In this document: positions 1 through 64,000 of the stretch, one piece after another
How positions within the stretch are numbered: position 1 is the stretch's first letter
How the letters are laid out: each line of letters begins with the position of its first letter
Source: Cetorhinus maximus
Taxonomy: Eukaryota
DNA length: 64,000 nucleotides
Direction of reading: 5' to 3'
NCBI RefSeq assembly: GCF_964194155.1
Contig: NC_135893.1
Span: 13,454,001 to 13,518,000 of the forward strand
Made by a program: the position numbers and the translations under genes
The notes under the pieces: model-generated
Database searches by the model: none
Told to the model about the DNA's origin: nothing
The model's input: only the letters and a program-made list of their open reading frames with translations

Positions 1-179
1 ATCCCCCTGCTCGAGATCCATGCACTATTTCCTGCTCCCTCTCTCTAGTCACTCACATTTATGTGGTTAAGGTTTGATGCTCAGCCCCGTTCTCAACTTG
101 AGCATGTTGTTGTGAGCGGTCTTTTAAATTCAGTGTGTCGTGCATTCCAGATTGTTGCGTGGCCACACATGCATGTGCA

Positions 180-278
180 TCTTACAGGGAACATTGCTAC
201 AGGGGTTCCCTGGGAGTATGTCAGTGTTTGCAGGGGCTCCCCAGGAGTGTGTCAGTGTTTTCAGGGGGTTGCACCAGT
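180..278 (+). repeat. ~30-bp minisatellite (gtgtcagtgtttgcagggg...), left part, split by the Harbinger insertion
   Basis: Repeated gtcagtgttt(g/t)caggggg units; the array continues after 4729. Confidence 0.65.
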
Positions 279-793
279 GGCCAGAATTTTACATTGTTAC
301 TGCGGACATGCGCCTGACCCCAACTTGCATGAAATCGTGCGAGAAGACATCAGATGTGTCCTTCCAACATTGTGCACTTGAGCAATATTACGGTTGATGG
401 GCGCACGCAGGAGTTGGAGGCACATTTGCTGACAATTAAAGGGTCATTAAACCTATTAAAAAGGCAATTGTGTAGAATTTTACATTGCCCGTGCAATTTC
501 GCAGTCAATGCATGGGCAACATGGGCAGGCAGCCATTCCATTTTGAAGCATTTCTTATTCAAGGGCAGGATAAAATGGTTCCGAAGCATTGGCAGTGTGA
601 GTAGTTAGGAGTTTAGGTGAGAATTTGCTGTTTGTTTGTTTCTGAGATTTGATAACTTTCTCTGTGATTTTTGCTGCATTCTTTGCATTGGTAGCTTTTT
701 CTTGAGGATTCATTTGTTTTTCCAGCTTTCTTGGAGGATTTCTGCTGAGTGCACCCTTCAGTGCACGAGGCAGTGCCTTCTGCATCTCTGCCA

Positions 794-2045
794 ATGGGGA
801 TTGCATAATCCGCTGGTGGGACCTCCTCAGAAGAGGAAGTGAGGGCCAGAAGGGAGAGGAGGCCAGGTGTCCACAGGCAGCGTCCCAAGGAGTGACCTAT
901 GGGAGGAGAGCTACAGGCACAGGGGGTGTAGGGGCAGCAGGGAGTGCAATGCGAAAGGGTTCACAGAAGACGCCACTACCCTCCAGCCAGAGTCTACAGG
1001 CAGTGCTCCAGCTACCTCAACATGTCTGAGGTCCAGTGCCGAAAGAGGCCCCGCCTCTCAAGGGAGACTGTCACCTCCATATGCCAGATGATTGGGCAGG
1101 AGATCACCTCCAACTGTGTGGGAGGGCACCATATGCCAGTGGTTCTAAAGGTTAAAGTAGCCTTCAACTTTTTCGCCTCCGGTTCTTTCCAGGGGTCAGT
1201 GGGGGATCTGTGTGCTGTGCCCCAATCTGCTGCCCACAGTTGCATCAAGCTGGCCACTGACGCTCTCTACATGCAGGCCATGACATTCATTCCTTCTCTG
1301 ATGGACGAAGCTAGCCAGGCTGAGCAAGCCAGAGGCTTCGCGGCGATTGCTGGGTCCCACCACATCCAGGGTGCCATTGACTGTACCCATGTGGCTATCA
1401 AGGCACCAGCAGGTGAGCCAGGTGCCTTCGTGAACAGAAAGGGCTTCGACTCCATGAACGTGGAGATAGTCTGCAATGACAAGACACACATTCTGCAAGT
1501 CTGTGCAGGTACCCCGGCACTTCCCATGATGTATATATCCTGTGATACTCCCAGGTGCCAAGGCTGTTCGTCACTCCAGCTCAGTTGGATGGCTGGCTCC
1601 TCGGTGATGAAAGCTATTCCTTGAAAAGGTGGCTCATGACGCCACTCTGTACTCAAGGACAGAAATGGAGGAGAGATACAATAGGAGTCATGCCTCCACA
1701 AAGGTGGTTATTGAGATGACCATTGGGTTGCTGAAGATGACGTTCAGATACCTGGACCAATCAGGGGGAGCACTGCGATGACCTCCAGAGCACATGTAGC
1801 TTATAGTCAATGCATGCTGCACTCGGCACAATTTAGCTCTGGCAAGGGGGGATCCACTGGAGGATGAGGATAGCGAGGCAGCACCACAGGCCACAGAGGA
1901 TGACTCAGGCGATGGCTCTGACGAGGAGCCCGGTTGTGGTGGGTGGGGGGGGTGCGCACAGGGTGAGGACGTGGAGGCAGACTTGAGGAACCTTTAGGGA
2001 GGCAGGGGCACCAGGGAGGCCTTGATTCTACGCATGTTCAGCTAG
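794..2045 (+). pseudogene. Harbinger (HARBI1-like, DDE_Tnp_4) transposase, frameshifted
   Basis: ORF 944-1624 contains FFASGSFQ, GAIDCTHVAIKAP and FVNRKGFDSMNV. After a frameshift near 1510 another frame gives [37 protein letters not shown] and ACCTRHNLA, with in-frame stops. Confidence 0.9.
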
Positions 2046-2351
2046 GCTGCCAAGGCACTGCTTCTAGCCCTTTCCAAGGGTGCTGCCTCCTTACCACGCA
2101 TTTGTGATGAGCCAAACCTATGACCCCAAAGTTGATTCATAACCTCAGTAATAAAGATCCCAGCCCCTGCCGTCTACCATAAGCCACTGCCGTGCCCTGC
2201 ACCTATGAAAGACATCAAGCATTCTCAGGCCATTAAAACAAAATCAATATTTATCTCTTCTCCACGGTCACCAAAAAGGAAAATAACATAATGTGGTCTT
2301 AACATTTGCATCAGCAAAATACATAATACTGACAAAATTAAATAATCTCAC

Positions 2352-4393
2352 CTGTGAAAACCACCTCTTGTGCTCACGGTGCTGCTTCTTGGTGACCACC
2401 ACCTTGCTAGCAGCGACATTGGTGCAGCCTGCTGACTCTGCTGTCCTTTTGGCCCTGATGACCTTGGTAGTCCTCTGGCTGGTGGAGCCTGTGGTCGCTG
2501 CCTGGAAAGGTGCATCCAGTGCCATGGCTGGGCACTCCTCAGTCATCGCGGCCTCATCAGACGCCACAGTCACTGGCAGGGGGACAGAGGAGCTGCTGCC
2601 ACCATCCAGGGTGCCCTGAAAGGAGTCTACAGAGATGACAGGAAGCTCATCCGCCAGCGTCAGGTCAGTTTGGACCTCCCTGCTTGCCAATGATGGAGAG
2701 GCACCTAACAGAGAGACTAGGTTCCTCATCCATCTCTCATAGTGGCAGTGACCTCCTAAGGCCAGGAACCCTTGATTTTGCATCTGGAGCTGCCTCTCCA
2801 TGAGAGTTGCTGCTCTATGGATTGAGATGAGGGTGGTGAACCTATGGAATTCTCTACCAAAGAAGGCTGTGAAGACCAAGTCACTGAATATATTTAAGAA
2901 GCAAATAGATAGATTTCTGGGCTCTAAAGGCCTCGAGGGTTATGGGGAGAGCGCAAGAGTACGGCGTTAAGATAGAGGATTAGCCATGATCATATTGAAT
3001 GGCGGAGCAGGCTCGAAAGGCCGAATGGCGTACTCCTGCTCCTGTTTTCTATGTTTCTCTCAATGGAGAAGGCTGTGTGCTCGGAGGTCCGGGTCAACGC
3101 GGTGCTCATGCTCCGCATGGACTCCCCCATGGCAGATACCATGGCACGCAGACCCTCAGGGATCTCCGCCAGATTTTCCCACACATCTCATAGGACATCC
3201 AGCATCTGCGGCCTGATTGATGACTCCAGAGGCTCATCATCTGCCTCAGACTCAGCATGGTCCAAGTCTCCAGCGGTCCTTCAACTGCTGGTGCGCTGGG
3301 CACTCTCTGCCTCCACCAGGTCCTCATGAGAGTATGCCATGCCCTCCTCACTTTGCACTGCCATCAGAGTCAATGAACTAATGCCCACCGATGTGCTTGT
3401 ATCTGCATTGGTGCCTGGTTTTGAGAGAGTGTGACATAAGTGCATCTATCTGTTGCTTCTTCTTGGATGTCAAAGGAGGGTCCTCAGGGTTCTCGAAGCC
3501 TTTGGAGGATGGCGCATCTGAAGGAGGAAGACAACATGTCAGTAGTATCAATCATCACATAGTTAATGTGCATGCTAGGAGGGCTGGTGAGACAATGGAG
3601 AGCTGCATCATGGTGCCATTCTGATTGGAGGATCAATGGGCAATCTTGCTTTGAACTTATCTTTTCAGATGAGAGGACCCTACATTGTTTGCACTCTCCG
3701 CCATTCACACATCTGTCCACTGCACTCTTATCTTCCTCTGAGACCCCTGCCTCTTCATGACCAGTGAACCGAGATCCACGGTGCATTCCAGCTCCAGGGC
3801 ATCCATCTCGTGCCTTGTAAGGATGAGTATCTTGGGCACCCCACCGCCCATTCCTGTTCGCTCAATGGAGTTATAGCTTCTCTTCACCTGAAAGGGCAGA
3901 AGAGAATTCATTACTACTCCCTCTCCCTGCAGCATCATTCCAGCCTGAGAAACAGGCTTCGGGGCGCATCAGAGTTACACACTTCACCCTTCAATGCACT
4001 CAGGACAGGTGGGCAGACCTCCCAGCCTTGGTCATCACATGTTCAGTGCCAATTGGCAAATACACTCTTACTCCCCCGAGCGCTACGATGAACGGCCATT
4101 CGTCAACACAATTCCACACAGTACCATGCCAACTCAGTACTCACCCTTGCCAAGCACGGAAGATCGTTAAACCTTTTGTGGCACTGGATGCATGTGAAGT
4201 GCATCACATCATGCCTGCTCACCTGAGCTGCCACCTCTGCCCAGGCCTTCTTGGTGAGGTGCGGTGGCCTCCTCTTGCCATCCTGTGGCATCAAAACGTA
4301 CCGCCTGGCACTTACTTCCTCCACCAGCATGCCCAGGCACTTATCAGAGAAATGGGTGGGGGGGCAGAGTGCCCACTGGACTTGCCCCCCCAC
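2352..4393 (-). pseudogene. Harbinger Myb/SANT-like DNA-binding protein gene, spliced and decayed
   Basis: Exon 1 encodes FSDKCLGMLVEEVSARRYVL..KKAWAEVAAQVS..QCHKRFNDL and ends at a GTGAGT donor (4144-4139). An acceptor at 3890-3888 precedes VKRSYNSIERTGMGGG. There is another acceptor at 3520-3518 and a donor near 2351. A CR1 fragment interrupts the gene. Confidence 0.8.
2822..3058 (+). mobile_element. CR1 LINE 3' fragment nested in the Harbinger Myb gene
   Basis: gtggtgaacctatggaattctctacc...gaatggcggagcaggctcgaaaggccgaatggcgtactcctgctcct is the same CR1 3' end seen at 34740-34960 and 27040-27240. Confidence 0.85.
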
Positions 4394-4929
4394 CTGCCGT
4401 GCTCACCGAGTGCTGAGGCTATTACAACAGAATAGTTATAACTAATTAAATTTCTTCTGGACAGCTCCTCCCCAACTCCTGGCAGCCTTCAGGGAGCTGC
4501 TGACTTTTTAAAACCCCCACCGTGTCCCCACTGGACCTGGAGCCTGACAAGCTCCTGCCCCCGCCTCGACCAGCAGCCCTCTCAAAAGACACATTTTACG
4601 CTGGACGGGCCTTAATTGGCCCGCCAGTGTGAAATCGTGTTCCTAATGTGATTTCGCTTGGGAGCGGATTCCACATCCGCTTCCGGGCTCGATGAACATG
4701 CATGCCTGACAGGCATGAAATTCAGGCCAGTGTCTGTAAAGGTTGAAGTTTCCCAGGAGCAATTTTCTCTCTAGTTTTTTAAAATTGCGCACAGCCGGTT
4801 CATTTGAATGCACAGTATCTTTAAATATTTTTGTGCAGCCACGCATGCATGGTATCTTAAAGGGGACAGATTATGACCAACTTGCATGGTCCCTTCTGGT
4901 TGCTGTGTGGGTATGCAGCTCCAGGGAAC

Positions 4930-5345
4930 ATTACTCAAGCGTGGCAAGGCTGTAGGGATTTCCCACAAGTGTGTCTGTGTCGCAGCATTGCCCATGAGTG
5001 TGTCCCTGTTGTAGGGGTTCCACAGACGTGTGTCAGTGTTGTAGGGATTTCCCAGTGAGTCAGTGTTTGTAGGGATTCCCCAGTAGTGTGTCAGTGTTGT
5101 AGGGATTTCCCAGGAGTGTGTCAGTGTGTGAAGCGGTTCATCAGGCTTATGTCAATCTCTGCAGGGGTTCTCTTGAAGTTTGCCAGTGTTGCGGGAGTAC
5201 CCAAGAATGTGTGGACCATTGCAGGCATTCTCTTCTGTATGTCAGTGTTTGTAGGTGGCCTTGGGAGTGTGGTATGTTTCAGGGGTTCTCTTGGAGTATG
5301 TAAGTGTTTTCAAGGGTTTTCTGGGGATGTGTCAATATTTGTAGT
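4930..5345 (+). repeat. ~30-bp degenerate minisatellite (gtgtcagtgttgtagggatttcccaggagt)
   Basis: More than ten visible tandem units. Confidence 0.85.
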
Positions 5346-5756
5346 GGTCTCTACACAGAAAGGTTTGAGAGCTGCTGGTAAGGACCTTACAGTATTCATT
5401 TACCCGTTACTACATTCTGGTTAAAAATTCTAAAACCAATTAGCCACTTGTTTATGTATACTCTTATGAAAATGTCATTTGCTTTGCCAAATTTTTCTTA
5501 TTCTTAAAGGGGCAGCATTTGCCTTAAAAAGTAACTGTTAAATCCTTGTTTTGGTTTGAAAATGAATGGCACAATGAAGTAATCATTAGAAAACATTGAA
5601 TATATTATCCAGCAAGTGCTGTTCCTGAATGAATGGTTACATGCTCATACTTTATCTTGGTCTCGTTCTGTGTAATCATTTGCCTACAAAACAACAGTGA
5701 CATTTCACTGGCTTTGAAGTGCTTTGGATGGTCTGAAGAAGTGAAAGGTGCTATAG

Positions 5757-8065
5757 GCACTAGTTAGGCCTCATCTGGAGTACTGTGTCCAGTTCCAGGC
5801 ACCATACTTGAGGAAGGACGTGAAGACATTGGAGAGAGTACAGAGGAGATTCACAAGAATGATTCCTGGGATGAAGAACTGTGGCTATGAGGATAGATTG
5901 GAGTGGTTGGGACTATTTTCCTTGGAGAACAGAAGGCTGAGAGGAGACTTGAGGGTTATGGACAGGGTAAATAGTGAGAAACTGTTCTCACTCAAGAGAA
6001 CATCAAGAACTACAGGGCACAGATTCAAAATAATTGGCAAAAGAACATAAGAACTAGGAACAGGAGTAGACCATTTGGCCCCTTGAGCCTGATCTGCCAT
6101 TCAATACAATCACGGCTGATCTTCTTGTGTTTCGATTTCCACATTCCCATCTAACCCTGATAATCTTTGATTCCCTTGCCTAACAAGAATCTATCTACCT
6201 CTGCCTTAAAAATGTCCAATGATCCCGCCTCCACCACCTCCTGAGGCAGAGAGTTTCAAAGTCGCACAACCCTCTGAGAGAAAAAAATTCTCCTCATCTC
6301 TGTCCTAAAAGGGCGACCCCTAATTTTAAAACAGTGCCCCCTAGTTCTGGACTCACCCACAAGAGGAAACATCCTTTCAACATCTACCTTGTCGAGGCCG
6401 TTCAGGATCTTGTATAGTTCAATCAAATCACCCCTCACTCTTCTAAACTCCAGTGGAAACAAGCCCAGTCTGTCCAACCTTTCCTCATAAGACAACTCAC
6501 TCATTCCAGGCATCAATCTAGTAAGCCTCCTTTGAATTGCCTCCAATGCATCCTTCCTTAAATAAGGAAGCCAGAACTGCACACAGTATTTGAGACGCAG
6601 TTTCACCAATGCCCTGTATAACTGAAGCATAACATCCTTATTTTTATGCTCAATCCCTCTCATAATAAAGGATCACATTCCATTAGCCTTCTTAATTACT
6701 TGCTGTACCTGCATACTAACTTTTTGTGACTCATGTACTAGAACACCTAGATCCCTCTACACCTCAGAATTATGCAGCCATTCTCCACTTAAGTAATGCT
6801 CTGCCTTTTCATTCTTCCAGCCAAGGTGAACAACTTCACATTTTCCTATATTAAACTTCATTTGCCAGATCTTTGCCCACTCACTCAACCTATCTATATC
6901 CATCTGCAGCCTCCTCATGTCCTCTTCACAACATGCTTTCCTACCTATCTTTGTGTCAACTGCAAATTTAGCTACCATGTCTTCAATCCCCTCATCTAAG
7001 TCATTGATGTAAATCATAAAAAGTTGAGGCCCCAGTACAGACCCCTGTGGGACGCCACTCGTCACATCCTGCCAATCAGAAAAAGACCTATTTATGCATA
7101 ATCTCTGCTTTCTGCCAGCCAACCAATCTTCTATCCATGCTAATATGTTACCACCTACATGATGTGCTTTTATTTTCCGTAATAATCTTTGATGTGGCAT
7201 CTTATCAAATGCCTTCTGGAAATCCAAGTACTGTACGTCTACAGGCTCCCCTTTATCTACTGCACAGGTTACTTCTTCAAAAAATTCCAATAAATTGGTT
7301 AAACATAATTTTCCTTTCACAAAACCATGCTGACTCTTCCCAGTTGCCTTGAGCTCTTCCAAGTGCCCAGCTATAACCTCCTTAATGATCAATTCTAATA
7401 GCTTCCCCATGACAGACGTCAAGCTAGCTGGCCTAAAGTTTCCTGTTTTCTGCCTACCTCCTTTCTTGAATAGAGGGGTTATATTTGCTGCCTTCCAATC
7501 TGATGTATCCTTTCCAGAATCCAGCGAATTTTGGAAAATTACCAACAGCGCATTGACTACCTCATTAGCCCCTAGGATGTAGTCCATCGGGACCCGGAGA
7601 CTTGCCAACCCGCAGCTCCATCAATTTGCTCAGTATCATTTCCCTAGTGATTTCAATTTCACCAAGATTCTTTCTCCCGTTCACCACCTGATTTGCAGCT
7701 ATTAATGGAATGATTTTTGTATCCTCTATAGTGAACACAGAAACAAAATATTTGTTCACTTCTTCTGCCATTTCCTTATTATCCACTGTCACTCTCTAGA
7801 AGACCAACACTCACTTTACTAACTCTTTTCCTTTTTAGGAGTAAATGTGATGTGAGGAAATTTCTTTTTCACCAGAGGGTGGTGGGAGTTTGGAACAAAC
7901 TTCCTGAAAGGGTGGTGGAGGCAGGTTCGATTGAGGGAATTGGATTGCTACCTGAAAAGAGAGAATGTGCAAGGTAATGGGGATAAGGCAGGGGAGTGGG
8001 ACTAGGCGGAATGCTCTTTCAGACTCGATGGGCCAAATGGCCTCCTTCTGCACTGTAAAGATAGT
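5757..8065 (+). mobile_element. CR1 LINE 3' fragment (host), split at ~6045-7836 by an antisense CR1
   Basis: ORF 5808-6050 RKDVKTLERVQRRFTRMIPGM..RLRGDL; the sequence resumes at ~7838 (gtgaggaaatttcttt..agggtggtgggagtttggaac) and runs into the CR1 3' UTR. Confidence 0.8.
6045..7836 (-). mobile_element. CR1 LINE ORF2 (RT domain to 3' UTR), 5'-truncated
   Basis: ORFs 7565-7792, 6757-7608 (YLDFQKAFDK, GVPQGSVLGP, KFAVDTK) and 6256-6663; the 3' tail ends in ...ttcttatgttct on the minus strand. Confidence 0.92.
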
Positions 8066-8329
8066 GTGGGGATACTGTGATATAAATGCAAGGTCCTTCC
8101 CTTTTTAGTGCAATCATTTAAAATAATCAAATTAGTACAAGAGCACAGAGCTAGTCTAAAAGTACATCCAATCATGTCTGTGGCACGCAGTGTCTCCCTA
8201 GAATTATGTTTTCATTCCTAAGCAAGAAAATAAGGTTTGCAATTAGCTTTACCTAAATGGATTTTATTTTTCCCTTTTCCTAAAGATATTGACTTTCATC
8301 AGGTTCACTCTGCAGGTGCATTCTAATAT

Positions 8330-8620
8330 CTCATTCAGGTGCTTATTTTCCAGATGAAAACAGAGTCAATGAGATGTCAGCAGGCATCATAGCCAAGCAT
8401 GTTCCTTTCCTCATCTGATGTGCACACATGCATCCTTTGTATTAGTGGCTACAGGATAGCAATCAGGAATGTGAACCCTAAATGATTCTCCTCCACCCCA
8501 TCCCCACCAATCATGTAGCATTAAAGCCAATTGAGATCAGCTAACTGAGATTTAAACCTCAGACCCTTCTGAACTTTATGACTCAGTTTGTCTACCATTA
8601 CCAACTGGGCTATTGGGGGA
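8330..8620 (-). mobile_element. Old tRNA-derived SINE (same family as 13600-13900, 20380-20720 and 54560-54840)
   Basis: Shares gatcagctaact..aaacct and gatagcaatcaggaat blocks with the other copies. Confidence 0.5.
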
Positions 8621-8639
8621 GCTGAAGCCAATGCAACTT

Positions 8640-9280
8640 ATAGTGACTTTTCAAAAAGTGGGTCTTTCTAATGAAGGGTTAACCTAAGATACCATCTGCT
8701 GCTTCACTGGTTCTGTGTATGAAGATCAAGGAGGAGCAGGCTTTTCACCCAATGTCCTGGCTAACATTCCTCCCTCACTATCACAAATAAAAATAGATTG
8801 AGTGCTCATTCACCTCATCGATGCTTATAGAGTCATTTATGGTAAAGGGGCCATTTGGCCCATCGAGTCCATGCTGATGATCCAGTCAGTCCCATTGTGC
8901 CATTCCATCCCTGTAGCCCTACAAGTTTATTTCTTTCAGGTACCCATCCAATTTCCTTTTGAAATCTCTGCTCCCACCACTCTCAAGGGCAATGAGTTCC
9001 AGATCATTCCCACTCACTGCATAAAAAACTTCCTCCTCACGTCCCTCCCCCCACGCCACGCCACCCCCCCCCCCCACCCCCCAAAACCAAGACCCAAGCT
9101 TTTCATAATCCTGTACACCTTTATTAAATCTCCCTTCAATCTCCTTTGTTCCAAGAAGAATGGGACCTTGCTGTGCGCAAAAAAGCTGCATTACGCATCA
9201 AAGCAATTGATTGCCTGTGAAGCACTTTTACACCTGATAATCAGTAAGGCACTATAGAAAAAAAGCTTTTCTTTCTCTTA
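8640..9280 (+). mobile_element. Deu-domain SINE interrupted by an antisense CR1 3' fragment (8825-9160)
   Basis: gagcagg..ccaatgtcctggctaacattcctccctca is the Deu core; after the CR1 piece it resumes at tgggaccttgctgtgcgcaa with the L2-like tail. Confidence 0.65.
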
Positions 9281-9869
9281 AAAGAAATGTAATCAACAAA
9301 AGAAATTTGACTACTTCAGTATTATTTTGTAGACATCCATATGTATGTTCCAAGGAAAGGTTCTATTTGTGACCCTTTAGAAATAAAATGCCCCTTTCCA
9401 GTTTTCTGTGGATGGAAATTTTGGCAAGCAGTATCACCAAGTCTGGTGTAAAAGGCAACTACACAGTCCTTGAGGAGAGTTAATTGGTCATTTTTGACAA
9501 AGTGTCAACAGCCCGTTGCACAAACACAGTTAATTTCACACGGTGGTCTTTATTTTTACTGGGTTCATGGCCAAAGCACTGCAGGGCTTCAAAGCAGAGA
9601 GCTGTGAGGGTGCTGAGGTTTGGGGTTTAAGCACGATTCCTCTATGCTTTGAGTTAATGATTCAGGCATGCAGTCATGGGATAAGTACCAAACAGAAGCC
9701 AGACAAGTGCACACAGGCAGGGTCACTCCAGGCTGTCCTGACACGTCATTGAGGTATAGAAGCAGGACTCCAGCCTACCCTCATACAGCAAATAGAGACA
9801 GCAGGAGAAGAACAAAGAGGAAAAGTATAAACTTACTAAACAAAAACCTGAAAAATCTGAAGTTCAGAA

Positions 9870-10200
9870 AAGGAAAGATTTGCATTTATATATCAAGCTC
9901 TCAGAAACACCTCAAGGTGCTTCACATATAATTCATTACTTTATGGTACATGACTAGGTAGTCAAACAAACATGACACTCCACCAATAATAATGAGTGTC
10001 CAAGACAGGAGGAATTCCTGGCTCCACTTCAAATGGTGCTAGGACCTTTACTACAACAGATAGATAGAGTTTTAGTTTAACATCTCATTTAAAGGACAAA
10101 GCATTCCTTCCATATTGTGCTAAAATGTCAACTTAGATTATGAGCTCAAAGACTTGGTATGGGATTTGAGCTCACAACATTCTGACTCAATTTATAACTT
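9870..10200 (-). mobile_element. Degenerate Deu-domain SINE
   Basis: Reverse complement of the family at 11900-12345 (ttgcatttatat tail, gtttaacatctcat, ttctgactca head). Confidence 0.6.
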
Positions 10201-10517
10201 TGCTGAGTTCTGATGCTGGGACAGATCCATGCTAGTGGTAAGCAGAAATTGCAAAATTGTAGCTAAAGTGATGTATACCAGCTCTGACCCACTCTTGCCT
10301 TTAGCAAGGCTGAGTCAGTATGAGAGACTGGCAAAATTATTCCCATCATCGCTGTTTATTTATTTAGTGTACAGTGGTGTCATGGTTTCAATGAGGGACT
10401 AGCAACCAATCATAACATGTTGTCAAGTGGAATTTGAGTCTGCTCTTTGCTGAGCTGGCACTAATCAAGTGATCAGAAAAGCTGTTGAGTAGTTGTAAAA
10501 ACCCAACTGCTTCACTA

Positions 10518-11800
10518 GCATCTGTTCTGATGACGTTCCTCTGACATGTCCTCCTTCTTCTTTAACTGAGGTTTTCCACCCACGGTCGTTGACAGGGCCC
10601 TCAACCGTGTCCGGCCCATCTCCCGCGCATCTGCCCTCACGCCTTCTCCTCCCTCCCAGAAACATGATAGGGTCCCCCTTGTCCTCACTTATCACCCCAC
10701 CAGCCTCCGCATTCAAAGGATCATCCTCCGCCATTTCCGCCAACTCCAGCATGATGCCGCCACCAAACACATCTTCCCTTCACCCCCCCTGGCAGCATTC
10801 CGTAGGGATCGTTCCCTCCGGGACACCCTGGTCCACTCCTCCATCACCCCCTACTCCTCAACCCCCACCTATGGCACCTCCCCATGCCCACGCAGAAGAT
10901 GCAACACCTGCCCCTTCACTTCCTCTCTCCTCACCGTCCAAGGGCCCAAACACTCCTTTCAAGTGAAGCAGCATTTCACTTGCATTTCCCCTAACTTAGT
11001 CTACTGCATTCGTTGCTCCCAATGCGGTCTCCTCTACATTGGAGAGACCAAACGCAAACTGGGCGACCGCTTTGCAGAACACCTGCGGTCTGTCCGCAAG
11101 AAAGACCCAAACCTCCCTGTCACTTGCCATTTTAATATTCCACCCTGTTCTCTTGCCCACATGTCTGTCCTTGGCTTGCTGCATTGTTCCAGTGAAGCCC
11201 AACGCAAACTGGAGGAACAGCACCTCATCTTCCGACTAGGCACTTTACAGCCTTCTGGGCTGAATATTGAATTCAACAACTTTAGATCTTAAACTCCCTC
11301 CCCTCATCCCCAACCCGTTTCTTCCCCCTCCCTTTTGTTTTTTTCAATAATTTATATAGATTTTTCTTGTCCCACCTATTTCCATTATTTTTAAATCTAC
11401 AACTAATACCTTGTCAATCTTTCCACCCCACCCCCACTAGAGCTGTACCTTGAGTGTCCTGCCTTCCATTCTTAATTAGCACATTCTCTTAGATAATATC
11501 ACCACCTTCAACACCTCTTTGATCCTTTTGTCTGTGACATCTTTTGATTCTCTGCTCCTATCACTGCTTGCTTGTCCCTACAACCACCCCACCCTCAACT
11601 TCTCTCCCCCACCCCACCCCCCACCTTAAACCAGCTTATATTTCACCCCTCTCCTAACTACACTCAGTTCTGTTGAAGGGTCATTGGACTCGAAACGTCA
11701 ACTCTTTTCTTCTCCACCGATGCTGCCAGATCTGCTGAGTTTTTCCAGGTAATTCTGTTTTTGTTTTTGTTTTGGATTTCCAGCATCCGCAGTAGTTTTT
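10518..11800 (+). mobile_element. 5'-truncated Penelope-like element, family A (GIY-YIG end plus pLTR), inserted in a SINE
   Basis: 10-bp TSD tgcttcacta (10508-10517 and 11801-11810). ORF 10963-11292 LVYCIRCSQCGLLYIGETKRKLGDRFAEH is nearly identical to the end of ORF 46532-48058. The host SINE core gttgtaaaaacccaactg|cactaatgtccttcaggga rejoins across it. Confidence 0.93.
11666..11703 (+). ncRNA. Minimal type-I hammerhead ribozyme motif (variant core CUGUUGA) in a Penelope pLTR
   Basis: agtt-CTGTTGA-a-gggtc-attg-gactc-GAAA-cg-TC-aact: helix I agtt/aact, helix II gggtc/gactc, palindromic helix III acgt, GUC cleavage triplet. Confidence 0.7.
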
Positions 11801-11899
11801 TGCTTCACTAATGTCCTTCAGGGAAACCATCCTGCCGCCTTTATCTAGTCTGACCTACATGTGATTCCAGTCCCACACCATGGTTGGCTCTACGATGTC

Positions 11900-12345
11900 A
11901 GCCACGGTTCAACGGTAGCACCTTTGCCTAGATCATGAAGGTTGTTGGTTCAAGCTTCACTACAAAGTCTTGAGCACAACATCTTCAGCACAGTAATGAG
12001 GGAGTGCTGCACTGTTGGAGATGCTGTCTTTCAGATGGAATGTTAAACTGAGGGCATATCTGCCCACTCGGTTGGAAGTAAAAATCCCATGACAATATTC
12101 ACAAAACAGAAGTGTTCACCCCAGTGTTCTGGCCAATATTTATCCCTCAACCAACATCAGTAAAACATATTATCAAGTCATTATCTCACTGCTGATTGTG
12201 GAAGCTTGCTGTGCACAAATTGGCTGCCACAATTCCTATGGTACAATAGTTACTACACTTCAAAAGTACTTAATTGCCCCAAAAGCACTTTGAGATGCCC
12301 TAACGTTGTGAAAGACACTAAGTAAATGCAAATTCTTTCTTTCTC
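11900..12345 (+). mobile_element. tRNA-headed Deu-domain SINE (SacSINE1-like) with L2-type tail
   Basis: B-box ggttcaagc; Deu core gatggaatgttaaactgaggg..aaaatcccatgacaatatt..gttctggccaatatttatccctcaaccaac; tail taaatgcaaattctttctttc. Confidence 0.8.
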
Positions 12346-13599
12346 AATATCGCTCCCGAAGTGGCCCAGCATGTCATTCAAATGTCAGGGCAACTAGGGT
12401 TGGGTCATGCAGCTTGGCCAGAGTTGCCCAGATCTCAAGAATTTTTTTAATAGAATTATTTTTAAAACGCACTTTTCGAAATTATTGCCATTAAAAGTAG
12501 TTAAAGCAAAAGATTAGCAGTATCTCAACAGCTTTTAAAGGTGCATTGTCTTCAGTGTACAGGGTTGGAGTAGAGCAGGAATGTTGCTCGTCATTTCCTG
12601 ATGCACTACTGTCAGATGTAAGTGATTTACACAGTGATCCATTCTGTCACAAACTAATCAGCACATTGAATGTTTTGGCAAAAAAGGTTTGCCCAACTTG
12701 AATTGTCTTTCACTGACATGCTTAATTGATAAAACTTACCGGCCTGGCAGCTGAACTTGCCCAGTCTGTGTTTGTGTACTAGCAATATAACATGTTTGCA
12801 GTGCATCAACTTAAATAAATCTGCTGCAGTGGGTGAAATTGTGACTCTCAATGTCTTCAATTTTTAATGTAGAAGGGAGCCGAATGTTTTGCAAGTGGAT
12901 GAAGTTGACTCGGCTGAACAGAAGCTTCATCAAACAGGGTGCTGCAAAAAATATTCAGTGAGGTGTTTGCAATTTTTTCCTTCGTTTTGAGCTAAATCTC
13001 AAAATGCAATACAAACTGGCAGCCAATTTTAGTCTAACAAATATATACATATATGGTGTGCAATATAGAGAAAGGGTAATGACCTTATTTTGGGAAAGAG
13101 GAAATGGTGTTTCTGTAGTACTACTGACTGAAAGTTATCAGCACTCCCACTTATCATACCATTGTATGTGTTATGGACCAGATATAGCCAATCTCCTTTT
13201 TAGCTGTCAATGAGATTAACGTTTTAGTCATGAATAGGATAGTGATGAAAGCCAAATTTAAGAGCTGTCTCTTACTGCTGCATTCATTAAATTGACAGAC
13301 AGTAAAAAAGCATATGTCAGCTTCATTGCTTTTTTGTACATCAGATTTAGGGGGGAATAAAGAAGCTGCTCAGGAATTTCCTGAACAACCATCTCCTCAA
13401 TGAGCGCAGACTTCTGCTTTCACATACTCCACCAGAAAAATGACCTGTATAGTATGTGATGTGGCACATTAACCCTTGGAGGTATCTTTTGCACTAGGTC
13501 ACAAATCAGATGGACAGATTTTAGGGGCATTTGCAAGTCATGGTTGTTTTTTTTTATTTGCATGAGTGAAAGCAAGGCAGGAGCATTCTCTCAGTAGCT

Positions 13600-13900
13600 C
13601 ATTGGGCTTAGACAGTGAGTAGATGGATCATACAGATCATGAAAATTGCACATTGGGTTCCTGTCTGTCGGTAACCTGATCTCAGCAGGACTGGTGGTAG
13701 AATTATTGCCATTAACCTTGGTGCATTTGGTTAGAGAGGGGTTTCAGGCAGGATTCCAATTCCTGATCACTGTCCAACAAGCCTTGCTGTAAAGTGCTTG
13801 TGCATGAACGCCAATGAGGGCAGTACTGGGTTTGGCTATGTCATCACCATAGTAGAATAGCTTGTTATCGGTCACTCATGGCTCACACTTGAACAATGGC
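13600..13900 (+). mobile_element. Old tRNA-derived SINE
   Basis: catacaga..ctgatctcagc..tcctgatcactgtccaa..gctgtaaagtgc blocks shared with 54560-54840. Confidence 0.5.
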
Positions 13901-14106
13901 CAGTGGGGTGAGACTTCTGTGGAATCCTACTTCAGAAACAGGGCAGTGTCTTCAGGAGAGATGTGGAGTAAAAGAAAACTTGCATGGAAATTGGTGACAG
14001 CTGGTGGCACAGTTGGCCATGCACACATGGCACAATGGAATGGTGACGCACAGATGCCTACCGAGTTTAGAAGTTAGAAGTACACTTGAAGAGATTTTGG
14101 AGCATG

Positions 14107-14758
14107 GGAGAGAATTTTCTCCCCTTGGGGGGGGGTTGTGTGCGGGTGGGCACGTACCTGATCTGTGCCCCCGATCGGATCCGCACTAACATTTTACGTG
14201 GGCGGGCCAATTGAGGCGCTCCCTGTGTTGACGGGAGGGGTTCCGTGAGTCGGGAGTGCGCTCTTTCGCGCATGAGTGCGAAAGACCGCAGAAATCTCCC
14301 TGAAGCACATCTGTGCCTCAGGGAGATAAGTTTTAAGTTTTTAAAATTTTAATTAAAAAAATAATTTAAGACGTGTCCCCTCATGTGACAGTGTCACATG
14401 AGCTGCGACATGTCAATTAACTTAAATGAGAAAATGTATTTAATTTATAAATCCTTCGTGAAACCTCATCCCATGGATGAGGTTCCATGAAAAATGCGAA
14501 GGCCACCTGGGCTCTGCCTGCCCGCCAACCTTAAGGTTGGACGGGCAGCTTTCTCAATAGCTTTAATTAGTTAATTAATGGCCTTAACAGGCCTTTGACA
14601 GTTCGGAGGGCGCAAAGCCAACTTGGCTGCACGCCCGCTGAACTGAAAAACTAAATGACGCGTGGTGATGTCGGGACGCACACCCAAGGTCACCTCGTGT
14701 CATTTTACGTCTTGGTGAGCGGGTTCTGCCCTCGCTCGCCGAGCCAAAAATTCTCCCC
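14107..14758. mobile_element. Harbinger-type MITE (~650 bp) within a CR1 remnant
   Basis: TIRs ggagagaatttt / aaaattctcccc; internal palindromes shared with the other copies; TSD not matched. Confidence 0.85.
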
Positions 14759-16206
14759 CGGAATGCTTCACTACCGCTGTTTAGGCAGCAAGTATTATAG
14801 AATGTAAAAGGAAATTGGATAAATGTTTGAAAAGGAAAATAATGAATGGATACGAGAAAAGGAATAGAAACTTATATTAGAGTAGACTGCTCCATTTGAG
14901 GAGTTAGCACGGCACAAATAGGATATGCAGTATCTTTCTGCTCAGTAATTGTATTCTATGATCTCTCAAGGGCCAAAGGATGAAAATACTGTGGTATTTT
15001 GTGCTCTTGTGCTCTTTACAGTGATATTTGCACAGTGGACTAATTTATGAGTGTTCACTTCCTAAGCTCATATTTGATAAAGTGGTTGTTAAGGTGCTGG
15101 AGAGTTGCTGGTGCCCATGGAACCATACAACCAGCTTCAGGAGAAGCGGGGAGAAATGGAGGGTAAAATATACACCAATTGCAGGGATAACATTTGGTCA
15201 ATTTTGAATTAAGAAAGTTGTAGGCACAGCATCAAAGCTCTGGCTTTTTCTTGCTTAAAAAAGGGATTCACCTGAAACTTGGAGCAAATGTTGTTGCAGC
15301 AGAGTAATGTTATAAGGGATAGTGGAAACTATCAAAAGTGGCAAAAATGCAATTTTAGGAATGAAATAACTGGAGGCAGCTTTGAAATGTGGTGCAACTT
15401 GTTTATCATGAGTAAGATACAGATCTCATAGGGTTATAGCATTAGTGCAATGACACTATTTATAGTAGGCGTGATGTACAACCGTGGTTGTATGGTTATG
15501 TGGTTAAACTCTATGGGTGAAAAGGTCAATCGCTATGTTATCGGTTCAAGTACACTATAGTGTAAACCACAACAATTACCACATAGGGCTCCGATTTTTC
15601 AAATTTTTTGCCAACATAAAACCTGTTTTAGATGCCACAAGATGTGAAAGTGCTGTTATATGTGTTCCCAATGCCCTTTCCCCACCCCCAGAAAAATCCT
15701 TACTATTTATGATAAAGCTGAAAGAAATGTGTGTTGTGTTGCTATGTTAGACCTTGGAGAGATGATAGGAACAAATTGGGAGTGGGTAACTATTGACTGA
15801 CAGCATAGTGCACACACAATCTATATAGGGCAATATGGTTATACGTCATGGGAGATTCCACAACAAAGGATCATAATCTTAAAATTAGAGTTTGTTCATT
15901 CAAGAGTGAAATTAGGATGCACTCATACATACAAAGCAGAGCTAAGTCTAAAGGTAAGCATTTAATTTAATCAGCCTATACAATAATCTAGATCAATGAA
16001 TTAGTACAAAAACTAAAAGTATAATGTATCACAATTATGATCAGTATTTAATTAATCAGATCTAAGGGAATAAAGTTAAAATTAAACAAAGAAGGATTGG
16101 TAACGTTAAAGGATTGCAATTTTTTCAGTAAATTAACGTTTGTGACATATAAATAATAAGCATTAAGTAAAACATATAAGTTAACCTTCTTATAAAATGA
16201 GGAGGT

Positions 16207-16474
16207 CTTATAGCACAGTGGGTAATGTCACTGCCTCTAGGCCTGAAGCTCTGGGTTCAAGTCCCACACCAGGACTTGATGGCCAAGGAAGGTGTTCATA
16301 AACAGGTGGAATATCAACTTGCAAATCCTTCCAACACATGTCAATGCCAATGGCTGGCAGTAAGAGCGGGAGAGATTATGGAAAGAAAGTTGGAGCCTCT
16401 ACCATCAACATCCATAGGTTCAGACTACAACATATATGTAAAAGTGCACATTGCCAGGATAACTTGGCCTCCTT
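16207..16474 (+). mobile_element. tRNA-headed SINE, split by a MITE
   Basis: A-box tagcacagtgg and B-box ggttcaagtcc. Confidence 0.6.
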
Positions 16475-17009
16475 GGGCCAAATATTACGCTCGGCATGAG
16501 GTCGTGTGCCCATCGTTCCCGAGCGCACGATGACGTCGGGATAGCGTCCCAATGTCATCGCACAGTCTCACAATATTTCATTCGACGGGTGCATGGAGTT
16601 GGGATGAGGTTTCCTAAAGCAAATAAACGTCAAATAGAAATATTATTTTTGAATTAAAACATGTCCCAGCTCATGTGACAGAGTCACATGAGGGGACACG
16701 TTTTATGACAATTTTATTTCCTTTATTTATTTTTTTTAAACAGCGCTTTATCTCCCTGAGGCAGCTCCGTGTCTCAGGGAGATTGAAGCGCTCTTTTGCG
16801 TGCACATGCAAAGATAAAGCTAGGCCCGCCCACCTGCCCTCTTCACCCTGCCCGCACAGGCAGCGCTGAGTGCTGCCGCTCGCGTTCCACGCTGGGCGAG
16901 CCTTAATTGGCCCATCAGCATGAAATCGCAGTGCGGAGCTGATAGCGGGTGATGGGCAGTTTCCTATCTGGCCCCGCTGAGTACCCGTGCCAAGGGCAAA
17001 ATCCTGCCC
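16475..17009. mobile_element. Harbinger-type MITE (internally deleted)
   Basis: Ends gggccaaatatt / aaaatcctgccc, TSD CTT, central ctcatgtgacagagtcacatgag palindrome. Confidence 0.85.
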
Positions 17010-17129
17010 CTTGAGTGATCTATAACACCACCACCTATAAAATAATGTGGCATGAGCACAAGGGAAGGAGATTACTGGTGCCTAGCTGGTTATTGTTTAT
17101 TCCTTTTAATTTGCTTAACAGTCTAATAA

Positions 17130-19950
17130 ATGGAATGCACATCATGTGAGAACTCCTACTCAAGTCGTGGCCAACCACATGTGCAAGAAGTGTTTATCAG
17201 TTGGAGGAGCTCAAGCACTGGGTTTTGGAGCTTGAGTAGCAGCTGGTGTCATTGCGGTGCATCCATAAGGCTGAGAGTTACATGGATAGCAAGTTTCTAG
17301 AGGTGGTCACCATGAAGCTTAAGAGTGATCAAGAAGAGAGGGAATGGATGACTGCCAGGCAGTCAAGGAAGACCCAGGCAGGTGGTGCAGGAGACCCATC
17401 AGCCAGAGCTGATTCTTGGGTAGGTGGGACCTATGCCAACCAGACAGGTTGCACCTCTGTAGAGCCATGACCAATACCCTGACAGGCTGGTTTGCTAATG
17501 CTGTTGGGAAGGGTTTAAGCTGACTTGGCAGAAGAGTGGGAAGCAGAATATAGCTTAAGAAAGGAGAAACAAGGTGCACAATGGATTGGGAGAGGCAGAT
17601 AGCACTAGAGTAAGAAATAGTAAGTTATAAGGTGGGATCAGACTAACAGGAAATGCAATGAAGTCTAAATTAGGTTTACAGTGCATATACGTAAATGCAT
17701 GAAGAATTGTAAATAAGGTATGCTAGCTGCATGTGCAGTTAGTCACATGGAAATATGATGTTGTGGCAATAACAAGAGACCTGGCTCAAAAAATGGCAGA
17801 ACTAGGTACTAAATATTCCTGGATACAAGTATTCAGGAAAGACGGAGAAAGAAAGGAAGGTGAAGAATCTAGTGGATTAAATGTCAGTGGGGGAGCATTT
17901 AGGAAACAGTGATCATAAGGTATAGGTTAGTTATGGAAAAGAACAAGCAGTAATCTAGAGTAAAAATATTTAATTGGAGGAGGGCCAATTTCAGTGGGGT
18001 GAGAAAGGATCTGTGCTAGATAAATTGGAATCAAAGATTGACGGGCAAAACAGTAGGATGTTCTATTCTGGAACGCCAGTTGGTGAAGGATAGTACTGGA
18101 GCCAATCTTTACTCATTTATTTACAGAGTGAAGCACATATCTTCTCACTCAACCACACACCGTTTCAGTAAGTGTCTCCTTATATGTGCTCAAGTGAAAC
18201 CTCAATTAATGCCCTTCAACTGGATATAATTAAACACAATTGATAAAAAATTAACAGGCGGAGCAATGGGCTGCCTTTGAGTGACAGGAAACAGAGACTG
18301 GTGGTGAAAAGTTGTTTTTCAGACTGCAGAAAAACATGTAGTCAGGTTCCCAGGGGTTGATACTAGGATCATTGTTTTTCATGATATATATTAATGACCT
18401 AGTCTTAGCTGTAAAGGGCACAATTTCAAAATTTGAAGATGACACAAAACTCGGAAGTATTGTGAACTTGGAGGAGGGTAATGATAGATCTCAAGAGAAC
18501 AGAGACAAGATAGAATAGGTGAACATGCAGCAGATTAACTTTAATGCAGAGAGTGTGAAGTGATACATTTTGGTGAGAAGAGGCAGAGGCAATATAAACC
18601 AAAGGGTACAATTCTAAAGAGGGTGTAAAAACAGAGAGTCCTGGGGCAAAATTTTTACCTCAGTGGGTGGGCGCCTGACCCGCTGGAGCGTAAAATGACG
18701 CACGTTGACCTCGGGAAGCGTTCTGACGTCAACATGCAGTCATGCGATATTTTGGTTGGTGGGCACATGCGGGAAGTGGCAGTGCACCCGCCAACAATTA
18801 AAAGGCCTGTTAAGGCCATTAAAGTTGTAATTAACTTACATTATTTGCTGCCCATCCAACCTTACAGTTGGTAGGCAGGCAAAAAGGCCAAGCGGCCTTT
18901 GTACTTTTTAGGAAACCGTTTCCAAAAGCAAATAAAAATAAAATAAAAATGTTTAAATTTAATTAATAACATGTCCCTGCTCATGTGACAGAGTCACATG
19001 AGGAGACATGTTTTATAACATTTTATGTGCCTTTATTTATTTTTCTGAAAACTCATCATCTCTCTGAGGGAGCTCTGTGTCTCAAGGAGATTCTCAAACA
19101 CGCACTCACGCACCTGCGTGAAGTTTGCACTCGCACTCTCCCACTCGTCTGCACAGGCAGCATTGAGCATTGCCACTCGCATTTCATGCCAGGCAGGCCT
19201 TAATTGACCCACCAGCGTGAAATTGCGGTGCAGCCTTGATTGAGGGTGGCAGTTGGCCTCCCGGCCGCCCCTGCCAAGCCCGCCCGACAAGGGCTAAATT
19301 CTATCCCTGGAGTGCATATGGACAAATTTTTGAAGGTAACAAGACACAGGATCCTAGGCTTTACAAATAGAAACATAGAGTACAAAAGCAAGGAAGTTAT
19401 GATGAACCTTCATAAATCAGTGGTTTGGCCTCAACTGGAGTATTGTGTCCAATGTCCTTAAGGAGGATGTGAAGGCTTTAGAGAGGGTGCAGAAAAGATT
19501 TATGAGTATGATTCCAGGGATGAGGGACTTAAATTACATGGATAAATTAGAGAAGTTGGGGTTGTTCTCCTTAGAAATGAGAAGGGTGAAAGGAGTTTTG
19601 ATGGAGGTGTTCAATATTATTTGGGGTTTAGACAGAGCGGATAGAGAAAAACTGTTCGTACTGGTGAAAGGGTTGAGAACCAGAGGACACTGTTTCAAGG
19701 TGAATGCTAAAAGAGTTAACATGCGACATGAGGAAAAGCCTTTTAACGTACTCAGAGTCTCGTAGAGGCAGATTCAATCGTGGCTTTCAAAAAGGAATTG
19801 AATAAACACTGAAGAGGAAAAATTGCAAGGCTACAGGAAAAGGGCAGGGAATGAGATGAGCTGAATTGCTCTTTCAGAGAGCTGGCCTGGATACAACAGG
19901 CTGAATGGCCTCCTTCTGTGCTGCAACCATTCCATGATTCTATAGGATAG
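17130..19950 (+). mobile_element. Highly decayed near-full-length CR1 (ORF1 remnant, APE endonuclease, RT, 3' UTR)
   Basis: ORF1-like tgcaagaagtgt..gagcttgagtagcagctg; endonuclease remnant gtaaatgcatgaagaatt..tatgatgttgtggcaataaca; RT remnant aaatttgaagatgacacaaaactc; ORF 19445-19765 ALERVQKRF. Confidence 0.8.
18644..19306. mobile_element. Harbinger-type MITE nested in CR1 ORF2
   Basis: TIRs gggcaaaatttt / taaattctatcc and TSD CTG (18641-43 and 19307-09); removing it restores the CR1 QRxLGV codons. Confidence 0.9.
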
Positions 19951-20379
19951 TGAAAATTTAAACCTCTCCCCCGACAAAACTGTGGATGTTGGGACAACTG
20001 AAATTTTGAAGACTGAGAGTCATAGGTTTTTATTAGGTAAGTGTACCATGAATATGGAGCAAAGGCAGGTCTAGGAATGAATCAGCCTTGAACTATCTCA
20101 AAACCAAGCTCGTGGCAAAGTCTAAGTTGAGCTTGAGGATATGAAAGATGCTATATAAATGCATGTTTGTTCTTTAATCCACACAACTGCTTCACATGTT
20201 TTTCTGCCCAAAAGATTTCAGTACACAAGCATTCTGTGATTCTATGTAGTGGTCCTCATTGATTAGTTAGTGTGCCGCTTTGCAAACTATCGTTCTGAGG
20301 ACCTTCTGCTCTATTGATATCTGAAATCAGTTTTAGGAACTTTAAAAACATTATTTTTCTCAGCTTCCCTCCTGAAGAT

Positions 20380-20720
20380 GATGGCTCTTTGCTTGGGTAT
20401 TGGACTACAAGCAATGATTGTCCTCCAGTATAATCCAAGTGGCCATTATTTACTTGTGAACCATGAGAAAAAGTGTCAGCAGACTATTTAACCATGGGGT
20501 GGGAAGCAAGCTGGGGCTTTTTCTTGTCCCCAGATGATATGCACACTCACACCAGAGCTGCTGGATAGCTGTGAAGTGTGGGAACCCTGGCCATCCAAGG
20601 GGGTGGCTGAAATCAATGTAGTTACAGTACTTCTCTTACTGCTACCCTGGACAGCTAACTCAGCAAAGACAGGGGATCAAAGCCAGAACTGTATGCTCAA
20701 AGGACGTCTCTGTCACCAAG
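20380..20720 (-). mobile_element. Old tRNA-derived SINE
   Basis: cagctaactcagcaaagacaggggatcaaagccag is the reverse complement of this family's head. Confidence 0.5.
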
Positions 20721-23700
20721 CCATTAAAAGACCTCAGTAACATCAACTTCCAAAATACCACTTAAAATTGCTGAGAGAAACAAAAGTTTTGTTAAAACTG
20801 AGGGTGAAAGTGATGGACAAAGAAAAACACAATTTTACAAAGATAGATTCAGTATTAAAATAGTTGAACTCTTAACCTCAGTATGCAGTTCCTGTCTATG
20901 TATTCACTGGTGAAACTTGAGCATTTCATGTGTGTATGAGATTATTTGTGCGAAACCACCCATATTGCAACATAACACATTGAGGTAGCATAAACAGTGT
21001 GAATTTTCAATCTAAGTACTAGGCTGCAATGTTTAATGAATTGATCTTATGTGAAAATCATACAGTCAGGGGAAGAGAGGTAGTTTCAATGATCAGGAGA
21101 TGATAATTTCCTAATGCTTATCCTTAATCTAAACTCCTACCCATTATATTTTTGTATGATTATAAAGCATTAGACACATAAGTAGAATACTCCTTAAGGT
21201 GTTAGTAATTCACATTCTCTCTCAATTGTTCTTCAAAAGAACAACCAGAGGGTGGAAATAAGTTCCTTTTTGTATTTAATAGTGCCATTCGTGTTCCTGT
21301 TTTTGTGTGTTGTGCTGTTTGGGGGGAAATCCTGTTCCATCATTGTTAGTCAAGGCCGCAAACTGATATTTTACTTCACACCTTCTTTGACCTGGGAATA
21401 GTCTTGCAGCTGCTTGATTCATTTAAGTTAGAGGGCCGAGAAGGAGACTTTTCTATTGTATTGGCCCCTGCCATCTTGCCATGCCTTTGTCAGTATCTTC
21501 CTGTGTCAAAATATTTAAGCTGAGTTTTGCAGAACGTGCACATTACAAGAATGTATTTCTATAACTGACGTTCTCCATTCTGACCGGAATGTGTGAAGTT
21601 ACAGTCAGGTTAGCAGGGGAACGTGACCTTTTGGTATATAATTGTACCACAAGCCTCCTACAGACCACCAGTGCTACTTCCTTTCTCTGTTATTTAATAC
21701 AAGAAAAAGAACAACAATTGATCCTATTTACTTTGGTTTCAGTTAACAAAGCTGTTTTGGCTTGTTATGATCAATCTGGATTAATAGTGGCTGGCCAAGA
21801 ATGGTTTATGAAGGTTAACTGTGAAATTCACTTATTTCTACGTGCACTGCTCATTTATAAACCAATGCTAAACCGATAAAGGGAGCATGCATCTTAGTTT
21901 TTCACCCATGACCACCAACTCTTCTTCCTTGTATCATATGTACATGGCAGAGGCTGTATCTTGCAACATACTGACAAAGAAAATAATAATGTTTGCAACA
22001 CTCAGCTTTCTGTAATGCTTTTCTTCTTTTGCACAAGGATTCTTCATAAGCTCCATGTCTTTAAAAGAATTCTCAGGTTCCCTAAAAATATCAACTAACC
22101 TCAGCGGAGAAATCACAATCAACAAGTAAAGTAAAAATAAAACCTCAACCACAGGTCAACACTTACAGTGATGCACTGAACAGATTAACCCAATGTTTTA
22201 AAAACAGACAGAAATCAGCCAAATATCTAACTCTGGCCACAGCAATTAGAATCTAATTGAACGACCTCATACAAAAAAATTACCTGGGTGGAGTGGTACA
22301 AGCCTTTACACTTTGTATTCAATTATTTAAATGCATATAAAACTTTCGTGCTTTATAATGCAATCTAAATCCCTCTATAGTGTTACTACCTTCTAACACA
22401 TCCATACTACTATTTGCCGACCTTGATCAGCTGCTTAGAAATAAAATTCTGTTCTGTCATGACATGTAGACAATGTATGTGAGTGGTAGCTATCAATGGA
22501 CTTCTTATCTTGAAGAAGAGTCAAAACAGAATTGTGATGCAGCCTGGCCAAAATGAGGAATTCAGAAATTCAAGATGAAACCAAGTAAGTATCATAGGGA
22601 ATGAACACTAAAGACAATCATGCAAACACATTGCCCTACATACTTTGCCTTCTTCCTGCATTGCTTCATGATTTAAATCAAGATCCACTGCACTATCTGC
22701 TACACTAATTCTTTTTCCAGGACCACCAACTTGTGGAACCCTTTAATCCTCCCTTCCTCCTACAATCAAGCCCAAGTGTACTGTTACCTAATTACTACAT
22801 TGTGATTTGCTTTATTTTCATTCTTATTCTTTTTCCAACCTTGTTGATGTGTTGCACAGTGCATCTTAGCCTTTCATCTAGATTTCTCATTAACTATATT
22901 AACAGGTTCAGCTTAGCATTTTACAGCACGTGATAATCTCCATTTTGATGTCAATCCTAATAAATTCAAAGAGGTCAACCTTGTGACTTACTAAAAAAAA
23001 TAGCCAGATCCATTGATAGTGTTTCCACTTCAAAAGAAGAAGCTAGAAGGTTAGGGGTTGCATTACATCTCCAACATTAACACAGAGCACCGGCCCACCT
23101 AAGTCAGCATCTGTGATACAAAGGCTCTATATCATTTGCAGGGCACTATCATCAGACTGGTTGAGTACTGTTGGCAGGCTCTATACATCAACCCGTGCAG
23201 TGAAAGCCACTTCAAAGACTGCCAAGAGAAAATAAAATGAGCACTACAATCTGGTACAGTTACAGATCTTACCTTAATTGTGTTTGCACCAGCTGTACAT
23301 TTTATAAACCATAAACAGTTCAGGTGTCACAATCATATGACTGACGTTGTTCAATGTTTTACAAGTCAGTTTACTCAAATAAGAATGCTCCTTTAACAGG
23401 AGTTGCCTGTGCTCTTCAAGTGGATAAATGCGCCAGCTGGTGCAGTACTACACATTACATACCAAAAGATGTGAGGTTTTCCCATATCCGTGCAATTATT
23501 TTTTCTCTTTCAATTATTTTTTTATTTATCCATTCCTGGGCTGTGCTGAGTTACTTTATTTCAGCCAGGACTGCAGTAAGAGAATTGCTATTGGCCTCAG
23601 TGCCCCAGGGAAGGAGAAGGCAAAACTGCCCGGGTTGCCTGTTCCTACTTGCTACCTAGCAGCCCTTTGCTATAAAGTGCATGTGAGCACACTCGACTGT

Positions 23701-24411
23701 GATGCCTGCCATGCATGATCATTCTGCTGACACCTAAGATAGATGATTTAAAGGCACAAACAGAAGTAAATGGGTATGATCTAATTGCCATTACAGAAAC
23801 ATGGTTACAGGGTGACCAATACTGGGAGCAGAATATTCAAGGATATTCAACATTTAGGAAGGACAGGCAAAAAGGAAAAGGAGGTGGTGTTGCATTGATG
23901 ATAAGGGATGGGATCAGTACATTAGTAAGGGAGGATCTCAGATCAGAAGAACAAAATGTGAAATCTATTTGGGTGGAGCTAAGAAACAGCAAAGGGCAGC
24001 AAATATTGGTAGGAGTTGTTTATAGGCCACCAAACAGTAGTGGTAGTGCGGGGCATGGTATTACTCAGGAGATTAGGGAAGCATGTAGCATGGGTAATAG
24101 AGTAATCATGGGTGACTTCAATCTGCATATAGGCTGGGTAAATCTAATGAGCACATGCTGTGGAGGACAAGTTTCTGGAGTGTGTTAGGGATGTTTTTCT
24201 AGAGCAGTATGTTGAGAAACTAGAGAACGGGCTATTTTAGATCTAGTTTTATGTAATGAAAAAGGGTTAATTAATAATGTTGTTGTAAAAGAACTTTTAG
24301 GGATGAGTGAGCATAATATGATAGAATTTGACATTTTGTTTGAAAGTGAGGTAGTTCAATCTGAAGCCAGGGAGTTAAATTTGAACAAAGGAAATTATGA
24401 AGGTATGAGGG

Positions 24412-24557
24412 GCAGCACTGTGAATGTACCTACACCACATGGACTGCAGCGGTTCAAGAAAGCAGCTCACCACCACCTTCTTAAGGGCAATTAGGGATGG
24501 GCACTAAATACTGGCCTAGCCAACAACGCCCACATCCCATGAATGAATAATAAAAAA
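24412..24557 (+). mobile_element. 3' tail of a second CR1/L2-clade LINE family nested in CR1
   Basis: ggactgcagcggttcaagaaagcagctcaccaccaccttcttaagggcaattagggatggg..cccacatcccatgaatgaat. Confidence 0.8.
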
Positions 24558-25439
24558 GAAATTGGCTGAGGTGGATTGGGAAAAACATTAAAAGGTATGA
24601 CGGTACATAGGCAATGGATAGTCTTTAAAGAATTATTACATAGCTTGCAGCAATTATACATTCCTTCAAGGCACAAAAACCCAAATAGAAAGTCAGTTAA
24701 CTGTGGCTAACAAAGGAAGTTAAAGATTGTATACGATTACAAGAAAAGGCCTCTAAAGTTACCAAAAATAGTAGTAATCCTGAGGATTGGGAACATTTTA
24801 GAACATGCAAAGGAGGACCAAGAAACTAATAAAGAAAGGGAAAATAAAATATGAATATAAACTAGCAAAAGATATAAAAACAGACTGTAAAGGATTCTAT
24901 AGGTATGTAAAAAGGAAATGTTTAGCTAAGACAAATGTGGGTCCATTACAAGTCAGGAGAATTTATAATGGGGAATAGAAAAATGGCAGTGAAGCTAAAT
25001 GATTACTTTGTGTCTGTCTTCACCGAGGAAGATACAAGAAATCTCCCAGAATTAGAGATCCAAGGGACTAGGGAGAATGTGGAAGTGAAGGAGATTAGTA
25101 TTAGTAAGAAGGTTTTACTGGAAAAATTAATGGGACTGAAGGTTGATAAATCCTCCGGACCTGATATTCTAGATCCCAGAGTGTTAAAAGAGGTAGCTAT
25201 GGAGATAGTTGATGCATTGATAATCATCTGCCAAAATTCTATAGATTCTGGAATGGTTCCTGCAGATTGGAAGGTAGCAAATAGCACCCCACAATTTAAG
25301 AAGGGAAGGAGAGAGAAAATGGGGAACTACAGACCTGTGAGCCTTACATCAGGAGCAGGGAAATTGCTGGAATCCGTTATAAAGGGTATGATAAAATAGA
25401 CACTTAGATAATGATCTGACTGGGGATAGTCAACATGGC

Positions 25440-26003
25440 AAGTAACTCACCTCCTGACTCCCCAAAGCCTGTCCACCATTTGTAAGTCAGGAGTGTGATA
25501 GAATGCTCTCTTGCCTGGATGAGTGCAGCTCCAACAACACTCAAGAAGCTCAACACCATCCAGGACAAAGCAGCCCAATTGACTGGCACCCCTGCCACAA
25601 ACACTCATTCTCTCCACCGACGAACAGTGGCAGCAGTGTGTACCATCTACAAGATGCACCGTAGCAATTCACTAAGACGCCTTAGGCAGCACCTTCCAAA
25701 CCCACAATCACTACCATCTAGAAGGGCAAGGGCAGCAGACACATGGAAACACCACCACCTGGAAGTTCCCCTCCAAGCCACTCGCCATCCTGACTTGGAA
25801 CTATATCCCCATTCCTTCATTGTTACTGGGTCAAAATCCTGGAACTCCCTCCTTAACAGGACTGTAGATCTGACTACACCTCAGGGACTGCAGCGGTTCA
25901 AGAAGGTAGCTCACCACCACCTTCTCAAGGGCAATTAGGGATGGCCTAGCCAGCAATGCTAGCCTAGCCAGCAATGTCCACATCCCATAAATGAATTTAA
26001 AAA
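25440..26003 (+). mobile_element. 3' fragment of the second CR1/L2-clade LINE family nested in CR1
   Basis: ORF 25495-25938 AWMSAAPTTLKKLNTIQDKAA..HSLHRRTVAA..LQRFKKVAHHHLLKGN, with the same tail as 24412 and 39000. Confidence 0.85.
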
Positions 26004-27394
26004 ATCATGATTGATGAACCTGTTGGAGTTTTTTGAGGATGTTACTAATATAATTGATAAAGGGCAGTCAATGGACGTAGTGTACATGAATTTTCAGAAA
26101 GCTTTTGATAGGGTCCCCCACAGGAGATAGGTTTGCAAAATTAAAGCACGTGGGATAGGAGGTAATATACTGGCATAGATTAAGGATTGGTTAACAGGCA
26201 GAAACCAGAAAGTAGGAATAAATAGGTCATGTTGACAGGCTGTGACTAGTGGGGTACTGCAAGGATCAGTACTTGGGCCCCAGCTATTCATAATATATAT
26301 CAATGATTTGGATATGGGACCAAATGTAATATTTCCAAGTTTGCTTATGACACAAAGCTAGGTGGGAATGTGTATTGTGAGGAAGTTGCAAAGCAGCTTC
26401 AAGGGGATTTGGACAGATTTAGTAAGTGGGCAAGAACATGGTAGATGGAATATACTGTGGAAAAATATGAGGTTACCCACTTTGGTAGGAGGAACAGATA
26501 TGCAGAGAATTTTTTAAATGGTGAGAGATTAGAAAGTGTAGATGTACAAAGGGACCTGGGTGTCCTTGTCAATAAGTCACTGAAAGTTAACAAGCAGATG
26601 CAGCAAGCAATTAGGAAGGCTAATGGTATGTTAGCCTTTAACACAAGAGGATTTGAGTACAGGAGTAGCAAAGTCTTGCTTCAATTGTTTAGAATCTTTG
26701 TTAGACAGTACCTAGAGTACTGTGTGCAGTTTTGGTCCCCTTAGAAAGGATATTATTTGCTATAGGGGGAGTGCAGCGAAGTTTCACCAGACTTGTTCCC
26801 AGGATGGTGGGACTTTCCTATGAAGAGAGATTAGGGATACTGGGCCTGTATTTTTTAGAGTTTCGAAGAATAAGAAGTGATCTCATTGAGACCCACAAAA
26901 TACTTGAAGGGATAGACAGGGTAGATGCAGGTAGGATGATTCCCCTGGTTGGGGAGTCTAGAACCAGAGGAAGCAATTTCAAAATAAAGGGGAAGCCACT
27001 TAGGACTGAGATGAGGAGAATTTTTTTTCTTCAGAGGGTTGTGAATCTTTAGAATTCTCTATCCCAGAGGGTTGTAGAAGCTCAGTCATTGAGTATTTTT
27101 AAAGCAGAGATTGACCGATTTCTAAACACCAATGACATAAAGGGATATGGGGATAGTGTGAGGAAAAGGCATTGAAGTGGATGATGGTATTGAATGGTGG
27201 AGCAGGCTCGTTGGGCTGAATGGGCTAATCCTATATTCCCCCTATTTAGGCACAACCATGAAAAAGGGTTACTTTGCAAGGCGCTGGTGGGCATCAGGGG
27301 AACTGTACCCCAGCTAGAATTAAGCTTCAAAACAGGAGGAGGTCAGAAAATTTGAGGTATGGGGAAAAAACATCCATTCCCTCAACTTCTTATG

Positions 27395-28660
27395 GAGAAA
27401 GCACTTGCATTTTTACAGCATCTTTCACGACTTGAGGACATCTGAAAGAATGCTATATAGCCAACGAAGTACTTTTTGAAATGTAATTACTGTTGTAATA
27501 TATGAAATGTGGCAACCAATATATGCAGAGCAAGATCCTACAAACAGCAATGAGATAATAACCAATTAAACTGTTTCAATTATGTTGTTTGAGGGATAAA
27601 TATTAGCCCAAACATAAGGGGCAAGATATTGAGGTCGGCGAGTGGGGGCCGGGGCCCACTCGCTGACGCGGGATGACATCAGGCAGAACTCCCGACGTCA
27701 CCCCGCGTCATTTCAATTTTCAGGTCAGTGAGGGCGCAGCCAAATCAGCTGTGCGCCCGCCGACCTGTCAACGGCCAATTGAGGCCATTTAAAAACTAAT
27801 TCAACTAGGTAATGGACCTTAAGCTCCTAACAGTGGCCCAGTGGTATTGTAATTGGGTTAATAATTCAGAGACCCAGGGTAATGTTCTTCGAATCCCGCT
27901 ATGGTACATAATAGTTTGAATTCAATGTGAAAAGTAGAATAGTTAATGGACCTGCCCGTCCAACCTTAAGGTTGGCGGGCAGGCCGGGAGCCCTCGTGGG
28001 CTTCAGAAAATGCATGAAACCTCATCCATGGGCGGGATGAGGTTTCATGAAGGTTTTTAAAAATTAATAAAAGTTTGGATAAAAGTGATGGACATGTCCC
28101 AACTCATGTGACAGTGTCACATGAGGGGGCATGTCAGGGAAATTTTATTTTTGTGCATTGACCATTTTTGAATTTGGCGCTGATCTCCTTGAGGCAGCAC
28201 TTAGCCTCAGGGAGACGCATGCGCGAAAGAACACACTCCCAGCTTAGGGAATCCCCCGCTGGCAGCACAGGGAGCACATAGCACTTCCTGGCGAACATCG
28301 CACTGGGCGGGCCTTAATTGGCCTGCCCACGCAAAATGGCGGCACGTCCCCAATTGGGGGCGCCAATCGGAGGCGCGCCTGCATGCGCCCGCTCCTGCAC
28401 TTCCCCCCCGATGGGGGGAAAATTCTTCCCAAGGGAGAACTCTACTGCTCTTGTTTGAATTGTTCCATGGGATCTTTTACATGCACATGTGAGAGCAGAT
28501 GAAGCCTGTTATTGTCTCATTAGAAAGATGGCATCACAAACAGTACACCACTCCCTCTGCAATGGAATGTCAACCTGGACTATGTGCTCAAGCCTCTGGA
28601 GTGGGACTTGAACTAATAATAATCTGATTCAGAGTCGAGAGTGCTACCTACTTACTGACA
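27395..28660 (-). mobile_element. Deu-domain SINE split by a MITE
   Basis: gagggataaatattagcccaaacataag|ggagaactctactgctctt..ccatgggatctttta rejoins across the MITE; the head is at ~28600-28650. Confidence 0.8.
27619..28430. mobile_element. Harbinger-type MITE carrying a nested SINE head (27820-27943)
   Basis: TIRs gggcaagatatt / aaaattcttccc and TSD AAG; the internal insert is flanked by the 10-bp direct repeat taatggacct. Confidence 0.9.
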
Positions 28661-30029
28661 TACACAAACTTTTTACTGAATTAAAAATGTATCTATTATC
28701 CAAGATAGAAACTATTTAGGCCATTGGAGAATACAATTTTAATGCTTCTCTTCACATAAACCTCAACCTCTGCAGCTCGCAGACCACATCTAAATGTTAC
28801 CTTGGTGAGTTGCAGTTGTCCATGACTCATGTTGATCCTGCCCAACCTCACCCCCCACTTCACAGCGATGATTGTTTTCAGCTGACGCTTTCCTCATTAA
28901 CTCACCAGCACACCGTCAGGATAGCTATGTAATTATTCAGATAAAGTTGAATTTACGAGCATGTCAGGCTTCAATGTCTGCAAGGTTTGACATTCACATG
29001 CTTGCAGGTGGTTTCCGGATGGGCCTTGTTACAAGAATGATTTTCTGTTTCTGTTACTTGCTGAAACTATAAATCGTACATTGCCCGGGTATATGGCAGG
29101 TCCCAATCAGCTGATGGCTCATTAAGGAGAAATTAGTCTTCGGTGCTTGGTAGCTGCGGCATGCTTAAAGTTGGCAAGTTCCCCAACCCCTTTTCCTCAA
29201 TGGGCCTCTGGGTCCTGGGAGCTTTCCTACCACTTAGCCCTGTTGGAGCCTTCAGGGCAGAGGGCTGTAAACCTTGCCTTACAAAGGGAAGGATTCATTT
29301 TGGAGACTGAGTTGTGTCATAAATCAGACACATAAACTGCCTAAATAATGAAAACAATCAGGAATGATTAGAGAACATGTTTCCTTGTAAGAAGAAAAGT
29401 GCTACAGTTTGTCAGAGAAAAGGGTGTAAGCATGTAACTCGCTGCTCAAACTATATAAAAATAGAAATAACTATTTCTGAATGTTCCGCTTGTTAGCATT
29501 TTTGCAGCAGCGCAGTGACTGGTTTTGGCCACTGTGTTTTGTCAGTCAAGGACTTCAGTAAGAAACACGATAAAGCCCTTGTAAAATGAGTAACTTTCCA
29601 GCTGACTTGTTTGTTCTTGCAGCAGCAATTTTCTTCCCTCCCGACTTCTGTTGGGTTTCAATTTCTTGGAGGCCAATCATGCTTCACTGCCTAACTCAAG
29701 TGGCCATTCTTCATGTGAGAATCTGGAGAGTGTCTGGAGTGTCATCAGGTTATTCAACCACAAGGTGCATCATTGTCATCAACCAATGGTTGATCTCTCT
29801 CAAACACACACACACCTTGCAAGGTATTCTGGGTGGAAATCAGAAGTGGCAATCTTTCTTCTAACTAACTCAAGAGCATTTGAAGCCAATTGTGGTGCCC
29901 CAACTGCCATCCTGACAGATCAGTTAATTCAGCACAGAGCAGGGATCGAACCTCTCTCTTGTTCTGTATAGGTGAGTTACTTGCTGTACTGGATAAGCTT
30001 TTTAAATTACTGGGGAGACTTTTTTATTA

Positions 30030-30760
30030 GAACATATAGATGATGAAGTAATATGATAGAAGTGTTTAAAATTATGAAAGTAACATAGGTGACTCTTAAA
30101 TCAGCCTCTAAAATGATCTAGCAAGCCACCCAGTCATATGAAACCTCTACCGGAGGTTTAAGTAGGCGGCCTACCACCACTTTCTCAGGGCGACAAGGGA
30201 TGGGCAATAAATGCTGAACTTGCCAGCAACACCCAGGTTTCAAGAAGAGTTTTTAAAAAACAAATGTTGAGAGAAACAGACTGTTTTCAGTTGTTAAGGG
30301 ATCTAGAGAGAGGGGCATAGAGACAAGATTAAATATAAGGGATTTAGAACGTGGAGAAAGAAAAACTTCTTTCAAGAAAGTTGTGAAACTGTGGAATACA
30401 CTTCAAGGTTAGTAGTTGAGGCAGAAACTATGGGGGAGAAATTTGTTCGTGTAGCACCGCTTCTAGCTTCTGGCAGCACTACACAATCATACATCGGTTC
30501 CCAGGGGCATGCAGCCTGCGGGACCCTAACTGCATGGCCAGCGCAGTTTTGATACCATCGATCAACAACACATGGACTGCAGAGGTGTCAACCCATGACA
30601 TTACCTGCCCTCGGGGAATCGACATATGTCTGACTAGTAGTACTACACAAACAAATTTTTCCTCCATATCAACATTGAAGATTAGATTGGATACGTGGAT
30701 GAAGGAAAAGTGAATGAAAGGATATGGAACAGGGTGGGCAAATACAATTAGGACTATTTG
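30030..30760 (+). mobile_element. Old CR1 3' fragment with a nested LINE tail (30090-30260) and a MITE
   Basis: atgatagaagtgtttaaaattatgaaag..aaaaacttctttc..gttgtgaaactgtggaat. Confidence 0.65.
30432..30665. mobile_element. Small Harbinger-like MITE (~230 bp), distinct family
   Basis: ~23-bp TIR gggggagaaatttgttcgtgtag / ctacacaaacaaatttttcctcc; imperfect TSD (atg/ata). Confidence 0.7.
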
Positions 30761-30789
30761 ATCATGTAAAAGGTGAACGCCAACACTAT

Positions 30790-31951
30790 CGTCTATGGAA
30801 TCGTCTCAGATTTGCACTAAGTGTGATAGAGGGCGGGAAAAAGAACATTTTACCCGCAGGCCACAATGTATCATCCCAATCCCGCCTCATTAATCATGCA
30901 TTCCCGGGTAACACGCCGTTTCGTTAGCAGGCAGGCTCTCATTCGCCCGCCGCGCCATCACCTTGCCACTTCTTCTCACCGGGCAACATATTTAAAGTGC
31001 AGTTGCTCACACACCTCTCAGTGCTCCCAGCTCAAGACTGCTGCACAGAAGGCCTGGCCCCGAAAGGCAAGAAGACTGCAGCCCTCCCGAATCAGTGACG
31101 CATCCCTGGGAAGACCTCTGGACACTGTTGGAGCCAGCCGCGATGTCCCCTACCCCAGAAGAGGTTCGCCATCCAGTGCAGAAAGGGGATGAATGATCTC
31201 ATCCGTGCTGCCAGGGTAAGGCATCATTATAAATTCACACACTCACAAGGCCATCACATATTCATCTCACTAACTGCCAGCTCAAGGAACATAACCACTC
31301 ACTCTCTCACACACACCCTCACATCTCCATCTGGACTCACCTCCTCTGGAGACTGCCTCCTCAGCCCTCACCCTCTTTGAGGCCACTAGCACAGATCAAT
31401 ATGTACCACCACACACACCCTGGGATACCCCCCTTCCACAATAATGCCCCTAGCCCTGCAGCCTCTTCCCTTGTCTGAGGCCACTTCTCCAAGCAAGCCA
31501 CAGCCCTGCAGCCATTGAAAAACCACCCCTCGTCTTACGGTTGGTCTCTTAAGAAGAGACCTGCCCATGAGCCCCCCTAAAAGATGTGCTGCCTGCGAAG
31601 CCTGGCACTGATGGCCACAAGTGCTGCCTGAAGCAAGGTAGGCAAACAAGCCTCATCAAGTCCTGTTTGAAGTGCAGCTCGCCAAGTGCATGTCACTTAT
31701 GTTCAGTTGTGAAACATGTTGGGGTGCAATCACACCGATGTGCTCAGGTGATCCAGTGTAGGGAGATGATTCCGGCGAGCTGGGCTTATAATGATATGCA
31801 GATATATTACAGTGAAGTTCCTGATGTGCGGCAGCAGGAAATGTGGCCCGCCATTGAAGGGCAGAGTGGACGATTGCAAACTGATCGTGAAACCGATTTT
31901 TGGCCTTCCCGCCATATTGTCTGCTCACGCCAGGCATGGAAAATTCTGCCC
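30790..31951 (+). mobile_element. Harbinger deletion derivative retaining a Myb/SANT exon remnant
   Basis: Right TIR aaaattctgccc ends at 31951; Myb remnant ..MNDLIRAAR with a GTAAG donor at 31216; left TIR missing. Confidence 0.72.
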
Positions 31952-34486
31952 TAAGTAGTTGAAGATCTGTTTCCAAATTGTAATCTCTTTGTATGTGACA
32001 ATGTAACATAACAGTGGTATGGTCTTAATGTATTGTAACAGCACTGACTGTGACTAAGGTGACTAAAGTCTAAACATCTTCCTGTATTTAAGTAGTGAAT
32101 TTTCAACAGGGAATCCACTGAAGTGACAAAATTAAAGTTGGAGATTTTAAACAAACACATTATATCGGAGAGGCCATTCAAATTTGTAACACACGCTTGG
32201 AGATCACATGGCAATGTAACATGATCACTGTTGTGGTTGATGAAATCATTCAAAACCCTTGAATATGTTACAGCCTTATAAATCCCCTAGGCATCATTTA
32301 TTCTCTATACTAACATACCCTCGAAATAGTGTCTGCTTTGTGACTTCTCAGTTCTGTTGCTTGGTGATGTTGTTCATTCATAACTATTTTTCATCATTGA
32401 ACATTCAAGATGAAAGGTCAAGGTCCCTACTACAATAATTGAGGAAAATTCATATAGGGCACAATAATAATTACTGTTTTTTTTAAATCAGAGATCGTGG
32501 ACAATATAAGGAGGCAGAAGAGGATGTAAGATGTGTATATGCAACTTAGGAAGACCAAGAGAAAAATCTGGAAGTGACTACCAAACTGTAATTGAGTTTG
32601 ATAGTCGAGTAAATTTATAAGATTGGATTATAACCTTTAACTCTCTTCTATGTATTAATGGTTTTGCCTCCAAAATAAAAAAATACATACATAATGTATT
32701 GCAGTCCACTTAGTGCATACAGTCTGCATTATTTCCTGGCAGTCAACTTTTGATTAACACTTGATAAGCTGCTGTGGTTACTTCACTATCATTAGTTGTT
32801 CAGCCTGGATATCATCACAAATCAATAACATGCAATATTCTAGCCGTCAGAAAAATGACATAGGCAGTTGGCCAAAAGAAGGGCCAAAATGAGAAATGGG
32901 TCAGTAACACAGTAGAATCCTCATAATAAAATATTTAAAATTGCGAATCGAAAAAAGAATGGAAAGTAATTAAATAAACTTCACAGCACATAACTTATTT
33001 GTGTTTGTGGCTGCGTAACTATCATTGCAGATTTCCTCCTAGCTTTCTGATTGGTCCATGCTAACCATGGTGTGTTAATTGTTACACTCTTAGTCAGGAC
33101 CAAACAAATGCCAGAGTGAAGAAAAGAGGCTATGAAGATCTGAATCCCAGTCTTGCCTGCTGATGATTTAGTTTTGTTATTGATGAGTCTACGGATCATC
33201 TGGCCACAGCTGGCAATCAACCCAACATTCAGTCTCCCAACTCTCCATCTAACTGAACTCTGCACCCATGCCTCCTGGACTGAAAGTCTCACTCGTCAAT
33301 CATGAATAACAGCAAGGAAGGCCTACTAGTTGTACTGAGTGGTTTCAAAAAAATCATCTCTTCATATTCAGACGAACATAAACCACATGTATAAACTGGT
33401 CTTTAAGATTACTCCGTTTTCATAAATCTCATCTAGCCATTATTCTGCCTAGACATCAACTAAATCAACAGACAGATTAGGTCATAATAACTAATCCTTC
33501 ATCGTAGACCTCACTAACTGCATTAGGATAGGCTGACCACTTATGTTCACACTCTTTGGCAGAAGAGGTCCAAAATTGAATGTATACGCTGCATGTATTT
33601 ACTGTGTATTTTAAAAAGTGATTTTAAAATTACAACCTCATTTTAAGGCTTTTTCTTGTGGTTCCTGCTGTTATCTGAATCCCTCAGCCAGATTTTTTTC
33701 TAATCACCTTCATTATTTTCTCTGTAGGTCTTGTTCAGTGACTTTCTGTTTCTAGTAGGGAGTCTCCCTTCATGGGGAGAGCAGCATTAAGGTCTTCTTC
33801 TTGATGCACGTCCTTGAAGATTGTGTGCTCCTATGGGTAGTAAAGGGAGGTGTCAGTCAGCCCCCACAAATTGAGTGATAGTACGGATGGGAAACCTGTC
33901 AGCACTTTAAGTGACAAAAGTTTTAATAATGCGGGAGGAGAGACCCTCTTAAGTAAGAGAACTGTTGAAAACAGTTCAACAGCTTTAGATACTGTCTCTA
34001 ACTTCTAAACATTATACTGATATTCATAGGAACATAAAAACATACAAATATAAGAAATATGAGCAGGAGTAGGTCACTCAGTCCCTCAAGCCTGCTCCAC
34101 CATTCAAAAAGATCATGGCTAATCTGATTGTAGCCTTTACTCTACTTTCCTGCCCGCCCCAATAATCCTGGATTCCCTTGTGAATCAAAAATCTGTCCAA
34201 CTCCGCCTTGAATATATTCAATGACCCAATCTCCACTGCTTGCTGGAGAAGGGAATTCCAAACACTAACAACTTTCTGAGAGAAGAAATTCTTCCTCATT
34301 TCTGTCTTAAATGAGAAAGCTCTTATTTTGAAACTGTGCGCCCGGTTCTAGATTCCCCTACGATAGGAAACATCCTCTAACAAATCTAACCTGTCAACCC
34401 CCCTCAGAATTTATGATGTTTCAATAAGATCACCTCTCATTCTTCCAAACTCCAAGAAGTATAGGCCCAATCTGCTGAACCTTTCA

Positions 34487-34963
34487 CGAGAATGATCCCA
34501 GGAATGAAAGGCTTAACATATGAGGAACGTTTGAGGACCCTGGGTCTATACTCAATGGAGTTTAGAAGGATGAGGGGGGATCTGATTGAAACTTACAGAA
34601 TACTGAAAGGCCTGGATAGAGTGGACGTGGGGAAGATGTTTCCATTAGTAGGGGAGACTAGGACCCAAGGGCACAGCCTCAGAGTAAAGGGAAGACCTTT
34701 TAGAATAGAGATGAGGAGAAACTTTTTTAGCCAGAGAGTGGTGAATCTATGGAATTCATTGCCACAGAAGGCTGTGGAGGCCAGGTCATTGAGTGTATAT
34801 AAGACCGAGATAGATAGGTTCATGATTGGTAAGGGGATCAAAGGTTACGGGGAGAAGGTGGGAGAATGGGGTTGAGAAACTTATCAGCCATGATTGAATG
34901 GCAGAGCAGACTAGATGGGCTGAATGGCCTAATTTCTGTTCCTATGTCTTATGGTCTTATGGT
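34487..34963 (+). mobile_element. Younger CR1 3' fragment
   Basis: Uninterrupted ORF 34492-34875; cttatggtcttatggt tail; short ctttc direct repeat at the junctions. Confidence 0.9.
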
Positions 34964-35379
34964 CTTTCCTCATAAGACCTCATGCCAGGAATCAGCTTAG
35001 TGAACCTTCTCTGAAGTGCTTCCAATGCAAGTATGTCCCTCCTTAAGTAAAGTGATCAAAACTGTACACAGTATTCTAGGTGTGGTTTCACCAATGTCCT
35101 GTACAGTTGTAGCAAGACTTCCCTACTTTTATACTCCATCTCGATTGCAGTAACCAACATTCCATTTGTTTTCCTAATTACTTGCTGTACCTGCATGTTG
35201 ACTTTTTGTGATTAATGTACAAGGATTCCCAGATCCCTCCATACTGCAGCATTCTGTAGTCTCTCTCTGTTTAAATAATATTCTGCCTTTCTGTTCTTCC
35301 TGCTAAAGTGGACAACATCACGTTTTCCCACTTTATATTCCATCTGACAAATTTTTTCTCACCCACTTAACCTATATCC

Positions 35380-37983
35380 ATAGTCGTTTGGTAATACAGA
35401 ACTTGAGTATTGCTGAAAAAAAGAGACATTTTGTCAAAGCTCTTTGCCTTGCACTCATCAGGACAATCACAAGAATACCAATGTCAGGAGAAGCAACAAC
35501 TTTATACTGTATGAGAAGAGAGTGCTGATTGTTGGCAAGTGGATTCTGATTGGTAGAGATGTTGCCATGGAGAATGCACCAGTTAATGATGACAGCTAAC
35601 TGCCAAGCATTGTGTGAAATTTAAACCAGGCAGCTTGACTCTGATTGGTCAAGACATTACCCTGAGGAATGAACCAGTGAATGGCTATTACTTATTTTGT
35701 TTAGCTGAAACAGGTACAATGTGTGTTCATGTTCTTTCTGCCTGCAAAGAACAGGGCCCTGTGTATTAATATATGTAGATTCCAGTACACACAAATGCAT
35801 CACACCGCGAGCATGACTGACAATCTTAAACCGGTTGTCAGTATAATTTTTAGCACTTTGAGGATTATTTAGCAAATGTTGTCCAATTGCAGCATCACAC
35901 CTAACGTTGGTCATTGTGTTTAGAGTTTTGCAAGCATGGCCTAGTTGAGTACGGTCTGTACCTTGCCCATTGCGAACAACGGAAGGGGCATGTTGTTTGA
36001 TACAATCTGCCAGTCTTTTGGACGTACGGCTTACATACCTAGCATCAAACTGGCAATGAAATTCATATAGCACATTACTCATCTGGCGGCCTTAGACCCA
36101 TTCATGAGTTTACACAATATACAATGCGAAATGATCAGAACAGGGTAGCCATGATCCTGTGGGATAGTTAGGAGTAAAAGAGTTCGAACTCAGCAAATAC
36201 CTCTTCCCGCCACAAACCAGCATCCACTGAAGATGCGGAATCCTTGAAAGCACGCCTAGCTGAACTAGCGCAAGCATATTGCGGGATTCCAAACAACCTG
36301 TCTGATTCTCACATGCATTCCAAATGAGTTACAGCATTTTGAGGTCTTAAGGCCAACCCAGATGTACATATCAGTAAACCTGACAAAGGGACAGGAATAG
36401 TTACCCTTAACAAGTGTGACTGTATCAACAAAATGCATGCCATTCTTAATGACGGGTCCAAATTCGGATTCACTGGGCCTGCCACTCAATATGACCGGAC
36501 AGCCTTGCTCAAAAGTAAGCTGAAGAAACGCTTGCTGGACTTGTGTAAGAGCGATGAGCTGCTGCATGATATATATGACATGGTTCGTCCTCATGGCTCG
36601 CTGCATCCGCGTATGTATGCGCTGCCCAAGACACGCAAAAGTGATGTCCCTTTATGCCTTATCTTATCTATGACCGGTTCTGCATAGCACGAATTGGCCA
36701 AATGGTTAGGCAAGTTATTACAAAGAGTTTTGAACAAGTTTTCCAGATACATGGCGAAGGATTTCTTCACATTTGCGAAAACCATACAGAACTTGCAGAT
36801 CGATAGCAATGCTATGCCCATGTGCTCATTTGACATTGCTAGCCTATTCACCAATGTTCCACTTCATGGAAGCCATAGATATTTCCACTGCAGCACTATA
36901 TCATGGCGATTTAGACTCGCCACCATTTCATGAATCAGTATTCATTGAGCTTATGAACTCAGCAACTCATGCAGTTGAGTTAAACTTCAACAACACCATG
37001 TATGCCCCAATAGATAATATTGTCATGGGATCCCCTTTAGGCCCAGTTCTCACAAACATCTTTGTTGGTTCCATGAGAAACATGTCTTCAATGGAATGAC
37101 ACCTAACCTCCTACCACTTGCATATTTCTGATATGTGGATGATACGTTTGCTACATATAAGTCCACAGTAGCAGGTACTAATTTTCTTGCATGTCTTAAT
37201 GGGTTCCATCTTGTGCTCAAATTCACCTTTGAAATGGAGCAGTCAAATGAACTCCCATTCCTTGACGTACTAGTTGAGAAATCTGCCAAGGGATTCTCTA
37301 CCACGGTCTACCACAAGCCTACCTTCACTGGTCAATAAACACGCTGGGATTCTTATAGTTCCACACACTATAAGATTAACCTTATCCGCAACTTCGTAAA
37401 CAGGGCCCGAGCCATTTGCTCACCATGCAAGCTTGATGCTGAAATAGGGCGCATCAATGACATCCTTCTTGATCAAATCATTTCCATCTGTATATCACGC
37501 AAACTCATGAACAGGCCTAAGACTGTCACTTTCAGTCCTGAAAAATGCCCAGTATACGTCAGATTACCCTGGAAGGGCAAGATATCTCAAAAATTTGAGC
37601 AACAGGTAAAGCTAGCTGTTTCATGTTGCTACTATCCAGTAGGAACATGAGTGGTATTCACCACTAACAGGATGCCGCCATCAAACCAAAGATACATTCT
37701 GCCTAACTCACAAAAAAGTAATGTGGTATATGAATTTCAGATGCTAGGTATGTAGGCCATACATCCCAAAGACTGGCGGATTGTATCAAACAATATGCCC
37801 TTCTGCTTTTCACAACGGGCAAGGTACAGACCAGACTCAACCAGCCCGTGTTTGCAAAACTCAAAATACAGTGTCCAACATTAGATGTGATTCTGCAATT
37901 TAACATTGGTATTCTTGTGATTGTCCTAATGAGTGCAAGATGAAAAGCTTTAACAAAATGTCTCTTTTTCTCAGCAATACTAT
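35380..37983. mobile_element. Penelope-like element, family B, head-to-head inverted insertion, decayed
   Basis: Minus arm 35380-36082 (GIY-YIG remnant VLYEFHCQFDARYVSRT, pLTR, tail). Plus arm ~36085-37983 with RT remnants (MYALPKTRK, SFDIASLFTNVP, MGSPLGP, YVDD, LPFLDV). TSD ctatatcc (35372-79 and 37984-91). Confidence 0.88.
37921..37956 (+). ncRNA. Degenerate minimal hammerhead ribozyme motif, Penelope family B (inverted sibling at 35431-35466)
   Basis: ttgtc-CTaATGA-gtgcaagat-GAAA-agctt-t-aacaa. Consensus inferred from four copies: ttgtc CTGATGA gtgcaaga(c/t) GAAA agctt (c) gacaa. Confidence 0.55.
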
Positions 37984-38000
37984 CTATATCCCTTTACAGA

Positions 38001-39100
38001 CAGGTGAGGTGAGAGTGACCGCCTTAGACATCAAGGCAGCATTTGACCCAGTATGGCATCAAGGAGCCTTTGCAAAACTGGAGTCAATGGGTATCAGGGA
38101 GAAACCTCTCCGTTGGTTGGAGTCATACCTAGCACAAAAAAGATGGTCATGGTTGTTGGTGGTTAATCAGCTCAGTTCCAGGACATCGCTGCAGGAGTTC
38201 CTCAGGGTAGTGTCCTAGCCCAACCATCTTCAGCTGCTTCATCAATGACCTTCCTTCAATCATAAGGTCAGAAGTGGGGATGTTCACTGATATTTGCACA
38301 ATGTTCAGCACCATTCACGACCCTTCAGATACTAAAGCAATCCATGTCCAAGTGCAGAAAGACCTGGACAATATCCAGGCTTGGGCTGACAAGTGGCAAG
38401 TAACACTCATGCCACACAAGTGCCAGGCAATGGCCATCTCCAACAAGAGAGAGTCTAACCATCATCCCTTGACATTCAATGGCATTGCCATCACTGAATC
38501 CCCCACTATCAACATAACAGGGGGTTACTATTCACCAAAACTGAACTGGACTAGCCACGTAAATACTGTGGCTACAAGAGCAGGTCAGAGGCTCAGAATC
38601 CTGCAGTGAGCAACTCACCTCCTGACCACCACCCCCCTCCCACCCCGCCCAAAAGCCTGTACACCATCTGCCTTGTAGACTTGGTCCTACCACCAAGTCA
38701 AGACTGTAATGGAATACTCTCAACTGGATGAGTGCAGCTCCAAAAACACTCAAGAAGCTTGACACTATCCAGGACAAAGCAGCCCACTTGATTGACACCC
38801 CACCCACAAATATTCACTCTCTCCACCAACGATGCACAGGGCAGCAGGTACATGGGAACACCACCACCTGCAAGCCACTCACCATCCTGACTTGGAAATA
38901 TATTGATGTCCCTTCTCGATCGCTGGGTCAAAATCCTGGAACTACCCCCCCCCAAACAGCACTGTGGGTGTACCTACACCACATGACTGCAGCGGTTTAA
39001 GAAGGCAAACACCACCACCTTCTCAAGGGCAATTAGGGATGGGCAATAAACGCTGGCCTAGCCAGCCACGCCCACAAACCATGAACGAATATAAAAAAAA
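38001..39100 (+). mobile_element. Second CR1/L2-clade LINE family, RT to 3' end
   Basis: VTALDIKAAFDPVWHQG, DLDNIQAWADKWQV, TLKKLDTIQDKAA; tail ends in an A-run at ~39100. Confidence 0.88.
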
Positions 39101-40083
39101 GACACCTTGTATCCTCCTCACAACTTGCTCTCGTAACTATCTTTGTATTGTCAGCAAATTTGGCTACATTACAGTCAGTTCCTTCATCCAACTCATTAAT
39201 ATAGATCATAAATAGTTGAGATTCCAGCACTGATCCCTGTGGCACTCTACTAGTTACAGTTTGCCATCCTAAAAATGACCAATTTATCCTAACTCTCTGT
39301 TTCCTTTTTGTTAGCCAGTCCTCTATACATGCTAATATATCGCCCCCAACACGGGAAGTTCTTATCTTGTGTAGTCACCTTTTATATGGCACCTTACTGA
39401 GTGCCTTTTGGAAATCCAAATACATGACACCTACTGGTTCTCCCTTTTCCACCCTGTTTTTACATCCTCAAAGAACTCTAATAAATTTGTCATACACAAG
39501 TTCCCTTTCACAAAACCATGTTGATTCTGCCTGATAGTATTATGATTTTCTAAATGTCCTACCACCACCTCTTTAATAATAGATTCTGGAATTTTCCCAA
39601 TAACAGATGTTAGGCTAACTGGTCTACAGTTTCCTACTTTCTGTCTCCCTCCTTTCTTAAACAGTGATGTTACATTTGTGATTCAGTCGGGATTCAACAT
39701 TAGAAGCTTTGCAAGATTTAAAACTTATTTGCAAAGTATAGGAATTTGTAGACTCTAAGACTCATGAGGAATCATGAGTTTATCTTCCCCTTTCTCTCTA
39801 CCTCTGTTTCTGCCCTTTCTACTCCATCTCCTCCTCCCACACTGTCCCCCTTCTTTGTTCAATATTTGGACTGAAAGATAGCATTGTTGACAGGGACTGC
39901 TGAAGTGTCAGTTTCAGCTATGAACTCAAGTATTTATATGTTGTTTGAAGCCATGTCCTTATTTTTGCACAGCCTAACACCAACTGAGCTTAATTAAATA
40001 TGGGCCTTCTGACACACAAAGACAAGTGTTCAGTTGAAGGTAGAGTGGTTAAGCTTGTGATGGGTTTAGGGAAGGAATTCCAG

Positions 40084-40220
40084 GGCCAGGATTTTACAGC
40101 CCCTCCCGTCCAGCGGGATATTATGTCCCGCCAAACTGCATAGAGATCTAAATGGCTCACTACTTTCGCCCGGGGTGGGGGGGTGACACCATACTATGGT
40201 AGGGCCGTAAAATCCTGGCC
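40084..40220. mobile_element. Tiny Harbinger-type MITE (137 bp) in an antisense L2 remnant
   Basis: 19-bp TIR ggccaggattttacagccc / gggccgtaaaatcctggcc; TSD CAG. Confidence 0.9.
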
Positions 40221-41029
40221 CAGAGCTTAGTGCCTGGATGATTGAAGTCATGGCTATCAATAGTGGGGCAAAGGAACTCAAGGATGTACAAAAGGCCAGA
40301 AATGGAGGGACACCGAGTTCTCAGAGGTGTTCCAAGAGAATAAACTGAAAGAGTGTAAGGATGTAGTTTGCAGCAGCGATGGATTTAGAACTGAGCATTG
40401 AGTTTCTAAAAGGATCTGGGGTGATTCCTAGAAATGTTAAATTTTGATGAGTTAATTTGTTGCGTTTTGCAGCACCTTGTAGGCTCCTGTGCTCTGCCTT
40501 TCAAGCCAAAGCTAATTTTTACTTAGAGGGATTATCTGATATGTGAAAATGAAGCATTTACAAACTCCAGTAAATCCCAGGTTTGCCATGTTAATTTCTG
40601 AACTGAAATCTTTTCCAACACACACCTTCAGCCAGCTTTCAGTTTCAGCATACAAGCAAATTGACAGGTTGATACTAACAACCTCAGTCCTCGAGTGAAA
40701 TATTGACAAGTTGACACGTGGATTGAAACATTGGCTGTCACCTTAAAAAAGCTGAAGAGGTGACATCAGTAGAAGGCGACAAATACCGTCTGTTGGCAAA
40801 TGGTTACATGTTAGCATTGCTGCTGTGCATACTCAGGACTGCCTATACCTTAGCGCTGCCAGTAAATGCCAATGTTCTCTAGATTTAGATAAGTTTATTG
40901 TTTTCTCCTAAGGGATCTTCATTTCAAGAAAATAGCATTTCTGCAGGTTTAGATGTTTTCAGTAGCTTGGTTTGGAGATTGTTAACCATGATGACAGTTT
41001 CCATGCATGCCAGATGCCTGTCTGACCAA

Positions 41030-41325
41030 AAATTCTCTTTGCCCCATTTCTTTAGCCCTCCAGTTTTGCATTCTGCCAATCTCTTTTTCCCTATCCCTTC
41101 TCTGTCCCTTTCTTTCTTTTCTTTCTTCTCTCTTTATTCCTCTTTCATTCACTCTCCAGCTTTCTTTCCTGCTCCCACACAGGCCTTCTCTCTCTCCACA
41201 CTTCTATCTCTCATACATATATTGCTTTTCTTGCTGTCCGTCAGCCCCCTCTTCTCATCTCTCTTTCATTTCCCCCTCCCTCTCTCTCTCTCTGTCCTGT
41301 CACTTTTTCTATCTCGCCTCTGTGT
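41030..41325. repeat. CT-rich low-complexity tract
   Basis: Polypyrimidine and (ct)n sequence. Confidence 0.7.
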
Positions 41326-41560
41326 GTTTGTTAAGTTGTGACAGTTGCAGAATGGGATGTAGAGTTTATGTTAATGAGGTGGAAAATGGTGGCTTTTGTG
41401 TTTCATTTTGAGAGGCCAGTCTGTGGTTTTGATAACTTTTCTACTTTTGCATGCTTCACCAAAGTTGCAGTAAGAAAAGCAACAACAAAAATTCCTAACT
41501 ACATCATTCAATTCAATAATGCAACGACACACATTTTATTTAAGATCTAGAAAAATTAAA

Positions 41561-42528
41561 CAGTTGCTTGGCTGTAGAGAACTCGAGTATTGCTGAAAAG
41601 AGAGACATGTTGCTGAAGCTTTTCATCTTGCCCTCATCAGGACAGACGCAAGAATGCCAAATTTCAAACGATCACAACAATTTATAGTACGGGAGAAAAG
41701 GATGCTGATTGGTTGGCAAGTTGACTCTGATTGGCTGAGGCATTGTTATGGAGAAAGCAATGGGAAACTATAGGCTCGCAAGCTCCCAGGTAATTCAGAA
41801 AAGACACAAGGCTTGAGCATATTCCTTTTGTTTGCAGAGAACAAATCCCTGCATATGAATGTATGTCACTTCTAGTAAGCAGAAATGAACCACGTTATGA
41901 GTTCAACTGATTATCTTGAATTGGTTGTTAGTGTAGGTATTAGCACATTCATAGTTCTTAAGCAAGTGCTGCCCAATCGCGGAATCACATCTAACAGTAG
42001 ACGTTTTGTTTTGGGCTTTGCAAGCACGGGCTGATTGAGTACGGTCCATACCCCGCCAAACAACTATACAAACCATACTCAACCAACCTGCAATCGCAAA
42101 ACCCAAGACAAAATGTTTACCATTAGATGTGATTCTGCGATAGGGTAGAACTTACTGAACAATCCTGAATGTGCTAAAAGCTACACTAACAGCCAATTTA
42201 AGATAATGAGTCAACTCATTATGTAACTCATTTACACTTGCTAGAAGCAACATACATTCATATGTGTGGACTCATTCTCTGCAAACTAAAGGAATATGTT
42301 CAAGCCTTGCATTTTTTTTGAATTAGCAGGGAGCTTGGGGAGCCTATAATTCCCAATTGCTTTCTCCATGGCAATGCTTTTGCCAATCAGAGTTGACTTG
42401 CCAGTCAATCAGCACCCTTTTCTCCTGTACTATAAATTGTTGTGATCGTTTGAAATTTGACATTCTTGCATTTATCCTGATGAGTATAAGATGAAAAGCT
42501 TTGGCAACATGTTTCTCTTTTCAGCAAC
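41561..42528. mobile_element. Penelope family B-related foldback element (two inverted 3' ends, no RT)
   Basis: 41589-~42045 is the diverged reverse complement of ~42077-42528; both arms contain the GIY-YIG C-terminal remnant and a hammerhead motif; TSD aattaaa (41554-60 and 42529-35). Confidence 0.88.
41610..41646 (-). ncRNA. Minimal hammerhead ribozyme motif (sibling at 42471-42507, +)
   Basis: Minus strand reads tctgtc-CTGATGA-gggcaagat-GAAA-agct-TC-agcaa; the core is intact but the helices are eroded. Confidence 0.6.
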
Positions 42529-43884
42529 AATTAAATCTGTGTCCCAGAAAAGAGGGGGGCAATAAACTAAGTACATTTGATGGGAAAAATCATCCTGTTG
42601 CTACTTACAGACAACTGTAAATTAATATTTCAAATCTAGCTCTATTTACAAATTGCAAATCAGCTCCATGCTATAATTTTTAATCCAAAAAGTACTTTTA
42701 TTTCCAAAAGCTGTAATTACAATAGATCACAAACACGTGGTAAAGTTTTTTCATGTGTTTAAAGTTCCCTGACCCTATGTAAGTGAATTTGTACTGTTAT
42801 GCAAATTTGCACTGTCACTTACAGCAGGATTATCTGTGATTATGTCAGTTTACATCTGTAAATAGTTTGGCTGTAATGACATTTTTATAGTTTTTTAAAG
42901 TTACCTTTTACTGAGTCTGAAAATTATCAGAAGAAAAATATGAATTTTCATTACCTAAATGACCTGAAATGCAAATAAGATTAATCTCTTTGTTTATTTA
43001 AATGACATAGATGGTTGAATGAAGTTTCATATTCAGCATTAGCACAAGAAATGATAGTGTTATCTTATTATTCAAAAGTGTGACTGCACAGGAAGTTTTA
43101 AAAACCCCAATATACAGGACAATAAATGACCATATTCAGATTAGTGGGCAGTATACTGGACACAGGAGAAAATAAGGTTACACAGCATTCTTTTCCTTTT
43201 TCCAAGTCAGAAAATTTAAATGTCAGTGCCTCAACAAGAGAAAAAAATCAGCATCTCCCTTAACCCCCGGCACCCATCCACCCCAAGAAGTGAGAAAATC
43301 TATTCTATTGAACTGTTTACAAACAGGCACATCTCTGAGGAAACAGGCAGCAGAGAATTACAGTACCTCAGATCCAGGAGTAATTAGAAGGTATGTTGTG
43401 CTAATCGATCAATGGTGTCTTGGTTTCTCAGCTTCTTTTGAGCTGGCGGCCATAAGGCAAGAACTTAATTCAAGAAGAAAAGACAACTGTGCTCCTGCAC
43501 TTTTACCCTCTGTAAATAGAAATGTACAGAGGAAAATGTATGGATTGAATTCAAGCAGAGGATTTGTTCCATGTTTTAAAGGTAGTGTTAGTGGCCTATT
43601 GCAATTGCATAGTGGTCTATTGCAATTGAATGTCGACCAAATCAGACAAAGCCAACTTTTCATACACAAGCTAAAATAATATTAGGTTAGTTCTTTCTTC
43701 TGTCACTTTGCAAAGATTTGCAAGCCTGTAGGAATCTAAAAAAATCCAACCTTCCTTTAGTTATCATTCTGTTTTAAATTGTGTGTAAAACACTTTTAAT
43801 AGCAGATCAGTTCTTTACATTTAACTATCAGTTAGAGAAATCCTATTTATTCTTGATCACAGTGTTTACTTGTCACTGATGCAG

Positions 43885-44585
43885 GTGATCAGCCTTGTAT
43901 AAGTGATGGAGGAGATCAGCACTGCACAGTCACTGATGAAGGAGGTCAGGATTATATGGTCACTGTTGGGAGAGATCCGCATTGTAAGATCACTGTTGGA
44001 GAGATCAACATTGTGTGATCACTGTTGGAAGAGATCAGCATTTTATAGTCACTTTTGGAGGAGACCAACATTGTATGATCACTGTTTGAGGAGATCAGCA
44101 TTGTATTGTCAAAACTGAGAAGAGGAGGAGATCAGTGTTGCATGGACACTTTTGGAGGAGGTCAGCATTTTATTGTAACTGTTGGAAGAGATCAGCATTG
44201 TATGGTCACTGTTGGAGGAGATCAGTATTGTATGGTCATTGTTGGAAGAGATCCACATTGTATTATCATCGTTGGAGGAGATCAACATCGTATGATCACT
44301 GTTGGAAGAGATTAGCATTTTATAGTCACTGTTGGAGGAGACCAACATTGTATGATCACTCTGAGGAGATCAGCATTGTATTGTCAAAAATGAGAAGATC
44401 AACATTGTATGATCACTGTTGGAAGACATCAGTATTGTATGATCACTGTTAAGATCAGTATTGTATGGTCCCTGTTGAGATATTATATGGTCACTGTTGA
44501 GGAGATCAACATCGTATGGTCAGTGTTACATTAGATTAGCATTGTATGCTCACTGTTAGAGAAGACTAGCATTATTTGATCAGTG
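43885..44585. repeat. 30-bp minisatellite (gatcagcattgtatggtcactgttggagga)n
   Basis: About 23 contiguous degenerate units with no unique spacers. Confidence 0.92.
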
Positions 44586-46457
44586 TCTAAGAAAGAATAT
44601 CCAAGTAAATTTCCTGACTGATTTTCTTCTGTTATTGTCTTTCCTGAAGTTTTTGACTGCCTCAACGAGATACTGTTCCACTAATACTGATCATCATCTA
44701 CTAACACTCAAGTGCCCAGTAATTGCATGGGAACTTTGACCATGGGTCTTAGCAGGCTATTCAACTATAGCCAGGATCAGAATCAAGCCAGATTCCGTCT
44801 TCATTTGTCATGAAACAGTGCACTTTGCAGTATGGATTCTACTGTTTTCCTGGCCAAAATTCTCTAATTGGACATGGATCAGGGATAGAATCTATGACAT
44901 TGCTATCCTGTATATCTTAGGTGAATATACATGAATAAACTCACTGAGCTTTTGGAGGAGTTGATAATATATTTTAATTGGTATGTCTCCATTACGATTA
45001 GATTGTCATCATTGTTAGTTGTAATCACACTTCTGTCCATTGATCTCGGAATCTGTACCCTTCTATACATAGTCCTGCATCTTGGAGGTTCAGTAATGTT
45101 GCACATTGATAGCTCAGCATATTGCATATGGACTGCAAGAATGTAAATTGGTAACCACAATTACCCACACTTGAGAAACTCAGTTTCATTGCATCTCAAT
45201 GGGGAGGTATCAGTCAAAAGCCGTGTGATTCTCTGATAGATTAGAAGTCCTGGGTTACTCCTTTACACCACCTAAGAGCTGCTATCGGAGCAGAATTGCC
45301 AATCAACCAGGGAGGGAGTATGTTGTAGGGCACCACAACGAAGAGGGAACAAAACATCTTTCAGTATGAATCATGAACAAATACCAGGTAGGTTTATTTG
45401 TATTTGTCATTATTCAGCTTCTGACTTTTTCGTTGATTTCCCTATAACCATTTGAATTAATGAAACCATTAACTTACATCCAACTTTGTAATTCACCCAT
45501 ATAAGAATGTCCATGAGTGAGTGTTTTTTGAGTTGTCAAAACAGACAGATGGGTTTGTAAGGATGCTGTGTGCTACATGATATGATTATTAACTAATTTT
45601 AAAGCAGAATGCTTAATATATTGTAGCTTTAAAACTGTCAACTCATGTGTTGTATTGAATAAATTCTAAAATTATTTATCCAGTTTAAAAACATTAAAAA
45701 CCATTTTAAAAACATGCCCTTTAACACTCAATGTGCAATGATGAGCTTTGAACTCATCCAAAATTAACCATTCATTTAATGAAATGTTTACTTAAATTTT
45801 AACTTGTTGAAATAGGTCCTGAAAAGGAATTGAATACCACCCTGCATAAATCAGAGGCTTGTCACCAAAGGAGGGAAAGAGCAGAAATAAAGTAGAGAAA
45901 GAGGCACTGGAAATGGAGAGATAAATGTGTCAAGACCACTGATTTATAGTTTCACTGGAAAATAAGCTGAATCATGTGAAGATCTAGCAAAGATCCTGAC
46001 TCTAATTAAAAATTACATCTGGCATTTTAGATAGCCATAAAACAGTAGCCTTAATGGTGTTTGCATTATATACAAAAACAGAATTACCTGGAAAAACTCA
46101 GCAGGTCTGGCAGCATCGGCGGAGAAGAAATCAGTTAACGTTTCGAGCCTTCATGGCCCTTCGGCAGAACTGAAGCATAGTTAGAAGAAGGGAGAAATAT
46201 AAATTGGTTTAAGGTGGGTGGGGGGGCGGGGGGCGGGGAGACACACATTGAGGGTGTGGTGATTGTGGAGATGAGCAGATAATCAAAAGATGTCACAGAC
46301 AAAAGGGTCAAAGAGGTGTCGAAGGTGGTGACATTTGTCTGAGAAAAGTGCTAATTAAGAATGGAAGACAGGATATTCAAAGTACAGCTCTAGTGGGGGT
46401 GGGGTGGAAAGACTAACAAGGTTTTAGTTTAGATTTAAAAATAATGGAAATAGGTAG

Positions 46458-48058
46458 CGACCCAACCTCGGACGGCCCGCTTCTACCTCCTACCCAAAAT
46501 CCACAAACAGAACTGTCCTGGCAGACCGATCGTGTCAGCCTGTTCCTGCCCCACGGAACTCATTTCTCGTTATCTTGACTCCCTTCTCTCTCCCCTTGTC
46601 CAGTCCCTTCCCACCTACATCCGTGATTCCTCTGACACCTTACGTCACATCAACAATTTCCAGTTCCCTGGCCCCAACCGCTTCCTCTTCACCATGGATG
46701 TCCAATCTCTCTACACCTCCATCCCCCACCAGGATGGTCTGAGGGCCCTTAGCTTCTTCCTTGGACAGAGGCCCCAAAAATCCCCATCCACCACTACTCT
46801 CCTCCGTCTGGCTGAACTTGTTCTCACACTGAACAATTTCTCCTTTAACTCCTCTCACTTCCTCCAAATAAAAGGTGTGGCTATGGGTACCCGCATGGGC
46901 CCCAGCTTTGCCTGTCTCTTTATGGGGTATGTGGAACATTCCTTGTTCCAGTCCTACTCCGGCCCCCTCCCACAACTCTTTCTCCGGTACATCGATGATT
47001 ACTTCGGTGCTGCTTCATGCTCTCGTCGGGACCTGGAAAAATTTATTAATTTTGCTTCCAATCTCCACCCCTCCATCATCTTCACATGGTCCATCTCTGA
47101 CACTTCTCTTCCCTTCCTTGACCTCTCTGTCTCAATTTCTGATGATAGACTGTCCACCAATATCCATTACAAGCCTACCGACTCCCACAGCTACCTCGAC
47201 TACAGCTCCTCACACCCCGCTTCTTGTAAAGACTCCATCCCATTCTCTCAGTTCCTTCGCCTCCGTCGCATCTGTTCTGATGACGCTACCTTCAAAAACA
47301 GCTCCTCTGACATGTCCTCCTTCTTCCTTAACCGAGGTTTTCCATCCACGGTCGTTGACAGGGCCCTCAACCGTGTCCGGCCCATATCCCGCGCATCCTC
47401 CCTCACGCCTTCTCCTCCTTCCCAGAAACATGATAGGGTCCCCCTTGTCCTCACTTATCACCCCACCAGCCTCCGCATTCAAAGGATCATCCTCCGCCAT
47501 TTCCGCCAACTCCAGCATGATGCCACCACCAAACACATCTTCCCTTCACCCCCCCTGACGGCATTCCGTAGGGATCGTTCCCTCCGGGACACCCTGGTTC
47601 ACTCCTCCATCACCCCCTACTCCTCAACCCCCACTTATGGCACCTCCCCATGCCCACGCAGAAGATGCAACACCTGCCCCTTCACTTCCTCTCTCCTCAC
47701 CGTCCAAGGGCCCAAACACTCCTTTCAAGTGAAGCAGCATTTCACTTGCATTTCCCCTAACTTAGTCTACTGTATTCGTTGCTCCCAATGCGGTCTCCTC
47801 TACATTGGAGAGACCAAACGCAAACTGGGCGACCGTTTTGCGGAACACCTGCGGTCTGTCCGCAAGAAAGACCCAAACCTCCCTGTCGCTTGCCATTTTA
47901 ACACTCCACCCTGTTCTCTTGCCCACATGTCTGTCCTTGGCTTGCTGCATTGTTCCAGTGAAGCCCAACGCAAACTGGAGGAACAGCACCTCATCTTCCG
48001 ACTAGGCACTTTACAGCCTTCTGGGCTGAATATTGAATTCAACAACTTTAGATCTTAA
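46458..48058 (+). CDS. Penelope-like polyprotein: reverse transcriptase plus GIY-YIG endonuclease (N-terminally truncated, no internal stops)
   Basis: RFYLLPKIHK..GRPIVS, TMDVQSLYTSIP, GVAMGTRMGP, RYIDD, LPFLDL, YKPTDSHSYLDY.S.HP, C..RCNTC, LVYCIRC..LYIGET. The frame is open from the inversion junction, upstream of the GTG start in the ORF track. Confidence 0.93.
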
Positions 48059-48427
48059 ACTCCCCCTCCCCCCATCCCCACCCCGTTTCTTCCCCCCCCC
48101 CCCCACCTTTTTTTTTCAATAATTTATATAGATTCTTCTTTCCCCACCTATTTCCATTATTTTTAAATCTAAACTAAAACCTTGTTAGTCTTTCCACCCC
48201 ACCCCCACTAGAGCTGTACTTTGAATATCCTGTCTTCCATTCTTAATTAGCACTTTTCTCAGACAAATGTCACCACCTTCGACACCTCTTTGACCCTTTT
48301 GTCTGTGACATCTTTTGATTACCTGCTCATCTCCACAATCACCACACCCTCAATGTGTGTCTCCCCCCCCCCCACCCCCCCACCCACCTTAAACCAATTT
48401 ATATTTCTCCCTTCTTCTAACTATGCT

Positions 48428-48470
48428 TCAGTTCTGCCGAAGGGCCATGAAGGCTCGAAACGTTAACTGA
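48428..48470 (+). ncRNA. Minimal type-I hammerhead ribozyme motif (variant core CUGCCGA); identical inverted copy at 46131-46173
   Basis: tcagtt-CTGCCGA-a-gggcc-atgaa-ggctc-GAAA-cg-TT-aactga: 6-bp helix I, 5-bp helix II, palindromic helix III. Confidence 0.7.
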
Positions 48471-49289
48471 TTTCTTCTCCGCCGATGCTGCCAGACCTGC
48501 TGAGTTTTTCCAGGTAATTCTGTTTTTGTTTTGGATTTCCAGCATCCGCAGTAGCTTTTAGCTTTTTGTTTTTATCTTTGCATTATATACGATGTCTAAT
48601 AATATCACAAAAGCATTGCAAAGTGATTCATATCTTTAAATTACTTTTGGAGTGCAGTGACTGTTGTTATGTAACCAAATTCTAAACCTAAGACTGTCAG
48701 GTTGTTTCTCTGATTGTTATTTTGCTGTAGCTGGAGATTAAATTTTCCCCAATCTAGTCAGCATGTGAAATTTTCCAATTCTACACTCAATAAGTATACT
48801 ATTTTGACACGCGGAAAAGGCCTCATAATTCCAGCTCAGAATTCTAAAAGCATAATGTTTCACTCAGGGTGTTTGCTGCCAAGATATTGCATTCAGAGTT
48901 TGTTTAACAAAATGGCAATTATAGAAGTTTGAAACCAGTTTTAAAGCTAGCTGAGAATTTAACACCAGCATGCAGCAGCCAAATATTTTATCTGACCATC
49001 CTAATTTGAATGGAAACTAGGGCTTAAGCACCCTTTAAAAACATTCAACGTTGTCAAACCCCAGTCGCTATAAATTCTTAAAACAAAAGATATGTACAAA
49101 AAAATCCTTTGTATTCAGATGGCACAAGTATTGTATCATTTTTGTACCACTTGGATCATGTTGTATGGACATTGTATTGTAAGTTTCACTGCCAATTCAT
49201 ATTTTTGGTGCACTCAGTACATCATCCTGAAACAGCAAGATTTTGAAATAATTAGGAAATGCTTATATCAATTTTTTTTCAAGTGAGAC

Positions 49290-49590
49290 TAGTGAAAGGG
49301 TTTTGATAGGTTATACAGGGAGAAATTGTTTCCACTAGCAGAAGGGTCATAAACCAGACACAAAAGTATCAAAGGAGAAGATGAGGGGAATGTTTTTAGC
49401 AGCAAGTTGTTATGATCTGGAATGCATGATGGGAGTAGATTCACTGGTAACTTTCAAAAGGGAATTGGATAAAAATTTGCAAAGGAAAAAATTCTAAGGT
49501 TGTGGGGAAAGAACATGGACTAATTGGATAGCTCATTCAAACAGCACAAGTGTGATGAGCCAAATGGCATCCTTCTGTACTGATGATTAT
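49290..49590 (+). mobile_element. CR1 3' fragment
   Basis: gaaagggttttgatagg..gagaaattgtttccacta..ctttcaaaagggaattggat. Confidence 0.75.
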
Positions 49591-49939
49591 AAAGATGAAG
49601 ATTAAGTGACCTTTTGGAAAGAAGAGATAAAGCAAGGCCAAAATACGTTCGCACCTCTGATGTGTTTTTGTTTCAAGGTATAGTGCAATGCATTACCTTA
49701 TCAACTGAACAAGAATAGTGTTCAATTTGGGGCAGAGTGTTGCTGTTGTCAGTGAAAATGTCACAGAACCACACCACCCCCTGACACCACACCTAACCCC
49801 TTATGTGGCAGGTTATTTCTGTCCAAAGAGTCAAAGGTGATACAAATGGAAAAGTAAGTTCCTCAGAAAGAAATGTAACACAGCAAGCATGTAATGGTAA
49901 TTTCAAGACAGGTTCAAGTCAGAATTACAAAGCAGCCGT

Positions 49940-50395
49940 GGATCAATAGGTAGCTACCTCATTGTTGAGTCTGAAGGTTGTGGGTTCAAGTTTAACTCCA
50001 GAGATTTGAGCAATCATGGCTGACACCAATGCAGTACAGAAGGAATGGGATACTGTTATTGGTTCTGTATTTTGTATGAGACATTTTTGGAGCTGCCATC
50101 TTTTGGATGAGAATTAACCCGAGCAAGGCCCCATGTGCCCATTTGGGTGAGTGTAAAAGATACCATGACCATTCAAAGAAGAGTAGGGATTTCCCTGCTG
50201 TCCTAGTTATCATTATCCTCAACCTAAATACCAAAAAAAAAATTGTATGGTCATTAATTTCCCTGCTGTTTGTGGGACTTTGCCATGTGCACATTTATTG
50301 TTGACAATTCAAAAGTAATTCATTGGCTGTAAAGCACTTTGGGACATCCTTAGGTCATGAAAGGTGCTTTATAAATAATTTACTTTCTTTCTTGA
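49940..50395 (+). mobile_element. Deu-domain SINE
   Basis: Head gagtctgaaggttgtgggttcaag; core ggatgagaattaacccgag..gtaaaagataccatgaccattcaaagaagagtaggg; L2-type tail. Confidence 0.78.
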
Positions 50396-51509
50396 TGAGA
50401 TCTGTATGAAAAGTATGGGAACAGGACTGTGTGATTTGCTTTGAATCACTGTGCAAGACTTTTATTTTGCTAGACTTAGTGCCTGTCAATTGAAGGTGTA
50501 TTTACCCTTCTCTTTGAAGTAGTAAGTTGACAGGATGTGGTTGTTAATAAGTTTCACAAGGTTTAATTTCTATTTAAAAACCTGTATCAGGAATGGAAGT
50601 TGTGGTGTTGTAAAAAGTACATGGGTTTCCTGCCTGCACATCTGCATTAGGGTCTTAGATTCTGATGCTTGTCTGATTCTTTAGGCAGGTGGCCCTTTCC
50701 ATCTAAGGGTCTTTGAGGAAGGGTAGGTAGATAGATAAAAACAACATCATTAGCACTGAATGCTGGTAGGACTGGTTGGTGCAGTTGGTTAGCACAGTAG
50801 GACTTGGATTTAATCCACTGCAGAACAAATAGACAAACAGTTCCACTCTCTGCTGACTTCTTGGGATCCTAATGTAATCACTTTCAATGAAGCTCCGACT
50901 GGCCATGGCAGAACGTCATATCGTCATATCTCATTTAAGACACGGGAATGCCTGGTGTGGAAAATGACAACTATTACATTATTCCATAGTGTGCAAAACC
51001 CTTTCTAATGCTGGGGATAAGGTGTGTTACTTTGCACCTGGCTGCACTTGATGCAAACTTGTGGCAAAATTGGCCAAATGTTCCTTTCCCTAGTACTGAC
51101 AACTTTTGCTTTGATAAGAATGTTCTTTACCTCCCACAAAAATTAAATCAGAGAAGGGAGGGGGAAGCATGAAACAAAATGAAAAGCCAGAATCTTCCAG
51201 ATTGCACAGCTTCCCAATTCCATTGTTGACAGAAGAAATGGAGATGTCTCATTTTGACTGGGATTTTACATTAGTCCATGATCCTTCAAATGGAAATTTA
51301 TTTTACTAGTACTTGGTGCTATAGCACTATATTTTGACTTTGACCCAACAGAATGTGGACCAATGAGGTTCCAAGACCATGGTTCAGTTTCCCACATATT
51401 TCTGCAGTTCCTAACAAGAGATAAAGCTGAGTCACCTCCATCCATGATGTAGGGAAAAGAAAACTCCAGTCACATTCGCTTGGAATGATTCAGAGCAACA
51501 TTGATGAAA

Positions 51510-51953
51510 GAAATGCTTTTATATTACACCTATCACAATCTCCAGATGTCCAAAAGAACTTTATAGCCAATGAAGTACATTTGAAATGTAGTCACTGTCG
51601 TAATGTGGGAAAAATGGCAGCCAGTTTGTGCACAATGTCCTACAAACAGCAATGTGATAATGACCAGATATTCTATTTCAGGTGTCGTTTGCGACCTAAA
51701 TGCTGGCCAGGATACCAGGAGAACTCCTATTCTCGGCTTTGAATAGTGTCATGGGATCTTTTATACCCATCTGAGAGTGCAGATGGGGCCTCAGTTTAAT
51801 GACAGATGACAGCACCTCTGACAGTGCAACAGTCTCTGAATGCTGCACTGAAGTACCGCCCTAGAATTGTGTACTCAAGGCCCTAGAGTGACACGAGTCC
51901 ATGATTTTCTGACTCAGAGGGAAGACGGTTAGCCACTGAACCAAGTCTGATAC
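51510..51953 (-). mobile_element. Deu-domain SINE
   Basis: ctttgaatagtgtcatgggatcttttatacccatctgagagtgcagatggggcctcagtttaat. Confidence 0.8.
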
Positions 51954-51956
51954 CTA

Positions 51957-52669
51957 GGGCAGAATTTTTTGTTGGCGTACAGGCGCGCGTCCGACATGCT
52001 CGAGTGTGAAATAGCGCGTGATGACGTCATGCAAGCATCCCAACGTCATCACGCACTCGCTTGATATTTCAGTCGGCAGGCGCACATGAGGGTTGGCAGG
52101 GTGGCCACTGACAGTTAAGAGGCCTATTAAGGCCATTAACGTATTAATCAAACATGATTTTTCGCTGGCCCGTCCAACATTGGCAGGCAGGTAAATCGGC
52201 CAGGCGGCCTTTGCCTTTTTGGGGAAACCTCATCCAAGGGCGGGATGAGGTTTCTAATATTAATTTTAAAAGAAATGAAAATGTTTGCACAGAATTTTCA
52301 TCTGGTATATGTTCCTGGTGACTGATTCTGATGCATGGGCATTTTTTCGCAGTTTTTCCAATCTTTATTTTTGGCATTTAAATTCTTCAGCTCCCTGAGG
52401 CAGCGCTCTCCTTCAGGGAGCTTTGTGTGAGCGCTCCCCCGTGCCCACGCTGACTTCAGCACTCACCCTCCTCCTGCCCCCGCACTAACTTCAGCGCTTG
52501 CCCTCCTCCTGCCCCCATCCCGACAGCACTGAGCCTTTCAGTGCGCCTTTCACGCTGGCTGGCTGTTAATTGGCCAGCCAGCGTGAAATTGCAGTCGGCT
52601 TGGGGTCCGTTCCCTGGCCGCTCCAGGGCCCGCTAATCATGGGCGCCCACCAAACTAAAAATCCTGCCC
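51957..52669. mobile_element. Harbinger-type MITE
   Basis: TIRs gggcagaatttt / aaaatcctgccc; TSD CTA; internal ~40-bp tandem duplication at 52453-52520. Confidence 0.9.
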
Positions 52670-54559
52670 CTAATGATGAAGGACTGGGAGAAGGTCAGCT
52701 ACCTGTCTTCTTGAGCATTTGTGGTACCACACCCAGCCAGGGAGGCTAGAGGGGAGAGAAAGACAAATGTCTCTAAAAGAAAGGGTGAAACCTATTAACA
52801 GTGAAATTGTCTCAAGTCTGCTTGTTGTATGACCTCCATTTATTTAAAGCTGCAGCCAATCTCAAACATGGGTCAGCATGCATTTAGCTATATGAGTATT
52901 GTAGAACACAAAAAAATTCAGCTCAGAAAATGTAGCTAATAGCACCCATTCGTTTAGAAAATCCTTCTTTTATTAACCATACCGATCAAAATAAAAATTG
53001 AGACAACTGATCAAGCTATTTATATTTTAAAAATCAATATTATCATTGTTTCTCAATCAATTAGGGTACTTCTATGTTCACTGTCAGTTTGCTGTTCTCT
53101 GGAGAATGTGTGGTTCAGTACATTTATCTTTCTTCCAAACCACCCTCATGCACCCGCCTTCAAATCAACCAGCAAGTTGCACGATTAAGGCAGCAAGGCA
53201 ACTATTTCTTGGAAACGATTTGTAGGCAGGTTGTTTTTTTAAAAGAACTCTCCACTATAAATCATTCTGATTTTATTTGCTAAGTGAGGAGCTGGAAATT
53301 GTTGAATTCCCCAGTGCAAGGAGTCAATGCTTAAGGTTGATGACTAATCACTTTGTGCACAGTCGGGGATTCCAGCCCTTAAGCTAGATTGTAACAATAA
53401 TTTGGCTTGTTGGTTTCAGTCAAAGAACTCCACAGTGTTTTCCAGTTGCTGACCAAAGGAGCATTTTTCCTCTACTTGTTGGTCACTTGCCACAACACAC
53501 CCTAATTACAAACTACTCCATGACCACTGTTTTTTGTGGCTAGATTGGCCAACAGGACACACATTTTGGCTGTGTCTGACCCTTGTGTTGTGCTTTTGTC
53601 TCCTGGCCTTCAGTCCCCCTTCCCCGAGGTGAAGTTGATGACCTCTGGCAAAGTGCATTTGAGCAGCTTGGCTGAGAAATTAAACAGACAGATTTTAATA
53701 GCAGGCAGGCCCAGGGCCCAATAAACTGGGCAGTGCTCAGACACAGACCATCTTGGATTGGGAGCAAAACATTATCAGGGAAATGTGATGTTCTAAAACG
53801 ATGGTTGTAAGTGTGTGGTAAAAACTGAAGGAGCATTCTTCGGTTTTTGATTGAAGATGCCAAAATGAAGTCTTTCTTTAAATTGGCTTTCACTACTGCT
53901 AGTAACTAACAGATTAACATTGTATTTGCCTATGGTACAGAGAATGAAATGTGTTGGAGGTGCATACTGAAACGGTTAGTTAGGCGAAAACAAAAATCTA
54001 TCCATCAGATCCGTGCAAATGGACTAAGCAAAAAGTCTGCGTATTAATCAAAGTTATTCATGGGAGAGAATGGGTTCTTTTAGCACTTTCTATTTAATAC
54101 GCCCATTAACAGCCATCCGAAGGCCTATGGTAGTGAAATGTTGGCTTTAAGGTGATCATATGATAAGCAGATGGAAACTTTTTGAAAAAAAAAACTTGTG
54201 CTTGCTTTTACTATTCATATTCAAAAGGGTGAAGGAATTTAGTTACACTGCTTTAATTCTGCCTTATTGGGTTTCTTCTCTTAAAGCCACATGTGGGGAT
54301 TTAACCCTGAAGACTCTGGCTGCCTTAAAACATCTCTTGTAGCATCAATTTTACATTTGAATGAAAATTGTTTATTAAGAGCATTCTCCTGAGTTGCATG
54401 TGCCAATTTTACTGAGGACTAGCCATGGGCAAGACTCTTCTTGTTTCCAAGACACAGAGTATCTAGATGGATAAATGTTCACAGCAATGCCACCCCTTCC
54501 CCCACCAACTCCAACAATCCTCTCCACACCCCAAGGTCAGTGAGAGTTTCCAGTTTATA

Positions 54560-54840
54560 AGCCAGCCATACAGACAAGGAAGCCCCAAGGTTTTATCCTT
54601 GATTTGCTCTGTGTTTGCCAAGCTCATCCAGGGTTAGAGTAAGAACACTCCCTGGGCTAGGGTAGGGAAATAAAATCACCTCAGATCCCTGCTCTTGACT
54701 GCTGTACAGCAACTCTTGTTAGAAGTGCACCTGTGTCAGCATATGACTGTGATGACCCCCGGTGTTGAACAGTCTGACAACAATCGCTCTTTCATCTTGT
54801 ACACAAGGATTGCCCATTTGGATTGTTGATACCCATGGAA
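54560..54840 (+). mobile_element. Old tRNA-derived SINE
   Basis: agccatacagacaaggaagccccaaggttttatcc head; same family as 13600-13900. Confidence 0.5.
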
Positions 54841-55345
54841 CCTTCAAGAGAAGAGGGAGGAGAGAAAGTTAGCAAGCAAAAACAATAAGCAGCCAGGCAA
54901 CTGTCAGATTAGCATGAACACTTACTTTTTATAGGACTTCAGATTGTTGCTGCTGTGAGAGATTGTAAAAAAAGTCTATGGGGTAGGAAGAGGGGAAATC
55001 TTTCAATAATATTACGACTGGCAGACCCACAAGTCAGACTCTGCTTGTAGATTAGAATTCTTGAGGGAAGCCCACAATGCAAATAAACCACAAACTATAC
55101 CAAGGAAATAGGATTGGAGTGGGTCACTCCCATTGACAAGCTGGTACCAATAGCACAACAGGCTGAATGCCATCCATCAGTGCTTTAATGTTGGTGATCA
55201 TTCCACAGTTTGCATTCCCAAGGATGATCCCTTTTCATAAATGCCGAGTCATTAGTTCAAACACCTGCAGAGTGAAGCTCTTGCTTATTTAAATAAAGAA
55301 AACTTTGAGATTACTTAATATTTCATTCTTTTTGAGTTTCAACAG

Positions 55346-55470
55346 AAACAGAAAATACTGGAAATACAGAGCAGGTCCATCAACTTCATCCAAAGGTGCT
55401 GAGGGGCCTATAGTGTATTTTCAGCATTTTTTGCATTTTATTTCAGATTGTTGTAATCTGCAGTTTCTTT
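55346..55470. mobile_element. Tiny old foldback remnant of a Penelope family A-type tail
   Basis: aaacagaaaatactggaaatacagagcaggtc (minus arm) faces gtattttcagcattttttgcattttatttcagatt..tctgcag (plus arm); both resemble 48485-48551. Confidence 0.6.
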
Positions 55471-55547
55471 TTACAGAACCATGAAACAGCTTGTCTGTTG
55501 ACTGGGTTATTTAGATTGTACAAATTTTGCATTTTATTTTTTTGCAG

Positions 55548-55682
55548 ATTGTTGACGAGCTGGGGAATGTAAAATTCTGCATTGATGCAAGCCAGGCTGG
55601 AAGTGGGAACTGGCTTAAGTACATCCGTTCGGCACACTCCTACAACCAGCAAAATTTAGTAGCATGTCAGATTAATGATCAG
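55548..55682 (+). CDS. PRDM16: Internal coding exon (135 nt, phase 0-0) of a PRDM16/MECOM-family gene, PR/SET domain
   Basis: Translates to IVDELGNVKFCIDASQAGSGNWLKYIRSAHSYNQQNLVACQINDQ, which matches the PRDM3/16 PR-domain segment (KFCxDAxQ..G.WLKYIR....QNL..CQI.(D/E)Q). It is flanked by a polypyrimidine tract with tttgcag and by a cag|gtgagt donor; 135 nt is the size I recall for this exon in both paralogs. Family assignment is strong. The paralog is uncertain: ELG and QAGSG resemble PRDM16, while NVKFCIDASQ and NLVACQINDQ resemble MECOM. Confidence 0.72.
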
Positions 55683-56034
55683 GTGAGTTATCTTCATGGA
55701 ACCAAATCCAGAATCCTGTTTTGGGGCAATTCCTACTGATAGAATGCCAGGTATGAGACTAAATGTAACTGCACGTATATAATCCAGCAACATGAATACT
55801 AACCAGCATCCAGTGTCACAAATTTTAAAGCAAAGATTAAATGTTGCAATGGTAGCATTGAGCTGGGAGTTCGCAGTAGTAAAGACTGTATTCAGTTCAT
55901 GTGTGTTATAACTAATCTTCCTCCTGTTCTACATTGTGTGTGTTAGCTGCCCCTAGGCAGAAACACTGCTGCAAAATAAATGCCCCTAACTGGCATGTCT
56001 TGTAAAAGTATATTTTTAATTAATCTGCAAACCT

Positions 56035-56422
56035 ATTTAGAAGAATGAGAGGTGATCTCATTGAAGTGTACAAAATTCTCACATGGCTCGACAGGGTAGA
56101 TGCAGGATGTTTCCCCTGGTTTTGGGGGGGGGTCTAGAACCAGGGACACAGTCTCAGAACAGGAGATACGCCATTTAGGACTGAGATGAGGAGGAATTTA
56201 ATCAGTCAGAGGTTGGTGAGCCTTTGGAATTCTCTACACCAGAGGGCTGTGGAGGCTCAGTCATTGAGGATGTTCAAAGTAGAGGCGATAGATTTCTAGA
56301 TACCGTTGATATCATGGGATACGGGAACAGTGTGAGAAGATGGCATTAAGGTAGAAGATCAGCCATGATCTCGTTAAATGACAGAGCAGGCTCAAGGGGC
56401 CAACCCTGCCCCAATGTTCCTA
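56035..56422 (+). mobile_element. CR1 3' fragment
   Basis: tttagaagaatgagaggtgatctcattgaa..tttaggactgagatgaggaggaat..cagccatgatctcgttaaatg. Confidence 0.85.
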
Positions 56423-57705
56423 TACATTGGTTTGAAAATCATGAGGCCCTGGGAAATAATCAGTACTCATTTTAAAAATTATGTTCCTTGTTGTTGCATT
56501 ACTAACATACTACTGACTGTAAACAGACAGAGCTATTTTAGTATAGGAAAAAAATTACCTGTGCAGTCTTAATTCTAAACAAAAGCCTTCCTTTCTCTTT
56601 TAGCTTTTCCCATGTTACCCATTTTATTTTTAGATTTTGCGGGTAGATTTACAGCCATATGCCCTCCCTGCCAGTAACCCTCCCCATTTATGTGGCCTTA
56701 ATCCTAAACTAAAGCAATTCTTAAAGTAGTTTTATTTTCCATTTTAAAAAGTCCTTATCAGTTTATGAGATGCCTCTTTCTTTGCACTCATATGCATATA
56801 CCAACTTGTTAAAACTTTGAACTAAAATGCCCTAAGACTCCTTCAGGCCTTGCACCATCAATCTGTCTTCAACCTGATCTAAATAACCACAAATAACCAA
56901 GCAAAGTTTCTTGGTTGGTTAATGTAAAACACAGGTGTTCAAACTGTTACCCAATAACCACTTGCAGCCTCTAAGCCCTGGCACTTGGTCCACAAAGTCC
57001 AGGCAACTAAGTATGGTGGGCCTGGAAGTTTACTGTAGCCAGGTAAAACCAAGATACCAGAACCTGTAGGTTTGGAAAGGACCATTCTTAGCACTGTTGC
57101 CTCACTGGTGGCTAAATCCTACATCACAGTAACAAAATTTGTCAATATCAGTAAGTTGATGTACATACAGCTTATTAGGTACCATACATTTAAACTCCAG
57201 TCTCCTTGATATGTATCCCTGCAGAAGATAAAAAGCTTAAACAGACTAGATCAGGTGCAATGCTAATTTTACACCTCCTGAATTTACTTCCCATTAAAGT
57301 CAACAGAGAGCAATATTGGGCAGGGTGTAAAACCAGTGAGTTTCCTGCAAAAATTAGCTTAAAATATCTTGTGTTCATACAGATGTGTACACTATGGAGT
57401 GTGCACTTGGTTTGCAGGGGGTCCACATGAGCATCAGGTTTCTCTCTGGTTGACATTAAATTTCTGTGTCAACTTTCTCGGGTAGTGCACACAGAAGTTT
57501 GTAAAACACAGGTGTAGATGGAGAGTAGTATTGCCCTACCAATGAAAGGCCAGGTATAAAGCTGGAGATTTTTTTTTACTATAAATTGCTCTAATAAGCT
57601 GCATCTCTTATCATAACTCGTGATTAACAGTGATACAACATCTCATGAAAAACCTTCAGGACTCGTTGCCAACTGCTGCTTTGGCTAGGCAGCCTGGGAG
57701 ATGAG

Positions 57706-57804
57706 CACAAATACAGAAAGTGCTGGAAAAACTCAGTAGGTCTAGCAGCATCCGTGGAGCGAGAGAGAGAGACAGACATTTCGAGTCCGTATGACCCTTT
57801 TTCA
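57706..57804 (-). mobile_element. Solo hammerhead-plus-tail insertion related to Penelope family A (99 bp)
   Basis: Minus strand reads (c)tgaaaaagggtcatacggactcgaaatgtc..gatgctgctagacctactgagtttttccagcactttctgt; TSD gagatgag (57698-705 and 57805-12). Confidence 0.75.
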
Positions 57805-58129
57805 GAGATGAGTAGCTGTTACTGGGCTGGTGTGAAAGCAATGTCGGAGCGAGTTAGAAAGTCCATGCCTGGAAGGAAGCTGTACCTGAGTGGCAAGGAA
57901 AATAGGGACAGAGATAGCAGGTCAGTGACATGTGGCCTGAGGGTCACCTGCTGCTGAACCTTTTCGCAGCACTGAAATGATTTGACCTCAGCATAACACC
58001 CACATATATATTGCAAAATCCTGCCTTGACGCCTTGAACTTGCCCTTGTCACACCTTGCGTATATGCACTGCAATGCTCTGCAGTGCTTCGTTTAACATT
58101 TATATAGCACATACTTTTGTCTTGTACTT

Positions 58130-58455
58130 CCACTTAAAACCCTTCCCCGCATATCTCTGTAACTTCTTCCTGTCCTATATCTCACACTTAAAACACTTGT
58201 TTTGACTCCACCCTACGATGCAGTGACCGTCCCACGATCTGCGGTTATGCCTTCAGCAACCGAGATCCTTACGGTCTGAAATTACCTTCCTGAGCCCCAC
58301 AACCCCCTCCCTTTTAACATCCCCCTGTTGTGTTATGTACCAGTTCTAATATCTTCTTTTCCAGTTTAGGCGACCATTTTTCCTAATGCCTCCGTGAAGC
58401 ACTCCGTGATGTTCGTCCATGTTAAAGGCGTCACATAAAGGCATACTGTTGTTCG
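58130..58455 (+). mobile_element. Old L2 3' end
   Basis: tatctctgtaacttcttcc..tatgccttcagc..ctccgtgaagcactcc..gttaaaggcgtcacataaa aligns by eye to 59960-60340. Confidence 0.6.
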
Positions 58456-59959
58456 TGGAGCCCCCACTTATGGGGGGGGGAGCAGTTCTCTGCGAACATA
58501 CAAAACATTTTTTGTGACTTCTAAACTCCATTATTTATTGGATATGTATCGGCAATTTGCAAAAAAAGCGCTATTTTTAAAGAAATTCACCATTTAGGAA
58601 AATGAAAATTCATACAGAAGCACCCCTAAGGATTCAAATCCATTAAATCCTCATCATTGGGATTTTTATTATTTATGTATGAATTAGGGGAAAGGAAACC
58701 TGATTTCACGCTGGAAGGTGCAGCCAAAAAAGCTCGGCAACAAGGGAACTCAGTGAAGCGACTGAAAGTTGTGCAGTGTTTGAGTCCCAGAGCTACACTC
58801 ACTGTGAGATTGCTGGGGCGCAGCTCTTGATGTTGATTGACCGCTTCTGTTCATCAAGTCTACAACAAGGGCAGGGCAGGCGTCTTTACCAGAATAACGA
58901 GCTCCACAAGTGTGGGCGATTGACTAGCAGTTAGAGTATCCCTGCTTCCGTCGCACCTCCTGCAGGTTGATGAGGGAGTGGACTAGATACCCGTTGGGAT
59001 AAAGGTGACCTTTCTTGGCTGGCGAGTTTTGTGGGAGTGGTTGAGAATAAACTTGGAAACTGATTTTTTGGTGCTGTATCTTACAAAAACTTAACGCCTT
59101 CGTATCAAATTGTCATTATTTTCATCAGTAATTTAGCGAGGTCTTAAACCTGTTTATATTTTAAACGGGTTAACAGCTTTGTTAAAGTGGCGGAGAGAGA
59201 TGGTTCGGTTACAAATGCATTAGGAATCACCGACATAATTTCAGTCTTCAACGGGTTAATTTGACATCAATAGGTTTGTACCTGTCTGAATTTATTTTTG
59301 ATATCATTTTAGCTGCAATGCTGCAGCCGACTAAATCTGTTACTAAAACAATAATAATTGTTGCCCCCATATAATAATAAAGGATGAACAAATGCACTTG
59401 CAAGTGGAAGTTGATCGTGACATTATATCTCTCGGCCAGACGACAAGGAGTCGGTGTAATCCAGTGAGAATGATGAATGTAACATCTGCTGGAAAGTTGC
59501 AGAGGACCTGGGTACTCTTCAGAAGTGAGGGGTTCTCGAAGGCCAGCCAGCTGGTAGCTATGAATGGGTCTGTGTGCGAGGTAGCTGTCAGCTCCGAATG
59601 ATTGATAACCCAGTACTATAAAGTGAAGATCAGAGCCTTCCTCTTCACACTGGACATCTAGAGCGCCTGAGACCATGACATCATACTTTCATATCCACTC
59701 AGTTTTTTAAAGTGTCCCCTCAATGATAGGAAGCAGACTTGTGCCAAACAAAAATCTTTAGACTTGAATTACCGGCTTGGGTTTAAATTGTGTAAAGAGC
59801 TAAAATAATTCTTTTGCCAGAAAACAGCCACTGAGCTTCCTCGCCTAACTTGTGTCCCAAGTGACTTGTATTTTGCACTTTTAATCCCGAAGCTGTTTTA
59901 GAAAACTGACATGTTTTATTATCTGTCCTCTTTATTAATTTTGAAAAGTTATCAACTCC

Positions 59960-60340
59960 TCAAATTAAAAATTATCATATGTGACCAAATCCCTTCATGG
60001 CCTCACCCCTCCTTACCTCCGTAACCTCCTCCAGCCCTACACACTGAGAACTCTGCATCCCTTCAGTTTTGACATTTTGTGTGTCCCCAACTTCCTTCAC
60101 TCCATTATTGAAGATACCTTCAGCTATCTAGACTCTAAGGTCTGAAATTCCCTTCCTAAACCACCCAATCTCTCTAACTTTCTTTCCCCCTTTAAGATGC
60201 TACTTTGACCAAAATTTTGGTCACTTGTTTAATGTCTCCTTTGGCTCAGTGTCAACCTTTTTTGGATTGTAATCCTGTGAAGCACCTTGGGACATTTTTT
60301 GTTTGTTAAAGGTGCTATATAAATGCAAATTGTTGTTGTT
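59960..60340 (+). mobile_element. L2 LINE 3' end
   Basis: aaatcccttcatggcctcacccctccttacctccgtaacctcctccagccctac..gttaaaggtgctatataaatgcaaattgttgttgttg. Confidence 0.85.
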
Positions 60341-60654
60341 GATAAACATAATTAAATTAAACAATGAAATTATTGATTATGATTAACCTAACAATAAGGT
60401 CTGAGATGAAGATGGAATTATAACAAACCAATGCACCAAAAAGTACCTGCATTTGGATACGTATAATCCTTATATTATCAAATTAGAGTTCGCAACCCAT
60501 ATGCCAATGGGACTTCAGAGAATCAACCAGGTCATCAGATTTTTTGTGGTTGTTGATTTATTAACATGTTAGTTCTGTTGCCTTATATTTTCAGCAGTAA
60601 CAACACTGTTTTCCTTTAGATAGCTGAGGTTGTAATTTTGGGGATAAGAAAGGG

Positions 60655-60860
60655 AGTCCCAAGAGTGTCACTATTTGTCAGGAATTTCCAGTATGCGCCA
60701 GTACTTACAGGGAATTTCCAGTGCATGCCAGTATTTGCAAGGAATTCCCAGTGAGTGCCAGTATTTACAAGGAATTCCCAGTAAGTGCCAGTATTTGCAG
60801 GGAATTCTCAGTGTGTGCTAGTATTTGCAGGGAATTCCAAGTGTCTGCCAGTATTTGAAG
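60655..60860. repeat. 30-bp minisatellite (gtgccagtatttgcagggaattcccagtgt)n
   Basis: About seven tandem units at exact 30-nt spacing. Confidence 0.88.
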
Positions 60861-61054
60861 GAGGTACAAGAGGAGTATGTGCATATCTATGGGGGCTTTC
60901 CCACAGAGAAAGATTTGAAAACTGTTGAAGTTATCCTTTAATTCCCAAATTACTGGCTAGCTTCTTCCTTGGGGTGTTCACTATGTTAAAGGCACTATAT
61001 AAATACATCATGCTGTTGAATGGTTTCTTTTCCAATACAAACACTGTTCATCAA

Positions 61055-61385
61055 GAAAGAAAAACATGCATTTATGTAGCGCCTTTCACAACTTCATGAT
61101 TTCCTAAAGCATTTTATGATCAATATAGTACTTTTTTTGAAGTGTAGTCACTGTTGTAATGTAGGAAATGGGGCAGCCAATGCCTGCACAGAAATAGTAA
61201 TGACCAGATTGCCCACCTGACAAAGCGGTTTAATGTTTAATCTAAAAGACTGCACCTCTGGCAATCTGGCTCTCTCAAAATGGCATGAGAGTCAGCCTAG
61301 ATTTTTGTGCTCAAGTTTCTGGAGTGGAGCTTGAACCCACAACCTTCTGATTCAAAGACAAGAGTGTTTCCAAATGAACCATAGC
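61055..61385 (-). mobile_element. Deu-domain SINE (internally deleted)
   Basis: Tail aagaaagaaaaacatgcatttatgtagcgcctttcacaac; head ggagtggagcttgaacccacaaccttctga. Confidence 0.75.
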
Positions 61386-61707
61386 AAGCACGTTTTAGAG
61401 TAGGGCCAATATTGCTTAAAATTCTGCCACTTTTTGTGGACTGAGGGTGCAGAAAAGCAAATCAGGCCAGAGTCAGAAGCCCAATGGGTTCTGGGCTGGT
61501 TTACTGAGGTGGAGTGAGTTGACGCATGGATAAAATCACAAATAAGGACACTAATTCTGAATTCAGTGCACTGGGGGATGGGAGCCAATAGAGATGATCA
61601 GGAAAAGGGCAAAAATAAGCTCAGAAAGTGGGCATTGGAGTTTTGAATGCAGCAGGGTGAAGTCACATCTAACTTAATAATCTTGAAGACTTTAAAATGA
61701 ACACCTG

Positions 61708-62390
61708 TGGCAGAATTTAATGTGGACAAGTGAGGTCTCACCCATCAGCTGGAGAGCTGCCGAGAGCATCGAGCAGCCTCTTTTCAGGAAGGCCTGCCAC
61801 ATTAAATGCCAACTGGGCAGTGGTGGGCCTTCGCCAGGATCATGCACCCCAGGGCGTGGACCCATACTTTGAGCACTGCCTGCCAGCTAGAGGTCAGCTG
61901 CTCTTCACTGCTCAGTAGTACCACTAGGGAGGTTGTGGTTGCTGCAGGTAATGCACCCACCAAAGGCTCAGGATCGCTGAGGGACCCAGGCTGCAGGTGA
62001 GTGGTGGTGGCAGAGGAATTGTGACATGGGGATCAGGGTGCTGGCAACAAGAGCAGTGGGTGACTCTCAGCAGGCCCCTCCTTTCCTGATGCTAGGTCCC
62101 TCAATCTGGCACTGAGTGCCTTCCAACAAGGGAACCCCCCTGGAAGCCTGGAAGTGACTCTGGCAGGCTGCATACTAGTGGCGGTGGGATGAGGCCCTTA
62201 AGTGAGCATTAATTGCCCACCTAAGTGCCTCAATGGGCGGTAGGGAGGGAAGACTGTCCACGAGCCTTTCTGCGACGGACTTAATTGGGGCAAAGGCAGG
62301 AAGGCAGTGGGTTGCCCACTTACCACCCACCTGCCCGATTAAATGCCTGCCTGTCACCAAACTCTCAGGGGATGGCATTAAATTCTGCCC
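61708..62390. mobile_element. Harbinger-type MITE, older distinct family
   Basis: Perfect 14-bp TIR ggcagaatttaatg / cattaaattctgcc; subterminal ttaattgg motifs; TSD not matched. Confidence 0.8.
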
Positions 62391-63064
62391 TTAGAAACGA
62401 CTGCAATGGTCAAATCTGGCTCAGTTGAGTTGGTTTCCAAAGGCGAAGCAGCAAGTCAGGTCAGCAGATGAATTTCTAAACATAGCAGTGCAAAGGCTTT
62501 TCTATATCATATTATGACTAACAATGCCATTACTCTTGGAATAATCCCCTTCATAAGTACTGTCTTAATGGAGCAGAGTGTGATTTCATGTGTATTTTTT
62601 TCACACATGAAGTAGCATATATTCTTTGTTAGCTCCTTGATGGTACAATAAGTAAATACACTGGTTCATATGTTGCTGGACCAGGGACTAGACGGATACC
62701 AGTTTTGATGTATCGAGGCTGAAATGCAGATATTAGAACATGTAAAAAGAACATCCCAAGAACCACAATGCATTGATTATCAGCTTACTTTGAAATGTCA
62801 CACACTACCTGTACCTATAAGGAATAACCATGTGTGAAAGACATTCCAATCAAAGGAGATAACCACATTATAAGCAATATATTAAAAAGAGGTTATTTAT
62901 TACAGAATGTATCTATATATTTTTTTACTTTTTTCAGTTTTTAACTTATGGAAAATGTTGAGATTATACAATGGTGTTTAAACTTTCCTGTATGCTGAAT
63001 CCTCTGCAAATAACGTCACAATCCTGAGGACCCCCCAGCAAATAGTGGTATGCCATAGGGACTA

Positions 63065-63300
63065 TATGCAAACATTGGCACGTCCCTTGGAACTCAGTGC
63101 AAATATTGATACACTCCGAAGGGCCTTGTCAAATATCAACTCATTTCTATGGATGCTGTGAAAATATTGGCACTCTTCTGGAGACCATGTGTAAATAATG
63201 ACACTGTCAGAGACCCCAACAAATACTGACAGACTCCTAGGGACACTTTGCAAATCTTAACTTCTAGAGACCCCAAGTAAACATTGACATGCTTTTAGGC
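63065..63300 (-). repeat. Degenerate ~30-bp minisatellite, antisense relative of 4930-5345
   Basis: Periodic caaatattgacac..gagacccc units are the reverse complement of gggg..gtgtcaatatttg. Confidence 0.6.
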
Positions 63301-64000
63301 ATTCTCTGTTCAAACTACTGAAAACAATGTCAACTGCTCGTAGGGAAAGATAAGACAACAAATGTAGAGAGAAAAAAAAATCGCCAAATTCTCAATATGT
63401 GCTCGTGATGTGCCTAATTCCGAGCCAGATTCAGAGAGAAATCAGATGATCTTGGGGGTCACATGGGAATCCCTTGCAGACCCCAATGTTAAAATCCTAT
63501 AACTTGGATTTATAAACTGTCTTAAACAAAATAAACTGTCCCAAAGCACTTTGTTATAATGTGAGGCACGACATTATTGGACAATGAGATGGATTGCACC
63601 TTTTCTTAATATTGTAGACAATAAGGTGACTCCACCCACTTTATTCCATCAGTCTGCCTTAAACTTGAGTTGAAAAAATCATTTATTTCCTCACTGTAAC
63701 ATTGCCATTTCCCACATAAGCTCTGTTCTCCTGCCCTTATGGACTGAGAGGGCCAATTAGTAACCAGTTATTGCGACTCTTCTCTTCTGGGCCTATGCCA
63801 GTACAAGCTGGATTGAGTCCACCCAAAGCTCATTTCAGTCGAGACTCTACCAGCTGCCAAAGAGAGAAGAGTAGACTCACTCATCAGTCAGAGCTGGATT
63901 CAAACTTATAGGTGAAAAAACAGTGCTGATGCTTTACTTAGTCCTGTCTGAGATAAATATTCAATTAAATATCTGTGCAAAATGATCTTTGTTCATTCAA

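Follow-up and report, generated by a model that had tools for sequence, protein, structure and literature searches.

The closest described counterparts of the insertion analysed here are Penelope-like elements (PLEs) that carry an endonuclease (EN+). As exemplified by Pen2a_Av (PMC3846280; PMC8557442), an EN+ PLE unit contains an ORF in which the RT is followed by a C-terminal GIY-YIG domain, together with a head-to-head inverted, 5ʹ-truncated copy. A tail is found at one end, the TSD is short, and partial tandems read through into the ORF. PMC3846280 reports a 9-bp TSD, an inverted pLTR and an empty allele, and describes a 31-bp tail as "optionally present" at one inverted end; PMC8557442 identifies the origin of PLE inverted repeats and of a tail on one side only as an open question. 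In vitro, the Poseidon element PAc of Anolis carolinensis cleaves and extends both strands, with two RT start sites that bracket the tail and a dimer predicted (PMC11167929). For L1, twin priming and dual priming have been defined (PMC2837659). A literature search that ran mostly without subscription papers or supplements found no paper stating a strict one-tail rule or paired priming for PLEs. Titles and the beginnings of abstracts likewise yielded none that treats PLE integration as twin priming, and no relevant cryo-EM or TPRT paper on PLEs since 2024 was found by literature search. PMC9977147 and bioRxiv 10.64898/2026.07.22.740005 contributed nothing further.

The locus at 46060–48590 of the window, as the whole stretch of 64,000 nucleotides that was analysed is termed here, is a 5ʹ-truncated head-to-head insertion of an endonuclease-bearing Penelope-like retrotransposon. 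The EN+ Penelope-like layout is present in the family, with direct or inverted pLTRs, partial tandems, a tail at one end and a TSD. This combination of inverted pLTR, one-sided tail and TSD is already published for PLEs, and the tail asymmetry is the PLE "tail" of PMC3846280, PMC8557442 and PMC11167929. The locus itself is an ordinary truncated copy; the value lies in its family, thousands of young copies of which provide constraints for testing in the existing in vitro PLE system (PMC11167929). Several specifics differ from the published EN+ units: the tail measures 47–49 nt instead of 30–40 nt, the TSD is approximately 14 bp rather than the 8–10 bp seen in rotifer, and the tail was one-sided in 70 of 70 pairs, whereas PMC3846280 and PMC8557442 describe it as "optional" or "often" one-sided. 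The features of the insertion are as follows.

46060–46073, plus strand: left TSD copy, 14 bp; its last 2 bases (AC) also fit the element template, and in organisms B and C the empty site has this 14-mer once
46074–46455, minus strand: inverted tail-less arm, a copy of the 3ʹ pLTR with its 3ʹ end outward (384-nt match to 48146–48529)
46131–46173, minus strand: minimal type-I hammerhead-like motif of the inverted arm, mirror-mapped from 48428–48470 and identical to the right copy
46456–46460, no strand: 5-nt filler AGCGA at the head-to-head junction, fitting neither arm's continuation in natural copies L108 and L109
46461–48058, plus strand: 5ʹ-truncated ORF, residues 387–917 of the family ORF, with an RT core containing YIDD, a CX4CxxC linker and GIY-YIG; the family start codon is absent
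48059–48527, plus strand: 3ʹ pLTR region, of which 48146–48527 is the portion duplicated in the inverted arm
48428–48470, plus strand: minimal type-I hammerhead-like motif, with its helices in the MFE and centroid folds
48528–48576, plus strand: tail, 47–49 nt, at this end only; in tandem copies it continues into the 5ʹ end of the ORF
48577–48590, plus strand: right TSD copy; its first 4 bases (TTTG) also fit the element read-through sequence

The original prediction, made from the letters of the window, described the outline of the insertion accurately. The 14-bp TSD is clean, with exact copies of TTTGCATTATATAC at 46060–46073 and 48577–48590. An inverted arm of about 385 bp with roughly one substitution plus G/C-run variation had been proposed, and 46072–46455 is indeed the reverse complement of 48146–48529 over 384 nt, with 3 substitutions (one at 46279/48322, two in the G/C run) and 0 indels. 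The C at 48322 occurs only in the right arm and in 0 of 157 other copies. As also foreseen, the left arm stops some 50 nt short of the right tail: it is without 48528–48576 and ends 49 nt before 48576, or 47 nt when the element is taken to include the 2 bases it has in common with the TSD. Microhomology in this copy amounts to 4 bases at the tailed end and 2 bases at the tail-less end. Because the outward ends each adjoin one copy of the TSD, the target 3ʹ ends continue as antisense element, as would be expected of TPRT on a staggered cut.

Sequencing reads bear on both the reality and the history of the insertion. Contigs of run X1, which represents one individual and may be the assembly's own sample, span the left junction into the inverted arm (45400–46091, depth 82) and the right junction (48555–49300, depth 93) with 0 differences at either. 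An assembly artefact, the concern raised with the original prediction, is therefore excluded for the outer ends. The empty site that had been suggested as a check was found in two related organisms, B (run X5) and C (run X10), in one contig each, where 46059 is joined to 48577 with a single 14-mer. The flanks differ from organism B at 33 of 1384 sites and from organism C at 19 of 660 (left flank), compared with 3 of 384 between the window arms; because the flanks diverge more than the arms, the insertion post-dates the splits from B and C. No empty allele was seen among the joints listed for run X1, from its one individual.

The window copy is older than the sister subfamily and is not among the youngest of its family, contrary to the claim that it is very young: it carries 5 private substitutions in 1598 nt, whereas seven other copies, of the sister subfamily, have 1–2. 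Its ORF differs by 0.55–1.13% from 19 longer ORF copies, a set that leaves out the short fragment L096. In palindrome L120, the two ORFs differ at 0 of 2754 sites. Given this identity and the copies with only 1–2 private substitutions, the family was probably active recently. The predicted polymorphism is not supported, as only the filled allele was present in the one sample of this organism.

The frame at 46454–48058 is open over 534 codons. In a Pfam search, it matches RVT_1 above the cut-off (E 3e-7) and GIY-YIG just below it (E 2.5e-4; 21.7 bits against a cut-off of 22.6), giving the domain order RVT_1 and then C-terminal GIY-YIG in a single ORF. VYCIRCSQCGLLYIG and downstream histidines are present in the frame, following the motif definitions of PMC8557442. 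The predicted uninterrupted RT and GIY-YIG frame is thus open but 5ʹ-truncated, starting at residue 387 of a 917-residue ORF with the N-terminal 386 residues absent. A DKG at residue 321 in full-length copies falls outside the window copy, and the first ATG of the frame, at 46694, lies within the RT domain. Because the first 386 residues, the DKG and the family start are missing and the first ATG is inside the RT domain, the window copy is likely non-autonomous. A search for full-length masters had been proposed; among loci fetched at read-through sites, 14 natural copies have an intact 917-residue ORF. The CPRRRCNTC of the window frame fits the CX2-5CxxC RT–EN linker as defined in PMC8557442, and this CX4CxxC form points to the Neptune/Nematis type in that paper's sense; the linker is absent from Penelope/Poseidon. 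No host-gene role is supported, since the 49 other window frames of at least 105 aa gave transposon domains only, in a type of search that short exons escape.

The window copy belongs to a large family. In the 4.0-Gb genome, its hammerhead-like 36-mer has 5002 exact matches, the variant typical of a younger subfamily has 2288, and exact tail-to-ORF read-through junctions number 334. Two sets of loci were drawn from these matches. Set M, from the older subfamily of the window, derives from 100 matches listed of the 5002 (the first part of contig C1), which gave 76 loci, or 77 with the window. Set Y, from the younger subfamily, consists of all 27 apparent head-to-head pairs and 13 lone matches from 100 matches listed of the 2288, and is enriched for pairs by this selection. 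Both sets favour young copies because an exact 36-mer was required. Pairs were called with a family-specific anchor, which was missing from 1 M locus and classed 46 loci as single.

Head-to-head pairs with a TSD made up 40 of the 77 M loci and 30 of the 40 Y loci. Exactly one end is tailed in every one of these 70 sampled insertions (40/40 in the subfamily of the window, which is included, and 30/30 in the younger subfamily). Tabulation of the arm end points, as had been proposed, therefore shows that they are not random: each pair has one tailed and one tail-less end. The larger palindromes L118–L122, chosen by another pattern, likewise have one tail wherever both outer ends are seen. Among the 77 loci, only L063 seemed to have a non-overlapping, tail-only arm. 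The TSD, taken as the maximal match, ranges from 12 to 18 bp; it is 14 bp in 33 of the 70 pairs and 13–16 bp in 67.

What is strict about the asymmetry is the presence of a single tail; the coordinate of the ends is not fixed. Tailed ends cluster closely (SD about 2 nt in each of M and Y), and the tail-less end spans approximately 7 nt in M (SD 1.6) and is wider in Y (SD 4.4). In at least 11 of the 70 pairs the tail-less end falls upstream of the U-rich zone, and five of those from set Y do so by 15–45 nt. By a separate measurement, L018 is a twelfth such end. The inner site, predicted as a defined U-rich one, is a U-rich zone and not a fixed point. The offset between the two ends has a median of 46 nt in M (range 39.5–52) and ranges from 42 to 57.5 nt in Y. 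The positions of the two ends are uncorrelated across loci (rho 0.02), which argues against a rigid ruler between the ends. A ruler of this kind was rejected on the basis of this result, of the offset being uncorrelated with TSD length, and of a 5-nt insertion in the younger subfamily that only partly shifted, and also broadened, the tail-less end.

The two arms of a pair often carry the same rare changes. A tract variant seen in none of 150 other copies is present in both window arms, rare variants are likewise common to the arms of L134, L145 and L162, and private deletions are common to both arms in L118, L119, L121 and L122. Such shared private variants point to one template. The partner is the closest arm, with none equally close elsewhere, for 11 of 18 pairs in M and 12 of 22 in Y, the rest being tied with other copies; in some older pairs, the C-rich tract is unlike between arms. 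Arm lengths could be compared in 62 pairs. In 26 of them the two 5ʹ ends are no more than 30 nt apart; of the remainder, 25 have the longer arm on the tail-less side and 11 on the tailed side (p 0.03 for the difference between the last two counts). In the 25 pairs neither arm is a subset of the other, because the tail-less arm reaches further 5ʹ. Three of the pairs with a longer tail-less arm (L140, L144 and L145) show 0 mismatches over 2.2–3.2 kb. Among 49 pairs with an arm of more than 200 nt, 14 have equal 5ʹ end points, where chance would give 1.7 (0 of 10000 permutations). In L118–L121, tails in the interior are intact in both arms.

Microhomology at the two ends is unequal. Compared with a simulated null in which the TSD may be extended by chance, the mean at the tailed end is 1.71 against 0.76 in M (0 of 3000 simulations as high; 38 pairs) and 1.92 against 0.76 in Y (2 of 3000; 24 pairs). 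At the tail-less end, the same pairs give a chance-level 0.82 against 0.78 in M and a weak excess of 1.29 against 0.77 in Y (49 of 3000). Single-ended copies provide a further view of priming. From the 46, 11 copies were set aside because they had an additional short arm, were inverted internally or did not have a resolved 5ʹ end. In the 35 that remained, a TSD at the 5ʹ junction is present in 10 of 21 tail-less but 2 of 14 tailed singles, relative to 24 of 1190 in a mismatched-locus null. All 10 TSD-flanked tail-less singles come from set M, and none of the 6 young ones has a TSD. Tail-less singles with a TSD indicate that the inner zone can prime alone, and the claim that the tail-less end is primed "second" is not supported by these counts.

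The original prediction of a twin-priming-like reaction at both target ends is the best reading of these data, in which the end points are non-random, although its defined inner site and its "second" order are not retained. Probably, the target is cut with a stagger of about 14 nt and both 3ʹ ends prime on one RNA, at sites about 46 nt apart. The GIY-YIG domain would cut both strands approximately 14 nt apart, leaving 3ʹ overhangs. One 3ʹ end would prime immediately after the tail, aided by 1–4 paired bases, and the other in the U-rich zone approximately 46 nt upstream. Both RTs would then copy the same sequence toward the 5ʹ end of the RNA, with the trailing RT having to displace the leading cDNA, and the two cDNA 3ʹ ends would be joined head to head (with 5 filler bases in the window copy) before the gaps are filled. 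Such an RT convoy on one RNA predicts equal arms if the trailing RT meets the leading RT or if both reach the RNA end, and also a bias to longer tail-less arms. True priming in the inner zone is favoured by the TSD-flanked tail-less singles and by the 25 pairs whose arms each contain sequence absent from the other. More tentatively, and with somewhat less than even confidence, PLE integration may be an obligate paired reaction, in which an RT–EN dimer on one RNA cuts the two strands about 14 nt apart and two polymerases set off in convoy from sites about 46 nt apart, with the leading cDNA displaced by the trailing polymerase. If so, this obligate geometry would account at once for the tail being one-sided, for the inverted duplication, for equal arms being in excess and for the bias to longer tail-less arms, and the inner site would be the usual first primer. 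Several observations speak against paired priming: the tail-less end shows chance-level or weak microhomology, in at least 11 of 70 pairs that end misses the U-rich zone on its upstream side, and TSD-flanked tail-less singles are absent from the young set (0/6). In addition, top and bottom strands showed no difference in RT start site in vitro (PMC11167929).

The main rival reading is that a single TPRT event starts from the tail site and that the cDNA then snaps back, copies itself, stops before the tail and end-joins the other target end. Self-priming was proposed for palindromic junctions in PMC3846280, and such a fold-back would fit the excess of equal arms (14 of 49 against 1.7), the strong microhomology at the tailed end only, the variable tail-less end and the private variants common to both arms. 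Indeed, the excess of equal arms is predicted equally by fold-back and by paired priming, and shared private variants are expected from fold-back or gene conversion as well. Unequal arms would have to come from later asymmetric deletion of the palindrome centre. Such deletion would be required in 25 of 62 pairs, including the 0-mismatch L140, L144 and L145, and would not be expected to give the 25:11 bias (p 0.03). Fold-back also leaves unexplained the tail-less singles with a 5ʹ-junction TSD (10/21) and the two RT start sites seen in vitro (PMC11167929), and overall it is considered unlikely. Still less probable is dual priming, which was proposed for L1 in PMC2837659 and would involve two RNA–protein complexes, one per target end, with separate RNAs from the same source locus. 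No strand displacement on one RNA would then be needed, and both sites can prime alone, but independent choice would produce two-tail or no-tail pairs about half the time, and 0 of 70 were seen; the strictness of the one-tail rule excludes independent site choice. Deletions common to both arms and equal 5ʹ ends at many positions point instead to one molecule. It is very improbable that the tail-less end arises not from priming but from a cut that the endonuclease makes in a DNA intermediate close to the tail. This was suggested in PMC8557442 and is in keeping with the weak microhomology at that end and with the tail sequence that the D. virilis EN requires for recognition (cited in PMC11167929). 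However, RT starts map to both boundaries of the tail (PMC11167929), and the interior tails of L118–L121 are intact in both arms.

The favoured reading, two target 3ʹ ends primed on one RNA, resembles both L1 twin priming and the PAc reaction without matching either. As in L1 twin priming (PMC2837659), two target 3ʹ ends prime on one RNA and the inverted junction lies within a TSD. L1 products show an internal deletion and non-overlapping fragments, whereas the arms here duplicate the same 384-nt sequence, and an L1-type product was rejected because of this overlap. A further difference from L1 (PMC2837659) is that the inner site here is restricted to a zone close to the 3ʹ end. With PAc (PMC11167929), the family has in common two start sites that bracket the tail downstream of a pLTR hammerhead (here a hammerhead-like motif), AT-rich targets, and cutting and extension of both strands, although here cutting of both strands is deduced from sequence. 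The start zones are U-rich here but form an AC-rich stem-loop in PAc, the tail precedes the first ATG here, whereas in PAc it lies within the ORF, and the main text of PMC11167929 does not tie its two start sites to opposite target strands. The family adds testable constraints, namely a stagger of 14 nt, a single tail in 70/70 pairs, a common template for the two arms and microhomology that differs between the ends, and such population counts sharpen the open mechanistic question about PLE inverted repeats and the tail and make it testable. For genome writing, too, a polymerase able to write RNA onto the two ends of a cut it has made itself would be of interest.

The pLTR portion duplicated in the arms contains a hammerhead-like motif at 48428–48470, with helix I TCAGTT/AACTGA, core CTGCCGA...GAAAC and helix II GGGCC/GGCTC. 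The canonical hammerhead core is CUGANGA. Core position 6 is C, not A, throughout the family, with 5002 exact genome matches versus 4 for the A form. An Rfam search gave no hammerhead match, only a chance snoRNA match (E 1.3), and a literature search found no paper on an A6C hammerhead in Penelope-like elements. Folding gave no support for special RNA structure near the two start sites (z-score +0.27 for 48420–48576). The predicted fold of this putative ribozyme has the layout of a minimal type-I hammerhead in the pLTR; minimal hammerheads in pLTRs, including opposite-strand pairs 100–700 bp apart, are described in PMC4209133.

At several loci of the source genome (L118-L122, on its contigs C2, C3 and C6), the palindromes extend beyond a single element unit. 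Both arms cross the tail, the last 47-49 nt of the element 3ʹ end, and reach an upstream pLTR. The template of these copies must have exceeded one unit in length, in the form of tandem or circular RNA. One of these loci, L120, contains two identical, intact 917-aa ORFs.

A hammerhead-like core is present in both arms of the studied insertion:

46161-46167, hammerhead-like core CTGCCGA
48434-48440, hammerhead-like core CTGCCGA

The younger subfamily has CTGCTGA at this site, so that core position 6 is C in both forms. Across the genome, the window form has 5002 exact matches and the younger-subfamily form 2288, compared with 4 for the form carrying A. As judged from sequence, the motif with C at core position 6 is a putative ribozyme; a literature search for an A6C hammerhead together with Penelope-like elements found no paper. 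In many mini-palindromes (including L038, L051, L053, L057, L060, L065, L072 and L081), both arms stop 75-97 nt upstream of the anchor, a family-specific reference sequence. This point lies approximately at the hammerhead 5ʹ edge, equivalent to about 48420-48440 in the window, and the common stop is possibly the RNA 5ʹ end.

At locus L063, the inverted arm consists of about 43 nt of tail alone and is joined to a body that lacks the tail. The two parts do not overlap, and the product resembles that of L1 twin priming. Among copies lacking an inverted second arm, a TSD was found in 10 of 21 tail-less insertions versus 2 of 14 tailed ones, and in none of the six young tail-less insertions.

The window contains additional repeats:

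932-1621, 6760-7620, 23703-24185 and 38211-39374, transposon remnants (matches to DDE_Tnp_4, RVT_1 and Exo_endo_phos)
10537-11805, older copy of the Penelope-like family of the studied insertion, single-ended (91% identity)
10570-11289, GIY-YIG frame of that copy
41590-42527, old palindrome of 940 nt (80% identity between arms)
43860-44590, degenerate minisatellite located 1.5 kb to the left of the studied insertion, with a period of about 30-60 nt

The old palindrome, which bears a CTGATGA-type hammerhead-like motif close to its ends and is longer on one side by about 30 bases, likely represents the same layout in a different Penelope-like family.

Follow-up and report, generated by a model that had tools for sequence, protein, structure and literature searches.

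The hammerhead motif at positions 48428–48470 of the window (the whole 64,000-nt stretch of Cetorhinus maximus DNA that was analysed) is a minimal type-I hammerhead in the pseudo-LTR (pLTR) of a Penelope-like element (PLE) encoding reverse transcriptase (RT) and a GIY-YIG domain. The young copy that carries it spans 46074–48576, is flanked by 14-bp target-site duplications, and consists of an inverted pLTR arm, a 5′-truncated RT + GIY-YIG ORF, a 3′ pLTR and a tail. The first-pass annotation had likened the motif to the minimal type-I hammerheads with a palindromic helix III of Penelope pLTRs, and both layout and location agree with that description. The relevant features of the window are the following:

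10520–11806, plus strand (ends approximate): older 5′-truncated copy of the same lineage, with GIY-YIG by Pfam
11666–11703, plus strand: U6 motif CTGTTGA with a 4-bp helix I, helix II GGGTC/GACTC (U-A pair) and H17=C
46060–46073, plus strand: left target-site duplication, 14 bp, the same 14 nt as 48577–48590
46074–46460, minus strand: inverted 5′-truncated pLTR arm with short tail (389-nt inverted repeat, 99%)
46131–46173, minus strand: second C6 hammerhead motif, in the inverted arm, letter for letter the same as 48428–48470
46454–48058, plus strand: 5′-truncated PLE ORF with RT, CX4CX2C linker and GIY-YIG (Pfam)
48059–48427, plus strand: 3′ UTR/pseudo-LTR body, with a further copy ahead of the ORF in both tandem elements, L087 and L265
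48400–48406, plus strand: TATA-like box, a putative promoter element 30 nt upstream of 48430
48428–48433, plus strand: helix I 5′ strand TCAGTT, read from the sequence
48434–48440, plus strand: core strand C3 U4 G5 C6 C7 G8 A9 (CTGCCGA; C3 at 48434), with C6 at 48437 in place of A6
48442–48456, plus strand: helix II, 5 bp (GGGCC/GGCTC) with G10.1-C11.1 and a 5-nt loop; C-G pair at 48445/48453
48457–48464, plus strand: G12 A13 A14 A15.1, palindromic minimal helix III, U16.1 and H17=U (48464); GAAACGT strand
48465–48470, plus strand: helix I 3′ strand AACTGA, pairing with 48428–48433
48471–48576, plus strand: pyrimidine linker and conserved tail, within which copies end; likely RT start sites
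48577–48590, plus strand: right target-site duplication, matching 46060–46073
57752–57807, minus strand: short remnant of a copy, decayed and of the oldest (A6 A7) class, with mutated G8; motif at 57776–57805

The host element displays the traits of PLEs with an endonuclease (EN+), namely a single ORF with RT and, at its C terminus, a GIY-YIG domain, partial tandem pLTRs, an inverted 5′-truncated copy and an optional tail. The window ORF matches RVT_1 (E 3e-7) and GIY-YIG (E 2.5e-4, below the gathering score) in Pfam and is 99.2% identical to the full-length element L087, in which two pLTRs flank an uninterrupted ORF of 917 aa, with an inverted arm in addition and C6 in all three motifs. A second tandem element of that layout, L265, also has an unbroken 917-aa ORF, is 99.5% identical and carries C6, the motif again being found in both pLTRs and the inverted arm. 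The 917-aa protein scores just under the gathering thresholds for RVT_1 (E 2e-6) and GIY-YIG (E 4.5e-4), each of which is passed in another copy. Its CX4CX2C linker lies at residue 783 of the L087 protein, between RT and EN, and a CX2-5CxxC linker at this place is described as a trait of the Neptune clade that also occurs in Nematis (PMC8557442). The ATG of the ORF is located ~150 nt below the cut site. The older copy at 10520–11806 retains 97.6% identity in its coding part and 91.5% in its UTR, and 122,792 tail anchors were counted across the 4.0 Gb of genome searched. A retrozyme reading was ruled out, as the motif resides in an autonomous element.

Several other observations concern the surroundings of the motif. 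Many insertions in the genome listings consist of two element tips back to back on opposite strands, 30–150 nt apart, containing the motif and tail only. In L088 and L271, long ORFs (910 and 793 aa) start within an inverted arm or copy, on its reverse strand, and are probably by-products of the inverted layout. The window also contains 30-nt tandem minisatellites (197–274, 4950–5205, 43881–44612 and 60663–60872), five copies of a dispersed repeat family with internal palindromes (D12, D14, D15, D18; 14290–14413, 16659–16932, 18969–19229, 28092–28343 and 52385–52595), and long MITE-like inverted-repeat elements at 35406–37981 and 41590–42527, the latter enclosing a weak Rfam match to MIR5998 far below the gathering score.

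The cores CUGCCGA in the young motif and CUGUUGA at 11666–11703 are both present as the first-pass annotation described them, and its statement that the variant is identical in the two arms of the young element holds over the motif, all 5 mismatches among the 389 nt of the inverted arms lying upstream of it. Helix I is paired in both motifs, as had been claimed, with 6 bp in the young motif vs only 4 bp in the older one. The earlier inventory had missed the third, decayed A6-class copy at 57776–57805 on the minus strand, which begins ~2 nt before C3. An extra A separates A9 from helix II in the young motif, and the predicted cut site, with the geometry given in PMC4209133, falls between 48464 and 48465. 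The extra base after A9, the G10.1-C11.1 pair and the palindromic 15.2–16.2 are all found; the A6 of canonical CUGANGA is lacking in the C6 and U6 motifs and is retained only in older subfamilies. An Rfam scan of the window returned no hammerhead family up to E=5, and by folding energy alone the motifs are no more stable than expected by chance (z -1.1 and -0.1). The motif is nevertheless not a chance occurrence, since it recurs at a single location within a repeat family, and tens of thousands of genomic sequences match its pattern exactly, vs 0–6 for reversed patterns.

A6 is replaced in most pattern matches of this family. With one fixed-geometry pattern, the genome yielded 32,312 matches with A, 39,577 with U, 22,202 with C and 1,481 with G at this position, so that 63,260 of 95,572 (66%) are non-A6; the share of A6 is a minimum estimate, given that the pattern demands a loop of 5 nt and captures too few of the old, decayed copies. 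When A9 was changed in the same pattern as a control, 1,714 non-A matches (1.8%) were obtained, and reversed-pattern controls for the position-6 count gave 0. A sample of 100 young copies was picked by a downstream anchor; 88 cover the core, and after one with a deletion was dropped, all 87 in register carry C6. The remaining core (C3-G8, U4, G5, A9, G12 A13 A14 and A15.1-U16.1) is kept in 84–87 of these 87 copies per position, and H17 is U in 83 and C in 4. The question whether most copies are canonical CUGANGA, raised with the original description, is thus answered in the negative, and the claim that the variant was in the transposing RNA and did not arise by post-insertion decay is borne out by the genome-wide counts, the uniform young sample and the C6 of the intact tandem elements. 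Loss of A6 is common to the runs of other organisms: in runs labelled as organisms B, C and D, U6 accounts for 73%, 92% and 94% of contig depth, depth here being taken at position 6 of a C6 reference, with A6 contigs mostly clipped, and not equating to copy number. C7 was also seen in the runs of organisms C and D. In a further run, X12, one 154-nt C6U7 contig mapped to L134:1025-1109 reaches a depth of 6,269, far above the others; an RNA nature of this run is a guess, and its contigs show no ends.

The replacement followed an order in which A6 is oldest, U6 next and C6 youngest. A tree of 70 long copies with positions 6–7 masked forms a ladder from A6U7 through U6U7 and mixed U6/C6U7 to C6C7, along which the mean distance to the subfamily majority drops from 4.3–4.4% to 1.5%; a few rows of this tree are repeats of one locus or paired arms, five of which were dropped for the later subfamily counts. 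The first 100 A9-mutant matches listed, counted by hand, comprise 77 A6, 20 U6, 2 G6 and 1 C6, and the implied decay (~3.9% for A6, 0.9% for U6 and 0.1% for C6) gives the same age order. G at position 6 may also have been amplified briefly, since a hand count of the first 100 G6 matches listed gives 68 with G6U7, about 3x a rough decay estimate. The canonical core is complete (A6, H17=C) in one side branch, a single observation, whose age equals that of the first U6 family and for which no young member turned up in the sample. Matches with the youngest helix II context comprise an estimated 12,000–13,000 or so with C6 vs only 51 with another letter (33 U, 7 G and 11 A, 5 of the latter being A6 with young-type loops). 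An expansion of A6 revertants was not seen, as these 5 young-loop A6 matches compare with 7 G6 among the 51. Two proposed causes of the substitutions were judged weak. Later families have upstream AUGs elsewhere, which speaks against A6 having been lost to eliminate the AUG in CUGAUGA; mispairing of U6 as the driver of U6 to C6 appears in the short motif but reaches a probability of only 0.01–0.12 in a longer context.

The rest of the core remained constant while neighbouring segments changed. Along five non-A6 subfamilies, 101 changes occurred in 329 UTR sites, 3 in 5 sites of loop II, 7 in 13 sites of the linker and 3 in the 2 sites N7 and H17, and the 12 other core positions show 0 subfamily-level changes vs ~3.7 expected at the UTR rate (P(0)=0.025), a marginal test with 3–26 copies per subfamily. 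One apparent G12 subfamily change was attributed to CpG decay (11 G>A vs 8 C>T among 100 listed), and the same counts, together with 16.2C in 3 of 100, led to rejection of a dead G12A or 16.2C subfamily that a small sample had hinted at; in G12 decay, one arm of a pair is often intact. The positions that did change are those that hammerheads allow, namely N7, loop II, H17 (U/C only) and pair-keeping helix changes. With 4 changes in 49 sites, the tail is roughly as constant as the core, so catalysis need not be what kept the core unchanged.

The helices were likewise altered without loss of pairing. The helix II pair moved from U-A through U-G to C-G, these states being found in 14, 5 and 67 of 87 young copies with no C-A mismatch, and three of the U-G copies share a diagnostic GTGAA loop. 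In helix I, two pairs were gained in the youngest families. Overall, 90% of cells are paired vs 18–43% in slid controls, in type I order with 6+5 bp in young and 4+5 bp in older motifs. Only one of 13 pairs changes on both sides, and the covariation score of 0.131 vs 0.118 for shuffled alignments was equalled or exceeded in 19 of 500 shuffles. The helix II swap is a single inherited event through a U-G intermediate, without statistical significance; of the compensatory change claimed in the first description, the swap and its U-G intermediate subfamily are real, and the support from covariation amounts to this one event. Folded from the putative start, the hammerhead is not the predicted minimum-energy structure and helix I has a probability of 0.15 or less, and in the short motif U6U7 is predicted to be able to mispair with A14-G16.2 as a plain hairpin. 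When motif pairs were cofolded, the active dimer was never the lowest-energy state in any class, A6 included, which makes this calculation uninformative.

The ends of genomic copies bear on how the RNA is made and copied. In 94 of 100 long copies drawn from every class, a set that includes some arms or repeat rows of one locus, the TATA-like box precedes the A of helix I by 27–30 nt. The 5′ strand of helix I (48428–48433) fits an initiator consensus, with a putative RNA start near 48430. Among 100 young copies, 11 have 5′ ends at -7..0 (the 8 nt ending at C3) vs 15 in the 122 nt upstream (P=1.6e-7), another 11 end inside the motif, and no copy starts at the cut site (upper 95% limit, 3%). Another set of 100 copies, anchored by the tail and of every age, has 19 5′ ends at -6..0, with A6 families among them, and 3 located 29–33 nt below C3, one of these an alignment artefact; in this sample the A6 families are likewise without copies starting at the cut site, so the cut-site test does not separate A6 from C6, and cut RNAs might simply fail to integrate. 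Since short copies start at the 5′ edge of the motif and 0 of 100 at the cut site, inserted copies were likely made from uncut RNA. On this reading, cutting is dispensable for the template, in A6 families too, and the copy starts do not show that A6 loss altered the cutting rate. A 3′ splice site at the AG of helix I as the source of the 5′-end peak is disfavoured, the upstream flanks of short copies being mutually unrelated, and a cap-derived extra G at short-copy starts is ambiguous, as one subfamily has G there.

At the other end, the 3′ ends of young copies cluster ~65–70 and 110–115 nt past the cut site. The hammerhead fold had been suggested to persist as a structure recognized by RT; this role belongs more plausibly to the downstream tail, as copies end at two preferred points, as in the PAc element (PMC11167929). 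The tail segment 48484–48545 has complementary ends and a predicted long hairpin (z -0.5), which makes it a candidate RT-binding structure. In old-class copies (L022:1084, L050 and others), a pyrimidine tract, CAG and then ATG lie just below the motif, a linker that looks like a 3′ splice site followed by a reading frame that stays open across the tail; in young copies CAG has become CCG and a stop has been gained.

The explanation put forward here, tentatively and with somewhat less than an even chance of being correct, is that the replacement of A6 by U and then by C in successive source elements left a strongly slowed ribozyme that would cut rarely, as a dimer or with the assistance of the protein of the element. 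Its observed basis is the lineage-wide substitution, the order of that substitution, the unchanged rest of the core and the intact C6 ORFs. Loss of A6 likely slows hammerhead cutting strongly. If the RNA starts at the 5′ edge of the motif, as the copy ends and TATA-like box suggest, cutting would take off its first 35 nt and the cap; reverse transcription would begin in the tail and run to the 5′ end of uncut RNA. Cleavage by a hammerhead is reported to be able to drive cap-independent translation (PMC13725137). Because new copies would be made from uncut RNA, slow cutting should cost little and may help, and the continued spread of the element after the loss of A6 suggests that it has no need of fast cutting to copy itself. 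The remaining core, palindrome and helices may have been retained because occasional cleavage still matters, either in processing tandem transcripts or in switching the RNA off.

Nearly as likely is that cleavage was lost with A6 and that a hammerhead-shaped 5′ leader was kept for protein binding, packaging or translation control. A6C is known to slow cleavage without abolishing it (PMC3088659, PMC7151607): activity in Mg2+ falls by orders of magnitude and Mn2+ activity is spared (PMC7151607; PMC3088659), the rate in another hammerhead dropping from 0.3 to 3.6e-6 per min at 0.3 mM Mg2+ (PMC7151607). In a pairwise scan, no rescue in this motif was recorded except by the C3-G8 swap (PMC9901934), and PLE minimal motifs with a canonical core are already slow, even as dimers (PMC4209133). 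From these three points, C6 plus U17 may be effectively dead. Besides the size of the A6C defect in Mg2+, loss of cleavage is favoured by the amplification of U, C and probably G at position 6, the failure of revertants to spread, the absence of cut-site starts in young copies, the predicted hairpin of U6U7 in the short motif, and the ability of hammerhead-less PLE clades to proliferate well (PMC8557442). Against it, C3-G8, G5, G12, a cleavable H17 and a CpG-containing dimer palindrome have been kept over ~0.3 UTR changes per site, and no G12A subfamily arose. Selection to disarm a cap-proximal ribozyme is a rather unlikely variant of these ideas, in which loss of A6 would have kept the RNA from shedding its first 35 nt together with the cap, U/G/C6 sources would have outcompeted their canonical sister, and the motif would survive as a protein- or Mn2+-gated switch; if this were true, the genome would preserve a dated record, in fossil copies, of how a ribozyme was tuned down within a selfish element.

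It is improbable that the motif is a relic hitchhiking neutrally, with letters that persist through overlap with the core promoter and the little time spent in a single source lineage. Such a reading draws on the overlap of the motif with an initiator-like site 29 nt below the TATA-like box, on covariation without significance and on a core test that reaches only P=0.025. A DNA promoter gives no account of a helix II that moved via a wobble intermediate to a stronger pair, or of a helix I two pairs longer in the youngest families, and loop and linker changed by 0.5–0.6 per site beside the unchanged core. Private post-insertion mutations or assembly error have virtually no chance of explaining the variant: individual copies offer nothing beyond ordinary CpG decay in their favour, while 63,260 non-A6 matches, C6 throughout the young copies and U6 or C6 in the runs labelled as three other organisms oppose them.

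The family constitutes a natural experiment: with intact recent elements and a dated A6, U6 and C6 series in an otherwise matched context, the relation of cleavage rate to success is directly measurable. A further consequence is that about two thirds of this genome's motifs escape any descriptor search that insists on CUGANGA; hammerheads with a changed position 6 may therefore be present in some of the PLEs said to have none.

A literature search returned no report of a position-6 variant lineage in any PLE; outside that search lies the work of Lunse et al. 2017 (RNA Biol 14:1499), which reportedly covers a large number of variants linked to PLEs and may already include changes at position 6. 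Both PLE hammerheads and a single natural A6C have been described before; a PLE lineage with replaced A6 is new as far as searched. Proposed roles for PLE hammerheads include tandem transcript processing, a protein-assisted late step and mere parasitism (PMC4209133, PMC11167929, PMC8557442). Like the minimal hammerheads (min-HHR) of metazoan PLEs (Cervera and De la Pena 2014, PMC4209133), the present motif has a type I layout with a short helix I, an additional base separating A9 from G10.1, a G10.1-C11.1 pair and a palindromic 15.2–16.2, lies in the pLTR of an RT + GIY-YIG element and occurs in very high copy number. It differs from them at position 6, where U or C stands in two thirds of matches and A is replaced in all sampled young copies; in that survey, whose descriptor required A6, all 56 representatives in Fig. 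S3 have A6 and the core variant reported is U3-A8 (PMC4209133).

The C6 hammerhead of phage Bcep176 (Perreault 2011, PMC3088659; Naghdi 2020, PMC7151607) is likewise a natural A6C; it comes from one phage, and its slow cleavage shows a preference for Mn2+. In contrast, the substitution described here is fixed in tens of thousands of animal retroelement copies, affects a dimer-type minimal motif and was preceded by a U6 stage. PAc (Poseidon of Anolis; Frangieh 2024, PMC11167929) offers a parallel for the copying step: its hammerhead requires the PAc protein for cleavage and can be dispensed with for insertion in vitro, it lies just upstream of two RT start sites that account for two tail lengths, much as the 3′ ends of the present element cluster at two points, and uncut RNA serves as its insertion template, as would be the case here. 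The PAc ORF starts inside the motif, and its C3 and G8 are needed for cleavage (PMC11167929), whereas the present element places its ATG ~150 nt below the cut site, bears a Neptune-type CX4CX2C linker and carries a non-A position 6.
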